Positions 1 through 64,000 of a stretch of 64,000 nt of DNA are shown piece by piece (the stretch's first letter is position 1; each line of letters begins with the position of its first letter). The translations under genes were made by a program, and so were the position numbers. This DNA is from a virus (lineage: Duplodnaviria; Heunggongvirae; Uroviricota; Caudoviricetes; Straboviridae). Under the pieces are notes generated by a model. It ran no database searches. It worked only from the letters and a program-made list of their open reading frames with translations, and was not told where the DNA came from. Location of the stretch: IMG/VR virus record IMGVR_UViG_638277085_000001, positions 163,399 to 227,398 of that record; one strand, given 5' to 3'.

Positions 1-897
1 CAGCTTTGCTAATTGCAACGTTACCAGTGAACGTATCGCCAGCCACGTTAGCAAAACGAGCATCAGATTCTGTTTCAGTGTAGTAACGACCATCATGCGT
101 GTGTGAATCGTTCGCTACAGTCGCTGTAACGGTCACAGTTGCGTTAGCCGACCCATCAATCGTCATAGACGCAGAACCGCTTACATCGCCCGTTAGAGTC
201 GTTGTGAGCGTGCGTGCAGTTGTCCACTTATCAGCATTTGGATGATAACCGTCGTGAAACACATTGTTATCTTTGTACTTGATCGCAGTTGTATTAACAA
301 CAAACCCACTTGCAGTCGCTGAACCGACTTGCAACGTACCATCAGTACGAACTAGAGACGAGCCGAAGTATACCCCAGTTGTAAATGCGGCTTGGTCATT
401 GATTCTCAACCATGAATCAAATCCGCGAAATGCAGTTTTCGCGTTGATGTCAATGTTCTCAATGCCGAAGTTTGCTGCCGTTGCATCAATACGAAATCGA
501 GTTGTCGCTGTATCATTTTCACGTAAACTAAAATTACCACCATCGTTGATCAGATACCAACGCTTTGTACCGTCATTATCTTGAAGCAACAGACGCGGAG
601 AACCACCTCGAATCTCAATTTCATTCGCCGTATTTGTCAGTTTACCCGTCATCGTATCGCCGATCTTTTGAACGTAGCCACCGCCCGCAATCGGGGCAAA
701 TCGAGCATCAGATTCAGCTTTTGTAAATGCAGAAGTCGTCCCACCGTTACCTAGTTCGCCTGGCAGTGGTGTGTCGTGTTCTGTGTAAATTTTGTAGCCT
801 TGGTAGCGGATAGTCTCGCCTTGCGGGTCAAAGCGAAGATTTCCTCCGTGCCAGACTATATTACCACCAATTGCGGTAGTTGATCTTAGTTCTGCCA
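1..897 (-). CDS. Tail fibre protein paralogue. Only the N-terminal part lies in the window (start codon at 897); the gene runs off the left edge.
   Basis: The reverse-strand reading frame opens with MAELRSTTAIGGNIVWHGGNLRFDPQGET, nearly identical to the N-terminus of the 970..4254 product. It contains the same YHPNADKWTTARTLT...GDVSGSASxDGS repeat unit. It is not in the ORF track because it is truncated by the window edge. Confidence 0.6.
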
Positions 898-943
898 TGT
901 TATTCTCTCATTGAGTACGTTTATCATGTATTTATGAAGATAC

Positions 944-970
944 AAAAAAAGCTCCCGAAGGAGCTTTTAT
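944..970 (-). terminator. Rho-independent terminator (hairpin aagctcccgaaggagctt flanked by A/T runs; possibly bidirectional)
   Basis: Perfect 7-bp GC-rich stem with a 4-nt loop, followed by a T-run on the minus strand immediately after the stop of the 970..4254 gene. Confidence 0.6.
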
Positions 971-3900
971 TAACTTAGTAGTGCTTCTAGTCTAGCGATT
1001 CGTTCTTCAAGAGCTTCGCGTTTGCGCTTCTCTTCTTTGATACCCTCGATCAATAGACCAACCATATTTCCGTATGCAACTGCATAGTGACCATCAGCAT
1101 CGCCACCGGATTCAACAACAGCTTCTGGTAGAACTTCAAGAACTTCTTGAGCAATTACACCAGTTTGTCGCGGACATTCAACGTCTGTACGATCATATGT
1201 GTAACCATTCAGACGGTCAATCTTCTCAAGCGGATTTGTGATTCGCTCAACGTTAGTCTTGACTCGCGCATCCGAGTATGCTGTAATATTACCAGCAGAT
1301 TGAATGCTTTGATAGTAGTAGAAACCACTTGTCGCATCAGTTGAGTTATGAATCCATGATGTATTACGAGCTCCGAAATGCCATGTCTTACCGTTATCAG
1401 AACGGAAAAGCCAGCTACCTTCGTTCGATGAGTTCTGCATGTATCGTGTAGTATCGCCACCCAATGCAATGACGTTCTTAACCATCAGGTTACCGCCAGT
1501 CGTCAAAGACATTGCCCCATCAGTCGCTGCGTCACCCTCATCACGCCACAAGAATCCACGATCCGTATCGTTGTTCATTGTGAACGTCATTGCGTAGTCA
1601 TTCAACCAACCAAAGGATTGTCCGCTTGCCATGCCGATTGTATATGAACCACTAGACCACACTCGAATCTTATCATAAGAAGAAACACCAGTTGAGATCA
1701 ATGTCCCATTGACTGTGAAGCTTCCATCAGAATGAGTATGATTGTGTGAATCATTCGCAACCGCAACAGATAATGTAACGTTTGCGCTACCGTCGATTGA
1801 AGCAGAACCACTTACATCGCCGTTCAGAGTCAGAGTACGAGCCGTAGTCCACTTATCTGCCAACGGGTGATAAGATGAGTTGTAGTTCGCACGCCATCCC
1901 GGTGAATAGCTAGACCCATTATCAATGTAGATGAATTCTTGTCTAGTTGTCGCACCAGAAGCAGTTGTCGGTGTAATAACTTTGATTGTGCAGTTTGTAG
2001 TTGAAGTACCATGAACTTCAATCACAGAACCCGCAGTCCCAAACACACCAAAACCAGTGTCTACCGTCACCTGAGCAGCATATGACCAACTACCACGACA
2101 TGTCCAATACCAAGTTGAGAACGCGCCTTGTGCAGACAGCAATGAAATAAATTCAGCAGTCGTTACTCGATTATTTGTCCCAAATGAAATTTGACCTGCA
2201 CCGTTAGTGCCTGTAACCTCTTGAGGAGACCATGATACGTTAGCTGTACCGTTTACAGACTTGCCAGTTTTCCCGATTGTCAACGTACGAGCAGTTGTCC
2301 ACTTCGTCGCTTGTGTAGCTGAAGTCGCAGATGTTGCAGTCGTAGCGTTACCACTCAATGCCCCGATGAATGTCGGTGCTGTGATATTCACAGTCGATGT
2401 AATTGAAGTACTCTTAACTGAAAATTGTTTATTGTCAGCTAGTATACCACCGACGCCAAGAACAACCTCGCCTGCCGTGTTTGAGTTGTGCAAATACACC
2501 GCAGTGCGGTTACCAATCAATCCAAATTTATCAACTTTAACCGTTTCAGATGCAGGAGCCGTATTGCCAGCAGAGTCAGTGATGATCAATGATGAACTCA
2601 TCGTATCACCAGTTTTCTGTACGTAGCCGCCGCCCGCAATAGGTGCGAATCTCGCGTCTGCTTCAGTCTCGGTGTAGTATCGACCATCGTGCGTATGTGA
2701 GTCATTAGCAACCACAACAGACAAGGTAACGTTTGAGCTACCGTCGATTGAAGCAGAACCACTTACATCGCCGTTCAGAGTCAATGTTCTTGCAGTTGTC
2801 CACTTATCAGCCAATGGGTGATATTCATCATCGAAGATCTTCATCCACGCTGAACTAACACCAGACTCTCGACGCTTCCACCATAGGCGATTACTATTCT
2901 GACCCATAGCAAGAGTCATTGCATAACCGTTACCGTTGTTGTGCTCAGTATGAACACCCCACATCCAACCAGTTTCTTCAGCAGGCTTACCCGTGATTGA
3001 GCTATTTACATCAATGAAACCGCTTCGTTGGTAATCATCAATGTCACCGGAAGATAGCTGCATCGAGCCGATTTTGCCGCCAGATGTTCCACCAAAACCG
3101 TAAACCACGTTACTTGACTGAGCTTGTGTAGTAGGTACATTCAAGTAACCAGTCATCGTATCGCCAGTCGCGTTTACGAAACGAGCATCAGATTCTGCTT
3201 CGGTGTAGTAACGACCATCGTGAGTATGAGAGTCGTCAGCAACTGTAACTGCGAGTGAAATATTCGAGCTACCATCAAACGAAACTGATCCACTAACATC
3301 ACCAGATAACGTCAACGTTCTTGCAGTTGTCCACTTATCAGCTTCTGGGTGGTAGTCGGTGTGGTACATATAAACCCAGTCTTCCCACACGTCTGCGTAT
3401 CTCGTACGAAGTGCAATTGTACCTGAGTTGCCGCTTATACCATATGGGTAAGCAACTTGAGTCGCGTTAGTAGTCGAACCATATGTCATTGTCTGAGCAT
3501 ACCAGTAACCAGTAAACCCAGAAGGTCGATTTAAACCTTGTGATAACTTGTTGTAAAAGCCACCTCGATAAAGAGTATCCCAGTCAACTGTGGTATCAAC
3601 ACCCGATAGAGTACGCCCCGTCGCGATATATTCAGGGTTACTTGCGCTCAGACCAACTTCAGCGTATGTTGTATGATTTGGAACAACTGTATTGATAGTG
3701 ACGTTTGAACTACCGTCAATTGAAACTGAACCAGTTACTTCGCCTGATAGAGTAAGCGTTCTTGCAGTCGTCCATTTATCGGCATTTGGGTGATAGTTGT
3801 CTGCAAAAATTCGCTGCGTTGTGTTTAGATAACCAATACCGTTGATAACAACGTTGTTGTTTGATCTAGAACCGTACATGACAACCGATTCAGAATTCGA

Positions 3901-4254
3901 TTCACGTCTGATAATCTGCCATTGATTGACATCGCCATCATAGTGATAACGAACCCCGTGATTTCCGTTGTCCTCAGTCAAGTATAGACTTGCATCGGTG
4001 TTTGCAGTACTGCTCAAGTGCAATTGCGCAGTCGATTTGGCGATTTGCAAATCGCCACTCATGACATCACCAGCACGTTTAACAACAGACTCGGTTAAAT
4101 CTGTATGAGGGTCTGGCTTGTCATTTTCTGTATAAAGTTTGTAGCCATTGTAAAGTACTGTTTCTCCTTGCGGATCGAAACGCAAATTACCGCCATGCCA
4201 AACTATGTTACCGCCAATCGCGGTTGTTGAACGTAATTCTGCCATTAGTTTCAT
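970..4254 (-). CDS. Large tail fibre / tailspike protein with an internal roughly 100-150-aa repeat unit and a C-terminal intramolecular chaperone (peptidase S74-like autoproteolytic) domain
   Basis: 1094 aa. The motif YHP(L/N/E)ADKWTTARTLTL(N/S)GDVSGS(A/V)S(I/F)DGSSNVTL occurs four times. The C-terminus (SDARVKTNVERITNPLEKIDRLNGYTYDRTDVECPRQTGVIAQEVLEVLPEAV...coiled coil EEKRKREALEERIARLEALLS) matches the auto-cleaving intramolecular-chaperone domain of tail fibres and endosialidases. Confidence 0.7.
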   Translation of the reverse strand: MKLMAELRSTTAIGGNIVWHGGNLRFDPQGETVLYNGYKLYTENDKPDPHTDLTESVVKRAGDVMSGDLQIAKSTAQLHLSSTANTDASLYLTEDNGNHGVRYHYDGDVNQWQIIRRESNSESVVMYGSRSNNNVVINGIGYLNTTQRIFADNYHPNADKWTTARTLTLSGEVTGSVSIDGSSNVTINTVVPNHTTYAEVGLSASNPEYIATGRTLSGVDTTVDWDTLYRGGFYNKLSQGLNRPSGFTGYWYAQTMTYGSTTNATQVAYPYGISGNSGTIALRTRYADVWEDWVYMYHTDYHPEADKWTTARTLTLSGDVSGSVSFDGSSNISLAVTVADDSHTHDGRYYTEAESDARFVNATGDTMTGYLNVPTTQAQSSNVVYGFGGTSGGKIGSMQLSSGDIDDYQRSGFIDVNSSITGKPAEETGWMWGVHTEHNNGNGYAMTLAMGQNSNRLWWKRRESGVSSAWMKIFDDEYHPLADKWTTARTLTLNGDVSGSASIDGSSNVTLSVVVANDSHTHDGRYYTETEADARFAPIAGGGYVQKTGDTMSSSLIITDSAGNTAPASETVKVDKFGLIGNRTAVYLHNSNTAGEVVLGVGGILADNKQFSVKSTSITSTVNITAPTFIGALSGNATTATSATSATQATKWTTARTLTIGKTGKSVNGTANVSWSPQEVTGTNGAGQISFGTNNRVTTAEFISLLSAQGAFSTWYWTCRGSWSYAAQVTVDTGFGVFGTAGSVIEVHGTSTTNCTIKVITPTTASGATTRQEFIYIDNGSSYSPGWRANYNSSYHPLADKWTTARTLTLNGDVSGSASIDGSANVTLSVAVANDSHNHTHSDGSFTVNGTLISTGVSSYDKIRVWSSGSYTIGMASGQSFGWLNDYAMTFTMNNDTDRGFLWRDEGDAATDGAMSLTTGGNLMVKNVIALGGDTTRYMQNSSNEGSWLFRSDNGKTWHFGARNTSWIHNSTDATSGFYYYQSIQSAGNITAYSDARVKTNVERITNPLEKIDRLNGYTYDRTDVECPRQTGVIAQEVLEVLPEAVVESGGDADGHYAVAYGNMVGLLIEGIKEEKRKREALEERIARLEALLS

Positions 4255-4297
4255 TCCATTTATTGAAATTTTTCATATGACAGTATTTATTATGCCG

Positions 4298-4323
4298 TAA
4301 AAAAGGGCGCTATTTGCGCCCTT
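4298..4323 (-). terminator. Rho-independent terminator after the minus-strand gene 4310..4840
   Basis: Hairpin aagggcgctatttgcgccctt preceded on the plus strand by aaaaaa, which gives a T-run after the hairpin on the minus strand. Confidence 0.55.
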
Positions 4324-4840
4324 TACGATTTGCCTTATTTGCTTTTCTTTTTGCTCTACGCAACTCTTTGCGTTTTGCGATTTTGTCTGCACGTCTAACT
4401 GCATCATAATCCGCAGCACACGACGCAGCAAACGCATCAGGCTTGAAAACGGGTTCTTGGCCCACGTATCCCAAGATAGTGCCCTTAGCTTCGTTATACG
4501 CAACGTGTGAACGATGGGATGGGTCTGGGTTGATGTCAACGTGAACTTCAAACCCACGAGTACCACACATTGGCTTAACACGCAGAGCAGTTTCACCTGC
4601 TTTATAGACTTCATTCATCAAACGACTACGAATACCATCTTTACACGACATGTACGCTGGTTCAGTTTCGATAGATTTGAATACTTGAGCGCCTTTGCTA
4701 CCCTCAAGGTGAATGATGATTACAGTAGCGTAACTAATCATATCACTCTTACGCTTGCTATCACACCCAACATAAATCGTACTGTTCGGATGACTGTTAT
4801 TGATAGCTGTTTCAATTGCTTCCCAATCGAACATTTTCAC
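4310..4840 (-). CDS. Hypothetical protein, possibly an RNase H-like-fold nuclease, with a lysine/arginine-rich C-terminal tail
   Basis: 176-aa ORF. The N-terminal motif TIYVGCDSK...ISYATVIIIH resembles the first beta-strand / catalytic Asp region of RNase H-like (RuvC/YqgF-type) folds. The C-terminus KRKELRRAKRKANKANRKGRK is basic and nucleic-acid-binding-like. The assignment is weak. Confidence 0.35.
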   Translation of the reverse strand: MKMFDWEAIETAINNSHPNSTIYVGCDSKRKSDMISYATVIIIHLEGSKGAQVFKSIETEPAYMSCKDGIRSRLMNEVYKAGETALRVKPMCGTRGFEVHVDINPDPSHRSHVAYNEAKGTILGYVGQEPVFKPDAFAASCAADYDAVRRADKIAKRKELRRAKRKANKANRKGRK

Positions 4841-4846
4841 CTCTGT

Positions 4847-4875
4847 ACAAAAAAGGGCAGCACAATGCCGCCCTT
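4847..4875 (-). terminator. Rho-independent terminator after the minus-strand gene 4885..6321
   Basis: Hairpin gggcagcacaatgccgccc preceded by aaaaaa on the plus strand (a T-run on the minus strand). Confidence 0.5.
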
Positions 4876-4884
4876 ATCACTTAT

Positions 4885-6321
4885 TTAAAAGCTGTAGCGT
4901 TCAACGCCTACAGTTTTCAGCATGATCTTGACTGGCTCAAGCTCACCACCCAACAGTGAAGTCAGGATAGATGGGCTACAACCCGATACCAGTGCAGTAC
5001 CCGCTTCGCCAGCTTTAACCGGAACGTTGCCAAGACGACCACGAATGTTCCAGAAGACTAGTTGTGGCATTTCATAGCCAGCACGTGCGTACATAGCTTT
5101 GATTGCGTCGAAGTTTGCACGTTCGCCACGACCGTACCAGCCACCACCAGTATTTGCTTGGTCGAATTCCATGTCGCTCATGATAAGCAACTTAGTCGGC
5201 ATTTCTTCTTGTGAAAGATTTGCACGTTTCGCACGTTCTAACAGAACGTTGAAGCACTTACCGATGTTTGTGCTCATGTCTTCGCCTGATCGATTCATGT
5301 TGTCAAGACGCTCTTTTAGTGAGCTACCGCGTAACTGGTGGAAGTGCGGATCGCTTGAGAACGAAATGAACTGATCTTTGAAGATGCCTTCATTGCGTTC
5401 AGCAACATAGATGCCAAGAGACATTGCAACTTGCTTACAAGTCACACCTGAACGATCTGCACCTGCGTTGATTGGCGTGCTCATAGAGCCAGACACGTCA
5501 ACAACTGGGATGATGCGCTCATCAGAGCCTTCCATGTAGTTCGGCAGGGCTTTCCATTGCTCGTTCGCTACAGACGCATTACCATGACTAACGCTCTTAA
5601 CGACATCATATGGGAACAAGGCACCAGCGTTGATCTTCGCTTCACCTTTTTGAAGCGACTCGATGTAGCTTGTGTAACGAACAGAAGCGTTACGACCGAA
5701 TGCTTTTTGATAACGAGCAGACGCTACAGATGGCAACTTACCGAAGTCGATTGCATCCCATTCTTGCGCACACATCTTCTGTTCAACAGTGTCAGACAAA
5801 AGTGCTAGAATCTTACGCCACTGCTTCGCAGTTACACCAAGAGACTTGATTGTGCGCTTGAACACATGACCGTTTTTGCTGTTCTCGCGTGGGAACCACT
5901 TCGCAGCGAGACCGTTCTTGTCGTTTACAATCGCATTTGACCACAGTGTGATCGCGTCTTTTTCAAGTCTTGTGCCGAAAGCAGAAATCAAGTCGTCGAA
6001 GCGACCTAGTTCTGGAATTTTCGACATTACAGCACGAGCTACGTCAGGCTGCTCATTACAAAGCTTAGTGAATAGAGTACGGAAAGTACCACGTTCACCC
6101 GCACCACCGCGAACATCACGAGACCACAAAAGAATGCGTGTCGCTAGTTCTGGGTTTTCTGCAAACGCACGACCGAACAGTGTTTTAGACTGATCGTTAC
6201 CACGCATAGCAGCAATACCGAAGAACAAGTTTAGACACTCGTTACCTGAAGTGCTGTGAGTAACTGCACCGTTTGCTGTACGTGAATCGTTTGATTGCAT
6301 AGCGTTCATAAATGCTGACAT
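4885..6321 (-). CDS. von Willebrand factor A (MIDAS) domain protein of the DUF2828-like type, with an N-terminal roughly 260-aa helical domain followed by vWA. This architecture is reminiscent of Ro60/Rsr (TROVE+vWA).
   Basis: 478 aa. The MIDAS motif VVDVSGSMS lies at about residue 270, followed by an alpha/beta vWA-like region. The N-terminus MSAFMNAMQSNDSRTANGAVTHSTSGNECLNLFF matches my recollection of DUF2828-family N-termini. Confidence 0.5.
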   Translation of the reverse strand: MSAFMNAMQSNDSRTANGAVTHSTSGNECLNLFFGIAAMRGNDQSKTLFGRAFAENPELATRILLWSRDVRGGAGERGTFRTLFTKLCNEQPDVARAVMSKIPELGRFDDLISAFGTRLEKDAITLWSNAIVNDKNGLAAKWFPRENSKNGHVFKRTIKSLGVTAKQWRKILALLSDTVEQKMCAQEWDAIDFGKLPSVASARYQKAFGRNASVRYTSYIESLQKGEAKINAGALFPYDVVKSVSHGNASVANEQWKALPNYMEGSDERIIPVVDVSGSMSTPINAGADRSGVTCKQVAMSLGIYVAERNEGIFKDQFISFSSDPHFHQLRGSSLKERLDNMNRSGEDMSTNIGKCFNVLLERAKRANLSQEEMPTKLLIMSDMEFDQANTGGGWYGRGERANFDAIKAMYARAGYEMPQLVFWNIRGRLGNVPVKAGEAGTALVSGCSPSILTSLLGGELEPVKIMLKTVGVERYSF

Positions 6322-6412
6322 TGTTTATTCCTCATATTAAATTGCTGTAAAATGTCGTTTTGATGTGATGATTATACACGGATTTGAACCCGTGTAAACA
6401 CTTTTTTCAATT

Positions 6413-6727
6413 TTATCGAAAATTCATTCGAGTTAGATTCGTACCGTTTTCGTGAATCTCAACTAGCACGCGACCGCCCGTTTCATAAGACGTTCGGATA
6501 GAACGATAACCATGCTCTTCGAAGAATGTACGAATAATAGTCGCACCACGCTTGTCTTTATCAGCAGCGTGAATGGGCACTTTTACGATGATAGGGAAAC
6601 TAGACCCCGACTCAACTGCGTGCATGAATTCTTTCTCACATTCGCTCGTGTAATGCTCGGTAAGAATTCGTTTTTCTTCTGCTTCACGAGCGTGAATTTG
6701 TTGTTTGAGATCATTATGATTAATCAT
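6413..6727 (-). CDS. Hypothetical protein
   Basis: 104-aa ORF, tightly packed with its neighbours. Confidence 0.4.
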   Translation of the reverse strand: MINHNDLKQQIHAREAEEKRILTEHYTSECEKEFMHAVESGSSFPIIVKVPIHAADKDKRGATIIRTFFEEHGYRSIRTSYETGGRVLVEIHENGTNLTRMNFR

Positions 6728-7059
6728 TGAAACCCCGCTTGTTTGTTTTCTCGAATTGTCAATTTGACAAAAGAATATGAGTAATCTCTCATATCACGCG
6801 GATCTCCAGAGTAATGTCCGAACTGTGCATCGAAGTTATGAAAACCCTCGCGTCGCATGACGCCTTTGATGAGAGACATCATTTCATCACAACATTCATT
6901 GCGGTCAACATTCACCTGAATCGTGATTGGAAACTGAAACCCAGCAACGCCCCCGATTTTACGTTCGATTGCTTTGCGCATTTCAACTACGAAGAGTTCT
7001 TCACGAGTTGAGCGATTCTGTTTGACTTTTTGAATTAATGTATCGTATAAATTACCCAT
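6724..7059 (-). CDS. Hypothetical protein (start placed at the internal Met MGNLYDTL; the ORF track extends it to 7131)
   Basis: An ORF exists. The longer version would overlap the upstream gene by 80 nt, whereas the Met at 7059 gives an 8-nt overlap. Confidence 0.35.
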   Translation of the reverse strand: MGNLYDTLIQKVKQNRSTREELFVVEMRKAIERKIGGVAGFQFPITIQVNVDRNECCDEMMSLIKGVMRREGFHNFDAQFGHYSGDPRDMRDYSYSFVKLTIRENKQAGFQ

Positions 7060-7426
7060 CAATATATTCCTTAATCGGCTTAGAAAAGTGACGAATACAA
7101 GAACTGTCAAGTCGTTTACGACCATCACCATCTATATCAGGTAGTGTGTATTCGTCATTAAACGGCTGACCGCTTTCTTTCGCAATCTCATAGGCATCGG
7201 CTCGATTGAAGTATTCACCACAATAGTTGATAAACCCCTGACCGCGATCCCCGAGTTCGTTTCGATGTTCATATGTACAACCTAGTTCTTTCAATAACTT
7301 AAAGACTGATTGCATGTTTCGACCGAAATGGCAGCTATCAGCAACAACAATGTCGCGCACTTCACCGTTCGGTAGTGTCACTCGAATTGCATTAGCAGCA
7401 GACGATATTACATTGACGTGCGACAT
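7052..7426 (-). CDS. Hypothetical protein
   Basis: 124-aa ORF. Confidence 0.4.
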   Translation of the reverse strand: MSHVNVISSAANAIRVTLPNGEVRDIVVADSCHFGRNMQSVFKLLKELGCTYEHRNELGDRGQGFINYCGEYFNRADAYEIAKESGQPFNDEYTLPDIDGDGRKRLDSSCIRHFSKPIKEYIDG

Positions 7427-7764
7427 GTATCGTACCTCATAAAAATTGAACCAACGCGCTTATACTGACCAGAGTGAGAAAGCAACAGAGCCATTTTACT
7501 ATGACCAACGGGATTGCTTGTCACTAGAACAACAGTGCGCGGAAAATTACGATGATCAATCGCATGAGAGAGAATATCATACCCCTCTCTACCAACATCA
7601 TCACCTAGGTCATTGTCCATGAATAGAGTGATGTCAGTTAGATTTGTGTGCTTGACGAAATTCATACCGTCTTCGAATGTACGAAGAACTAGCTTTTCAT
7701 CGTCGCGTACGTAATCTGACGTGAACTTATTAATGTCACGCAGATCATCAATCATAACGTACAT
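7408..7764 (-). CDS. Small protein with CheY-like receiver-domain signature residues (possible stand-alone receiver-like protein)
   Basis: 118 aa. It has MIDDLRD (acidic pair), LFMDNDLGDD (candidate phospho-acceptor Asp), LVTSNP (Thr/Ser) and a downstream HSK (Lys), in the order and spacing typical of receiver domains. Confidence 0.3.
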   Translation of the reverse strand: MYVMIDDLRDINKFTSDYVRDDEKLVLRTFEDGMNFVKHTNLTDITLFMDNDLGDDVGREGYDILSHAIDHRNFPRTVVLVTSNPVGHSKMALLLSHSGQYKRVGSIFMRYDTCRTSM

Positions 7765-7826
7765 AATATTTCTCTTTCGTTAGTGTTGATAAATACATCA
7801 TACAGGTTCAACAAACGGAAGTCAAC

Positions 7827-8198
7827 ATGAACGACGAAAAAATTATTTCTTTTGATGAATATCTAAATGAAGGGTGGTTTGAAAGGCAATGGGCTAGATA
7901 TAAGGCAGGTGAAGATGCACGCAGCATAAAGAAACTAGCTAAGATGCATACCAAGATTCTGCACATCGAACAGAAAGCAAAGCAAAACAAATACCGATAC
8001 GAAGCCGTACGGTTCAACTACGAACACATCAAAATGAATGTGCTCGATGCCAAGAAGCTAATTAACAAGCTGCGATACAAAAAAGGGATTAGTCAAGAGC
8101 TAGTTCAGGCAATGGATAAACTAGACATTGAACTTGATAGACTCAACGACTTTGCCGTTGAGGGATTGCATGAGCTAATGATTCAACATAAGCTATAA
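7827..8198 (+). CDS. Hypothetical protein (coiled-coil rich)
   Basis: 123-aa ORF on the plus strand, followed by a strong terminator. Confidence 0.45.
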   Translation: MNDEKIISFDEYLNEGWFERQWARYKAGEDARSIKKLAKMHTKILHIEQKAKQNKYRYEAVRFNYEHIKMNVLDAKKLINKLRYKKGISQELVQAMDKLDIELDRLNDFAVEGLHELMIQHKL

Positions 8199-8203
8199 AA
8201 GAA

Positions 8204-8228
8204 AAGCCCCGTTTTTGGGGCTTTTTTG
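8204..8228 (+). terminator. Rho-independent terminator (aagccccgtttttggggctt + T-run)
   Basis: 7-bp GC stem followed by ttttttg. Confidence 0.7.
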
Positions 8229-8229
8229 T

Positions 8230-8442
8230 TTAATGTGAGTGGCGTAACTTCTTTTCGATCATTCGATCTACAATCGTGGAGTACATAAGATGCTCTTTGT
8301 AGTATTTCTCATCAACTCGGTTGCACTGGAATTGTCGAAAATCTTTGCGTAAGCGGGCAATGAATTTATTAAGTGCTTTGCGCACTTTGCAAACTTCAGA
8401 CAGTTCCATGCTTTTTAGTGTATCTTCAGAAAGTATTTCCAT
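8230..8442 (-). CDS. Hypothetical protein
   Basis: 70-aa ORF. Confidence 0.35.
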   Translation of the reverse strand: MEILSEDTLKSMELSEVCKVRKALNKFIARLRKDFRQFQCNRVDEKYYKEHLMYSTIVDRMIEKKLRHSH

Positions 8443-8470
8443 GATTGTTCACCTCTTAGTTAATAGAATA

Positions 8471-8516
8471 CGGGAGACACGGGAATCGAACCCATTGCCT
8501 TGACCACATATCTCCC
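8471..8516 (-). ncRNA. tRNA-like minihelix (acceptor stem + T-arm only, 46 nt) or internally deleted tRNA remnant
   Basis: The reverse complement reads GGGAGAT-[14 nt]-ATGGG TTCGATT CCCGT GTCTCCC G. This gives a 7-bp acceptor stem (one G.U) and a canonical T-arm, but no D or anticodon arm. Confidence 0.4.
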
Positions 8517-8540
8517 ACTGAGAGTTACGCCAATCTGAGG

Positions 8541-8771
8541 TTAGTGTGCTAGACGCATCAAACGGCGCATACGTTCGCGTTCAGATAAATCTTCCAAATT
8601 TTCTTGTTTCACCTCTTTGATTTCTTCTTCGGGTTCTTCAGCTTCCTTTTTGATTTTTTCAGCATCGGGACCGATGTTTTTCCAAAGCGAAGCATTTCGC
8701 CAGTTATCGTTAAAACCATTACCTAAACCGCGCCCTTCACGCGCATGAGATTTTTGATGAATGTTTTTCAT
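8541..8771 (-). CDS. Hypothetical protein
   Basis: 76-aa ORF. Confidence 0.35.
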   Translation of the reverse strand: MKNIHQKSHAREGRGLGNGFNDNWRNASLWKNIGPDAEKIKKEAEEPEEEIKEVKQENLEDLSERERMRRLMRLAH

Positions 8772-8977
8772 TATTCGTTAGATTTCTTTGTTACTTGTCT
8801 TGCTACGCCAACAGCAGCAGCACCAGCAGCTACTTTAGCACCTGTTTTTGCCGCCTTACCGGCTTTTTTAGCGCCCGACTTGATACGATCTTTTACAGAA
8901 CGTTTCTTTTTCTTTTTGTCTTCTGGGCGCGACTCTTCGATTTCTGACATGAATTTGTCAAAGGTTTTCTCACTCAT
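8771..8977 (-). CDS. Hypothetical protein (Lys/Ala-rich)
   Basis: 68-aa ORF. Confidence 0.35.
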   Translation of the reverse strand: MSEKTFDKFMSEIEESRPEDKKKKKRSVKDRIKSGAKKAGKAAKTGAKVAAGAAAVGVARQVTKKSNE

Positions 8978-9014
8978 GACCTATCTCCAGTTAATTGAGT
9001 TCATTTGTATTTAG

Positions 9015-9419
9015 TCATGAGAAAATGTGTTTTCGGCTCAACTGCACATCAAATTCATTTTCGAAGCGACAGCGTTCAGTCCCGTAAAGTACATCATCAA
9101 GCGTGAATCGTTTTCGCTTTCGTGTGTGAAGGTTCATATAACGCTCTAGAGCAGTGTCTGAGTCGAATTCAATACGTTCACAACGTCTTTGTTCGGATGT
9201 CTGTGAATAATCGCTTACAGTGCGATACAGAAACAATCCGCGTACCACTACTGCGTTAAGTGTATTTGAACTTTTGATTGTCACGCCGTCAATATTTTCA
9301 TAACGACTCAAGGTAAAGATTATCTCTGAGTCTGGCATTTCAGCGACGCGCTTCATTTTGGATATTGATGTTCGTTTGTTTGATTTGTACATAGTTATCA
9401 CCTCATAATGACTGTACAT
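9015..9419 (-). CDS. Hypothetical protein
   Basis: 134-aa ORF. Confidence 0.4.
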   Translation of the reverse strand: MYSHYEVITMYKSNKRTSISKMKRVAEMPDSEIIFTLSRYENIDGVTIKSSNTLNAVVVRGLFLYRTVSDYSQTSEQRRCERIEFDSDTALERYMNLHTRKRKRFTLDDVLYGTERCRFENEFDVQLSRKHIFS

Positions 9420-9440
9420 GATTTATCATGCGCTATAAAC

Positions 9441-9464
9441 AAAAAAACCTGCTCAAGGCAGGTT
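9441..9464 (-). terminator. Rho-independent terminator on the minus strand (acctgc tcaag gcaggt after an A-run on the plus strand)
   Basis: Hairpin plus T-run when read on the minus strand. It lies downstream (in the minus direction) of the tRNA block. Confidence 0.55.
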
Positions 9465-9738
9465 CTAATGTGCAATACACAGACATTCGAGAATTGTTTT
9501 ATCGTCTTTCCTTAAATCTCAATTGACTATCTCGATGTTTCTCATCAAGAGAATACCCATGATTCGGCATGAGACCTATTTCGTTTAACAGTACGAACAC
9601 CGTCTTAATGGTCATTTCCTACCACGAGAATGCGACAGGCTCACGTCATCACTGAGAAAGCAGCTAGTGCGCCTCATTACTATTAAAGTTTGCTTCTTTG
9701 ATTAGTAATAGTTGCTGTACAATGTCTTATTGCGAATT

Positions 9739-9827
9739 TGGCGGAGATACTGGGAATCGAACCCAGAGAACGCTATTAACGTCCGACACCTTAGCAGGGT
9801 GCTGTCATACCTTTAGACCATATCTCC
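9739..9827 (-). tRNA. tRNA-Ser(GCU), type II with a long variable arm; CCA encoded
   Basis: Hand fold: 7-bp acceptor GGAGATA/TATCTCC, T-arm CTGGG TTCGATT CCCAG, anticodon stem GCACC/GGTGT with loop CTGCTAA. Confidence 0.65.
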
Positions 9828-9833
9828 GTAGAT

Positions 9834-10012
9834 CATTTCTTACCACGCTCTGCTTTGCTAATCTCGACAGCAGCGATTTGCGCGTTGGCTTCTTTCTCAG
9901 TGTCATGAGTACCAAGTACTCGACCTTTAGATGAAAGAGCAACCCATTTGTCGCCACGCTTCTCGACTTTCTCAACAAGCTTGTGATATTCATCAAATGT
10001 TTTAAGTTTCAT
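9834..10012 (-). CDS. Small hypothetical protein (59 aa, MKLKTFDEYHKLVEKVEKRGDKWVALSSKGRVLGTHDTEKEANAQIAAVEISKAERGKK). It is absent from the ORF track because it is under 60 aa.
   Basis: ATG preceded by GAGGGA. A clean ORF lies between tRNA-Ser and the next intergenic region. Confidence 0.5.
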
Positions 10013-10267
10013 GTGTCATCCCTCAGTTAGTTTATTGTATTTATAACTGAACGACTTTTAAACAGTGGCATGCTGCTCCCATGCTCAGACACATATTTGC
10101 TCTTAATGCAGGCGTGTGCCACGCGCAGCGCAGATCCCATTCGATAATTTAATGACCAGCGGGACTCTTAGCAGGTCTACACATAGCCTTTCAGCTATAT
10201 CTTCTTTTAAGACCATAGTGTCGTACGGTCTAATCACTCTCTTTCGATTCGCGTTGCTAAGTGAATT

Positions 10268-10344
10268 TGGTGCCCAACCCGAGATTCGAACTCGGATCAT
10301 CTAGTGTTTGAAACTAGCGCCTCTGCCAATTGGACTAGTTGGGC
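10268..10344 (-). tRNA. tRNA with anticodon CAA (Leu-decoding) but a short 5-nt variable loop (type I); A73; CCA encoded
   Basis: Acceptor GCCCAAC/GTTGGGC is perfect. D-arm is GTCC-AATTGGCAG-AGGC. Anticodon stem CTAGT/ACTAG with loop TTCAAAC. T-arm CCGAG TTCGAAT CTCGG. Confidence 0.55.
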
Positions 10345-10460
10345 TTGAATAAGCTGCCGCAACTCTTTAATCCCTAACGCCTGTCAGCTTTCGCTCGGCT
10401 GAGACCGTTTTTCAACGGCGGTAGTCTAGCTTCGTGTAGAACGCGGCTTATGCTAGAGTT

Positions 10461-10537
10461 TGGTACGCACGGGCGGATTCGAACCGCCATCCCTGAGATT
10501 TTAAGCCTCATGCCTCTGCCAATTGGACCACGTGCGC
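10461..10537 (-). tRNA. tRNA with anticodon UAA (Leu-decoding), type I; A73; CCA encoded
   Basis: Acceptor GCGCACG/CGTGCGT (G1.U72). D-arm nearly identical to that of 10268..10344. Anticodon stem TGAGG/TCTCA, loop CTTAAAA. Confidence 0.55.
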
Positions 10538-10539
10538 AG

Positions 10540-10613
10540 TGGAGCCCGAACAGAGAATCGAACTCTGACCGCGGGATTTGCAATCCCTCATACTTCCATT
10601 ATACGATTCGGGC
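10540..10613 (-). tRNA. tRNA-Cys(GCA); CCA encoded
   Basis: Acceptor GCCCGAA/TTCGGGC. Anticodon loop TTGCAAA. T-arm CAGAG TTCGATT CTCTG. Confidence 0.65.
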
Positions 10614-10716
10614 AATTTGTTAGTGCATTGCATGGACTACTGGCGATCTTAATGGGTATCTCAAGCATTCAGAATTCCCATGCGCTACTACAATGCTTTT
10701 TTCGCTAAATGCACTT

Positions 10717-10793
10717 TGGGGTGACAGACGGGGATCGAACCCGCATCTTCCGGAATCACAACCCGGGGGTATTTCCACTTCACCCACTGCCAC
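10717..10793 (-). tRNA. tRNA-His(GUG); discriminator C73; CCA encoded
   Basis: Acceptor GTGGCAG/CTGTCAC. Anticodon stem CCGGG/TCCGG, loop TTGTGAT. Confidence 0.65.
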
Positions 10794-10847
10794 ACCAAAG
10801 TACACTTTGGGATGTTTACGACATCAAACGAATGCGCTCCCTGTGCA

Positions 10848-11087
10848 TTAATCAGTTTTCTTTAAGTAGATACTATCAGGCGATAGCTCTCTCGTAAACA
10901 TATTTTTGAAATAAATTTCGATGTCATCAGAAGTTGTTGAAGACTCAATTTCAAGAGCACGTTCTAAAATCTTACCGCGTTTATAACCAGCGCGCCAACA
11001 GTCAAACATAAGTCTGTCCATGCGTTTCAGTTTTTCAATTTGGTTTTGATTTACGTATTCGTGAGTTTCAAGTAATACAGGCGTCAT
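10848..11087 (-). CDS. Hypothetical protein
   Basis: 79-aa ORF located between tRNA genes. Confidence 0.4.
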   Translation of the reverse strand: MTPVLLETHEYVNQNQIEKLKRMDRLMFDCWRAGYKRGKILERALEIESSTTSDDIEIYFKNMFTRELSPDSIYLKKTD

Positions 11088-11100
11088 AATTTATTTCTCA

Positions 11101-11174
11101 TCATAAAGAATGGTAGTCCCTAGTGGAATCGAGCCACTTCTTTCTCTGTGTAAAAGAGACGTACTGCCATTATA
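11101..11174 (-). tRNA. tRNA-Val(UAC); CCA encoded
   Basis: Acceptor GGTCCCT/AGGGACT. Anticodon stem TCTCT/AGAGA, loop TTTACAC. The T-loop CTCGATT is slightly atypical. Confidence 0.6.
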
Positions 11175-11179
11175 CTAAG

Positions 11180-11253
11180 GGACCAAAATTGGAGCGGGTA
11201 CACGGACTCGAACCGAGACGAACGACTTGGAAGGACGTCATGCTACCATTACA
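11180..11253 (-). tRNA. tRNA-Gly(UCC); CCA encoded
   Basis: Acceptor GCGGGTA/TACCCGC is perfect. Anticodon loop CTTCCAA. Confidence 0.65.
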
Positions 11254-11267
11254 TCATACCCGCATTG

Positions 11268-11462
11268 TTAATCTGAAGCGTCGAACAAATCACGTATTGC
11301 ACGCAGATTCGTAAGCTCTACAGTAAGTGTTCTTATAAAGAACGGGTTGGTCTCTTTCGCGAGACGATTTTCAACACAGCGAATCTTATCGCGTATGTTG
11401 CCCTTGCTTAGTGTAAAGTAGTCATGCTTCTTATCCTCTTTGCTTGAATTTGGTGGAGACAC
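11268..11462 (-). CDS. Doubtful small ORF (no ATG; it would need a GTG start inside the 3' end of the adjacent tRNA)
   Basis: ORF-track ORF of 64 aa. Its 5' end overlaps tRNA 11451..11526. Confidence 0.2.
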   Translation of the reverse strand: MSPPNSSKEDKKHDYFTLSKGNIRDKIRCVENRLAKETNPFFIRTLTVELTNLRAIRDLFDASD

Positions 11463-11526
11463 CGATACTCGAAATCGGATCTAATGGCTTATGAGACCAT
11501 TGCTCTACCACTTGAGCTACATCTCC
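11451..11526 (-). tRNA. tRNA with anticodon CAU (elongator Met or lysidine-Ile2); CCA encoded
   Basis: Acceptor GGAGATG/TGTCTCC. D-arm GCTC-AAGTGGTA-GAGC. Anticodon stem ATGGT/GCCAT, loop CTCATAA. Confidence 0.6.
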
Positions 11527-12030
11527 AAAATCAGTAATTAACTCATTTAATCGCACACGGGCTGACACCATATATTCATGGTCTGAGCGAGGAACCACAT
11601 AGTGGGTACTATTACCTCATCTTAGTTTTGATTGTTTTACATGACGATAACTAGAAACGTTCATAATAATGCCACGCGATACTTCCTGTATCACGGCTAA
11701 CTGAGTTAGCATATCGTGCCTTGCGGCTGTAGTGTCGTTTCCGACGAATTAAGTACAGACAATACCGAAGTGTTTTTTCGTCTTTGACATGAATCGGAGT
11801 TGACTATCTTGTTATTCACAACAAGCAAATATCGTCTGTTTCAGCGACGCGCCTATCTGACTATTTCTAGACAGAGAGAATCTTTCCTTTCAAGCTGCAC
11901 CGAAGCACCGCCCAGGTTAAGATCATTACCATTTTAAGTAAGATTTTAATTTGTTGCTGTATATTGTCTCTCAAACCATGCTCGTGATATGCCGAAGCAA
12001 GTATCATTCGGCGCATGATAGAGCTTAATT

Positions 12031-12106
12031 TGGCATCCCCAGAGGGATTCGAACCCACAACCCACGACTTAGAAGGTCGTTGCTCTTCCAATTGAGCTAT
12101 GAGGAC
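12031..12106 (-). tRNA. tRNA-Arg(UCU); CCA encoded
   Basis: Anticodon stem ACGAC/GTCGT, loop CTTCTAA. T-arm GTGGG TTCGAAT CCCTC. Confidence 0.6.
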
Positions 12107-12182
12107 GTTGAAAGTATTCGATCCATGAGCTATTGCGCAGACGATGGTAGTAAAGAGACTCTGCACTCATGTGATCGAAATT

Positions 12183-12258
12183 TGGTGGACACGCAGGGAG
12201 TCGAACCCTATCTTCCTCATTGCAAGTGAGGCGCTTTCCCAATTAAGCTAACGGCCCA
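12183..12258 (-). tRNA. tRNA-Ala(UGC)-like with G3.U70 present but the lower three acceptor pairs mismatched (possible pseudo-tRNA)
   Basis: D-arm GCTT-AATTGGGA-AAGC. Anticodon stem CCTCA/TGAGG, loop CTTGCAA. T-arm TAGGG TTCGACT CCCTG. The 5' end GGGCCGT versus 3' end CGTGTCC pairs only at positions 1-4. Confidence 0.45.
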
Positions 12259-12268
12259 ATGTTCGTTT

Positions 12269-12480
12269 TTACAACTGTGTGATTGAGATATGATCCCAGC
12301 CGTATAAACCTTCAAGTTCTTCAATAGGCTCACAAACAATGTCAGAAATATATTCAGCAACTTTTGCTTCAATTTCTTCATCAGATAGCTTTTCATCAAT
12401 TGCAAAAGCATCTTCATTATTGTTGCCACCGAAATAGCCACCAATGTCATATTCACACCATACTGAAATATAGTTCATGT
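12269..12480 (-). CDS. Hypothetical acidic small protein (start placed at MNYISVW; the ORF track extends it into the tRNA)
   Basis: 70-aa ORF. The longer track version overlaps tRNA-Thr. Confidence 0.35.
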
Positions 12481-12502
12481 TATTCTCACAGTTGTTTGAA
12501 AA

Positions 12503-12578
12503 TGGTGCCCTGACACGGATTTGAACCGCGAACCTGCTCATTACAAGTGAGCTGCACTGCCAATTGTGCTATCAGGGC
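12503..12578 (-). tRNA. tRNA-Thr(UGU); CCA encoded
   Basis: Acceptor GCCCTGA/TCAGGGC is perfect. Anticodon stem GCTCA/TGAGC, loop CTTGTAA. Confidence 0.65.
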
Positions 12579-12706
12579 GTTACTGAGTGTTATTACTTGC
12601 GTCGTCCAGACCAGAGATACCAACTCTGAAAGGGAATCGAACCCCAAACATTTCTTTTCGTAAGAAGAATATTAGTAATTGTTTGCTGAAAACACTCTTC
12701 GGTATT

Positions 12707-12780
12707 TGGCAGGGGATAACGGATTCGAACCGGTACTGCGTGAGTCAAAGTCACGTATGCTGCCTTTACATCAATCCCCT
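12707..12780 (-). tRNA. tRNA-Gln(UUG); CCA encoded
   Basis: Acceptor AGGGGAT/ATCCCCT. Anticodon stem CGTGA/TCACG, loop CTTTGAC. Confidence 0.6.
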
Positions 12781-12799
12781 ATTATTCTTAAATTATCTT

Positions 12800-12875
12800 T
12801 GGCGGAACCGACGGGTTTCGAACCCGCTACCTTCTCCGTGACAGGGAGACATGCAACCACTTACACCTCGGCTCC
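12800..12875 (-). tRNA. tRNA-Asp(GUC); CCA encoded
   Basis: Acceptor GGAGCCG/CGGTTCC. Anticodon stem TCTCC/GGAGA, loop CTGTCAC. Confidence 0.6.
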
Positions 12876-13097
12876 CCAAAGACAACTTAACGTTGCTTTG
12901 TGCTCGTGCAAACCAAACACTAGCTGAACGACTTCTTGATTTCTTAGTTGTACTACACATTCCCTCGCTAAAGGGCGTCATCGTTCTTGTTTTTAACAAA
13001 TGCTATGAAAGTGAGATCTTGCTATGCAGGAGGTTTCAAATCTCTGCACACAAGCAGACATCGCAACCAACGCTCTCAAACATTGTCATGGTCAAAC

Positions 13098-13173
13098 TGG
13101 CGCCTTATGTTGGACTCGAACCAACGACTCTCTGGTTAACAGCCAGACACTCTACCGACTGAGTTAATAAGGC
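13098..13173 (-). tRNA. tRNA-Asn(GUU), copy 1; CCA encoded
   Basis: Acceptor GCCTTAT/ATAAGGC. Anticodon stem TCTGG/CCAGA, loop CTGTTAA. Confidence 0.6.
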
Positions 13174-13179
13174 AAAATA

Positions 13180-13254
13180 TGGCGGGCGTGGAGAATTTCG
13201 AAATCTCGACCTGACGGTTAACAGCCGTCTGCTCTGCCTCTGAGCTACACACCC
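13180..13254 (-). tRNA. tRNA-Asn(GUU), copy 2 (divergent sequence; atypical palindromic T-arm with a 53-61 mismatch); CCA encoded
   Basis: Acceptor GGGTGTG/CACGCCC. Anticodon stem GACGG/CCGTC, loop CTGTTAA. T-arm GAGAT TTCGAAA TTCTC. Confidence 0.5.
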
Positions 13255-13332
13255 TTTAAATTAAACAGCAATCCTTTTCTCTTTTTCCAAATAAAAGTTT
13301 TGTATTGTTTGCTGAAAGATTGCTTAATTCTG

Positions 13333-13527
13333 TTACGACGTAAACTGCTCGACTTTACAAGAGTCAACATCGTCAAACTTTTCGATTCGTTTAGCTAACA
13401 TTTTAGCCTTTCGCTCAATCGAGCGATCTTCGTAACCGAATTCAGATTTGTTATTGTCACAAGCTAATGCGCTCGACTTGACAACAGTCGAATCATTCAT
13501 TACCATCACTAGTCTGTACATAAACAC
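13333..13527 (-). CDS. Hypothetical protein
   Basis: 64-aa ORF between tRNA genes. Confidence 0.35.
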   Translation of the reverse strand: MFMYRLVMVMNDSTVVKSSALACDNNKSEFGYEDRSIERKAKMLAKRIEKFDDVDSCKVEQFTS

Positions 13528-13536
13528 CTCTGATAA

Positions 13537-13610
13537 TTGGCAGGGACATAGAGATTCGAACTCTAACGAACGGGTTTGGAATCCGTCATGCTGCCGTTAC
13601 ATCATGTCCC
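13537..13610 (-). tRNA. tRNA-Trp(CCA); CCA encoded
   Basis: Acceptor AGGGACA/TGTCCCT is perfect. Anticodon loop TTCCAAA. Confidence 0.6.
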
Positions 13611-13616
13611 TAAAAT

Positions 13617-13690
13617 TTGGTAGCCCCAGACAGACTCGAACTGTCAACGTGCGATTATCGGTCGCGTGTTTTACCGTTAAACTATGGAGC
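13617..13690 (-). tRNA. tRNA-Ile(GAU) (C at position 33 and a C.A at 27-43 in my fold); CCA encoded
   Basis: Acceptor AGCTCCA/TGGGGCT. Anticodon region CGCGA CCGATAA TCGCA. Confidence 0.5.
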
Positions 13691-13755
13691 TAAAGTGAGC
13701 ACATTTCAGTGCTCGTGTTAATCGGTTAAGTGACTAAACTTCCCGGTTAACTAAT

Positions 13756-13854
13756 TGGCGGAAGACTAGGGATTCGAACCCTAACATCACCTCCCGGTGA
13801 CCGACGGTTTTCAAGACCGTTGCCGCTACCCAGAATCTTTCGGCTAAGCCTTCC
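13756..13854 (-). tRNA. tRNA-Ser(UGA), type II, unusually long (96 nt + CCA) with an oversized D-loop
   Basis: Acceptor GGAAGGC/GTCTTCC. Anticodon stem ACGGT/ACCGT, loop CTTGAAA. Variable arm TCACC-GGGA-GGTGA. Confidence 0.5.
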
Positions 13855-13861
13855 ATTAATT

Positions 13862-13937
13862 TGGTAGCGAGTGCCAGAATCGAACTGACCTAAACTAGCT
13901 TATGAGACTAGTGAGTTCACCAGAACTCTAACTCGCA
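13862..13937 (-). tRNA. tRNA with anticodon CAU (Met/Ile2 candidate) and an unpaired 1-72 (U.U); CCA encoded
   Basis: D-arm GAGT-TCTGGTGA-ACTC. Anticodon stem CTAGT/GCTAG, loop CTCATAA. Confidence 0.55.
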
Positions 13938-14038
13938 ATTATTCAACAGCTTGCGTTCTTTGGTCTGTTTATCGCTGTCTGAACTGAGTTCGCCGAGCGA
14001 TCAATAGATTAAGTTGAATTGCAGTATGCAAGCTAAAT

Positions 14039-14124
14039 TTGGTGGAGCGTAGAGGAATCGAACCTCTCTTCCCATTACGGGACACGGATTTACAGTCCGC
14101 TGCCGCACCTTGCGGCTTACGCTC
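14039..14124 (-). tRNA. tRNA-Tyr(GUA), type II; CCA encoded
   Basis: Acceptor GGAGCGT/ACGCTCC is perfect. Anticodon loop CTGTAAA. Variable stem TCCC/GGGA. Confidence 0.65.
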
Positions 14125-14130
14125 CAGAAT

Positions 14131-14205
14131 TTGGTACTCGATACGGGAGTCGAACCCGTCCTACTTCCTTGAAAGGGAAGTGACCTACCGATAGTCGAAT
14201 CGAGC
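14131..14205 (-). tRNA. tRNA-Glu(UUC); CCA encoded
   Basis: Anticodon stem CTTCC/GGAAG, loop CTTTCAA. D-stem is 3 bp. Confidence 0.55.
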
Positions 14206-14269
14206 ATTAAATTGTATATTGATTTGCAAGCTAATCAACTCGCAAAGCGATACACAATGTATCTAATTT

Positions 14270-14346
14270 GGTACGCCGCCCTGGACTCGAACCAGACACC
14301 TGAGAGTTAAAAGCTCCCTGCTCTTCCATGATGAGCTACCGACGCA
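14270..14346 (-). tRNA. tRNA-Lys(UUU), copy 1; CCA encoded
   Basis: D-arm GCTC-ATCATGGAA-GAGC. Anticodon stem GGGAG/CTCTC, loop CTTTTAA. G.G at 7-66. Confidence 0.55.
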
Positions 14347-14354
14347 TTATAAAA

Positions 14355-14429
14355 TCTGGTGGGTCGCAAGAGATTCGAACTCTCACCGTTCTGGTTAAAA
14401 GCCAGATGTACTACCGTTATACGAACGAC
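14355..14429 (-). tRNA. tRNA-Lys(UUU), copy 2 (divergent); CCA encoded
   Basis: Acceptor GGGTCGT/GCGACCC. Anticodon stem TCTGG/CCAGA, loop CTTTTAA. Confidence 0.6.
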
Positions 14430-14435
14430 CCAGAA

Positions 14436-14510
14436 TGTGGTGCACCCCCTCGGAATCGAACCGAGCACTGCGGGACTTCAATCCGCCGCTTTTCCTGATA
14501 AGCTAAGGGT
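14436..14510 (-). tRNA. tRNA-Phe(GAA); CCA encoded
   Basis: Acceptor GCACCCT/GGGGTGC. Anticodon loop TTGAAGT. Confidence 0.6.
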
Positions 14511-14511
14511 G

Positions 14512-14589
14512 CATGGTACGCAAGAAGAGATTCGAACTCTTAACTTCTGGTTTCTAAGACCAGTGCCTCTGCCAGATTGGGCTACTTGC
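14512..14589 (-). tRNA. tRNA with anticodon UAG (Leu-decoding), type I with a short variable loop; A73; CCA encoded
   Basis: Acceptor GCGCAAG/CTTGCGT. D-arm GCCC-AATCTGGCAG-AGGC. Anticodon stem CTGGT/ACCAG, loop CTTAGAA. Confidence 0.55.
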
Positions 14590-14624
14590 GCATTGTTTGT
14601 TTTTGAACGTTACTTCGTTCTTCT

Positions 14625-14660
14625 TCATTGTACATGATGTTTATATCGTTGTAAACATCT
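14625..14660 (-). promoter_or_regulatory. T4-early-like sigma70 promoter (minus strand: A-rich UP, -35 GTTTAC, 18-nt spacer, -10 TACAAT), copy 1 of a tandem pair
   Basis: The reverse complement reads aaaaaagatGTTTACaacgatataaacatcatgTACAATgaag. It sits immediately upstream (minus orientation) of the tRNA block starting at 14589. Confidence 0.5.
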
Positions 14661-14709
14661 TTTTTGAAAAACTTTTCATTAACTTTTGAATGATATTTCG
14701 CTTTTCTCT

Positions 14710-14745
14710 ATTGTACATGATGTTTATATCGTTGTAAACATCTTT
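14710..14745 (-). promoter_or_regulatory. T4-early-like promoter, copy 2 (35/36 identical to copy 1)
   Basis: Same GTTTAC-N18-TACAAT arrangement. The two copies form a direct repeat 80 bp apart. Confidence 0.5.
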
Positions 14746-14903
14746 TTAAATTTATTTTGAAGAACTTAACGTTTTCATTTTTCTATGTGTTAATCTTAAC
14801 ACTCGCTCAAGACATCTTAAACACTAATTTGTGAAAAAGTTCGTTAAATTCTATCATCACGACAGTACTTAACGAGATACGGTCCTAAGCGTATCAAATT
14901 AAT

Positions 14904-15028
14904 TCAGAATGGTGAGACTTGAACTCACTTCGAGTAATAGCGTAAACTAACAGTTGTTGCCAGAGGCTATCAATTATTCTCTACCGAGTATGTTGCAACT
15001 CTGCATTTCCCCATTTCTAGGCATTCTG
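14904..15028 (-). ncRNA. 125-nt tRNA-like element. The termini form a perfect 7-bp acceptor-like helix (CAGAATG/CATTCTG) stacked on a T-arm (GTGAG TTCAAGT CTCAC), with a roughly 90-nt non-cloverleaf body.
   Basis: Acceptor and T-arm complementarity seen directly. There is no D or anticodon arm and no encoded CCA. Confidence 0.35.
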
Positions 15029-15033
15029 AAATA

Positions 15034-15109
15034 TGGCACCCCACAGAAGATTCGAACTTCTAACCTGCGCCTTCGTAGGACGCTGCTCTTCCAATTGAGC
15101 TAGTAGGGC
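15034..15109 (-). tRNA. tRNA-Arg(ACG); CCA encoded
   Basis: D-arm GCTC-AATTGGAA-GAGC. Anticodon stem GCGTC/GGCGC, loop CTACGAA. Confidence 0.6.
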
Positions 15110-15116
15110 ATTAAAC

Positions 15117-15193
15117 TGGTCCGTGACAAGCGATTCGAACGCTTAACTTCTCCGCCCCAAACGGAGTACTCTACCAGATTGAGCTAGTCACGG
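15117..15193 (-). tRNA. tRNA-Pro(UGG), copy 1 (C1-G72); CCA encoded
   Basis: Acceptor CCGTGAC/GTCACGG is perfect. Anticodon stem CTCCG/CGGAG, loop TTTGGGG. Confidence 0.65.
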
Positions 15194-15202
15194 ATTTTAA
15201 AT

Positions 15203-21244: not shown

Positions 21245-23214
21245 TAGTTCACGTTACCTCTTGTAGACGGAATCTTAGCTTCACCGCTTGTAGTCAATGG
21301 ACGAGTGAAGTTGGTTGTATTTTGCACTGAGCTTACAGCGTTGTTGACGAAGTTCGTCCCAACTTCTTTTGTTTGCTGTGCTGCTCTGTATGCTGCTTCA
21401 CGCGCTGCTACAGCTTCTAAGATTACTGAACGCTTAATCTCTTGGAATGGCTTAATCAACCCTTCTTCAATCATACGTTGTCTCTCAGCAGCAACGATAG
21501 CGTCTTCTTGCATTTGCTTCTTCTCAACTTCAGCCGCTAGGAACTTGTCTAGGGATTCAGTTGAACTTGCTAATGACTCGACAGGTCGTTTGATTGCATC
21601 GGCAGCGTTCTTAGCACCGTCTATAACCGCTTGTGCTGTATTCTTAGCACCGTCTACGATCATATCCCCTGCTTTCCCTAGATAGTCAGTTTGATAGCGT
21701 GCATTGAGTCTGTCCTTGACTTCAGCCTTGCTTGCGTCAATACGCGCTCGGTTGCCTTCGATGTCTGCGCCAGCAATGAACTTCTCCATGCCTTCTGACT
21801 TCAGAAAATCAGGTAGTGCATTTAATGCATTCACGACGAACTCTTTAACGTTTAACATTAGGTCATCTATTGCTAACATAAGAAGTCTGAATGAGTCAGG
21901 AATTGATAGCCAACTTGCAATGATCTTATTAACCGCATTGACATACATTTGAAACGCACTTCTAACGAAAGAAGTTACTTTCTCGAAGCCAGATACGATT
22001 CCCTCAACTGCGCCTTCTGGTACAGCGTCTTTGATGTTTTCACCAACGATTCCAAACCATTCACCAATCCCTCGAACCATATCCGTGAACCAGTTCGAGA
22101 TTATACTGAATAGCATTGCTCGTTTTTCGGGGTCGCTAAAAATGTTCTTCAGTGCGGCGAAGATTCTGTCTAGCTCTTCTTCGAAGATTTTGTAAATACC
22201 ATAACCTGCAACCATTGCAACTAGAGCCGCTGGGTTTAGCATTATCGCAACCATTCTACCTAGACCTAAGAATAATTGACGAACAACAGTCCACATCCAC
22301 CCTTTTATAGTGCCGCTCATATCAGTAGCAAGAGCTTGAACTATATTACCTGTTCCTTTACTAAACTTACCGAACCCTAGAAGAATGTTAGATGCGATTT
22401 TACCGAGCGTTCCGAATTTCGTTGCAGTCGAAGCAGCCATTGCCATTGATGTACTGAATGTTACCAATTGACCGCCTAACATTACTAACCCAACACCGAC
22501 AAGTCTGAATAATTTAGCAATCCAGCCTAGTTTTTCACCAGCAAGGTGATTCGCGATACGTCGCAGATCACTAGCTTGATTGCGCTGAACTTTCATATTC
22601 TCTTTGTAGCGTAGTTGTTCAGTCTTACGATTGCGAGTTTCGGTAACGACTTGATACGCGAAAATTTTCTTGTACAATGCGCTTATAAAGCCCACAGTCA
22701 ACGGAGCGTTGTTACCCGCACCGTTCTGTAGAAAACTGTTTAAATCGTCGGCAGCCGTCTTCTGAAGCCCTATAACGCGCTTCATGTCGTTGACTCTAAA
22801 GATCAGACGTTCAAACCAACGATTAAAGCCCTCCTGCATACGTGCGAACTGCATTTTTGCAGTTAAGCGCATTTCTTGAATGCCACGATCAATACGAGAC
22901 AAATGTCCTTTAAAGTCAAGAGTAGTCTTGATAATATCCGTTAGTGATATAATCGAAGCACGAACTTTATTGGAAGTTTGCTCAAAGTTTTCGATAACGC
23001 GCTGAAACAGATTCTTTTGCTGCGCCACCGCCTTTTCGTTTGTTTTAAACACCGACTGCATAGTTTCGAGCATAGACGTGGTCGTAATATCAATGTTGTT
23101 GATATGACGAGCGACACGCTGCATCGTATAAACTTCAGGTCGGTCTTCTTGTTGGAGAATGATATGATCTAATCTTCCGATTATCTCATTCATTTTCTTG
23201 TCGTCAGCCGCCAT
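21244..23214 (-). CDS. 29: Tail length tape measure / baseplate hub protein gp29-like
   Basis: 656 aa. Long helical/coiled-coil N-terminal half plus a hydrophobic central segment (GVGLVMLGGQLV...AIMLNPAALVAMVAGYG). Position with the gp3 and tube-initiator genes. Confidence 0.4.
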   Translation of the reverse strand: MAADDKKMNEIIGRLDHIILQQEDRPEVYTMQRVARHINNIDITTTSMLETMQSVFKTNEKAVAQQKNLFQRVIENFEQTSNKVRASIISLTDIIKTTLDFKGHLSRIDRGIQEMRLTAKMQFARMQEGFNRWFERLIFRVNDMKRVIGLQKTAADDLNSFLQNGAGNNAPLTVGFISALYKKIFAYQVVTETRNRKTEQLRYKENMKVQRNQASDLRRIANHLAGEKLGWIAKLFRLVGVGLVMLGGQLVTFSTSMAMAASTATKFGTLGKIASNILLGFGKFSKGTGNIVQALATDMSGTIKGWMWTVVRQLFLGLGRMVAIMLNPAALVAMVAGYGIYKIFEEELDRIFAALKNIFSDPEKRAMLFSIISNWFTDMVRGIGEWFGIVGENIKDAVPEGAVEGIVSGFEKVTSFVRSAFQMYVNAVNKIIASWLSIPDSFRLLMLAIDDLMLNVKEFVVNALNALPDFLKSEGMEKFIAGADIEGNRARIDASKAEVKDRLNARYQTDYLGKAGDMIVDGAKNTAQAVIDGAKNAADAIKRPVESLASSTESLDKFLAAEVEKKQMQEDAIVAAERQRMIEEGLIKPFQEIKRSVILEAVAAREAAYRAAQQTKEVGTNFVNNAVSSVQNTTNFTRPLTTSGEAKIPSTRGNVN

Positions 23215-23380
23215 TATTGTTGTTCCTTATTCTTTTCTTGAATGTAATGTATAAGCTGTGCGGCATAGATTTCACGCTCGAATAGAACCATCGTTTCTAA
23301 GTCGTGAAGAGAAAAATTGCCATGAGTGATCATGGCAAAGTTTTCCTTGTAATACTCTTCAAGTGAGTATCTACCGAGCA

Positions 23381-24229
23381 TTATACGAAAAAATCTTCGA
23401 TGCCTCTTAGCGTAACTTTCTCGTGATTACCACACTTAGGACATTTCACGTCAACGTATGTCGTGATGCGTGGAACTGAATCGACGAATGTCTGAACTTT
23501 TTTGAATGCTGCCGTATCAAGTTCGCCCATGATGTTCACAAGCTGCCCTTGCTCTTCAAGTTCTTCTTTGGTGTAAACAGTATCACCAACATGAACTTCT
23601 TTAATTGATTCAACCGCAATATTGAACAGACCTTGTGGTGTATTCGGGTCGTTGTTCTCATACACTCGAATTGTCGGGTGTTGGAGTTTGATAACAACTT
23701 TTGGGTTGACTCGAACTGTATCTTCACCTGTAAATTCAGGCACGAAAGCAGCTTTCAAGTCGATGTTGGTTCTGATACGCTCACCGCATAAGTGCTTCTC
23801 AGGTGCAAACACTGCTTCAATCGCTTCTTCGTTTGATTGATTCATAATCTCGGCAAAAATATCATCAGCAGATTTAGCCAGTTCAGCCTCTTCTTCTTCA
23901 GAAAGCTTTTGAAGTTCTTCTTCGGACTTCGGAGCACAGCAGTTGTATTCTGCTTGAATGTTAGTCACACCGTTACTGTTCATATACATATGCAGAAACA
24001 GATACTCAGAGTCACCAACCGTCAGGTCATCCATTTTGATGTCAGATACAATGCAGTTTTCAAGACACTGTTCGATTGCGTCAATCTTCTCATCAGATTC
24101 ATTTGCGATAAGCAATGCTTTATGCTCTTTTGCAAGCATTGCACGCAGTTTAATTTCTTCACCAGTTGATGGTAGTTTTACAGTATATTGTGGCGCAGCA
24201 AGTACGCTAATATCAAATGCTTTAGTCAT
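23381..24229 (-). CDS. Baseplate / tail-associated protein with a C-terminal CxxC...CxxC zinc ribbon (possibly gp48-like)
   Basis: 282 aa. CPKCG near the C-terminus. Assigned by synteny only. Confidence 0.25.
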   Translation of the reverse strand: MTKAFDISVLAAPQYTVKLPSTGEEIKLRAMLAKEHKALLIANESDEKIDAIEQCLENCIVSDIKMDDLTVGDSEYLFLHMYMNSNGVTNIQAEYNCCAPKSEEELQKLSEEEEAELAKSADDIFAEIMNQSNEEAIEAVFAPEKHLCGERIRTNIDLKAAFVPEFTGEDTVRVNPKVVIKLQHPTIRVYENNDPNTPQGLFNIAVESIKEVHVGDTVYTKEELEEQGQLVNIMGELDTAAFKKVQTFVDSVPRITTYVDVKCPKCGNHEKVTLRGIEDFFV

Positions 24230-24240
24230 GATGTTTTACC

Positions 24241-24987
24241 TTAGAATAGACCTGAAATGGCTTCAGCGCCTGTATTGAAAAAGCTGTTATATGTTTTCTC
24301 GAAGTTTTGAGTAATACCCAGTTTATCCGAGATTGTGCTTGATAGATCTTCAGTCATGTATGTTGCGCTTTCGTAAACAAACTCGACTTCGAATTCAGCC
24401 ACTGCGTTGTTATTCTCGTATCCTAACTGAACCCCACCTACTCGAATTGGATACGCATTCTTCAAGCTAGTCATCGTAACCATTTCTGCGTTACGATTGT
24501 ATGTGTAAATCTCAATTGTTCGAGCATAGTTCGAGAAGAAACCGACTTGAGCAGAATCATTCGAATAAATCTGCTTAAACCAACCAAGTAACATTTTACG
24601 TTCTGGGTGTGTTGGTGACAGATACAATGACATGGTCACTGTTTCGTCGGTTTTCGCTTTTACTACGTGATGTGGCTTACGTCGAGTTTTATCTACGTCA
24701 GTTTCGTATGACGACCCTGGGATATTAACTGATTTCACCATCATTCCGATGTTTCGTTCGAACTCAAACCCTGAGCCGAAAAGAGAAGCAGTTGACGCAA
24801 GGGCATCTTGTACCCCTACGCCTTTGATGTCTGAAAAGTCAGCATTCAAAAATGACTCGCCTGTATTCATCAACTGCTTTGCTGTATCTTGTAGCGATGC
24901 AAATCGCACCGCATACAAGTTTTGTCTGGCTAAGTCGTTCTTTGTAATTTGAGATAAGAACTTCTTAACATCTATTCCGATTGCCAT
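24241..24987 (-). CDS. Tail tube-like baseplate protein (gp54 tube initiator / gp19 family)
   Basis: 248 aa. The N-terminal motif DLARQNLYAVRF parallels the gp19 motif DFARPNLFEVEI seen at 56760..57260. Confidence 0.4.
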   Translation of the reverse strand: MAIGIDVKKFLSQITKNDLARQNLYAVRFASLQDTAKQLMNTGESFLNADFSDIKGVGVQDALASTASLFGSGFEFERNIGMMVKSVNIPGSSYETDVDKTRRKPHHVVKAKTDETVTMSLYLSPTHPERKMLLGWFKQIYSNDSAQVGFFSNYARTIEIYTYNRNAEMVTMTSLKNAYPIRVGGVQLGYENNNAVAEFEVEFVYESATYMTEDLSSTISDKLGITQNFEKTYNSFFNTGAEAISGLF

Positions 24988-24990
24988 TCG

Positions 24991-25587
24991 TTATCTCCTT
25001 CTATAACGATCATCGTAAGCACGAACAGCAGAAATGTTGCGACCATTTTTAGCAACGAATTGTTGCAATGGCATGTGAATAACGTTGTACCAGTCATGTG
25101 GCTTGACTTCTTCAAGCGACCCTTTAATTCGCTTGAGAATGTATAATTTCACCATATGTTTACTGAACTTGATGTTTTTCACTCGACCCCAATCGATCAT
25201 TAATCGTGTGGAGTTGCTCACTGTTTTCGTGTTAGCATATCTAAGTAATGTGGTTAAAAATTTCTCGCGATCTTTGGGTGGGATGTAATGCAAGTTCAAG
25301 CCTAGCATATAGCCTTTTTGTTGCCCCAAGCAGATGATGCACGGAAATTTATCCCAGTATGGTAACTGGTGTTTAGTTTTTGCGTCGTACGCGAAAACAT
25401 ACATGTTGCCTTTGTGAGGAACTTGCACTTTTCGACTACGAATTGCATCATGAACGCGCTTTTTGAACCACGCCAGTGATTTGCGCTGATTCTTTGCAAT
25501 TGGAGTACGACCAAGCTCGTGTGTTTGAGCTTTGAAGCTGTCAAGAAGACTCTCTTTTTTCTTCTTTGCTCTTTCTGGTCTAGCCAT
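24991..25587 (-). CDS. Putative head completion / DNA-end protector protein (gp2/gp4-like by position)
   Basis: 198-aa basic protein. Divergent to the gp53 operon, as gp4/gp2 are in T4. Confidence 0.3.
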   Translation of the reverse strand: MARPERAKKKKESLLDSFKAQTHELGRTPIAKNQRKSLAWFKKRVHDAIRSRKVQVPHKGNMYVFAYDAKTKHQLPYWDKFPCIICLGQQKGYMLGLNLHYIPPKDREKFLTTLLRYANTKTVSNSTRLMIDWGRVKNIKFSKHMVKLYILKRIKGSLEEVKPHDWYNVIHMPLQQFVAKNGRNISAVRAYDDRYRRR

Positions 25588-26042
25588 TACACTCTCAGTC
25601 CTATTAGTTTACGAAGTCCGACTTCAGTCAAGACTTTGAATTGCCATCCCTTCTGCTTTGCGAATTTAATCGCAGCAGCCCACTTATCTTGGTTTACTTG
25701 ATACGTATATATCTCTTTCAGTAAACGCTTCTTAGCTTTTTCAGTAAGTCTCTGTGGTTTCTCGGGTGGCAACGTTTCTTTGTTGGGTTTGATCTCGAAT
25801 ATGAATTCTCGACCGTCACTGAACTTCACGTAAAAGTCCATGAAATATCTACGTTTTTTCCCACCGTCAGCAGAACTAACATAAGGGATAACGATTTCTT
25901 CAGAGTTCCAGCGAACTACATGCGGGTTGTTGTCACACCAGCGCATGAAAGACAATTCCCATGAGCTTCTGTACTCAATTTTCTGATAGTTGCCTTTGTA
26001 TTTCGATTTGTTTGTTGGAACGTATTTGCCAGAATATGCCAT
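25587..26042 (-). CDS. Putative head completion protein (gp4-like; 151 aa versus T4 gp4 at 150 aa)
   Basis: Size and position divergent from the gp53 operon. Confidence 0.3.
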   Translation of the reverse strand: MAYSGKYVPTNKSKYKGNYQKIEYRSSWELSFMRWCDNNPHVVRWNSEEIVIPYVSSADGGKKRRYFMDFYVKFSDGREFIFEIKPNKETLPPEKPQRLTEKAKKRLLKEIYTYQVNQDKWAAAIKFAKQKGWQFKVLTEVGLRKLIGLRV

Positions 26043-26108
26043 AAAACGCCTCCTTTCATTTATTTAGTATCGAGTCTAAATACAGATATATTTTAAAGGA
26101 GATCTAAC

Positions 26109-27248
26109 ATGGGATTTTTAAGTTACGTCGGTCTTAACGGAAAACAAAGTGATACTCTTGATCGTGTACTGTCTTTTGATGGGGGCGTTGAAAGTAGCAC
26201 AACTGAGATTACCCAAGACACAGATCAGGGCAGAGTTAGCACGTCTAATATAGTTGCACTGACATATCCGCCCAATCTTGGCGCGAGATCTGGACACTCG
26301 AACTTTTTTATTTTTCGAGCGTATGACTTGGCTAGCACAACAAAGCAACATTACACTGACATGCGGCAGTCATTCACAGCATCATCGAAAGAATCTAAGC
26401 AGGCGTCTGAAATTCCTAGTGAGTTGATGGCAACTATGGCTCTTTACGCGCCAAACTTAGTTGAAGAAGTTTCGCATGAATATGACAAAACACCGACTTC
26501 AGTTTTAAATGACTTCTTAGCCGCAGCCGCTACAGCAGCCGGTGCAGATACTGTTTCTCAGGGTGTAGAAGCGGGTAAGAAAGCCGTAGCAACCGCAGCC
26601 GGTGCTACGTTAGCACAGATCAAGCGTTCATTCATTCAATCAAATGCTGCCGGTCAGCTTGAGAAGAACAGCAGCGTAGTTACGGATAACGTTACTGTAA
26701 CTGCATACAAAGGGACCGCTCAACGTCAGCAAACATTGATGTATCAATTTCACCCGAAATCACTAGATGAACTGAAGATCGTCGGTGAGGTCATTAAAAC
26801 ATTCTATCGACTTTCTCTACCAGTGAAAGGTCAGATTAGTTCTGATTTGCTAGATACTGGTAATGCTGCATTAGGTTCAGGGTTTTCAAATGGCTTTGCG
26901 AAGTATGCAACGCTATTGAAAACGCCGCCAGTGTGGATGATTGAAGAAGTTTCAGATGTTGACGCGACACGATACACCCCGCGATTCGTTTTCGGACCTG
27001 CGGGTATCACGTCAGTGAAATTAAACAGAACACCAGATCAGTATTGGCGCACATTTCGCGGTACAGCAGGCGACCCAGCAGGTATTGAACTTGAAGTAAC
27101 GTTCACTGAGCTTATCCCTATGGATCGTGCAATGTACGAGCGAGATCAAGCAAGTAGCATTCGTGGTTACGACAATGGTACCACTACTGCAAGTGGTAAC
27201 CGTAATGATTCTGGTTCATTCTTTGGTGATATTGGGAGTTTATTCTAA
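26109..27248 (+). CDS. Putative baseplate structural protein
   Basis: 379 aa. First gene of the plus-strand baseplate operon, immediately upstream of the gp53 homologue. Confidence 0.3.
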   Translation: MGFLSYVGLNGKQSDTLDRVLSFDGGVESSTTEITQDTDQGRVSTSNIVALTYPPNLGARSGHSNFFIFRAYDLASTTKQHYTDMRQSFTASSKESKQASEIPSELMATMALYAPNLVEEVSHEYDKTPTSVLNDFLAAAATAAGADTVSQGVEAGKKAVATAAGATLAQIKRSFIQSNAAGQLEKNSSVVTDNVTVTAYKGTAQRQQTLMYQFHPKSLDELKIVGEVIKTFYRLSLPVKGQISSDLLDTGNAALGSGFSNGFAKYATLLKTPPVWMIEEVSDVDATRYTPRFVFGPAGITSVKLNRTPDQYWRTFRGTAGDPAGIELEVTFTELIPMDRAMYERDQASSIRGYDNGTTTASGNRNDSGSFFGDIGSLF

Positions 27249-27826
27249 TGATTTTCGCGATATTTGACAAGACTGAATATCTTGGTGTTGAAACTGCGAA
27301 TATTTTCAAGAATTTGAATTATTATCATAAGCAGATCATCCCATCATTCACGACTATTCAGTACAAAATCAGGGGCGACTATCGCCCTGAACAGATTGCA
27401 TATGAACTGTATGGCGATACGTCGTTATACTGGTTGATTATGCTTCTAAACGAACGAGTTGACCCTTTTTATGATTGGGTTCAGCCCAACGAATCGGTTT
27501 CTGAGAACGCTATTTATCGTTATCAGTTTATTGGCGGCAACGAGCAAGTTCATCATCACGTAGATGAGCAAGGTCGATGGTGGTATGACGTGGTCGAAGA
27601 CCCAGAAAATCCTCGAAATTGGTACAATAAATTCGATTGGGAAAACAACGCGCCTGAAGAAGGGCAGGAAGATTATCGTGAGCTTCTATATCACGGCGTG
27701 ATGATCCCTGTTTCCGTTGACGAATATGAATTCAACCGAAACGAAGAAAATCGCGTAATCAATGTACTATCGAGGGATGATGTTAGTACTTACATTAGCA
27801 CATTCATGAAATTAGCAGGGGTATAA
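27248..27826 (+). CDS. 53: Baseplate wedge protein gp53
   Basis: 192 aa (T4 is 196 aa). The segments AIFDKTEY, YKIRGDYRPEQIAYELYGDTSLYWLIMLLNERVDPFYDW and VHHHVDEQGRWWYDV align with the T4 gp53 motifs TFFDPIEY, YYIKGSPRPEELANAIYGNPQLYWVLLMCNDNYDPYYGW and VYHVNENGEKFYNL. Confidence 0.8.
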   Translation: MIFAIFDKTEYLGVETANIFKNLNYYHKQIIPSFTTIQYKIRGDYRPEQIAYELYGDTSLYWLIMLLNERVDPFYDWVQPNESVSENAIYRYQFIGGNEQVHHHVDEQGRWWYDVVEDPENPRNWYNKFDWENNAPEEGQEDYRELLYHGVMIPVSVDEYEFNRNEENRVINVLSRDDVSTYISTFMKLAGV

Positions 27827-27827
27827 C

Positions 27828-29099
27828 ATGTTTGAAATGCGCTCCGCTAACCCAATTGAGAACTTTGTGGTTAGCAAGATTCACATACGCGGTCTTGATT
27901 TTGCAGCGTCGGTGGAGAATGAAATCACACACATGGAAATTTATGAATCGCTTAACGGGTTGGTTTCTGGCATGTTCATGTTCAAGGATTCGATTGGCGT
28001 CGTTGACACAATTCGAATGACTGGGTTTGAAGCAATTGACGTTGAATTTGCGTCGTATGTCGGGGAGCAAGCAAACCGAGTCTATCAAAAATCATTTCGT
28101 GCAACGGGTATTTCTAGAATGCCCGCACGTACTGGTGGGTTTGAGACTGTATTGGTGCGTTTCACAAATAACTTACTGACTCTTAACGATTACGTTAAAC
28201 GACCTTATGTATTCAAGAAGACTAGTATTTCGAATATCATAAAAGCGATTTTGGATAATCTGGGCGATGAGAAGCCAGAATATGAAATTGAAACGTCTTT
28301 ATATCAACGTGATTTTGTGACGAAGATTGGTAAACCGTACGACATTATTAAAAGTATCGTCGATCATGCTAGTACAGACGTGAATAACAGTTGTAAATTC
28401 ATGTTCTATGAAGACCGCGACTCAGTTAAATTCGCATCACTTGGGTCAATTCGTGACAAAGAATATGAATACATCATCCGTAAGGGTGCTGATACGGGCG
28501 ATGGTAAATGGACTTCTGGCAACACGAATACAATTACAGCATTGCGGGTTGTGGTGAAGGAACAATCTAATATGCACGAGATTTCTAGTGGTTTATTCGG
28601 ATCTAGAACATATTCGCATAGTTTAATTCGGAAGAAATTGACTACAAAAGATGTTCGTAGAAATGATTATATTGCTCAAGTTGGAATTTTGAATGACCGC
28701 GCTCATATGTACACTAATGAACTTGAGTTTGCAAGCGAAGTTCCTGAAACTGAGCAGCCATTAAACAGCATTCAGCTACTCCCGAACGATGGTTTTTACG
28801 AACATGACAACAAACACCCACTGGGGTCTATTCACGGCGTATCTCTTATGGAGGAGACGTATTTGAAAGCTAAACAGATCATCGTTGAAATACCCGGGAA
28901 CACTAACATCACGGTTGGTGACGTTGTATTTCTTGATTATCACGCGGTGACTGGTGAGAATCATTCTAGTTTAGACGCATCGGGTCGTTGGATTGTTCAT
29001 GAGTTGAAGCACCGTGTTGAACCCAACTCATTTATAACTACTCTTGAATTGTCTAGTGATTCATCGGTTAATATCGCAATTGCGGGGAGCAAGAAATAA
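27828..29099 (+). CDS. Baseplate protein (possibly hub subunit gp27-like; assigned by position next to gp5)
   Basis: 423 aa between gp53 and gp5. Confidence 0.3.
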   Translation: MFEMRSANPIENFVVSKIHIRGLDFAASVENEITHMEIYESLNGLVSGMFMFKDSIGVVDTIRMTGFEAIDVEFASYVGEQANRVYQKSFRATGISRMPARTGGFETVLVRFTNNLLTLNDYVKRPYVFKKTSISNIIKAILDNLGDEKPEYEIETSLYQRDFVTKIGKPYDIIKSIVDHASTDVNNSCKFMFYEDRDSVKFASLGSIRDKEYEYIIRKGADTGDGKWTSGNTNTITALRVVVKEQSNMHEISSGLFGSRTYSHSLIRKKLTTKDVRRNDYIAQVGILNDRAHMYTNELEFASEVPETEQPLNSIQLLPNDGFYEHDNKHPLGSIHGVSLMEETYLKAKQIIVEIPGNTNITVGDVVFLDYHAVTGENHSSLDASGRWIVHELKHRVEPNSFITTLELSSDSSVNIAIAGSKK

Positions 29100-30364
29100 T
29101 GTTTATGGGATTAGATGGGTTTGAGTGGTGGACTGGCGTTGTCGAAGATCGAACAACCGACCCACTCAAACTTGGTAGAATTAAAGTTCGAATGATTGGT
29201 CTGCACCCAGATAAGAAAAGTTCAGAACAAGGTATTCGAACTGAAGAACTGCTTTGGGTTCATCCCATGCAGTCTCTTGATAATGCAGCAATGAACGGAA
29301 TCGGGAATGCTCCTATAGGCGTCGTTGAGGGAACGTGGGTTTTTGGTTTCTTCAGAGACAAGTTGCGTCAAGATGCAGTCGCCATGGGTGTATTGCCCGG
29401 GATTCCCGAAGATTTGCCGAACGGTAGCGTTGGGTTTAATGACCCGAATGAGAAATATCCGTTAGCAGATAAGCTTAATGAGCCAGATACAAACCGTCTA
29501 GCTCGTAATGACGTTGATCCTGACGTATATGACGAAAGTCAATCTCAGACTGCGTTTGATAACGGTGAAGCGCCTTATGTATATCGACCGCACCCGATCA
29601 TTGCAAGTAAAAGAGCGGCTGAAGAGAAAGAAATCCCACTTGCTGGTTACAATGCAGAGGGTCCGAAGTACGATGAGAAAGGCACGCCGTATGCAGCACA
29701 GTATCCGTACAATCATGTTCGTGAATCAGAATCAGGACACATTCATGAGATTGATGACACAGAGGGAGCAGAGCGTCTTCATACGTATCACAGAACTGGA
29801 ACGTTTGAAGAAATTCACCCAGATGGTAGTCGAGTGACAAAGATTATAGGCGATGATTTTGAGATTGTACATAAGAATCAAAATGTGTACATCAAAGGCA
29901 ACTTGAATATCACCGTTGTTGGCGACGCGACTTTTTACTGTCAGCAAAACGTTACTCAACAGATTGACGGGGACTTGAAACAGCACGTCAAGGGTAATGT
30001 TGATCAGCACGTCGAAATGAACGTGACTCAAACAGTTGACAAAGACGTTACGCAAGTCGTTCATCAGAACGTTACACAAACCGTCGATATGAATGTCACT
30101 CAGACAGTGCATCAGAACGTTACACAGACGGTTGACGGGGATGTTAATCAAACTGTGGGCGGTAACGTTCAAAGTAACGTCACGGGCGATTACACGCAGA
30201 ATATCAGCGGTAATTACACAATCACAGTGGGCGGTTCTATGTCTGAAAGTGTTAGTTCATCGTATACTCGTTCAGCAGCATCAATAAGTGATGATGGTGG
30301 TGGCGCAACTTTGAATTTAGCAGGTTCAGCAGCATTGGACGGCACAACAGTAAGTCTAGGTTAA
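29099..30364 (+). CDS. 5: Baseplate hub/spike protein gp5 (N-terminal OB-fold domain + C-terminal triple beta-helix repeats; no lysozyme domain)
   Basis: 421 aa. N-terminus MFMGLDGFEWWTGVVEDRTTDPLKLGRIKVR. C-terminal octad-like repeats (NVTQTVD / HQNVTQTV repeated more than 8 times). Confidence 0.7.
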   Translation: MFMGLDGFEWWTGVVEDRTTDPLKLGRIKVRMIGLHPDKKSSEQGIRTEELLWVHPMQSLDNAAMNGIGNAPIGVVEGTWVFGFFRDKLRQDAVAMGVLPGIPEDLPNGSVGFNDPNEKYPLADKLNEPDTNRLARNDVDPDVYDESQSQTAFDNGEAPYVYRPHPIIASKRAAEEKEIPLAGYNAEGPKYDEKGTPYAAQYPYNHVRESESGHIHEIDDTEGAERLHTYHRTGTFEEIHPDGSRVTKIIGDDFEIVHKNQNVYIKGNLNITVVGDATFYCQQNVTQQIDGDLKQHVKGNVDQHVEMNVTQTVDKDVTQVVHQNVTQTVDMNVTQTVHQNVTQTVDGDVNQTVGGNVQSNVTGDYTQNISGNYTITVGGSMSESVSSSYTRSAASISDDGGGATLNLAGSAALDGTTVSLG

Positions 30365-30368
30365 TTGA

Positions 30369-30854
30369 ATGGCTAGTATTACACCAACAACATTGCCAAT
30401 CATTGCAGAGGGTGAGAACGTCGATGTGACGTTCTTCGCTGTTATGGATGAAGGCGAAACATTGGTTGACATAAACATCACGAATTTTATACCAAATACG
30501 GGCATCACGATTGAGGGTGCTCGTTATTACGGTCAGTATCAGGATTCGTTTGATTTGGGACCAAGTGGCTTGAAGTATCGCGACACGCGAGACAATAGCT
30601 ATCATGAAGTGAGTAAATTCAGTGATTTGCCAGCGAATCCGGCTCATGGTCACGTGTATCGCTTCGAAGCGCCTAGTCCGCTGTCAACTGATTACACATA
30701 CGAAGTCACAGTCAATTACGAGTATGAAGATCCACTTGTGCCTGGTGTTATCGAAGAGCGTCAGCTAATCGAAACGTTCAGTCAGACCGTAAAGGGTAAA
30801 TGGGATAATTGGGCACAGCAACTTAGAGATTATATAGCAGCGGGAGGTAATTAA
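30369..30854 (+). CDS. Hypothetical protein (gp5.1-like by position and size)
   Basis: 161 aa between gp5 and the PAAR gene. Confidence 0.3.
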   Translation: MASITPTTLPIIAEGENVDVTFFAVMDEGETLVDINITNFIPNTGITIEGARYYGQYQDSFDLGPSGLKYRDTRDNSYHEVSKFSDLPANPAHGHVYRFEAPSPLSTDYTYEVTVNYEYEDPLVPGVIEERQLIETFSQTVKGKWDNWAQQLRDYIAAGGN

Positions 30855-31150
30855 TGCCAGCTTTAGCAGGGGCAGACGAACCGACTACTGGTCACGGAAC
30901 ATATCCACCGACAGTAGTAACAGGGGGTAGCGGGAGAGTTACAGTACAAGGCAAACCTGCGTTATCAAAAGATAACATGGTTCATGTTACGCATTGTAAC
31001 ACAGTTCCGAATCATGATTGTCACGCCGGTAGTGCAGCAACGTTTAGTCCGAAAGTGTTTATTGAGGGGAGTAATGCAATCCGTATCGGCGACACATTGA
31101 CGTGCGGCGATACGGTAGCAGGTGGTGCGGGGAAGGTTACTAGTTCGTAG
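30854..31150 (+). CDS. 5.4: PAAR-repeat spike-tip protein (gp5.4-like)
   Basis: 98 aa, Gly/His/Cys-rich with PAAR-like repeats (HCNTVPNHDCHAGS). Immediately downstream of gp5. Confidence 0.7.
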   Translation: MPALAGADEPTTGHGTYPPTVVTGGSGRVTVQGKPALSKDNMVHVTHCNTVPNHDCHAGSAATFSPKVFIEGSNAIRIGDTLTCGDTVAGGAGKVTSS

Positions 31151-31499
31151 CGTTGTGCGATTTGATTCGCTCTTCACTATTCAGAGTCGTAACGTCAACT
31201 TCTTCAGCTTTGAATGAATTATCGACCATTTTTGGTGCTTCGACAGTCGTCATTGGATCGACTTTGTATTTTGCAGTGTCGTTTACGACTTCGGTCGCTG
31301 TAGGGCGTGTGATTGGTGATGTGAACACTTTAAACGCACCAGCAGCAAGTGTCAGAACTAGAGCTACTGCAATGATTTTGCCGTAAGGTAGTTTCAAATC
31401 AAACTTGAAGATCTTTGACAAGATGAACGCAACAAGCAAGATTAGCAGTAATGAAACGAATACGCCAACGACTGGTGCGAGAACTAATAAAAATTCCAT
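31140..31499 (-). CDS. Membrane protein (two predicted TM helices)
   Basis: 119 aa with LLVLAPVVGVFVSLLLILLVAFIL and IIAVALVLTLAAGAF. Confidence 0.4.
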   Translation of the reverse strand: MEFLLVLAPVVGVFVSLLLILLVAFILSKIFKFDLKLPYGKIIAVALVLTLAAGAFKVFTSPITRPTATEVVNDTAKYKVDPMTTVEAPKMVDNSFKAEEVDVTTLNSEERIKSHNATN

Positions 31500-31523
31500 T
31501 GTATTTTCCTATTTCGTGTGAAA

Positions 31524-31551
31524 CAAAGGGGCGACATAGCCGCCCCGTTTT
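31524..31551. terminator. Hairpin terminator (ggggcgacatagccgcccc + T-run), likely bidirectional between convergent genes
   Basis: 8-bp GC stem flanked by A- and T-runs. Confidence 0.55.
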
Positions 31552-31553
31552 GA

Positions 31554-32429
31554 TTATTTAATCGGAGTTTGCACTGCGATTTTGTCAAGCATTTCGGTAG
31601 GTACGAATACCTTGTTGTTTGATTTCGCAAGCTCACGTAGAGTTTTTTGCTCTTCTAGGAAGCGTACGTTGTTGTTCATCAGCTTGTCAGCAACCAGTTT
31701 CTTGGTTTCTGCTTCGTACAGTTCGATTTCGCGTTGACGTTTTGAAACTTCTTCACGAGTCGCAATCTGTAGCAGGTCAAGTTTACGTTGTGCTTTTACA
31801 GTATCTTCTTGCTGACGACGTTCAGCCGATGCTTCTTGCGCAGCAGTAATCGTTTTAGGGTAAACTACGTCAGTAACACCCACGACTTTAAGAACGAATG
31901 GCGTATCTTTCAGTTCTTGATTAAGACGCTGTTTCACGAACTGGTTAAGCTTTTCACGGTTAGATGCGACTTCCGAAATGCTGTATTCAGCAATGATTGA
32001 CGGAATAATCGTGTTCAGTTTAGCTCGTGCATAACGAACGAACACATCTTGCTGTGAAATCACACCTAATTGATCAGTCTGCGATTTGAACGGCACCTTC
32101 GCAAAAACGAAGTTGTATTTCGCAGGATCGACCGCCATGGTCATTTCAACGTCGTACTTCAGCATTAGTTCGTCTTTCGGCATGAAAGTGTCAAACTTCA
32201 TTTCGTAGAAGCTGTCAGATACATCAAGCAGTACTAGACGATCTGGGTAGCGCCATGCCCAATCAAGACGGAACTTAGATGGTTGACGTGGCTCTTGAGT
32301 CAAATCGAAGCCGTCTTTAGTCTGAATCTTACCAACGAAGCCGGTTGGGATTTCAGCAGGAGTACCACAGCCAGTTAGTGCGAAGCCCAGTGCTGCTACT
32401 GAAAGAAGTTTAGCGATATTTTTAAACAT
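31554..32429 (-). CDS. Putative lipoprotein (signal peptide + lipobox LTGC) with a coiled-coil C-terminal region, possibly SPFH/band-7-like
   Basis: 291 aa. N-terminus MFKNIAKLLSVAALGFALTGC. Confidence 0.4.
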   Translation of the reverse strand: MFKNIAKLLSVAALGFALTGCGTPAEIPTGFVGKIQTKDGFDLTQEPRQPSKFRLDWAWRYPDRLVLLDVSDSFYEMKFDTFMPKDELMLKYDVEMTMAVDPAKYNFVFAKVPFKSQTDQLGVISQQDVFVRYARAKLNTIIPSIIAEYSISEVASNREKLNQFVKQRLNQELKDTPFVLKVVGVTDVVYPKTITAAQEASAERRQQEDTVKAQRKLDLLQIATREEVSKRQREIELYEAETKKLVADKLMNNNVRFLEEQKTLRELAKSNNKVFVPTEMLDKIAVQTPIK

Positions 32430-32583
32430 GTTTTGCTCTCTTAGTTAAGTTGACGATGTGAATGATACGTTGTGTAGTTCAGCATGTCAAGTTGTTTTTC
32501 ACAAATTTCTCATTTTGTTTGTGCGCTTCGTTGCGCTGAGGAGTACATAGTAGGCAAAACAAATACCCCTGTCAACACTTTTC

Positions 32584-32591
32584 TATAAATA
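32584..32591 (+). promoter_or_regulatory. T4 late promoter box TATAAATA upstream of gp25
   Basis: Exact TATAAATA 24 nt before the start codon at 32615. Confidence 0.6.
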
Positions 32592-32614
32592 AATTTAAAA
32601 TTCGGAGAAAATCT

Positions 32615-33034
32615 ATGGCAATTGCAGAGTTGAACACTCTAAAGCCAGGGAGTTACTACTTCAGTGACATCCCAGCAAATTTCGGCAAGAGTGTTGTAAA
32701 CAATGACTTGAGCGCATCATATGACTTGAAAGCAATACAAGAATCAATCATCGGAATCGTGAGTACAAAGAAAGGCGAGCGACCTTTCAATCCCGAATTC
32801 GGATGTGACATCAGCAATCAGCTATTTGAAAATATTTCGCCTGCAAGTGCGTTTGCAATCAAATACAGTATTGAGAACGCGATTTCTAAATGGGAACCGC
32901 GTGTGGTGATTCAAAAGATTGAAGTTCTACCGCTTTATGACAAGAACACATACGAAATTGTGGTTCAGTATCATCTACGCACCAACTTTGATCGACTGTT
33001 TGCGCTTAAAACAAGACTTGTGAATCGTCTTTAA
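32615..33034 (+). CDS. 25: Baseplate wedge protein gp25 (GPW/gp25 family)
   Basis: 139 aa (T4 is 132 aa). Directly upstream of the gp6-gp12 block. A late promoter precedes it. Confidence 0.55.
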   Translation: MAIAELNTLKPGSYYFSDIPANFGKSVVNNDLSASYDLKAIQESIIGIVSTKKGERPFNPEFGCDISNQLFENISPASAFAIKYSIENAISKWEPRVVIQKIEVLPLYDKNTYEIVVQYHLRTNFDRLFALKTRLVNRL

Positions 33035-33037
33035 TGA

Positions 33038-33066
33038 ACAGCCCGCCATTGTGCGGGCTTTTTTGT
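33038..33066 (+). terminator. Rho-independent terminator (cagcccgccattgtgcgggc + T6)
   Basis: Hairpin plus T-run after gp25. Confidence 0.6.
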
Positions 33067-33118
33067 GCATTAAATATAAGAAACGAAATTTACATAATTT
33101 TACCAACAGGGGAATAAC

Positions 33119-35077
33119 ATGACAACTAACTCGAATTTGCCTGTTAGTTCTGGCTCGTTTGAGACAATCAAACAAGACCTTATTCAATATCTGAAAGGTC
33201 AAGACGAGTTCAAGGATTACGACTTTAAAGGTAGTCGCCTGAACGTACTAACAGATTTGCTTGCATACAACACAATGTATCTTCAGCACTACTCGAATGC
33301 AGCACTATTCGAGGGATTTATTCGCACTGCACAGAAACACAGCAGTGTGGTTCAGCACGCTCAAGATATGGGTTATGCTCCAAGCTCTTTGTCGGCAGCA
33401 ACACATACTATCGGTATCAAAGCGTATCACGCTGAAAACCCAGTTGAGATCACATTAGGTACAGGTACTCGATTCAGCGCAGATGTTGATGGTGTTGATT
33501 ACTACAGCTACATCGTATGGGAACCTCATATTCTAATCGGTGCGAAACAAGACCCGCTTGATCCTGCGAGTCCCTTAGTGTATCAAGACCAGATTGATTT
33601 GGTTCAAGGAACACTAGGTCGCTATGAAACGATTTTCAGTGAAAGTGAGTCGATTACGATCAAAGACCCGGATTTAGACAGAAATTATGTTCGTGTGTTC
33701 GTAGATAATGCAGAATGGACTAACTGGACTGACAAATCAATCGTGAACGTAACTGGTGGCTCGAATGTATTCTATCTTCGCGAAACAGTAGACGGGTACA
33801 CTGAGGTTTACTTCGGCGAGGGTGTTCTGACTGATTTTACCGAGAACGCAGGTGCATACAATCCCGGTTATATCGGTGGTTTGCGACCAATTGAAGGTCA
33901 GCGCATTCGTGTTCAATACGTGAAAACATCGGGACCGCTTGCGAACGGTTCACAACGTTTCACATGGGCAGATGACATCCCGAATTTCCAATTGGATGAC
34001 AAGAACATCGACGACAATCCGAATAACGATGAGAACTTCGTGGGATCTATCGGCGGTGGCTATGCTGAAGGCACAGAACGTATTAGAGAACTCGCACCGA
34101 TTTTCCGCGAGTCGCAACGTCGATGCGTGACTAAACTTGACTATGAAACGTTCGTTTCTCAGAAGTTCGGTAATATCGTTCAGGCTGTTCAAGCGTTCGG
34201 TAGCTCAGACAAGCCGGGATATGTGTTCATTTCGATTAAACCGAAAAGCGGATTGACTCTGCCTCAAGTTGCTCGTAATGACATCGAAGAATATCTGAAA
34301 GAATTTAATATTGTAACAGTAACACCTAAAGTTGTTGACCCAGATTACTTGTACATCAAGCACAATCTGAGAATCAACTACCGTACCGGTTCATTGGCTG
34401 AGGGTGCTGACTATCTGAAAGCTCAGATCATCAATGCGATTTCAGATTACTACTACAATGAAGTGGAGATTTTCAACGCATCGTTTCACGTGTCAAAGAT
34501 GTTGAGCTACGTAGATGACGCGCACCCGTCTATTCTAGGTTCACGCTGTGACATCAGCTTGATTCGCGAATTGACCAACTTTGCACAAACTCCTATGAGT
34601 GGCTACAGTTTCTTGAACCCAATTACACCAGCAACTGTGAAGTCCGAAGACATCACGTTTACCCCGGGTAATTACAAAGTTCAAATGAGAACAACTGAAG
34701 CTCGTACTGCGCCGACACAAGAAGATATTGGTACAATTCTATTGGGTCCATTTGCAGCAGGTGACATCACAGCGCCAGTTGACCCAGAGACTGGCTTGCC
34801 AACTGGCGCATACACAGACAACGACTTTGATCGCGAAGTAATTGGCGGTCGCAGTCTATATTACCGTGTAGGTACAATTAACTACGCATCAGGCATGATG
34901 GACTATGACTTCATCAACTTGGGTATCAACTCATCAGATTGGGATGTTACTGGCAACCTGATCGTGTCAGCAACGCCAACACGTGTGAATATATACACAG
35001 ATGACGGTAGCTTGATTGTATATGAGAACGAGCTGCGTCCTCAATACACAGACATCGTCCTAGAGGGTATTTCTTAA
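33119..35077 (+). CDS. 6: Baseplate wedge protein gp6
   Basis: 652 aa (T4 is 660 aa). First of the gp6-7-8-9-10-11-12 syntenic series. Confidence 0.6.
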   Translation: MTTNSNLPVSSGSFETIKQDLIQYLKGQDEFKDYDFKGSRLNVLTDLLAYNTMYLQHYSNAALFEGFIRTAQKHSSVVQHAQDMGYAPSSLSAATHTIGIKAYHAENPVEITLGTGTRFSADVDGVDYYSYIVWEPHILIGAKQDPLDPASPLVYQDQIDLVQGTLGRYETIFSESESITIKDPDLDRNYVRVFVDNAEWTNWTDKSIVNVTGGSNVFYLRETVDGYTEVYFGEGVLTDFTENAGAYNPGYIGGLRPIEGQRIRVQYVKTSGPLANGSQRFTWADDIPNFQLDDKNIDDNPNNDENFVGSIGGGYAEGTERIRELAPIFRESQRRCVTKLDYETFVSQKFGNIVQAVQAFGSSDKPGYVFISIKPKSGLTLPQVARNDIEEYLKEFNIVTVTPKVVDPDYLYIKHNLRINYRTGSLAEGADYLKAQIINAISDYYYNEVEIFNASFHVSKMLSYVDDAHPSILGSRCDISLIRELTNFAQTPMSGYSFLNPITPATVKSEDITFTPGNYKVQMRTTEARTAPTQEDIGTILLGPFAAGDITAPVDPETGLPTGAYTDNDFDREVIGGRSLYYRVGTINYASGMMDYDFINLGINSSDWDVTGNLIVSATPTRVNIYTDDGSLIVYENELRPQYTDIVLEGIS

Positions 35078-38000
35078 TGGCAAATGTATTACAGGCACCG
35101 CCAATTATGGAAGTGTCGATTAACAAATTGACACGAAACTATGCTGAACTTTCGTGGACAACCGTGGGTGAGAATTTCCGTTATGAAATTCACGTGCGCT
35201 CGGCGGTCAGTGCTGAACTGCTTTTAACGCAGCCTTTCGCGCCGTTATACCCAAACCCGTTCACGGCTGAAACACGTCTGTTTACAAACATTAACGAATC
35301 AGTGCGCTACTATCAGTGGCGCATTCGTTCAGTTTATCAAGGATTTAATCCGAGTGAATGGATTCAGTCAGACATCGGTTACACGTCTGAAACAAACGAT
35401 TACGATATTGTCACGCAAGACGAATTCACGCCTGCTAGTTCATTTATAGAAGCGCGTCTTAACAACGATAACGTTCAGTATCTTAACAGCCGCAACCAGT
35501 TGCAAGCAACCTTAGTAAGACCAGGGTTTGAATTTGACCCAAATATGTTCAATGCTGATTCAGCCGCGTATTGGTTCGTTACTAACCCAGGATTTAGCGC
35601 AAATTACGGGAAAGTGCCGTCAGTTTGTCAGAGCAATAGTCGAGTGATCCCGTCGGTGATCGACGATGTGATATATGCATTCGAGCGTTGGCAACAAGTT
35701 TGTAAAGTATCAAACGACGGTGGGAAAACATGGCAGACATACAAGGCAACCAACTCGCGTCTAGGTAGCCCTGTGTACGACTGTATCTGTAAGCAGTCTA
35801 ACACGTTTAGTTATCTTCTAGGGTACGATTACCTTATTCAGGGCGTTTCGTCTACTGACGTTGATTACTCGCATGATAACGGACTGGAATACTCACACGC
35901 TTCGGTTGATCTTACGTTCGATAAACTAGACTTTGACTTGGGTTTTGGTTTTGATGTTGAGCGTTTCAAAGATCTTGCTATTTTACCACCACAAGTGCGT
36001 CATAAAGCAGATGCGTTCGGGGTTGATGATGTAATGACCGTTGTAACATACGGAAACACATACGTATGGCACAACAATAGAATCCCGCGTATTTTCGACA
36101 ACGTTCAATCTGACCTATACGGTGAACGTATTTTCGAAACAGTAGGTGAGCTTGACAATGAGCCGGTCTATTTCGAAGCTCGTATTGTTCAGAACGATAT
36201 TAGTCGCCCAGATTTCGACGAAAATACTGCCGATGTTTGCGTGAAAAAGATTCAGTACTTTGATGATCCTGAGCAAGGTCTTGATTATCAAGATGGTCAC
36301 ATGTATGCGCTGGTTATAGGTGAGTGGGAGCATGATAGTAACGGCAAACGAATCGGAACTTCTGATCCAAATGAGATTCGCGGCGTATATCGTCTGAATC
36401 GCACCGCTATCATGAACGGCGACATCGTTGTAGGCTATTCAGGTCTATCTTGGGAGCGCGTATACGGTAATATTGCTGAAGAGCGTTTGCTGCTAAACGA
36501 ACGTTCGGTTATTTCTCGCGATAACACTCATCTAATCGTTGGGCATGACTTGACAAAGAACTATGGTGAAGAAGGCAACCCTGCTTATGATAATCGTCAA
36601 GAATCTAGCGGCGCGCCTGGCAACTATCACTCAACTCTCGGTAGCAATTACGGCACAGTCGATGACCCGTACCTAGTTGCAGACAACGATGAAGTTGACG
36701 AAGCAGTTCGCATGTTTACTAAGCCGTTCTTTACGACTTATGTTAAGCCGATGACTCAGATTATCGCAACGAAAGACGGGAATACGTGGGATTATAAGCC
36801 ACAAGATTACTACGGTTCAGCGCACTTTAACTGGATGCAGCGTGCAGAAACGCGAGATTGGAAATCGTGGGCAAACGAAATCATGTACTACAAGAAAGAG
36901 TCTATCTTCCGCCATGATTTTGCTGATCTTGATGATGTTCGTTGGAAAGAAACGTTTAACGAAGGCGAATACACATTTGAAGCACCGAACTTATCTATTT
37001 TCGGTTTCAATGGGTATGCGGCAGGTGCAATCATTCACTCAAAGAATGATAACAAAGTGATTGGTTACTACAAGTTCCCTTATCGCGTTGACATCACCGC
37101 ACCGATTCGTTGGTCGCCAGAGCGTCGTGTGATAACTGCTAGTCTGTCAAATTACACACCTGTAATCATCGAGCCGCCAGCAGAAGATCCAACGACTATG
37201 CTCGATCCTACGTTGACGCCACTGATTTACAAAATGATGCCAGAAAACTACTTAGATGCAGACGGATTTTACAAGCAATTCGCGAAGCACTACTTGGATT
37301 TCATCAGTAAAGGCGACGGAACAGCGTATAATAACGTGTACAACTTGCTGAACAGCAAAAACCCGTTAGATGACCATTACACTGAATACTTGCACAAGCT
37401 TGTATATGAGCGAAATCGTATCTTAGAGCCAGAGAAGCGCGACGCAGTTGTTAAGTTCTTCTTAGCACGCAGAGCAGACTTTTACAGCACGAAGGGTATT
37501 TTGGACTCATACAAGTTTCTGTTCAAGTTACTGTACAACGAAGATGTTGAAGTTGAGATTGAATCGCTTAACACATTTGAGTATGCAATTGTGGTGAATT
37601 CAAATGATGTAACAGATGATATTGTCGGTCGACGTATCTACTCAGGTACAGGCAATGCGGATGTTACGTATATCTCTAGACATTACATTGAGGGTAAACG
37701 TTACTGGAAATTGACGTTGAACAACTTAATCGGTGAATTGAACATCGGTGATGTTTTGTCAATTGACGGTCTGGATTTTACCGCTACCGCGATCACTCGC
37801 GTACAAGGTGAACGAATCGACTACGACTCAAACGAGTTCTTAGATCGAAGCAAGTCATACTACGTGATGAAATTGCGTTCTGAAATGCAATTGAGTCAGT
37901 ACAAAGATGATGTAATTCGATTTGTGCATCCAATTGGATTTGGGTTTTTGGGTATTACGCTACTAACCGTACTGATCAATCATGGTATCTCAGTAGAGCA

Positions 38001-38574
38001 CCATGAAACAATCGTTGATTCGTATCGTTTGATTAGATACGACAATGGTATCGGTCTAAACTTCACAGAAGAAACGTCATTACTTGACATGTATGAAGAG
38101 CGTGTTTACAACTCGTTCGGTGAGCTTCAAGTGAAGCCGCATCCGTTAGCTCTTGAAAATCCGTTAGACCATGTGATTCATGATCGTATTCTGAACACGC
38201 AAGGCGTGACAATCACAGAATACAACGACTACTGGCGTAATGATCGCGTAATCGCCCTTGACGAATCGGTTGCGATTGATGAGCAACGATATATAGAGAC
38301 AGATACGGGTGATATTAATGACATTTGGGGTGGGAAACAGCGCGTTCTTAACCCGAATTACAACCCAACTGCGAAAATTCAACCAGCAGACGCGAACAAC
38401 TCAGAGCAATGGGGAATGACGCCGTACGAACGTGCGCCTGCATTCATGTTTGACTGGTCGACAGGGGCAACGAGTATTTCAGATATGTACGAGGATACTG
38501 ACTACAGACTGAAAGACAACGTAGGTAACCCATACGACCCAGAAACGCCGACTCAAAAACAAATAGGTGAATAA
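35077..38574 (+). CDS. 7: Baseplate wedge protein gp7
   Basis: 1165 aa (T4 is 1032 aa). Synteny. Confidence 0.55.
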   Translation: MANVLQAPPIMEVSINKLTRNYAELSWTTVGENFRYEIHVRSAVSAELLLTQPFAPLYPNPFTAETRLFTNINESVRYYQWRIRSVYQGFNPSEWIQSDIGYTSETNDYDIVTQDEFTPASSFIEARLNNDNVQYLNSRNQLQATLVRPGFEFDPNMFNADSAAYWFVTNPGFSANYGKVPSVCQSNSRVIPSVIDDVIYAFERWQQVCKVSNDGGKTWQTYKATNSRLGSPVYDCICKQSNTFSYLLGYDYLIQGVSSTDVDYSHDNGLEYSHASVDLTFDKLDFDLGFGFDVERFKDLAILPPQVRHKADAFGVDDVMTVVTYGNTYVWHNNRIPRIFDNVQSDLYGERIFETVGELDNEPVYFEARIVQNDISRPDFDENTADVCVKKIQYFDDPEQGLDYQDGHMYALVIGEWEHDSNGKRIGTSDPNEIRGVYRLNRTAIMNGDIVVGYSGLSWERVYGNIAEERLLLNERSVISRDNTHLIVGHDLTKNYGEEGNPAYDNRQESSGAPGNYHSTLGSNYGTVDDPYLVADNDEVDEAVRMFTKPFFTTYVKPMTQIIATKDGNTWDYKPQDYYGSAHFNWMQRAETRDWKSWANEIMYYKKESIFRHDFADLDDVRWKETFNEGEYTFEAPNLSIFGFNGYAAGAIIHSKNDNKVIGYYKFPYRVDITAPIRWSPERRVITASLSNYTPVIIEPPAEDPTTMLDPTLTPLIYKMMPENYLDADGFYKQFAKHYLDFISKGDGTAYNNVYNLLNSKNPLDDHYTEYLHKLVYERNRILEPEKRDAVVKFFLARRADFYSTKGILDSYKFLFKLLYNEDVEVEIESLNTFEYAIVVNSNDVTDDIVGRRIYSGTGNADVTYISRHYIEGKRYWKLTLNNLIGELNIGDVLSIDGLDFTATAITRVQGERIDYDSNEFLDRSKSYYVMKLRSEMQLSQYKDDVIRFVHPIGFGFLGITLLTVLINHGISVEHHETIVDSYRLIRYDNGIGLNFTEETSLLDMYEERVYNSFGELQVKPHPLALENPLDHVIHDRILNTQGVTITEYNDYWRNDRVIALDESVAIDEQRYIETDTGDINDIWGGKQRVLNPNYNPTAKIQPADANNSEQWGMTPYERAPAFMFDWSTGATSISDMYEDTDYRLKDNVGNPYDPETPTQKQIGE

Positions 38575-39598
38575 AGTGGCAAAAATTTACAGATCAACAA
38601 TCACAACAGAATATCGAGTTAACAACTTGATGAACTTCTACGAAAACGTAGGTGATGAAGACGACAAGAACACAATTTACCTTATGTTCGGTCGTAATGA
38701 GCCTTGGTCAGATCGCGAAGATGAAATAAACTTCGCGCCACCTTACCCGAACGACAGCCCAGACGGAAAAGCCGACGTTTGGGCGCGTGCGCTCGGTCTG
38801 ATCAAGATTCCAAAATCACAGCTTCGCCCTGTTCTTCCTCGTAAGGACTGGGGCGACCCTGATTTGAATAACTCGCTTCGATTCACATTCGGTGATATTG
38901 TAACAGTTAACACTATGCCGATCAATAGTCACCCAAGTGCATTGAACGGCTACATGGTTTATCGTTGCATAGACATCCCAGAAACAGACCCGAACAACAC
39001 AAACATTCGCGGTACGTGTTCGATTGCGACAGTAACGAACAAAAATGACTGTGTAGCAGTCGGCGGTGAATGGAATGCACCGTCATCACCAGGTAACCAA
39101 GAAAACATCCCACACGGCACAGGGAATGCAATCGAAACAGGTGATGGGTACGTATGGGAATATCTTTACACTATTCCACCGAGTGAAGTTCTTACGAACG
39201 TAACTCAAGAATACATCGTTTGCCCGTTCCCTGAAGACATTATCGCTGATCGTGTTGCATGGGGTCTAGATCAGAACATCGTTTTCAATGAAAACTACGA
39301 TGAGACGATTTACAGTGTAGGCGCAGTGCAGTTGCGTTTTCGAGCTAAACTAGCAGGTGCAGACTTCATTCACTTGTTTGGTCCCGGCAATCAGGGCTAT
39401 CGCCAGATTTCGCTGGTTCAAAACCCGTTGCTAGTTCGAGAAGAAGGCGCAACGTCGGATACGAAAGCGACTGAAACACGTTATGACCCACACGAGATTC
39501 AAGCAGGGACTGGTCAGATAATTTACATGGAAAATCGCCAGCCGATTCGTAAAACACTTGACCAAGTAGAAGAGTTCAACTTGATCTACAACTTCTAA
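38567..39598 (+). CDS. 8: Baseplate wedge protein gp8
   Basis: 343 aa (T4 is 334 aa). Synteny. Confidence 0.5.
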   Translation: MNKVAKIYRSTITTEYRVNNLMNFYENVGDEDDKNTIYLMFGRNEPWSDREDEINFAPPYPNDSPDGKADVWARALGLIKIPKSQLRPVLPRKDWGDPDLNNSLRFTFGDIVTVNTMPINSHPSALNGYMVYRCIDIPETDPNNTNIRGTCSIATVTNKNDCVAVGGEWNAPSSPGNQENIPHGTGNAIETGDGYVWEYLYTIPPSEVLTNVTQEYIVCPFPEDIIADRVAWGLDQNIVFNENYDETIYSVGAVQLRFRAKLAGADFIHLFGPGNQGYRQISLVQNPLLVREEGATSDTKATETRYDPHEIQAGTGQIIYMENRQPIRKTLDQVEEFNLIYNF

Positions 39599-39620
39599 TA
39601 AATAAAGTAAACAACTCATT

Positions 39621-39643
39621 AGGCGCGTGTTCGCGCCTTTCTT
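39621..39643 (+). terminator. Hairpin/terminator between gp8 and gp9 (aggcgcgtgttcgcgcct + ttctt)
   Basis: 7-bp GC stem followed by a U-rich tract. Confidence 0.4.
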
Positions 39644-39653
39644 GGAGATTAAG

Positions 39654-40610
39654 ATGGGACGACAAAGATTAGAAACTGGTACTGCGGGTTCGGTTGGTAC
39701 TGGTGATACAATTCACAACGGTGGTAATAAGCTGCGTGACAACTCTGACGAGTTCTACCACATTAACGCAGACTTTGAACTAACTGAAGCAGGTGAAAAC
39801 TATATCCCTGCTTACAATGACACGTCGCCACGCCCTTTTGCAGGTGGCTATTGGCAGAGAATTCCGCCAAGCTCAACTGCGGGTGGTTCAGGTGGTCCGA
39901 ACAACACTAACTTGCTAACATCAATCATTACTGGTGGTAAGTATGACATTGACACGTCAGCACTAGGCGGCGGGGCATCAATGACATTAAACTTGCCGAA
40001 AATCGGTACAACAGCGGGTATGGCAAAGCGCGGTGAGAGAATTGAATTTCAAAACACGACTGCGACTCTAGACACAAACCCGATTGTTATCGCACCATCA
40101 GCAGGTGATGCAATTGTTGGTGCGACTGAACTAAACGGCACACAAATCGTTCGTAACAATTACTGCCACATAATCTGTACAGTAATTGATGATGGTACTG
40201 GTCTAGCAGGCACACCTCAGTGGGGTATTAAAATCATCCCAATTTTAGGTGACTTCGGTGCGCCAGTTAACGACACGATTTACACAATCCCAGAGACAGT
40301 GACAGTCACAATGCCGCTATTTGATACTTTATCGTATGCAGCGTGTAAGTTGATGGTTTACGCAGAAAACAGCGACCCAGCTCAGGGTGGTGCGGTTACT
40401 CGTCGTATGTCATCAGAATTGTTGCTGCTAAATAATGTAACAGACGTTTATATTGATGAATACTCAGTAATCAATACAGACAAAGATTTCGGTAACTTGG
40501 TTCTAATTGAACCGCGAGTTGATAACGGAACAATCGTTCTCGATATTACATCAAATGACGATAACGTGTCAATTTCAATCAAATCTATCGAAACAATCAG
40601 ACTATCGTAA
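39654..40610 (+). CDS. 9: Baseplate wedge / long-tail-fibre connector gp9 (start at MGRQRL with a GGAGA RBS)
   Basis: 318 aa (T4 is 288 aa). Synteny. Confidence 0.5.
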   Translation: MGRQRLETGTAGSVGTGDTIHNGGNKLRDNSDEFYHINADFELTEAGENYIPAYNDTSPRPFAGGYWQRIPPSSTAGGSGGPNNTNLLTSIITGGKYDIDTSALGGGASMTLNLPKIGTTAGMAKRGERIEFQNTTATLDTNPIVIAPSAGDAIVGATELNGTQIVRNNYCHIICTVIDDGTGLAGTPQWGIKIIPILGDFGAPVNDTIYTIPETVTVTMPLFDTLSYAACKLMVYAENSDPAQGGAVTRRMSSELLLLNNVTDVYIDEYSVINTDKDFGNLVLIEPRVDNGTIVLDITSNDDNVSISIKSIETIRLS

Positions 40611-40619
40611 GGGACAATA

Positions 40620-42866
40620 ATGAAACAGACGATCAACGTCGGGCAAATTGTTGATGACGGTACTGGTGATTACCTACGACAAGGTGGCATTAAGACCCGT
40701 GACAATTTCGACGAAATATACAGTCACTTAGGCGACGGTAGCAGACTCTATGCTGCCGGTGCTTGGCGCAATTGGAAATTTGCTTCTACATATCTAAACG
40801 GTGATACATCGTACAACCCTGCTAACGCTGAACTGTATTTCGACGAGAACGGCGATGGTCAGGGTCCTGAACTACATACGAATTTCGGCGAGTCATGGAC
40901 AGTCGATACGTCGCTTGGTGCAGTCGATGTGTATCTCCCAAGTGGTGTTGAAGAAGCAGACTACGGTAAAGCGATTCGCGTTCGTGATGTTAAGGGTACA
41001 TGGGACAAACAGCTTGTAACAATATACCCAGATTCGAAAGACTCAATCAAACGTGTTGCAGGTTCAACTCAGAACGAACTAGGCTCAGGTGCTGAATTCA
41101 GCAACGCATATCAAGATCTTGAGCTAGTGTTTACGCCACCCCGCCATTGGGAATATGTTGCTCAGAAATACGTAAACGGGCTGACATTTGGCGATGTTCC
41201 GAGCGTATTACGTCGTGCAATTATTGCACGTCAAGATCAGCGTGATTTCAACATGTCACTTGAATTGAATGGTGGCGTGTACAACCAAGCTGCGGTTGAA
41301 GTATATCGCCGCGGTAACTTGCTGTACTTCGGAAACGACCTGAATGACTTCAGTGACTACGGCTCAGTTCCGCTTCACACAGTCGAACCGTGGGTTGCTA
41401 ATAACCCTGAAACGTATTACGTAGGTGACTTAGTTCGAGGGGACGTGGTTACAGGTCGTGATGACCGAGTATGGCAGTGTATTGTTGAACACAACAGCAT
41501 CGGTACGTGGGAAGAGAACAACTGGGCAGAATTTGCAGATTTTCCTGATTATCAACCACATGCAGGTTCAACTGCATATTCAGTAGGTGATGTGGTTACT
41601 CAAGTTGTAGGCGGTTTTGTTCAAACATTTGAATGCTTGATTTCACACACATCAGCGGCGGGTACAACTGACTTAACTACTGATAATCGCTGGAAGCAAT
41701 TGACAAATGACGACTTAGCACCACTTGATGGTCGTACAATCCGTCTTCGATTGCCTGCAAATGAAGCAGACCCGGTCGCAATGGTCACTTATTTGAGTGA
41801 CGTATCGAGCTTCCGTAGCAGTTATGTTCTGAAGTCAATCAAAGTGATTGATGAAAATAACTATGGCGTTCAAGAATCACCGGGCGCGGTTGTTAAAAAA
41901 GATTTCGTACCGGGAATGCAAGTTACACTATCAGATTTTGGTCTTCCTGAATATACTCAGTTCAATACAGAAACTCTTGAAGTTCTCCTGAACGGTACTC
42001 AGTTGACAAAATCAAACACTGCGGGTAATGGTGACAGTCAGAACGGCGGTGATTATGATTATGACTACATTCAAGATGCTGAAGGGCGCTGGAATACAAT
42101 CGTGTTTGCAGAAGCATTAGCTGATAGTGATGTAATCACAGTCAGATGGTACGATAACGTAATCGGAACGCTTTTGACGTGGGATGAAGGCGATGACAAC
42201 TTGCAAGAGCGTACACGTGAGATTTTCGTTTCTCGTGACGACTGGGCAGACGTTCGTCGATTCAACAAGATCATTTACACTGATCCACAAAACCCGTCTG
42301 CGGCTGTTACTGAAGTTCTACCGGACCCAGAGACATTTGCACCGGGCGGAACGCTAGTTTCGTTATTTGAAAGTATCTTCCCGATTGGCTCAGTGTATAC
42401 GAATGCAAACAACCCGAACAACCCCGCCGATTACATGGGATTCGGTACTTGGGTTCGCTATGCGCCAGGTCGTACAATCGTGGGATGGAACCCAAATGAT
42501 GATGGGAAATTCCATCGAAACAATAACAACGAAAACATTGTTCAAGCAGGTGGTACAGGCGGTTCGATTGGTGTGACTCTTACTAAAGAGAACATCCCTG
42601 AGCTAATAAGTACAACAAACCCTGACTACAACAGTGAAGGCGAACGCGACATTGGAAATGTCAACGAGCAATATAGCTTAGTTGCGCGTTCAGCAACATC
42701 GGGTGGTGACATTAACTTGAACGGCTGTCTTGGTGATCCAGAGAACACAGTTCCTCTAGCTTACTACAAAGAAGAGCCAATCAAAGTCAACCACGGTCAA
42801 ATCGCACAAGCAGTTGACGTAACTCAGCCATACATCACTGCATACACTTGGTTAAGGACTGCATAA
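40620..42866 (+). CDS. 10: Baseplate wedge protein gp10
   Basis: 748 aa (T4 is 602 aa). Synteny. Confidence 0.5.
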   Translation: MKQTINVGQIVDDGTGDYLRQGGIKTRDNFDEIYSHLGDGSRLYAAGAWRNWKFASTYLNGDTSYNPANAELYFDENGDGQGPELHTNFGESWTVDTSLGAVDVYLPSGVEEADYGKAIRVRDVKGTWDKQLVTIYPDSKDSIKRVAGSTQNELGSGAEFSNAYQDLELVFTPPRHWEYVAQKYVNGLTFGDVPSVLRRAIIARQDQRDFNMSLELNGGVYNQAAVEVYRRGNLLYFGNDLNDFSDYGSVPLHTVEPWVANNPETYYVGDLVRGDVVTGRDDRVWQCIVEHNSIGTWEENNWAEFADFPDYQPHAGSTAYSVGDVVTQVVGGFVQTFECLISHTSAAGTTDLTTDNRWKQLTNDDLAPLDGRTIRLRLPANEADPVAMVTYLSDVSSFRSSYVLKSIKVIDENNYGVQESPGAVVKKDFVPGMQVTLSDFGLPEYTQFNTETLEVLLNGTQLTKSNTAGNGDSQNGGDYDYDYIQDAEGRWNTIVFAEALADSDVITVRWYDNVIGTLLTWDEGDDNLQERTREIFVSRDDWADVRRFNKIIYTDPQNPSAAVTEVLPDPETFAPGGTLVSLFESIFPIGSVYTNANNPNNPADYMGFGTWVRYAPGRTIVGWNPNDDGKFHRNNNNENIVQAGGTGGSIGVTLTKENIPELISTTNPDYNSEGERDIGNVNEQYSLVARSATSGGDINLNGCLGDPENTVPLAYYKEEPIKVNHGQIAQAVDVTQPYITAYTWLRTA

Positions 42867-43552
42867 TGACAACTAAAGCAAGACATGCGTCACGAGTGTG
42901 GAGCAATGACTCGCGCATGAAGATTTTCGATCAAACAGCAATTGACGACTCGGGTTTATTCCCGGGTGGTCGCTTCAATTTCCGCGGTGCGGTATTAGGC
43001 GATTCAACAATTGACGAAATTCAAGAAGGCGCGTGGGACCCGAACGTTCAAGCTGCGATCATGCAGCTTGCAATGGCAGCAATTTTGCCAGTCGGTACTA
43101 TTATCTCGTCAACAGACGCAACGAACCCGTTTAACACGAACCAGTTCAACGAAACAATTACATTCACTGGGACTTCGGCAGTTGATAACATCAGCTTATA
43201 TGGCGTTTCAGTGCAGTTGACTGTAGGCGATTCGGATAATGACATTGCAGAAAAAGTTTTCACGGCTCTGCACGCATCGAATCTGTTTGACACTGTTCCG
43301 ACAGATCACGTCGCACCGTCAAACACGTTTCTATTGAAGCACCGCAGTTCTAGACCGCACAATCCTGCGTACTCAACGACGTTTGAAGACATTTTAGACC
43401 CAGAAGGTAGTCCAACTGGGATTCAAGCTAAAAGCGTCGTCACGGGTTCGTCAGACGGTCAGAAGAGCTTAGGTTACGGGGAATGGGAATTGTATCACAC
43501 TGATACAACAACATTCACTGATACTGTATATTACTACAGAAGGATTGCATAA
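42866..43552 (+). CDS. 11: Baseplate wedge / short-tail-fibre connector gp11 (ATG overlaps the gp10 stop: taATG)
   Basis: 228 aa (T4 is 219 aa). Synteny. Confidence 0.5.
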   Translation: MTTKARHASRVWSNDSRMKIFDQTAIDDSGLFPGGRFNFRGAVLGDSTIDEIQEGAWDPNVQAAIMQLAMAAILPVGTIISSTDATNPFNTNQFNETITFTGTSAVDNISLYGVSVQLTVGDSDNDIAEKVFTALHASNLFDTVPTDHVAPSNTFLLKHRSSRPHNPAYSTTFEDILDPEGSPTGIQAKSVVTGSSDGQKSLGYGEWELYHTDTTTFTDTVYYYRRIA

Positions 43553-45090
43553 TGTCAGGAACAAACATATTCACGCACGCGAGTGACGAGGCAAAATATG
43601 TTTACCTGCAACCGTTCACTTCTCCCGGTTCAGCTTTTGAAGCGGGAGGAGATGTTCAGAGTATTTTGGAGCAAATTGATCCAAGCGCATTGCTACCACT
43701 GCCGCCGTTACCTTATGCAACTCCGACTGAGGACGGTGCAGTTGAGTACTCGACTCAAGCAGAAGCTAATGCACTTGATGATTTATTGACTGTTCTTACA
43801 CCCGAAACATTAGACGGTGTTGATCAGTTTGTATCACCAGCAACCGATACTCAGCTAGGTAACTTACTTGAATTACGTTCAAGTGATTTGACTCGAACAT
43901 ATGCATCGTCAGATGCTAGTCGTTTGCTTTCATATCGTCGTCTTGAAGAAATGATGACGACTAGAAATGCACTTGCCGATGACACAACTAATGAATCTCA
44001 GGGGTTTGCTCAGTTTGCAACTCTAGCTGAATCATTAGCATACAACCCATCACGCATAATCTCGCCTATGCGAACGTGGAACTTGATTAAAAAAGAAATT
44101 CCAAACCCGTGGGCGCAAGCAACCGAGACATCAACCGGTGTCGTTAGAACAGTAGCACCGAGTGATTCATTGAAATCAGATGCTTCTATCGCGATTAGTG
44201 TCAAAGGGTTGAATCATGTATCAGCAACAACTTCAAAGCGAGGTGCGTTTAAGTTAACACAAAACAACTATGATCGCAATGCAAGTGATGCAAACGAATA
44301 TGCAATAACTCCCGGTACAATTGATAATTTATTGGCTACGAGTGATAAGGTCGGATTCTTTCAACTCCCTGCTACGTTCACAAACGACTCAACTCAAGCA
44401 ACTAGTGCGGCATTAGGCTACGAACTTGCAAATAAACTGGGTCCAGATGGTGGTACGATTACAGGTACGCTTCAATGTGACAACATTTACAGTAATATTG
44501 TTACGAGACAAAAGCAATACAGCTATGGCGGCTCATATTACGTTAATGTAAGAGAAACGCGAGAAGTATTCCCGAACAATCAACTTGACGCTAAAATCGG
44601 CTTAGCAGGTCGACCAGTCGGGAGCATTTTCCATTGTACCGAAAATGTAGACCCGAATGTTGTATTTGGGGGCGTGTGGTATAGAATCAGAGCAGGTCAA
44701 ACAATGATTGGTCAAGGCACGGGCGACGATGGCGTGCGTCGTCGTTACTTCTCGGCAGGGACATATCGCGATGACGACCGAGTTACATTGTACGAGCGCC
44801 ATTTGCCTAGTCATAGTCACAAAAGCTGGGGTGAAACATACTCGGGTTCTAAATCTGCATGTGTTAAGTACGGTACATATCGAAACCCGTATGGCGTGAC
44901 GTATTACTGTAAAGAATACAGCTACGTTGATTATTGGAGATTTGGTAAATCTGGCTCTCGCAATAATATAGGCATGGGTTCTACTGACCGAGATAATTAC
45001 ATGTATTACACATCACCGGTAGGTGGCGGTCAAGCTCATGAAAACATGATGCCATTCTATCCCGTTTATATTTGGAGACGAGTTAAATGA
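43552..45090 (+). CDS. 12: Short tail fibre gp12
   Basis: 512 aa (T4 is 527 aa). C-terminus DNYMYYTSPVGGGQAHENMMPFYPVYIWRRVK. Synteny. Confidence 0.6.
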   Translation: MSGTNIFTHASDEAKYVYLQPFTSPGSAFEAGGDVQSILEQIDPSALLPLPPLPYATPTEDGAVEYSTQAEANALDDLLTVLTPETLDGVDQFVSPATDTQLGNLLELRSSDLTRTYASSDASRLLSYRRLEEMMTTRNALADDTTNESQGFAQFATLAESLAYNPSRIISPMRTWNLIKKEIPNPWAQATETSTGVVRTVAPSDSLKSDASIAISVKGLNHVSATTSKRGAFKLTQNNYDRNASDANEYAITPGTIDNLLATSDKVGFFQLPATFTNDSTQATSAALGYELANKLGPDGGTITGTLQCDNIYSNIVTRQKQYSYGGSYYVNVRETREVFPNNQLDAKIGLAGRPVGSIFHCTENVDPNVVFGGVWYRIRAGQTMIGQGTGDDGVRRRYFSAGTYRDDDRVTLYERHLPSHSHKSWGETYSGSKSACVKYGTYRNPYGVTYYCKEYSYVDYWRFGKSGSRNNIGMGSTDRDNYMYYTSPVGGGQAHENMMPFYPVYIWRRVK

Positions 45091-46508
45091 GTAAAGGAAC
45101 TCAAATTTTCAATCACGTGATTGATGATGCGGGTACGGTTACAGTTGAAGTCGCTGGTACTGCCTTTGACGGGCAGACTGGCGGCAACGATGATCTTCAG
45201 ACGTGCCTTGAATTGATTCAAGATCACGCTGTTCAGCCGTTACCTGATTATCCAGTCGCGTCAACGACTGTGGCTGGTATTACGAAATTAAGTGATGAAG
45301 CCGCTGTAGTTGACCCGCTAAACACAGATAGCGCGGTTACGCCAAGTTCGCTTGATTATTGGATGCAAAATCACGCAACTGCAACTGAATTGCAGTATGG
45401 TTTCGTAAAGCTGATAACCGAAAGCACAATCGACACAGTAGCACCGTCAGATCCCGTAGAAGCTGCACAAAAGCACGCATTCACGTTAAAAACGCTGAAC
45501 TATGCTCTTAATACTAGATTTTACGCGACTGAATCTGACCCAGGTGCTGTGCGTCTAGCGACGAACGCGCAAGCAACGACAACAGGCACACTTTCAACGA
45601 CTGTAGCAATGACGCCGCAGCGAGTTAAAGAAATGCTTGACGTGTGGGCAAATACAACTGCATCAGACGCATCCGAAACTACAAAAGGGTTGATTCGACT
45701 AGCAAACGGGACTGAAGTCAACAGTACATTAGCGACTGAAGATAACTTGGCAATTTCGCCATATCGTTTTAACTTTAGAACAGCAACTACGACTCGTAAG
45801 GCAGGGTTTTATCTACCCGACGCTACAGTTGCCAACGCTCGTGCGTCGAACGAACATGCAGTTACAGTGGGCACATTGAATCTATTCAGTGCAAATAGTT
45901 CTCGTGTGGGTGTTGCTAAAATAGCAAATAACCTGACGACGAATGATCCGTTACAAGCTCTAAGCGCAGCAATGGGTTATAAGTTGAACAACGAGAAGAT
46001 TGGCGATGCAGGTGGTACAGTCACGGGTACCCTGAAGATCAACAATGTTCAGTCAGTTGGCGGAACTCAGTTGATGACTAATGGTCTAATTGAATCGCAA
46101 GCAATGCTTAATATGTATCCAGTCGGTTCAGTTTACATGTCGTTAGTATCAACATCACCGGCTACACTTTTCGGTGGTACATGGGCTAGATTGGCACAAG
46201 GTCGTGTTCTTGTTTCAGAGGGTTCATATGGCGGGAGAACTTTTGCAGTTCGCCAAACTGGCGGCGAGTATGAAGTTCAGCTAACTGAAGCAACAATCCC
46301 TGCTCATAAACACGCTGGCTGGGGTGAACATTACGATGGTAATGGTATAGGATTTGGTGTTGCGAAGCAATACGGTCGTAACAACCCAGGTTCTCGTAGA
46401 ACAGACAGTGACAACTATCTATACTACACATCACCAGTCGGTGGTAACCAAGCGCACAACAACGTACAGCCATACTATACTGTTTACATGTGGGAAAGAA
46501 CTGCATAA
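45087..46508 (+). CDS. Second short-tail-fibre paralogue (gp12-like) with a divergent receptor-binding region
   Basis: 473 aa. The C-terminal module (LFGGTWARLAQGRVLV...HKHAGWGEHYDG...DNYLYYTSPVGGNQAHNNVQPYYTVYMWERTA) parallels that of the preceding gp12. The N-terminal part is divergent. Confidence 0.55.
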   Translation: MSKGTQIFNHVIDDAGTVTVEVAGTAFDGQTGGNDDLQTCLELIQDHAVQPLPDYPVASTTVAGITKLSDEAAVVDPLNTDSAVTPSSLDYWMQNHATATELQYGFVKLITESTIDTVAPSDPVEAAQKHAFTLKTLNYALNTRFYATESDPGAVRLATNAQATTTGTLSTTVAMTPQRVKEMLDVWANTTASDASETTKGLIRLANGTEVNSTLATEDNLAISPYRFNFRTATTTRKAGFYLPDATVANARASNEHAVTVGTLNLFSANSSRVGVAKIANNLTTNDPLQALSAAMGYKLNNEKIGDAGGTVTGTLKINNVQSVGGTQLMTNGLIESQAMLNMYPVGSVYMSLVSTSPATLFGGTWARLAQGRVLVSEGSYGGRTFAVRQTGGEYEVQLTEATIPAHKHAGWGEHYDGNGIGFGVAKQYGRNNPGSRRTDSDNYLYYTSPVGGNQAHNNVQPYYTVYMWERTA

Positions 46509-46548
46509 AGACAAGCATAGTATAGCTTGAAAGTCAATGCTAATAAAC

Positions 46549-46576
46549 GGGTGAGATTGATTTCTCACCCTTTTTT
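46549..46576 (+). terminator. Rho-independent terminator (gggtgaga ttgattt ctcaccc + T6)
   Basis: 8-bp stem plus T-run after the gp12 paralogue. Confidence 0.65.
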
Positions 46577-46759
46577 GTATGAGCGAAGCGGTAGAAACGG
46601 ATCGAGGCGGAAAAATTCCGTCTCATCTTAGTAGTATTAGTGGTTTTAGTGAAGTTAGAGATATTAGTATGATTAGTATTAAATACTTGTTTAAACCCAT
46701 GAATGTGCCTGCTATTATAAACGCATAAAGACATCTCCCTCCTTGATCCTTTGTATTGC

Positions 46760-46767
46760 TATAAATA
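46760..46767 (+). promoter_or_regulatory. T4 late promoter TATAAATA upstream of the fibritin gene
   Basis: Exact TATAAATA about 40 nt before the ATG at 46807. Confidence 0.6.
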
Positions 46768-46806
46768 GTAGTAAGCTATGTTCATTTACAATACAAGGGA
46801 ACAAAA

Positions 46807-48486
46807 ATGACAATTCAAAAGCCTATCATTACAGAGCTTAGATATGTAAATGGTCAACCAGATCCTTCTCAACGTCCCGATCAAACTCGAATTAACTGGG
46901 CTAAGAATGGTGAAAGCATCAATGGTGCTTCTGGTGACACGGTTTCTGACGGTGTGCTAAACCGCGCAGGAGTACAGATCCAAGAAAACGTTCTGAACAC
47001 ACATTATAATACAAAAGCACAGCAAACGACAATCGAAGAACTTGTCGATACCGTAAACGAACTGACGGGTGGTGGCGACGCAAACCTTGGTGCTCGTGTT
47101 TCTCAGACTGAATTCGATATTGATGTTCTTGAAAATCAAGTAGATGATCTTCAAGACAATGTTGGTGTACCGTCTACTATTGATGTTATGGCAACCGGTT
47201 TATATCGTCGCGCTGAAGACATCGAAGCTGATATTGGTGTTCGTAACCCAAATGACATCCCAAATGACGTTGAGAATAATGACACGATTCGTAAAGACTT
47301 GTATTTCATCAAACGTCGTATCGGTAACGACCGTAACTACGATGTCAACGGGAATTCATCTCCGAGTACAAACCCAACTGGTATGAAATATCAGATTGAA
47401 GATTTGTACAACAAAACTGCAACGATCAATGCTGAAATTGGTGAAAACACAATCCCGTTGACAATCAATGGTCGTCTGTATGAGTTGGAGCAAAACTCAC
47501 AAGTTGGTGACGTTGCTGAACTTCGTAGCGAAATCGGCGATTCTCAAGATGCAGATCCTGCTCGTACGATTTATTTGCGCCTTGACGACGCAGAGAGTGC
47601 GATTAGTGACAACTCATCAGACATAAATTTGTTGCAACAAGAAATCGAAACTCCAACAACTGGTCTAATTGTTCGCGTTTCGGCTAATGAAACTGCAATT
47701 TCAGACGGTCAGACTCAAATCACGGCTAATGCTCAGTCAATTAATGACATTACAACTGACCTTGGCTCGTACTCAGTAGGTGACGTGTATGCAGGTACGG
47801 TTAAAGCTCGTCTATCGACGTTTAACGACGACATTTCTAATCTATGGAGCCGTTTAGGGGCTACTGACGCAGAGACTGGCACAGTGTCGTACAGAGTGGC
47901 AGGATTAGAGGCTAGTCTAGGGGATCGCGATAGTCCGGTTGAATTCACAGCGTGGTACACTATTCAAGAAAACCGTGGTCTGATTGACTCAGCTCAGTCG
48001 GATGTTGATGGTCTATTGACTGTAGTCGGTCAGAGTGATACTGAAGTGGGTACTTTGCGTGCTCGTGTTCTTGAGCTTGAAGCCAACTTGGATTATGCAA
48101 TGTTGACTTCAGACACGCCAAACACGGCATCGTTGACAACAACACCGACAGACATGTTCAGTTTATTCAACGTTGAATCAGACGTAAGTGGTTTCACATA
48201 CACAGGTGGTGTTTTGACTAGAACTGGTCTTGGTATTAAAAAGCCGATCATGTTGAACTGGGTAGTTGTTTCGCCAACTACAACAACACTTACGATTAAG
48301 ATTGATATTGTCAATCCGTCTGGTAGTGTTACTATTGAAAAAACACGTACGCTTCGTGCAGGTGCAGTTACGCCGATCAATATTGTTCACGTTGCTGACA
48401 TTGAAGACACTGGTGACATTAGTATTCTTGCTAGTACTGCGGCAAACGTTACGATTGAACACGAATCGTTCTTCATGCAACTATAA
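46807..48486 (+). CDS. wac: Fibritin / neck whisker protein (wac-like)
   Basis: 559 aa. Long coiled-coil heptad-rich central region. Position between gp12 and gp13, as in T4. Confidence 0.45.
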   Translation: MTIQKPIITELRYVNGQPDPSQRPDQTRINWAKNGESINGASGDTVSDGVLNRAGVQIQENVLNTHYNTKAQQTTIEELVDTVNELTGGGDANLGARVSQTEFDIDVLENQVDDLQDNVGVPSTIDVMATGLYRRAEDIEADIGVRNPNDIPNDVENNDTIRKDLYFIKRRIGNDRNYDVNGNSSPSTNPTGMKYQIEDLYNKTATINAEIGENTIPLTINGRLYELEQNSQVGDVAELRSEIGDSQDADPARTIYLRLDDAESAISDNSSDINLLQQEIETPTTGLIVRVSANETAISDGQTQITANAQSINDITTDLGSYSVGDVYAGTVKARLSTFNDDISNLWSRLGATDAETGTVSYRVAGLEASLGDRDSPVEFTAWYTIQENRGLIDSAQSDVDGLLTVVGQSDTEVGTLRARVLELEANLDYAMLTSDTPNTASLTTTPTDMFSLFNVESDVSGFTYTGGVLTRTGLGIKKPIMLNWVVVSPTTTTLTIKIDIVNPSGSVTIEKTRTLRAGAVTPINIVHVADIEDTGDISILASTAANVTIEHESFFMQL

Positions 48487-48496
48487 GGGGTAATTT

Positions 48497-49420
48497 ATGC
48501 AAGCGTATAACGCCACATCGCCTCGTGAAATGAAAGATTTGATTTTAAGGCGCCTAGGTGCGCCTATTGTCAACGTCGAAGTATCTGAAGATCAGGTATA
48601 CGACTGTATTTCTCGTGCGCTTGAATTATACATTGAGTATCACCCAGACGGTGTTAATAAAACGTATTCTATCATTTCATTATCTGAAGAGCAAGCTCAG
48701 ACAGGCATCATCGACTTGGATATCCCTGCGACTGCTATCACTAAGATTTTGCGTGCAGAAAGTTCGTTTTTCACTATGGATGGTAATGCTACTTACTCAT
48801 GGTTTAGTGATTTTCTACAAGGTCTAGCTGGCGGTCCCGGTGCGGGGTCGTGTAACTCATATCATCAGGGGATGTTAGGTCAAGGTAGTCTAAGTGACTA
48901 CTGGAACTTGATGTCATACAAAAATATGTTGACTGACTTGTTATCACCTGAATACGATTATTGGTATAATGGCGTAAACAAGCAGCTTCGTATCAATGCA
49001 AACTTGAGTGCAGGTGAGCTTATTGTAGTTGAAGCATTTGTTCCTAGTGCGTTGTTGGTTTCTGAATCGGCAACTGGTATTATTGGTAACAAAGCAGCTA
49101 CTATCGGCTCATATGAAGATACGACTGCACAAGAGCGTTGGGATGACCCATACAGCATTCTTCGTCAGAACAACACAATCGGTAACCCGAACCAATTCGC
49201 TGAACAAAATGCTTATTCAGTTCGCTGGGTTAAAGACATGGCAACCGCTATGACTAAGCAAATGAACGGCGTTATCTTGAAAAAACATCAAGGGTTGCAA
49301 TTGCCAGGTGGAATTACAATTGATGGTAAGGAAATTTACGATGAGGCAACTCAAGAGATTGAGAGGCTACGTGAAGAGCTAATGTCATTGACTGTTCCAC
49401 TAGGCGTATTCATGGGGTGA
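48497..49420 (+). CDS. 13: Neck protein gp13
   Basis: 307 aa (T4 is 309 aa). Synteny. Confidence 0.5.
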   Translation: MQAYNATSPREMKDLILRRLGAPIVNVEVSEDQVYDCISRALELYIEYHPDGVNKTYSIISLSEEQAQTGIIDLDIPATAITKILRAESSFFTMDGNATYSWFSDFLQGLAGGPGAGSCNSYHQGMLGQGSLSDYWNLMSYKNMLTDLLSPEYDYWYNGVNKQLRINANLSAGELIVVEAFVPSALLVSESATGIIGNKAATIGSYEDTTAQERWDDPYSILRQNNTIGNPNQFAEQNAYSVRWVKDMATAMTKQMNGVILKKHQGLQLPGGITIDGKEIYDEATQEIERLREELMSLTVPLGVFMG

Positions 49421-49423
49421 TTT

Positions 49424-50260
49424 ATGGGAGCATACGACACTAATACGGGTGGTATGTTCGCTAAGTTAGAAAGTCAAAAAGGGTATGATCAGATTTACAA
49501 CAATCACTTGGTCAACCCTTATTTTAACTGGGTGAATCATACTAATGAGCAGAATCTAACGGACATGCTCGTAGCAGAATCAATCATCAACCGAGGGGTT
49601 GAATGTGTGTATCTGCGAAGAGAAATGGAAAAGGTCGATCTTGTGTTCGGCGAAGACCCAATGAGTAAATTCACTCAGAACTTTCGAATGTCTCTTTACG
49701 TCGAATCATTTGAAGGGTGGGATGGTGACGGCGATTGGTACAGTAAATTCGGATTTCAAGTGAATGATGAAATGAACGTCTGTATCAACCCGAAATTGTT
49801 CGCTCAACAAGGCGACGGTAAGCAGCCGTTAATGGGTGATTTAATTTACTTCCCTCTTGCAAATAGTCTTTTTGAGATTAGTTGGATTGAGCGCGAAGAC
49901 CCTTGGTATATGAACGGTGTTCTACCTATGCGCAAGATGAAAATGACTAAATTCGTTTACTCCGGTGAAGAAATTAATCTTGAGAAGCCAGAGGCAGTCA
50001 TTGATTCAATTGACGATATTCTAAACTTTGGAGAAGATACTGACGAAATGATTGACATTGACAAAATCAATGCACTTGACGGGCGTTGGGATATTGGTAT
50101 CGAACAAGGTGCTGAAATTACTCAAATCGAAGATGAAGTTGACAAGTTCTATGAGTCTGAGCAAGTCGTGCCTAGCGGCAGTGACGTTCAGCCTACAGAC
50201 CCGCGCAACGCAACGATTGGTTTCAATGTAAATAACAGTAATCCATTCGACAGTTTTTAA
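49424..50260 (+). CDS. 14: Neck protein gp14
   Basis: 278 aa (T4 is 256 aa). Synteny. Confidence 0.5.
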   Translation: MGAYDTNTGGMFAKLESQKGYDQIYNNHLVNPYFNWVNHTNEQNLTDMLVAESIINRGVECVYLRREMEKVDLVFGEDPMSKFTQNFRMSLYVESFEGWDGDGDWYSKFGFQVNDEMNVCINPKLFAQQGDGKQPLMGDLIYFPLANSLFEISWIEREDPWYMNGVLPMRKMKMTKFVYSGEEINLEKPEAVIDSIDDILNFGEDTDEMIDIDKINALDGRWDIGIEQGAEITQIEDEVDKFYESEQVVPSGSDVQPTDPRNATIGFNVNNSNPFDSF

Positions 50261-50269
50261 GGGGGCATC

Positions 50270-51622
50270 GTGAAAGGGTATTTCTATCACAGATCGATAC
50301 GAAAATACGTTCTCTTGATGGGAAACTTGTTCTCTAACATATACGTGTCTCGCGGAGACGGGTATAGAAAGGTGCCAATTACAGTTTCATCAAAGGAGCA
50401 CTTTGTTGCATCTTTGAACAGTCAAGAGCTTAACGGCGACGGTAGCGTGGCAAATGTAGCTACGCTGCTACCAAGAATTGGCTTGGACATGGTTTCGTGT
50501 ACGTATGACGCTACTCGAAAGACAAACATTGCAAATCGTAAGCTGACACGTGACTTTACGGGAGACCGACCTAAGTCGAACAAGTTGTTTAACCCTGTCC
50601 CTTACGACTTCGAATTTGAAGTGAGCGTTTATACGCGACATCAGGATGATGCATTTCAGATTATAGAACAAATACTACCATACTTTCAACCTCAGTTCAA
50701 TACAATGATCAAAGAGCTTGATGAAAATGAAGTTGTGGTAGACCAGCGTGATATTCCGATCATCTTAGAATCGGCTGTTCCTGAGACAACGTTCGAGGGT
50801 GCGGCTGGTGATATGAGACACATCGAATGGACGCTTAACTTGCGAATGAAAGGTTGGCTATATCCGCCTACAAACGCACAGTTTGGTGAAATCAGAACGA
50901 TTTACCTAAACTTTCAAGATGAAGAACAAACGATCATTCACGCAGAGCGCGAAGCGGTTACAAGCTCTTACGACATTCTTTGGAAAGTTCGCTCAGAGGT
51001 TGAAGCACTTACTACGTTCGGATGGCGTCATAGCGTTGATAGTCTATACGGTCTTGTATGGAACACACGTGGCGATATTGTCAGCGATCTTGAAATTGAC
51101 TGGAATCGTCGATTCAGCATCACAGATGCATTGCAAATTGATTGGTCAACACGTTCAAGCGCGAGTTCTGAGCTATTGGTTGATTGGAATATTCGTGATG
51201 TCGTCGGTCGAGACTACGATGTTGACTGGTACAACCGTCAGATCATTGAAAGCACATACGACTCGCCTTGGGGCGTATCACCAATTGCTTCTAATGAACT
51301 GGCAATCGACTGGGATACACGTGAGTTTGTTGAACTCAACACCGACATTCAGTGGTCAGAGGGTGCAATTGCTGAAAGTAGCTTAGATGTTGATTGGAAT
51401 CGTTCTCAATATGTTGAAGCAGTGTCAGACATAGATTGGTCGACTCGCGCAGTCGTAACATCGGTCAATGACATAGATTGGTCAACACGTTCTGAACTAT
51501 CGGCATCTACTGATATTAACTACAACATGTCTTCACAAGTAACAAGCAGCTACGAAATGTACTACCTACCGGGTGAACTTGCTTGGAACTTCACTGACGT
51601 GACGTACAACATTGAAAACTAA
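50270..51622 (+). CDS. 15: Tail sheath stabiliser / tail completion protein gp15 with a roughly 180-aa C-terminal extension of DW(N/S)xR repeats
   Basis: 450 aa. The N-terminal 260 aa match the gp15 pattern (GYFY..S.R.Y..LMG.LFSNI, RVPIT..SKEHF, LLPRI, IIEQILPYFQPQFNT, RHIEWTLN, KGWLYPP). The C-terminus has about 10 tandem IDWNRR / IDWSTR / VDWNIR repeats. Confidence 0.75.
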   Translation: MKGYFYHRSIRKYVLLMGNLFSNIYVSRGDGYRKVPITVSSKEHFVASLNSQELNGDGSVANVATLLPRIGLDMVSCTYDATRKTNIANRKLTRDFTGDRPKSNKLFNPVPYDFEFEVSVYTRHQDDAFQIIEQILPYFQPQFNTMIKELDENEVVVDQRDIPIILESAVPETTFEGAAGDMRHIEWTLNLRMKGWLYPPTNAQFGEIRTIYLNFQDEEQTIIHAEREAVTSSYDILWKVRSEVEALTTFGWRHSVDSLYGLVWNTRGDIVSDLEIDWNRRFSITDALQIDWSTRSSASSELLVDWNIRDVVGRDYDVDWYNRQIIESTYDSPWGVSPIASNELAIDWDTREFVELNTDIQWSEGAIAESSLDVDWNRSQYVEAVSDIDWSTRAVVTSVNDIDWSTRSELSASTDINYNMSSQVTSSYEMYYLPGELAWNFTDVTYNIEN

Positions 51623-51676
51623 TACGTATGGTCTTCTAAATATGAAGACCATCCTTATCTTTTTGGAGAGCTAACA

Positions 51677-52225
51677 ATGCCTATCGTAACAGGTGATTTG
51701 AAATTTAAGAAAAGTCTGCACGTAGTTGCAGCGGGACCGGGTAACGGCAATACGCATGATCTAGAAATTGATTCACTTGGTGGCGGTATTAGTGCTACTG
51801 AATTAGTGTCTGGTGAATTGCACGGTCTTTTTGATGCTGTGCCGTCAGCGGAAGCAGCATCAGGACGTGTTGAGTATCGTTTGATTTACGTACAGAACAC
51901 ACACGCTACATTGACACTGTATGATGCGAAAGTATTCATCTTTGCAAATACAGCATCGCCAGATTCAACAATCGAAATCGGTCTGGACCCTGTAGCAGGC
52001 AATGGCGTTGACTCGCTGATCTTGCTAGATGATGAAGTTGACTCAGGTAATGAATTGTCTGCGGTAGTATTCGGTGAACATTCTGATTTCGCATCAGGTC
52101 TAGACATCGGTAATCTACAAGCAGGTGAACAACGCGCCGTTTGGGTTCGTCGTACAATCAGTCCGGGTGCAGCGGCAGCGGCAGAAACTGCAACAATATC
52201 ATTGCGCGGTGACACTGACGCTTAA
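51677..52225 (+). CDS. Hypothetical protein inserted between gp15 and gp16 (Ala/Gly-rich)
   Basis: 182-aa ORF with its own RBS. No recognisable motifs. Confidence 0.4.
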   Translation: MPIVTGDLKFKKSLHVVAAGPGNGNTHDLEIDSLGGGISATELVSGELHGLFDAVPSAEAASGRVEYRLIYVQNTHATLTLYDAKVFIFANTASPDSTIEIGLDPVAGNGVDSLILLDDEVDSGNELSAVVFGEHSDFASGLDIGNLQAGEQRAVWVRRTISPGAAAAAETATISLRGDTDA

Positions 52226-52336
52226 ATGCTTATTTTAACGCTGTGTGCAGCTCGTACGCAGCGTTTGTCTATTTTATTGAGTGTTTGTACTCATATTATT
52301 GAAAAGACGCTCACAGAGCGTTTTAGAGAGGAACGT

Positions 52337-54647
<2,311 letters not shown>

Positions 54648-54648
54648 T

Positions 54649-54656
54649 TATAAATA
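54649..54656 (+). promoter_or_regulatory. T4 late promoter TATAAATA upstream of gp18
   Basis: Exact TATAAATA 38 nt before the ATG at 54694. Confidence 0.6.
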
Positions 54657-54693
54657 TTGAATGAACAAACAACTTAATGGTAAGGAAAAATAA

Positions 54694-56709
54694 ATGACTC
54701 TTTTATCTCCGGGCATCGAAAATAAAGAGATTAACCTTGCAAGTGCTATCGGTCGTGCGGCTACAGGTCGTGCGGCTATGGTGGGGAAATTTGAGTGGGG
54801 TCCAGCTTACAGCATCACTCAGGTAACTTCAGAGTCTGACTTGGTTACTATTTTCGGTCGTCCAAACGACTATACCGCAGCTTCATTCATGACTGCAAAC
54901 AACTTCTTGAAGTATGGTAACGATCTGCGTTTGGTTCGTATCTGTGATGCAACAACTGCACAGAACGCGACTCCACTGTACAACGCAGTTGAATACACCA
55001 TCGGTGCTTCAAACGGTTGTGTTGTGGGTGATGACATTACAATCACTTACTCGGGCGTTGGTGCGCTAACTGCAAAGGGTAAAGTTCTAGAAGTTGACGC
55101 TGGTAACAACAACGCTGCATCGAAGATTTTCTTGCCTTCTGCTGAAATCGTCGCTGCTGCGAAATCTGACGGGAACTACCCGAGTGTGGGTACTATCACA
55201 CTTCAGCCAACTCAAGGTGACATTGCACTAACAAACATTGAAATTATCGACACGGGTTCAGTTTACTTCCCTAACATCGAGCTTGCTTTTGATGCGTTGA
55301 CAGCAATCGAAACTGAAGGCGGTGCGCTGAAATACGCTGATCTAATCGAGAAGCAAGGTTTCCCACGTCTTTCTGCACGCTATGTAGGCGACTTTGGTGA
55401 TGCAATCTCAGTAGAGATCATCAACTACGCTGATTATCAGACTGCATTTGCATTCGCAGCGGGTCACACACTAGGCGACATCGAACTTCCAATCTACCCA
55501 GATGGCGGTACACGTTCGATCAACCTATCGAGCTACTTCACATTCGGTCCGTCGAACAGCAATCAATACGCTGTAATCGTTCGTGTATCTGGTGAAGTTG
55601 AAGAAGCGTTCATCGTTTCGACTAACCCAGGCGACAAAGACGTAAACGGTCAATCAATCTTCATTGATGAGTACTTTGAAAACAGTGGGTCGGCTTACAT
55701 CACTGCTATCGCAGAGGGATGGAAAACTGAATCTGGTGCGTACAACTTCGGTGGTGGCTCAGATGCTAACGCAGGTGCTGACGATTGGATGTTCGGTCTA
55801 GACATGCTATCTGACCCAGAAGTGCTTTACACTAACCTAGTTATTGCGGGTAACGCGGCGGCTGAAGAAGTTTCAATTGCTTCAACTGTTCAGAAATACG
55901 CGATTGACTCAGTTGGTAACGTTCGTCAAGACTGTGTGGTATTCGTATCTCCGCCTCAGTCACTGATTGTTAACAAGCAAGCAGGTACTGCGGTAGCGAA
56001 TATTCAAGGCTGGCGTACGGGCATCGACCCTACGAATGGTCAAGCAGTAGTTGACAATCTAAACGTAAGCACAACTTACGCAGTGATTGACGGCAACTAT
56101 AAGTATCAATACGACAAGTACAACGACCGCAATCGCTGGGTTCCACTAGCAGGTGATATTGCTGGTCTATGTGCGTACACTGATCAAGTATCACAACCTT
56201 GGATGTCGCCAGCGGGCTTCAACCGTGGTCAGATCAAGGGCGTAAACCGTCTAGCAGTAGACTTGCGTCGTGCGCATCGTGATGCACTGTATCAAATCGG
56301 TATCAACCCTGTAGTCGGCTTTGCTGGTCAAGGTTTCGTACTGTACGGTGATAAGACTGCTACACAGCAAGCAAGTGCATTTGACCGCATCAACGTGCGT
56401 CGCCTGTTCAACTTGCTGAAGAAAGCAATCTCAGACGCTGCTAAGTACCGCCTATTTGAATTGAACGATGAGTTCACACGCTCAAGCTTCAAGTCAGAGA
56501 TCGACGCTTACTTGACTAACATTCAAGATCTAGGTGGCGTATACGACTTCCGCGTTGTGTGTGATGAGACTAACAACCCTGGCTCTGTCATCGACAGAAA
56601 CGAGTTTGTGGCAAGTATCTACGTGAAACCTGCTAAGTCAATCAACTTCATTACGCTGAACTTCGTAGCAACGTCAACTGACGCTGACTTCGCAGAAATC
56701 ATCGGTTAA
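54694..56709 (+). CDS. 18: Tail sheath protein gp18
   Basis: 671 aa. N-terminus MTLLSPGIENKE...GKFEWGPAYSITQVT...YGNDLRLVRI and internal AIDGNYKYQYDKYNDRNRWVPLAGDIAGLCA...WMSPAG...RINVRRLFN closely match T4 gp18. Confidence 0.9.
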   Translation: MTLLSPGIENKEINLASAIGRAATGRAAMVGKFEWGPAYSITQVTSESDLVTIFGRPNDYTAASFMTANNFLKYGNDLRLVRICDATTAQNATPLYNAVEYTIGASNGCVVGDDITITYSGVGALTAKGKVLEVDAGNNNAASKIFLPSAEIVAAAKSDGNYPSVGTITLQPTQGDIALTNIEIIDTGSVYFPNIELAFDALTAIETEGGALKYADLIEKQGFPRLSARYVGDFGDAISVEIINYADYQTAFAFAAGHTLGDIELPIYPDGGTRSINLSSYFTFGPSNSNQYAVIVRVSGEVEEAFIVSTNPGDKDVNGQSIFIDEYFENSGSAYITAIAEGWKTESGAYNFGGGSDANAGADDWMFGLDMLSDPEVLYTNLVIAGNAAAEEVSIASTVQKYAIDSVGNVRQDCVVFVSPPQSLIVNKQAGTAVANIQGWRTGIDPTNGQAVVDNLNVSTTYAVIDGNYKYQYDKYNDRNRWVPLAGDIAGLCAYTDQVSQPWMSPAGFNRGQIKGVNRLAVDLRRAHRDALYQIGINPVVGFAGQGFVLYGDKTATQQASAFDRINVRRLFNLLKKAISDAAKYRLFELNDEFTRSSFKSEIDAYLTNIQDLGGVYDFRVVCDETNNPGSVIDRNEFVASIYVKPAKSINFITLNFVATSTDADFAEIIG

Positions 56710-56719
56710 GAGCAATCAC

Positions 56720-56739
56720 GAGGGGCTAAAAAGCCCCTC
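56720..56739 (+). other. Strong intercistronic hairpin (gaggggct aaaa agcccctc) between gp18 and gp19, without a U-run
   Basis: 8-bp GC-rich stem. Likely an RNA-stability / processing or attenuating structure. Confidence 0.4.
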
Positions 56740-56759
56740 TAAATAAAAGGTAAGAGAAA

Positions 56760-57260
56760 ATGGCACTTAATGTAGACAACATTAAAAGAGCTTTCAGCAA
56801 CGGTGATTTCGCTCGTCCTAACTTGTTCGAAGTTGAGATTCCGTATCTGGGACAGAACTTTAAATTTCAATGTCGCGCCTCTTCAATGCCGCCGGGCAGT
56901 GTTGAGAAAGTGGAAGTTTCATATCAAAACCGTAAGTACAACATTGCGGGCGACCGTACGTTCGACGATTGGAACGTTACTGTGTACAACGATGAAACTC
57001 ACGACATTCGCAAAGCAATTATGGCATGGCAAGCTCGTGCTGTAGGCTTAGGCAAAGACATTTCAGGTGAAACGCCTGATCAGTACAAACGTACTGGTAC
57101 AATCACACAGTTAGACCGTAACGGTGATCCGACTACTTCGGCAACTGTATACGGAATTTTCCCGACTGTGGTGGGTGAAGTTGCGCTTGACTGGGATTCA
57201 AACAACGAAATCGAAACGTTTGAAGTAACATTCAGCCTTGATTACTTCACATTAGATTAA
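56760..57260 (+). CDS. 19: Tail tube protein gp19
   Basis: 166 aa. FSNGDFARPNLFEVEIPYLGQNFKFQCRASSMPPG...NIAGDRTFDDWNVTVYNDE...LDWDSNNEIETFEVTFSLDYF is highly similar to T4 gp19. Confidence 0.9.
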   Translation: MALNVDNIKRAFSNGDFARPNLFEVEIPYLGQNFKFQCRASSMPPGSVEKVEVSYQNRKYNIAGDRTFDDWNVTVYNDETHDIRKAIMAWQARAVGLGKDISGETPDQYKRTGTITQLDRNGDPTTSATVYGIFPTVVGEVALDWDSNNEIETFEVTFSLDYFTLD

Positions 57261-57267
57261 GAACAAT

Positions 57268-57289
57268 AGGGGCGTTCAGCCCCTTTATT
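57268..57289 (+). terminator. Rho-independent terminator after gp19 (aggggc gttc agcccct + ttatt)
   Basis: Hairpin followed by a U-rich tract. Confidence 0.5.
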
Positions 57290-57299
57290 GAGGTAAAAT

Positions 57300-58847
57300 A
57301 TGTTAGAGTTTATGAAATTCTGGACAAAAGAAGAAGAGCAGGACATTCAAAAAATCGAGAAAAACCCTGTCCGTTCGTTTTCTGCGCCAGATAACGTAGA
57401 TGGTGCTAAAGAGATTCATACTAACTTATTAGCACCTCAACTTGGTCATGCAATTATCCCGTCGGATGCTCAATCTGAAGGGACGATTCCAGTTAAGGAA
57501 CTAATCAAGAGCTATCGTGCTCTAGCAGAATATCACGAAGTCGATGATGCGATTCAAGAAATCGTCGATGAAGCAATCGTTTATGAAAACGATAAAGAAG
57601 TTGTGTGGTTGAACTTAGACAACACCGACTTTTCAGAAAATATCAAAGCTAAGATCAATGAAGAATTCGACCGCGTTGTAAGCTTGCTTCAAATGCGTAA
57701 ACATGGTTACAAGTGGTTTAGAAAGTGGTATGTTGACTCTCGAATCTATTTCCACAAAATCTTAGACAAAGATAACAACATTATCGAATTGCGCCCGCTA
57801 AACCCGATGAAAATGGAGCTAGTGCGCGAGATTCAGAAAGAAACTATTGATGGCGTAGAAGTTGTAAAAGGAACGCTTGAGTATTACGTTTACAAGCAGT
57901 CTGACTACAAAATGCCGTCATGGATGAGCGCAACAAACCGTGCTCAGACATCATTCAGAATTCCAAAAGATGCAATTGTTTTCGCTCACAGCGGATTAAT
58001 GCGCGGTTGTGCCGATGACCCGTACATTATCGGTTATCTTGATCGTGCTATCAAGCCTGCAAACCAGTTGAAAATGCTAGAAGATGCGTTGGTAATCTAT
58101 CGTCTAGCACGTGCGCCCGAGCGTCGCGTATTCTATGTTGACGTTGGTAACTTGCCGACTCAGAAAGCACAGCAATACGTAAATGGTATCATGCAAAACG
58201 TTAAAAATCGCGTTGTGTACGACACACAGACTGGTCAAGTTAAAAATACGACTAATGCAATGTCGATGCTTGAAGACTACTACCTACCACGCCGAGAAGG
58301 TTCGAAGGGTACTGAGGTAAGCACACTACCTGGCGGTCAGTCGCTTGGAGACATCGAAGACGTATTGTACTTCAACCGTAAGTTGTATAAAGCAATGCGA
58401 ATTCCGACATCACGTGCAGCGTCTGAAGATCAGACGGGCGGTATTAACTTCGGTCAGGGTGCAGAAATCACACGTGACGAATTGAAGTTTACTAAATTCG
58501 TGAAGCGTTTGCAAACAAAATTCGAAACTGTAATTACCGATCCGCTTAAACATCAGTTGATTGTAAATAATATCATAACTGAAGAAGAGTGGGATGCTAA
58601 TCATGAAAAACTTTACGTTGTATTCAACCAAGACTCATATTTTGAAGAGGCTAAGGAATTAGAGATTCTAAATAGTCGTATGAACGCAATGCGTGACATT
58701 CAAGATTATGCTGGGAAATATTACAGTCATAAATACATTCAGAAAAACATTTTACGTTTGTCTGACGATCAGATCACTGCAATGCAGAGCGAAATTGATG
58801 AAGAAGAGACAAACCCACGATTCCAACAAGACGATCAAGGATTTTAG
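57300..58847 (+). CDS. 20: Portal vertex protein gp20
   Basis: 515 aa. RKWYVDSRIYFHKILD, IGYLDRAIKPANQLKMLEDALVIYRLARAPERRVFYVDVGN and NRVVYDTQTGQVKN match T4 gp20. Confidence 0.85.
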   Translation: MLEFMKFWTKEEEQDIQKIEKNPVRSFSAPDNVDGAKEIHTNLLAPQLGHAIIPSDAQSEGTIPVKELIKSYRALAEYHEVDDAIQEIVDEAIVYENDKEVVWLNLDNTDFSENIKAKINEEFDRVVSLLQMRKHGYKWFRKWYVDSRIYFHKILDKDNNIIELRPLNPMKMELVREIQKETIDGVEVVKGTLEYYVYKQSDYKMPSWMSATNRAQTSFRIPKDAIVFAHSGLMRGCADDPYIIGYLDRAIKPANQLKMLEDALVIYRLARAPERRVFYVDVGNLPTQKAQQYVNGIMQNVKNRVVYDTQTGQVKNTTNAMSMLEDYYLPRREGSKGTEVSTLPGGQSLGDIEDVLYFNRKLYKAMRIPTSRAASEDQTGGINFGQGAEITRDELKFTKFVKRLQTKFETVITDPLKHQLIVNNIITEEEWDANHEKLYVVFNQDSYFEEAKELEILNSRMNAMRDIQDYAGKYYSHKYIQKNILRLSDDQITAMQSEIDEEETNPRFQQDDQGF

Positions 58848-58859
58848 AGGTAGCAGATT

Positions 58860-59026
58860 ATGAGCTTAGAAACAATGGTAGCAGCGGCACGCGACGGTAA
58901 ACTAGCAGATTTTGAAGCGCAATTCCGCCAAGAAATCGGGCAACGTGTAGCGGCTCGCATTGACGACATGAAGCAAGAGCTTGGTCGCTCAATCAAAGTA
59001 GACGGTGAAATCAATCAGGAGGACTA
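58860..59026 (+). CDS. 67: Prohead core protein gp67-like (55 aa; under the ORF-track cut-off)
   Basis: ATG at 58860 with RBS GAGG. MSLETMVAAARDGKLADFEAQF resembles the gp67 N-terminal pattern. Its stop overlaps the next start. Confidence 0.4.
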
Positions 59027-59518
59027 ATGAAGTTCATTTCCGAAGCCGTACAAGAGAAAATGGTTGAAGACTTGGTTGAAGCAGTACTTGGCGGTCATCT
59101 TGATCGTCAAGATATTAGCGACACAATCAAGGCGTTCGCCGAAGCTGAAGACATCGGCGTACACAGCAATAAAGACATCACAGATGAAGTCAATGTTGTT
59201 CTTGACGTGCTGAGTTCTCTTGAAAACGGATTAACATTTGAAGAAGCATGTGCAGAGTTCAATCTGTCTGAAAAACTGGTTAAGCAAGTATCGGTAGCTA
59301 ATCAGAAAGCGGGCGGGCCTCTGATCTCTAAGCGCATCGACCGAAAAACTGCCTCACGAAAAGCGACGCAGACAACTGGTCTAAGTAAATCGAAGAGACA
59401 AAAAACGGCTCGCAAAGCAGCTAAAACGCGCAGACGCCAAAAGGGCACAAGTGCAGAGCGAAAAGCTAATAAGTTGCGTAAAAAGTCGCTGAAGAAGCGT
59501 AAGCAAATGGGGCTTTAA
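59027..59518 (+). CDS. 68: Prohead core protein gp68-like
   Basis: 163 aa with a basic C-terminal tail. Position between gp20 and gp21. Confidence 0.45.
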   Translation: MKFISEAVQEKMVEDLVEAVLGGHLDRQDISDTIKAFAEAEDIGVHSNKDITDEVNVVLDVLSSLENGLTFEEACAEFNLSEKLVKQVSVANQKAGGPLISKRIDRKTASRKATQTTGLSKSKRQKTARKAAKTRRRQKGTSAERKANKLRKKSLKKRKQMGL

Positions 59519-59520
59519 TT

Positions 59521-60162
59521 ATGGAATTACAACTCTTAATTGAAGACTGGGGCGTATCGAGCTATGCAACTGCTGAGACTGGCGAAAAGCCGCTTGTTGA
59601 AGCGAAAATGCCCGCTGAAAAAGGCGGCGACTTGTACATTGAGGGTATTTTCATGCAATCGAATGTCGTGAACCGTAATGGTCGCAGATATCCGAAAAAA
59701 GTCATGGAAAATGCCGTATCTAAATACATTCAAGAGCAAGTCAAGACGAATCAAGCGTTGGGCGAGCTTAATCACCCTAGCCGTTCGAACGTCGATCCTG
59801 CTGAAGCTGCAATTCGTATCACTGAGTTGTGGTGGGATGGCGATAACGTAATGGGAAAAGCAATCGTACTAAATACTCCGAAGGGACAAATCGTACGCGG
59901 TCTAATCGAAGGCGGTTGGGTTCCGGGCGTAAGTTCACGAGGTCTTGGTTCAGTTAAGCAAGTTGACGGGATCAACGAAGTACAAGACTTTCGTCTTACA
60001 GTTGGTGTAGATGTAGTGTGGGGTCCGAGTGCGCCTGCTGCATACGTTAAGCCAGTAACTGAGTCAAATGAAGCTGCTAAATCAGTAAAAACAGAAGAAA
60101 TTACAGAAAGTAATGACGCTGAGTTTGCGAAACTAGCGGAAACGTTAAAAACTCTCTTATAA
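59521..60162 (+). CDS. 21: Prohead core scaffold protein and protease gp21
   Basis: 213 aa (T4 is 212 aa). Synteny gp20-67-68-21-22-23. Confidence 0.6.
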   Translation: MELQLLIEDWGVSSYATAETGEKPLVEAKMPAEKGGDLYIEGIFMQSNVVNRNGRRYPKKVMENAVSKYIQEQVKTNQALGELNHPSRSNVDPAEAAIRITELWWDGDNVMGKAIVLNTPKGQIVRGLIEGGWVPGVSSRGLGSVKQVDGINEVQDFRLTVGVDVVWGPSAPAAYVKPVTESNEAAKSVKTEEITESNDAEFAKLAETLKTLL

Positions 60163-60165
60163 ATA
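60158..60165 (+). promoter_or_regulatory. T4 late promoter TATAAATA upstream of gp22
   Basis: Exact TATAAATA about 30 nt before the ATG at 60195. Confidence 0.55.
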
Positions 60166-60194
60166 TATAAAACATATTTAAGGAATTGAAGAAG

Positions 60195-61037
60195 ATGCAA
60201 ATCAAAGAGCAACTACTTGAAGCGGTATCAAAAGACGATACTAAAATCACTACTGCTTTGGATGGCATTTTTGAATCAGTTGAACTTTCCGAAGATGTTC
60301 GTAATAAGTTCAGCACTGTTTTCGAAAGTGTAATCAAGACTAAAGCCGTTGAGCTTGCTGAAGCACATATTGCTGAAGCTGCTGAAAAGGCTGAAGCAGT
60401 AATCAACGAACACAAAGAAGAGCTAAATGAAGCTGCTGAAAAATACGGCGAACATCTAGCAGAGCAAATGGCGAACAAACTTGATTCATACCTAGATCAC
60501 GTTGTTGAAGCTTGGATGGCTGAAAACAAACTAGCGGTTGAAAATGGTCTGAAAGTTTCTATGTTCGACGGCTTGATGGAAGGCATGAAAAATGTATTCA
60601 TCGAGAACAACGTTCACTGCCCAGACGAGAAGATCGACATGATCGAAGCTCTTGAAGAAAACATTCAAGATCTTGAAAGCCGTCTAGACGCAGTTATCGT
60701 CGAAAACCGCCAACACAAAGAATACGCTAACTACGTAGAGAAAAACATCATCATCGAGCGCGTGACTGCTGGTATGGCTGAATCTCAAAAAGAGAAAGTT
60801 GCTGACCTAGCCGAGTCAATCCGCTTCGACGAGAACTTTGAAGACAATCTAAATAGTGTTATCAAGTTCGCTTCTGGTATCAAGCTTGCTGAAAAAGAAG
60901 ATATGGAAGATGACAAGAAGCCGGCTGAGAAAAAAGACGGTGAAGACGACGCTGAGAAGAAAGACGACAAAGAAATGAAAGAATCCGCAGTACCATCTAT
61001 GGCTGCATACTTGAAAGCTGCTCGTACTACTCGATAA
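60195..61037 (+). CDS. 22: Prohead core scaffold protein gp22 (start at the ATG MQIKEQ; the track uses an upstream TTG)
   Basis: About 280 aa, highly acidic and helical (T4 is 269 aa). Synteny. Confidence 0.6.
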   Translation: MQIKEQLLEAVSKDDTKITTALDGIFESVELSEDVRNKFSTVFESVIKTKAVELAEAHIAEAAEKAEAVINEHKEELNEAAEKYGEHLAEQMANKLDSYLDHVVEAWMAENKLAVENGLKVSMFDGLMEGMKNVFIENNVHCPDEKIDMIEALEENIQDLESRLDAVIVENRQHKEYANYVEKNIIIERVTAGMAESQKEKVADLAESIRFDENFEDNLNSVIKFASGIKLAEKEDMEDDKKPAEKKDGEDDAEKKDDKEMKESAVPSMAAYLKAARTTR

Positions 61038-61061
61038 GCAATAAAACGTGATTTCACGTTA

Positions 61062-61069
61062 TATAAATA
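61062..61069 (+). promoter_or_regulatory. T4 late promoter TATAAATA upstream of gp23
   Basis: Exact TATAAATA 39 nt before the ATG at 61108. Confidence 0.6.
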
Positions 61070-61107
61070 CTTTTGTAAATTTTAGAATTAATTAAGGAAT
61101 CATTCAA

Positions 61108-62652
61108 ATGAACCTAACTGAAAAATGGAAAGACTTGCTTGAAGCAGAAGGTGCGGATATGCCAGAGATTGCAACTGCAACTAAGCAAAAAATCATGTCG
61201 AAAATCTTTGAAAACCAAGATCGCGACATCAACAACGATCCGATGTATCGTGACCCGCAACTTGTTGAAGCATTCAATGCTGGTCTTAACGAAGCTGTAG
61301 TTAACGGCGACCACGGTTACGATCCTGCGAATATCGCACAAGGCGTTACTACTGGTGCAGTAACTAACATCGGTCCTACCGTAATGGGTATGGTACGTCG
61401 TGCTATTCCACAGCTTATCGCTTTCGATATTGCTGGTGTCCAGCCAATGACTGGTCCAACTAGCCAAGTATTCACACTTCGCTCAGTATACGGTAAAGAT
61501 CCTCTAACTGGCGCAGAAGCATTCCATCCGACTCGTCAAGCTGACGCTTCGTTCTCTGGTCAAGCTGCTGCATCGACGATTGCAGACTTCCCAACTACTG
61601 GTGCTGCAACTGACGGTACTCCGTACAAAGCTGAAGTAACTACTTCTGGTGGCGACGTTTCAATGCGTTACTTCCTAGCACTAGGCGCTGTTACTCTAGC
61701 AGTAGCTGGTCAAATGACTGCAACTGAATACACTGACGGTGTTGCGGGTGGTCTGCTTGTTGAAATCGACGCTGGTATGGCAACTTCTCAGGCTGAACTA
61801 CAAGAGAACTTCAACGGTTCAAGCAACAACGAGTGGAACGAAATGTCATTCCGCATCGACAAACAAGTTGTTGAAGCGAAATCTCGTCAATTGAAAGCTC
61901 AATACTCAATCGAGCTTGCGCAAGACCTACGTGCTGTACACGGTCTAGACGCTGACGCTGAACTGAGCGGTATCCTAGCTAACGAAGTAATGGTTGAACT
62001 GAACCGTGAAATCGTTAACCTAGTTAACTCTCAAGCTCAAATCGGTAAGTCTGGCTGGACTCAAGGCGCAGGTGCTGCTGGTGTGTTTGACTTCTCAGAC
62101 GCAGTAGACGTGAAAGGCGCTCGTTGGGCTGGTGAAGCTTACAAAGCTCTATTGATCCAAATCGAAAAAGAAGCGAACGAAATCGGTCGTCAAACTGGTC
62201 GTGGTAACGGTAACTTCATCATTGCATCACGCAACGTAGTTTCTGCACTATCAATGACTGATACTCTTGTTGGTCCTGCTGCACAAGGTATGCAAGACGG
62301 TTCAATGAACACTGACACTAACCAAACTGTGTTCGCGGGTGTTCTAGGCGGTCGCTTCAAAGTGTACATCGACCAATACGCAGTGAACGATTATTTCACA
62401 GTTGGTTTCAAAGGTTCTACTGAAATGGACGCTGGTGTGTTCTACTCACCTTACGTACCGCTGACTCCACTACGTGGTTCAGACAGCAAGAACTTCCAGC
62501 CAGTAATCGGGTTCAAGACTCGTTACGGTGTGCAAGTTAACCCATTCGCAGATCCAACTGCTTCGGCAACTAAAGTTGGTAACGGTGCTCCAGTCGCTGC
62601 ATCAATGGGCAAAAACGCTTACTTCCGTCGCGTATTCGTTAAGGGTCTGTAA
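61108..62652 (+). CDS. 23: Major capsid protein gp23
   Basis: 514 aa (T4 is 521 aa). Position after gp22, with a late promoter and a strong terminator. Confidence 0.8.
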   Translation: MNLTEKWKDLLEAEGADMPEIATATKQKIMSKIFENQDRDINNDPMYRDPQLVEAFNAGLNEAVVNGDHGYDPANIAQGVTTGAVTNIGPTVMGMVRRAIPQLIAFDIAGVQPMTGPTSQVFTLRSVYGKDPLTGAEAFHPTRQADASFSGQAAASTIADFPTTGAATDGTPYKAEVTTSGGDVSMRYFLALGAVTLAVAGQMTATEYTDGVAGGLLVEIDAGMATSQAELQENFNGSSNNEWNEMSFRIDKQVVEAKSRQLKAQYSIELAQDLRAVHGLDADAELSGILANEVMVELNREIVNLVNSQAQIGKSGWTQGAGAAGVFDFSDAVDVKGARWAGEAYKALLIQIEKEANEIGRQTGRGNGNFIIASRNVVSALSMTDTLVGPAAQGMQDGSMNTDTNQTVFAGVLGGRFKVYIDQYAVNDYFTVGFKGSTEMDAGVFYSPYVPLTPLRGSDSKNFQPVIGFKTRYGVQVNPFADPTASATKVGNGAPVAASMGKNAYFRRVFVKGL

Positions 62653-62677
62653 TAGACTCTTAATTGAAACAGACAAC

Positions 62678-62705
62678 AAAGGGGACTCTTCGGAGTCCCT
62701 TTTTG
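62678..62705. terminator. Bidirectional rho-independent terminator (ggggactc ttcg gagtccc flanked by A/T runs) between gp23 and the convergent cca gene
   Basis: 8-bp stem with a T5 on the plus strand and an A-run upstream. Confidence 0.65.
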
Positions 62706-62708
62706 CGT

Positions 62709-63806
62709 TTATAGACTATGCAAATAATTGTAGGCGATACTGACTCGCTTATCTTCTAGAGCTTCGCCGTATGCAGGTCCCGGCTCAACGTCAACTTTGA
62801 TATTTCGAGTTAGTTCAATTAACTCAGTGAGCATTTTACGCTTCACTTCATCTTTTACTTGCGATAATGCAACTTCGAACGGTAGACCTTCTTTGTATGC
62901 ACCTAGTTTACGTAAAACAATGACAATCGTTTCATCAAATGCATTAGCAACGTTTAGACTCATCAAGATCTCAGATGCTTTATCAAATTGCTTAGTCGCA
63001 CCGAATTTTCGAGTGTAACGATTACGATGGTCGAATGATGCCCATTTAGCAATTAGCTGCACGTCTTCACACTTAAAAGGCATACGATTGTAGAACTTCA
63101 ATTCAAGCAATTCGCGTGCGCTAGGTACTGCACAGAACCCAATTTGACCTAAAAATGCGAAGTACATGTGCGCGTCTTTCTCAGACAGTGCTTTTTGAGT
63201 CTCTAGCCACACACGTTCTTTAGGTAGATTCTCAAGCATACCGTCATTGATCATCTTCTTGCATAGCTCAATCGTTTCTTCTGCGACTTTGAATCCCATG
63301 CTGTAGTAACGAGCATAGAAACGAGCAACACGCAGAACACGCAATGGGTCTTCAGCAAATGCTTCAGTCGTGTGACGAAGAATCTTATTTTTCAAGTCGT
63401 CTAGACCCCCGTACGGGTCGATGATGTCATCAGTCGAGCCCCACATGAATAGACTATTCGGTGTCATGTCTGGTATAGCCATTGAGTTGATAGTCAGATC
63501 TCGACGAGATAAGTCGTCTTCTAACGTAACACCGTCAGTTGTGAAAGTGAAGTCAGTAGTTTTACCGCCAGTGCTACGCTCTACACGAGCAAGCGCGACT
63601 TCATTACCGTCTTTATCAAGCCAAACAGGGAAATCAGCGCCGATTGGTTCGCCGTACATAGCCATCATTTGCTCATGCGTACAACCGGTTACTACGTAAT
63701 CAATGTCTTTCGGGAATCTAGACCAACCCTCGACATGTTTCAGAATGGAGTCGCGTACTGCGCCACCGACAATGTATTTTTTCATCAAGTTAAGATTCGC
63801 TTTCAT
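62709..63806 (-). CDS. cca: tRNA nucleotidyltransferase (CCA-adding enzyme) / class II polymerase-beta-like nucleotidyltransferase
   Basis: 365 aa. The N-terminal motif YIVGGAVRDSIL....DIDYVV is the GG-x-VRD / D-x-D head-domain signature. Confidence 0.7.
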   Translation of the reverse strand: MKANLNLMKKYIVGGAVRDSILKHVEGWSRFPKDIDYVVTGCTHEQMMAMYGEPIGADFPVWLDKDGNEVALARVERSTGGKTTDFTFTTDGVTLEDDLSRRDLTINSMAIPDMTPNSLFMWGSTDDIIDPYGGLDDLKNKILRHTTEAFAEDPLRVLRVARFYARYYSMGFKVAEETIELCKKMINDGMLENLPKERVWLETQKALSEKDAHMYFAFLGQIGFCAVPSARELLELKFYNRMPFKCEDVQLIAKWASFDHRNRYTRKFGATKQFDKASEILMSLNVANAFDETIVIVLRKLGAYKEGLPFEVALSQVKDEVKRKMLTELIELTRNIKVDVEPGPAYGEALEDKRVSIAYNYLHSL

Positions 63807-63878
63807 TGTGCTCTCCTTTTGAACCTATACAGTACATGACTAAATAATATAAGTCAACCAGATTTATGGGAAGATTTA

Positions 63879-64000
63879 TGGAATACACAAAATACGAGAT
63901 TCAGAAATATCGTAGTCGTCGAAGTCATGGCATCAATCTGCCAGATTACAACGGAGCGATATACATCGACTTGCCAAGTAGCCCGTGTGGGTCTGATAGC
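63879..64000 (+). CDS. Hypothetical protein, N-terminal fragment (runs off the window)
   Basis: ATG at 63879. Open to the window end. Confidence 0.3.

What the first reader, a model, noticed from the sequence alone, without database searches (positions are those of the whole stretch)
14904..15028. 125-nt RNA with a perfect tRNA-like acceptor/T-arm terminus and a non-cloverleaf body
The ends of this element pair as CAGAATG/CATTCTG, stacked on a canonical-length T-arm (GTGAG TTCAAGT CTCAC; note the T-loop lacks the usual TTCGA). The roughly 90 nt in between do not form D or anticodon arms. It sits between two early promoters and the tRNA-Arg/Pro genes. It resembles the stable non-tRNA species (T4 RNA species 1 and 2) that are co-processed from the T4 tRNA precursors.
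Basis: partly seen in the sequence, partly recalled or inferred. Interest (0 to 1): 0.5.

Follow-up and report, generated by a model that had tools for sequence, protein, structure and literature searches.

The report
Orphan tRNA-like RNA gene in KVP40
Just after the arginine tRNA gene of Vibrio phage KVP40 lies an unannotated 125-base gene-like element whose two ends fold like the top half of a tRNA while its middle does not, so it is probably cut out by the tRNA-processing enzymes as a small RNA of unknown use, like the long-unexplained 'species 1' RNA of phage T4.

Summary
The window is Vibrio phage KVP40. CAGAAUG (15028-15022) pairs perfectly with CAUUCUG (14911-14905), stacked on a 5-bp T stem with a canonical UUCAAGU loop. 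The element starts 5 nt after the CCA of tRNA-Arg(ACG). A strict scan for this motif hits only the tRNA cluster.

The 93-nt body is not a cloverleaf by Rfam, by ARAGORN, or by an ARAGORN deletion scan. It is not detectably related to T4 rnaC or rnaD, to KVP40's long tRNA-like genes, or to anything in the collections searched.

The element is an insertion found only in KVP40-type phages: 13 records hold it at 98.6% identity or more, and in the 8 genomes read base by base it has no variable site. Related vibriophages have nothing, or an unrelated 58-nt filler, at the same spot. It lies between the last tRNA of a Pro-Pro-Arg unit and a conserved terminator-like hairpin.

Best reading (about 0.5): a co-transcribed small RNA excised by RNase P, an analogue but not a homologue of T4 RNAC. 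Main rival: a functionless tRNA-derived remnant. Expression and body structure are untested. Moderate interest.

The parts
14904..15028 (-). E1: the whole 125-nt tRNA-like element (5' end at 15028, discriminator A at 14904)
   Evidence: Sequence. Strict motif scan. Unannotated in NC_005083.2. No variable site in the 8 KVP40-type genomes read base by base. 13 records match at 98.6% identity or more.
15022..15028 (-). 5' strand of the acceptor-type stem, CAGAAUG (C1 to G7)
   Evidence: Perfect Watson-Crick complement of 14905-14911.
14905..14911 (-). 3' strand of the acceptor-type stem, CAUUCUG. It is followed by discriminator A (14904) and no CCA.
14912..14928 (-). T arm: GUGAG / UUCAAGU / CUCAC, directly abutting the 3' acceptor strand (12-bp coaxial minihelix)
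   Evidence: The loop fits the UUCRA consensus.
14929..15021 (-). 93-nt body. Predicted hairpins are H1 15021-15010 (CCUA GAAA UGGG), H2 15005-14982 and H3 14981-14932. None is supported by covariation or by stability.
   Evidence: Folds (z = -1.18). No tRNA arms found.
15029..15033 (-). 5-nt spacer UAUUU between the CCA of tRNA-Arg and E1. U-1 and U-2 can pair with A73 and A74.
   Evidence: Sequence.
15034..15276 (-). Upstream genes of the same presumed transcription unit: tRNA-Pro 15203-15276, tRNA-Pro 15117-15193, tRNA-Arg(ACG) 15034-15109
   Evidence: ARAGORN, Rfam, record annotation.
15297..15325 (-). Candidate promoter of the unit, read by eye: TTTAAG, 17 nt, TATGAT. It lies just downstream of the terminator at 15377-15357.
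   Evidence: Sequence. The promoter is below the scan's threshold, so it is an inference.
14832..14895 (-). Conserved two-hairpin block after E1: GAUACG..CGUAUC (14895-14876), a 15-pair hairpin (14875-14841), then ACUUUUUCA. This is the likely terminator of the unit.
   Evidence: Nearly invariant in 6 divergent phages. All 21 predicted pairs are kept, with 3 one-sided changes. In relatives it follows tRNA-Arg directly.
14627..14738 (-). Two tandem TTTACA-17-TACAAT promoters of the next tRNA group. They are not part of E1's unit.

Best explanation
E1 is a small tRNA-like RNA gene riding on the tRNA maturation pathway of phage KVP40.

Shown:
- It lies on the tRNA strand, 5 nt after tRNA-Arg, as the last element of a Pro-Pro-Arg unit and before a conserved terminator-like hairpin.
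- Its two ends form a perfect 7-bp acceptor-type stem stacked on a canonical T arm.
- Its body is not a tRNA.

Inferred mechanism:
- The unit is transcribed as one precursor.
- RNase P recognises the 12-bp acceptor/T-arm minihelix and cuts between U-1 and C1. The same cut releases tRNA-Arg with a 5-nt trailer that exonucleases can trim.
- The 3' end of E1 is made by a cut in the AU-rich AAUUAAUUU, followed by trimming back to A73.
- Since no CCA is encoded, the CCA-adding enzyme may add one.

The product would be a stable RNA of about 125-128 nt, with the tRNA 'top half' protecting both ends. What the RNA does afterwards is unknown. The likeliest options are a tRNA mimic that occupies enzymes reading the acceptor/T-arm half of tRNA, or an accessory RNA of small effect. 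It is an analogue of T4 RNAC (species 1), not a homologue.
For: - The motif is specific. All 16 strict hits lie on the tRNA strand inside the cluster, and random sequence rarely gives even one.
- Position and orientation fit co-transcription. A terminator-like block follows E1 and is conserved in 6 phages. The next promoters lie downstream.
- Model substrates made only of an acceptor stem, T stem and T loop are cleaved at the canonical site by E. coli RNase P RNA, with or without its protein (review PMC11143913, read).
- Decay is selective. The acceptor and T stems are perfect while no D or anticodon arm is detectable. This is not what uniform neutral decay of a tRNA gene would leave.
- E1 has 0 variable sites in 125 nt across 8 genomes. 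The adjacent tRNA-Arg has 8 variable sites (two alleles), and 2 of the 8 bases just downstream vary. E1 is found next to both tRNA-Arg alleles.
- The same design exists in T4 rnaC, with covariation support.
- It also exists in a second, conserved KVP40 RNA, X2 at 16562-16798, where 26 of 64 pairs covary.
Against: - There is no expression data of any kind.
- There is no covariation, because every copy read is identical.
- The body is no more stable than shuffled sequence.
- The element is dispensable for close relatives. ValKK3, VH7D, phi-ST2, nt-1, F86, D482 and QD01 lack it.
- It has no homologue in any collection searched: INPHARED phages, IMG/VR, JGI metagenomes and GTDB genomes.
- The invariance could reflect recent shared ancestry or a recombination block rather than selection.
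- The upstream promoter is only read by eye.
Confidence: 0.5

Rival explanations
1. E1 is a functionless remnant. It would be a tRNA gene, or a recombination product of one, whose middle was replaced or scrambled. It may still be transcribed and even trimmed, but the phage does not use it.
For: - E1 is present only in the KVP40 species-level group and absent from all other relatives.
- Its site is an indel hot spot with three states: empty, a 58-nt filler, or E1.
- The body has no significant structure.
- Residues A14, G18, G19 and A21 and a CUCGGUAGAG stretch look like debris of a D arm (read from the sequence, not statistically testable).
- The cluster holds other odd tRNA-like pieces: the 46-nt minihelix at 8472-8516 and X1 at 12579-12706.
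Against: - Perfect 7-bp and 5-bp stems and a canonical T loop survive while the other arms are erased beyond detection.
- E1 has zero substitutions, while the neighbouring functional tRNA-Arg differs at 8 sites among the same genomes.
- No donor tRNA or donor sequence could be found.
Confidence: 0.28
2. E1 acts in cis as a processing or stability element ('tRNA punctuation'). Its only job would be to supply an RNase P site that forms the 3' end of pre-tRNA-Arg and to cap the operon transcript. This resembles the t-elements of plant mitochondria.
For: - RNase P cleavage at C1 would leave tRNA-Arg with just a 5-nt trailer (sequence).
- A 46-nt acceptor/T-arm minihelix sits right after a coding region at 8472-8516 and is conserved in QD01 and nt-1. 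This suggests that such modules are used as punctuation in this phage group.
Against: - Relatives mature the same tRNA-Arg without E1, with the terminator block directly after CCA.
- A 93-nt body is not needed for that role.
Confidence: 0.12
3. E1 is a small non-autonomous mobile element (MITE-like) that landed next to tRNA-Arg.
For: - It has 9-bp terminal inverted repeats, UUCAGAAUG / CAUUCUGAA.
- A possible ATTT or TTT target duplication flanks it.
- A clean empty site exists in QD01 (CCA TTTGATACGC).
- It is found beside two different tRNA-Arg alleles.
Against: - It is single-copy in the window.
- Each genome searched holds one place only.
- There are no copies in any other collection.
- The 'inverted repeat' is fully explained as an acceptor stem next to a T arm.
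- The flanks are AT-rich, so a 3-4-nt repeat is expected by chance.
Confidence: 0.05

Closest known systems
Phage T4 RNAC (species 1 RNA, rnaC, 139 nt)
   Same: - An acceptor-type stem directly abutting a 5-bp T arm closes a non-tRNA body.
- It is the last gene of a tRNA transcription unit, downstream of a tRNA-Arg and before a terminator.
- Its function is unknown (PMC3014915, PMC9697503).
   Different: - There is no sequence or model-level similarity. Alignment is at chance, and the rnaC covariance model gives 10.8 bits, below two ordinary tRNAs.
- The rnaC stem has two conserved U.U mismatches. E1's stem is perfect.
- rnaC occurs in about 800 enterobacterial T-even phage records. E1 occurs in 13 KVP40-type records.
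- The neighbouring tRNA-Arg differs: UCU in the T4 group (annotated in phage G28) and ACG in KVP40.
Phage T4 RNAD (species 2 RNA, rnaD, 119 nt)
   Same: It has similar length and immediately follows tRNA-Arg.
   Different: rnaD has no UUCRA T-loop motif and no acceptor/T-arm closure (sequence). There is no sequence similarity.
Canonical tRNA (Rfam RF00005)
   Same: E1 has a 7-bp acceptor stem, a 5-bp T stem and a 7-nt UUCRANN loop. A discriminator base follows, and the gene lies in a tRNA cluster.
   Different: - No D arm or anticodon arm is found.
- E1 is 125 nt long.
- There is no Rfam hit even at E <= 10 and no ARAGORN call with or without internal deletions.
- No CCA is encoded, whereas 27 of the 32 T-arm/acceptor matches in the cluster are followed by CCA.
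Long tRNA-like genes of the KVP40 group (P3, P4, P5, E2, E3; 113-123 nt)
   Same: - They have similar length and lie on the same strand in the same cluster.
- They have acceptor and T-arm closure.
- Short motif echoes are shared (UGAUAG, GGCAAC, UUUACGC).
   Different: - Those five keep a canonical D arm and a covarying insertion hairpin, and they are conserved in ValKK3, nt-1, F86, D482 and QD01.
- E1 fails nhmmer.
- E1 fails the shuffle-controlled alignment: 159 of 500 shuffles score as well.
- E1 fails their covariance model: 7.7 bits, below every ordinary tRNA that scored in that search, against 29-48 bits for P3, P4 and P5.
tRNA-like domain of tmRNA
   Same: An acceptor stem plus T arm closes a larger RNA.
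   Different: - E1 is far too short.
- It has G3-C70 instead of the G3.U70 alanine identity pair (established knowledge of AlaRS recognition).
- ARAGORN finds no tmRNA, and there is no Rfam tmRNA hit.

Membership tests
Canonical tRNA (RF00005) | 7-bp acceptor stem closing the molecule | tested here: met
   CAGAAUG / CAUUCUG, 7 of 7 Watson-Crick pairs.
Canonical tRNA (RF00005) | T arm: 5-bp stem and 7-nt loop UUCRANN next to the 3' acceptor strand | tested here: met
   GUGAG UUCAAGU CUCAC.
Canonical tRNA (RF00005) | D arm, and an anticodon arm with a 7-nt loop | tested here: not met
   - At the D-stem positions only 2 of 4 bases can pair.
- The best anticodon-like hairpin has an 8-nt loop and no U33.
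- 851 deletion constructs gave no ARAGORN tRNA, and relaxed thresholds did no better than shuffled bodies.
Canonical tRNA (RF00005) | Covariance-model score at or above the gathering score (29 bits) | tested here: not met
   No tRNA-clan match even at E <= 10 on a 441-nt search.
T4 RNAC (species 1) family | Homology to rnaC in sequence and structure | tested here: not met
   Model R1, built from 5 homologues, gives 10.8 bits (E = 0.1), below tRNA-Ser at 15.8 bits and a 12.3-bit match over tRNA-Leu/Cys. Pairwise alignment is at chance.
T4 RNAC (species 1) family | Acceptor-type stem plus T arm enclosing a non-tRNA body | tested here: met
   E1. rnaC.
T4 RNAC (species 1) family | Last gene of a tRNA transcription unit, downstream of tRNA-Arg and upstream of a terminator | tested here: met
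T4 RNAC (species 1) family | Accumulates as a discrete stable RNA in infected cells | not testable with these tools
   No KVP40 small-RNA data were found.
KVP40-group long tRNA-like genes (E2/E3/P3-P5) | Scores above ordinary tRNAs with the family covariance model | tested here: not met
   Model R2 gives E1 7.7 bits (E = 1.3). P3, P5 and P4 get 47.5, 31.2 and 28.9 bits, and most ordinary tRNAs of the cluster get 8-25 bits.
KVP40-group long tRNA-like genes (E2/E3/P3-P5) | Insertion hairpin of 5-6 bp with loop YUGNYAAG, followed by YNGCA | tested here: inconclusive
   E1 has UUGAUAGC inside a 13-nt loop of an AGAG/CUCU stem, followed by GGCAAC. This is a resemblance by eye only. nhmmer and shuffle tests are negative.
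KVP40-group long tRNA-like genes (E2/E3/P3-P5) | Conserved across ValKK3, nt-1, F86, D482 and QD01 | tested here: not met
   E1 is absent from all of them.
tmRNA | G3.U70 pair, tag reading frame, pseudoknots, length over 230 nt | tested here: not met
   E1 has G3-C70 and is 125 nt long. ARAGORN and Rfam find no tmRNA.
MITE-like mobile element | Multiple dispersed copies | tested here: not met
   E1 is single-copy in the window and occupies one place per genome. No copy was found elsewhere.

The most novel reading that the evidence does not exclude
E1 may belong to a wider, undescribed habit of KVP40-type phages: making non-decoding RNAs that wear the acceptor/T-arm 'top half' of a tRNA. The other examples are X2 (237 nt, strongly covarying), a 46-nt minihelix, and five long tRNA-like genes with a conserved structured insert. 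Under this reading E1 is a clade-specific tRNA mimic. It would act as a decoy or sponge for a host factor that reads that half of tRNA, for example a tRNA-targeting defence nuclease, the CCA-adding enzyme or a 3' exonuclease. It would have been acquired as a counter-defence by phages of V. parahaemolyticus.
Probability: 0.1. Interest if true: 0.7.

Novelty: new member of a known kind. Interest (0 to 1): 0.35.

Why it matters
T4's species 1 and 2 RNAs have been known for about fifty years, and reviews still list their roles as unknown (PMC3014915, PMC9697503). E1 is an independent, non-homologous RNA with the same design, in the same genomic slot, in a distant T4 relative. This would suggest the design itself is selected: a tRNA top half used as a handle for excision and stability.

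KVP40 also offers natural 'with' and 'without' genomes for a direct test. In practice, E1 and several other RNAs in this cluster are missing from the reference annotation of a much-used model vibriophage.

Tried and rejected
1. tRNA with an intron or a single insertion. Rfam at E <= 10, ARAGORN with the intron option, and 851 deletion constructs were no better than shuffled bodies.
2. Degenerate member of the long tRNA-like family. nhmmer gave no hit, Smith-Waterman was matched by 159 of 500 shuffles, and covariance model R2 gave 7.7 bits.
3. Homologue of T4 rnaC or rnaD. Alignment was at chance, and covariance model R1 gave 10.8 bits.
4. Relation to the 58-nt filler of ValKK3-type phages at the same site: none (679 of 1000 shuffles score as well).
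5. Relation to X2: none.
6. Diverged copies elsewhere in the tRNA regions of ValKK3, nt-1, F86, D482, QD01 or T4: none.
7. Internal repeats or antisense targets in the window: only chance 9-11-mers.
8. Wider homologues:
   - Three E1 21-24-mers against IMG/VR gave 0 hits.
   - One 24-mer against JGI metagenomes gave 0 hits.
   - Two 21-24-mers against GTDB genomes gave 0 hits.
   - A conserved flank pattern, used to fish for new variants of the site, returned only VH7D and two unrelated contigs.
9. Coding potential: only ORFs of 21-49 aa with no support.
10. tmRNA-like reading: no G3.U70, and no ARAGORN or Rfam call.
11. Literature: no mention of this element or of KVP40 small RNAs in the held library. 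The KVP40 genome paper (PMC180978) is not held.
12. Two motif-expectation scripts timed out before a faster version ran.

Full report
IDENTITY OF THE WINDOW
A 701-nt stretch around the finding is 100% identical to Vibrio phage KVP40 (NC_005083.2, Schizotequatrovirus, a distant relative of T4). Window position equals record position minus 163398. The finding lies in the phage's large tRNA cluster. ARAGORN finds 28 tRNA genes, all on the minus strand. Rfam adds three 113-121-nt 'tRNAs' with large insertions, which the record calls pseudogenes. Nothing is annotated between tRNA-Leu-3 and tRNA-Arg-2, where the element lies.

THE OBSERVATION
Read on the minus strand, the element is:
CAGAAUG CCUAGAAAUGGGGAAAUGCAGAGUUGCAACAUACUCGGUAGAGAAUAAUUGAUAGCCUCUGGCAACAACUGUUAGUUUACGCUAUUACUCGAA GUGAG UUCAAGU CUCAC CAUUCUG A.

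- The seven terminal pairs and the five T-stem pairs are all Watson-Crick.
- The T stem abuts the 3' acceptor strand as in a tRNA.
- The loop UUCAAGU is a normal T loop.
- The element begins 5 nt (UAUUU) after the encoded CCA of tRNA-Arg(ACG).
- It ends with discriminator A followed by AUU, so no CCA is encoded. By contrast, 27 of the 32 T-arm/acceptor matches in the cluster are followed by CCA.

I scanned the whole window for a 5-bp T stem, a TTCRANN loop and a perfect 7-bp closing stem. This gives 16 hits, all on the minus strand within the cluster:
- ten ordinary tRNAs;
- this element;
- the three Rfam long tRNAs;
- two further long tRNA-like genes that neither program had found.

Only 6 of 100 Markov simulations of the window gave any hit. 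The feature is therefore real and not chance.

THE BODY
- Rfam gives no match to any family at E <= 10.
- ARAGORN finds no tRNA in the element or in any of 851 constructs with one internal segment removed. When its thresholds are lowered, the real sequence does no better than versions with a shuffled body.
- The minimum-energy fold puts three hairpins between the acceptor stem and the T arm, giving a five-way junction that looks loosely like a class II tRNA.
- A14, G18, G19 and A21 coincide with conserved D-loop positions.
- However, the body alone is no more stable than shuffles (z = -1.18, with 23 of 200 shuffles as good). The whole element reaches only z = -2.08.
- No open reading frame is credible.

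COMPARATIVE EVIDENCE
blastn finds the element in 13 records, all KVP40-type phages of V. parahaemolyticus and relatives, at 98.6-100% identity over a 141-nt query.

In the eight genomes I read base by base there is no substitution inside the 125 nt. Every difference lies in the 3' flank. In the same genomes the adjacent tRNA-Arg has eight variable sites forming two alleles. One allele matches the ValKK3/VH7D type, and the element sits beside both. This is mild evidence for constraint, or for recent spread.

All other relatives examined lack the element:
- In nt-1, F86, D482 and QD01 the CCA of tRNA-Arg is followed after 3 nt by a conserved block beginning GATACGC.
- In ValKK3, VH7D and phi-ST2 an unrelated 58-nt filler occupies the same spot (one search shows it is unrelated).

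So this site has three states, and the element is an insertion of about 135 nt. Because every copy is identical, covariation cannot be tested.

No E1 21-24-mer occurs in IMG/VR, JGI metagenomes or GTDB genomes. No diverged copy exists elsewhere in the tRNA regions of five relatives or of T4.

TRANSCRIPTIONAL SETTING
Reading along the minus strand:
- A terminator lies at 15377-15357.
- A TTTAAG-17-TATGAT promoter-like site lies at 15325-15297. I read this by eye, and it is below the scan's cut-off.
- Then come tRNA-Pro, tRNA-Pro, tRNA-Arg and the element.
- Next is a block of two hairpins followed by ACUUUUUCA (14895-14832). This block is almost invariant in six divergent phages and looks like the unit's terminator.
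- Last come the two strong TTTACA-17-TACAAT promoters of the next tRNA group.

The element is thus placed to be co-transcribed with three tRNAs as the last gene of the unit.

COMPARISON WITH T4
In T4 the order is tRNA-Arg, rnaD (119 nt), rnaC (139 nt), then a terminator.

I aligned T4 rnaC with four homologues down to 79% identity. The consensus structure is an acceptor-like stem (five pairs and two conserved U.U mismatches, with one pair covarying A-U to G-C), a long arm, a hairpin, and a T arm abutting the 3' strand. Eleven pairs have compensatory changes. rnaC therefore has the same design as E1. rnaD has no T-loop motif.

Homology is not supported. Pairwise alignments are at chance. The rnaC covariance model gives E1 10.8 bits, less than it gives two ordinary tRNAs. 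Reviews and a 2022 omics study still list RNAC and RNAD as RNAs of unknown function.

IS E1 A DECAYED MEMBER OF KVP40'S OWN LONG tRNA-LIKE FAMILY?
Five genes make up this family: P3 15906-16018, P4 17572-17692, P5 17703-17815, E2 17934-18056 and E3 18324-18443. They carry an insert of about 45-55 nt in the anticodon region, with a covarying hairpin (loop YUGNYAAG) and a YNGCA motif. They are conserved in ValKK3, nt-1, F86, D482 and QD01.

E1 shows a few motif echoes (UGAUAG, GGCAAC, UUUACGC), but three tests are negative:
- nhmmer profiles of the family do not hit it at E <= 100.
- Its best local alignment is matched by 159 of 500 shuffles.
- The family covariance model gives it 7.7 bits, below every ordinary tRNA that scored in that search, while P3, P5 and P4 get 47.5, 31.2 and 28.9 bits.

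I therefore do not file E1 there.

MECHANISM
An acceptor stem, T stem and T loop alone are an efficient RNase P substrate, cleaved at the canonical site (PMC11143913). The most economical reading is that the Pro-Pro-Arg-E1 precursor is cut by RNase P at each 5' end, including C1 of E1. That cut also leaves tRNA-Arg with a short trailer. The 3' end of E1 would then be trimmed to A73, and CCA might be added.

These steps are inferred, not shown. What the RNA does afterwards is unknown. The design would let it engage any factor that reads the top half of tRNA.

The main rival is a functionless remnant:
- In its favour are the narrow distribution, the unstructured body and the hot-spot location.
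- Against it are the selective survival of perfect acceptor and T stems, and the absence of any substitution next to a polymorphic tRNA gene.

A purely cis-acting processing role and a MITE-like origin are less likely, for the reasons given under the rival explanations.

VERDICT

This is a new, unannotated and so far orphan member of a known kind, the tRNA-like small RNAs of T4-type phage tRNA clusters. Interest is moderate (0.35). The other unannotated RNAs noticed in this cluster, which are conserved and supported by covariation, may deserve attention of their own.

Noticed in passing
window 15906-16018, 17572-17692, 17703-17815, 17934-18056, 18324-18443 (all minus strand): There are five long (113-123 nt) tRNA-like genes. 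Each has normal acceptor, D and T arms and a 45-55-nt insert in the anticodon region. The inserts share a 5-6-bp hairpin with loop YUGNYAAG, followed by YNGCA(A). The hairpin, acceptor and T stems covary among KVP40, ValKK3, nt-1, F86, D482 and QD01 (14 covarying pairs in the E2/E3 alignment). The last two (E2, E3) are missed by ARAGORN and Rfam and are unannotated in the KVP40 record. The first three are annotated as pseudogenes. The inserts are far too short for group I introns. I found no description in the held literature.
   Followed up: partly
window 16562-16798 (minus strand): X2 is a 237-nt RNA closed by an acceptor-type stem (GCCGCU.. / ..AGCGGC, then G, then CCA) and a T arm (UUCGAUU loop). 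A long-range helix lies next to the T arm, as in the tRNA-like domain plus P2 of tmRNA, but there is no G3.U70. It is conserved in five relatives with 26 of 64 predicted pairs covarying. There is no meaningful Rfam hit (only an 8-bit tmRNA fragment at E = 1.5) and no ARAGORN call, and it is unannotated.
   Followed up: partly
window 12579-12706 (minus strand), between tRNA-Gln and tRNA-Thr: X1 is a structured element of about 115 nt closed by GAGUGUU / AACACUC. It contains a UUCAGCAAAC motif and an anticodon-arm-like hairpin whose 'anticodon' varies between phages. These are followed by a T-arm-like hairpin and then directly by a D-arm-like hairpin, an order that differs from a normal tRNA. 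It is conserved in five relatives, with compensatory changes in both hairpins.
   Followed up: partly
window 8472-8516 (minus strand): A 46-nt minihelix, GGGAGAU ..14 nt.. AUGGG UUCGAUU CCCGU GUCUCCC G, has an acceptor stem and T arm only. It lies shortly after a stop codon. The copy in QD01 is identical, and so is the part of the nt-1 copy held in the locus, which ends inside the T loop.
   Followed up: partly
window 14832-14895 (minus strand): A two-hairpin block is nearly invariant across six divergent vibriophages. It lies directly after tRNA-Arg in relatives and after E1 in KVP40, and it ends in a U run. It is a likely terminator that the simple scan misses because its stem is AU-rich.
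   Followed up: partly
window 15034-15109 (tRNA-Arg) compared with loci L010-L016: Two alleles of tRNA-Arg(ACG) differ at 8 sites, including compensatory stem changes, and segregate among KVP40-type genomes. One allele matches the ValKK3/VH7D type. This indicates recombination within the tRNA cluster right next to the invariant E1.
   Followed up: partly
loci L003, L005, L006 (ValKK3, VH7D, phi-ST2), directly after tRNA-Arg: An unrelated 58-nt filler (GTTAGTGTTGTTTGATTGAAGCTCG...CTTCTACGA) occupies exactly the site where KVP40 has E1. This makes the site an indel hot spot with three states.
   Followed up: partly
window about 16545-16584 (minus strand): The annotated start of KVP40.0317 (window 16584) lies inside the 3' end of X2. 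An ATG at about 16545, preceded by AGAGGA, looks like the better start.
   Followed up: no
window 14040-14126 (minus strand): The same gene is called tRNA-Tyr(GTA) by ARAGORN and tRNA-Sec by Rfam (49.2 bits against a gathering score of 47). The KVP40 record calls it 'tRNA-Pseudo-2'.
   Followed up: no
locus L025 (Enterobacter phage vB_Ecl_id4496) 254-348, and L026 (Enterobacter phage MY742): The 3' part of the rnaC homologue is annotated there as a 95-nt 'tRNA-Met'. This shows how annotation pipelines mislabel such tRNA-like RNAs. In phage MY742 the rnaC T loop is UGCAUGC instead of UUCGAAU.
   Followed up: no
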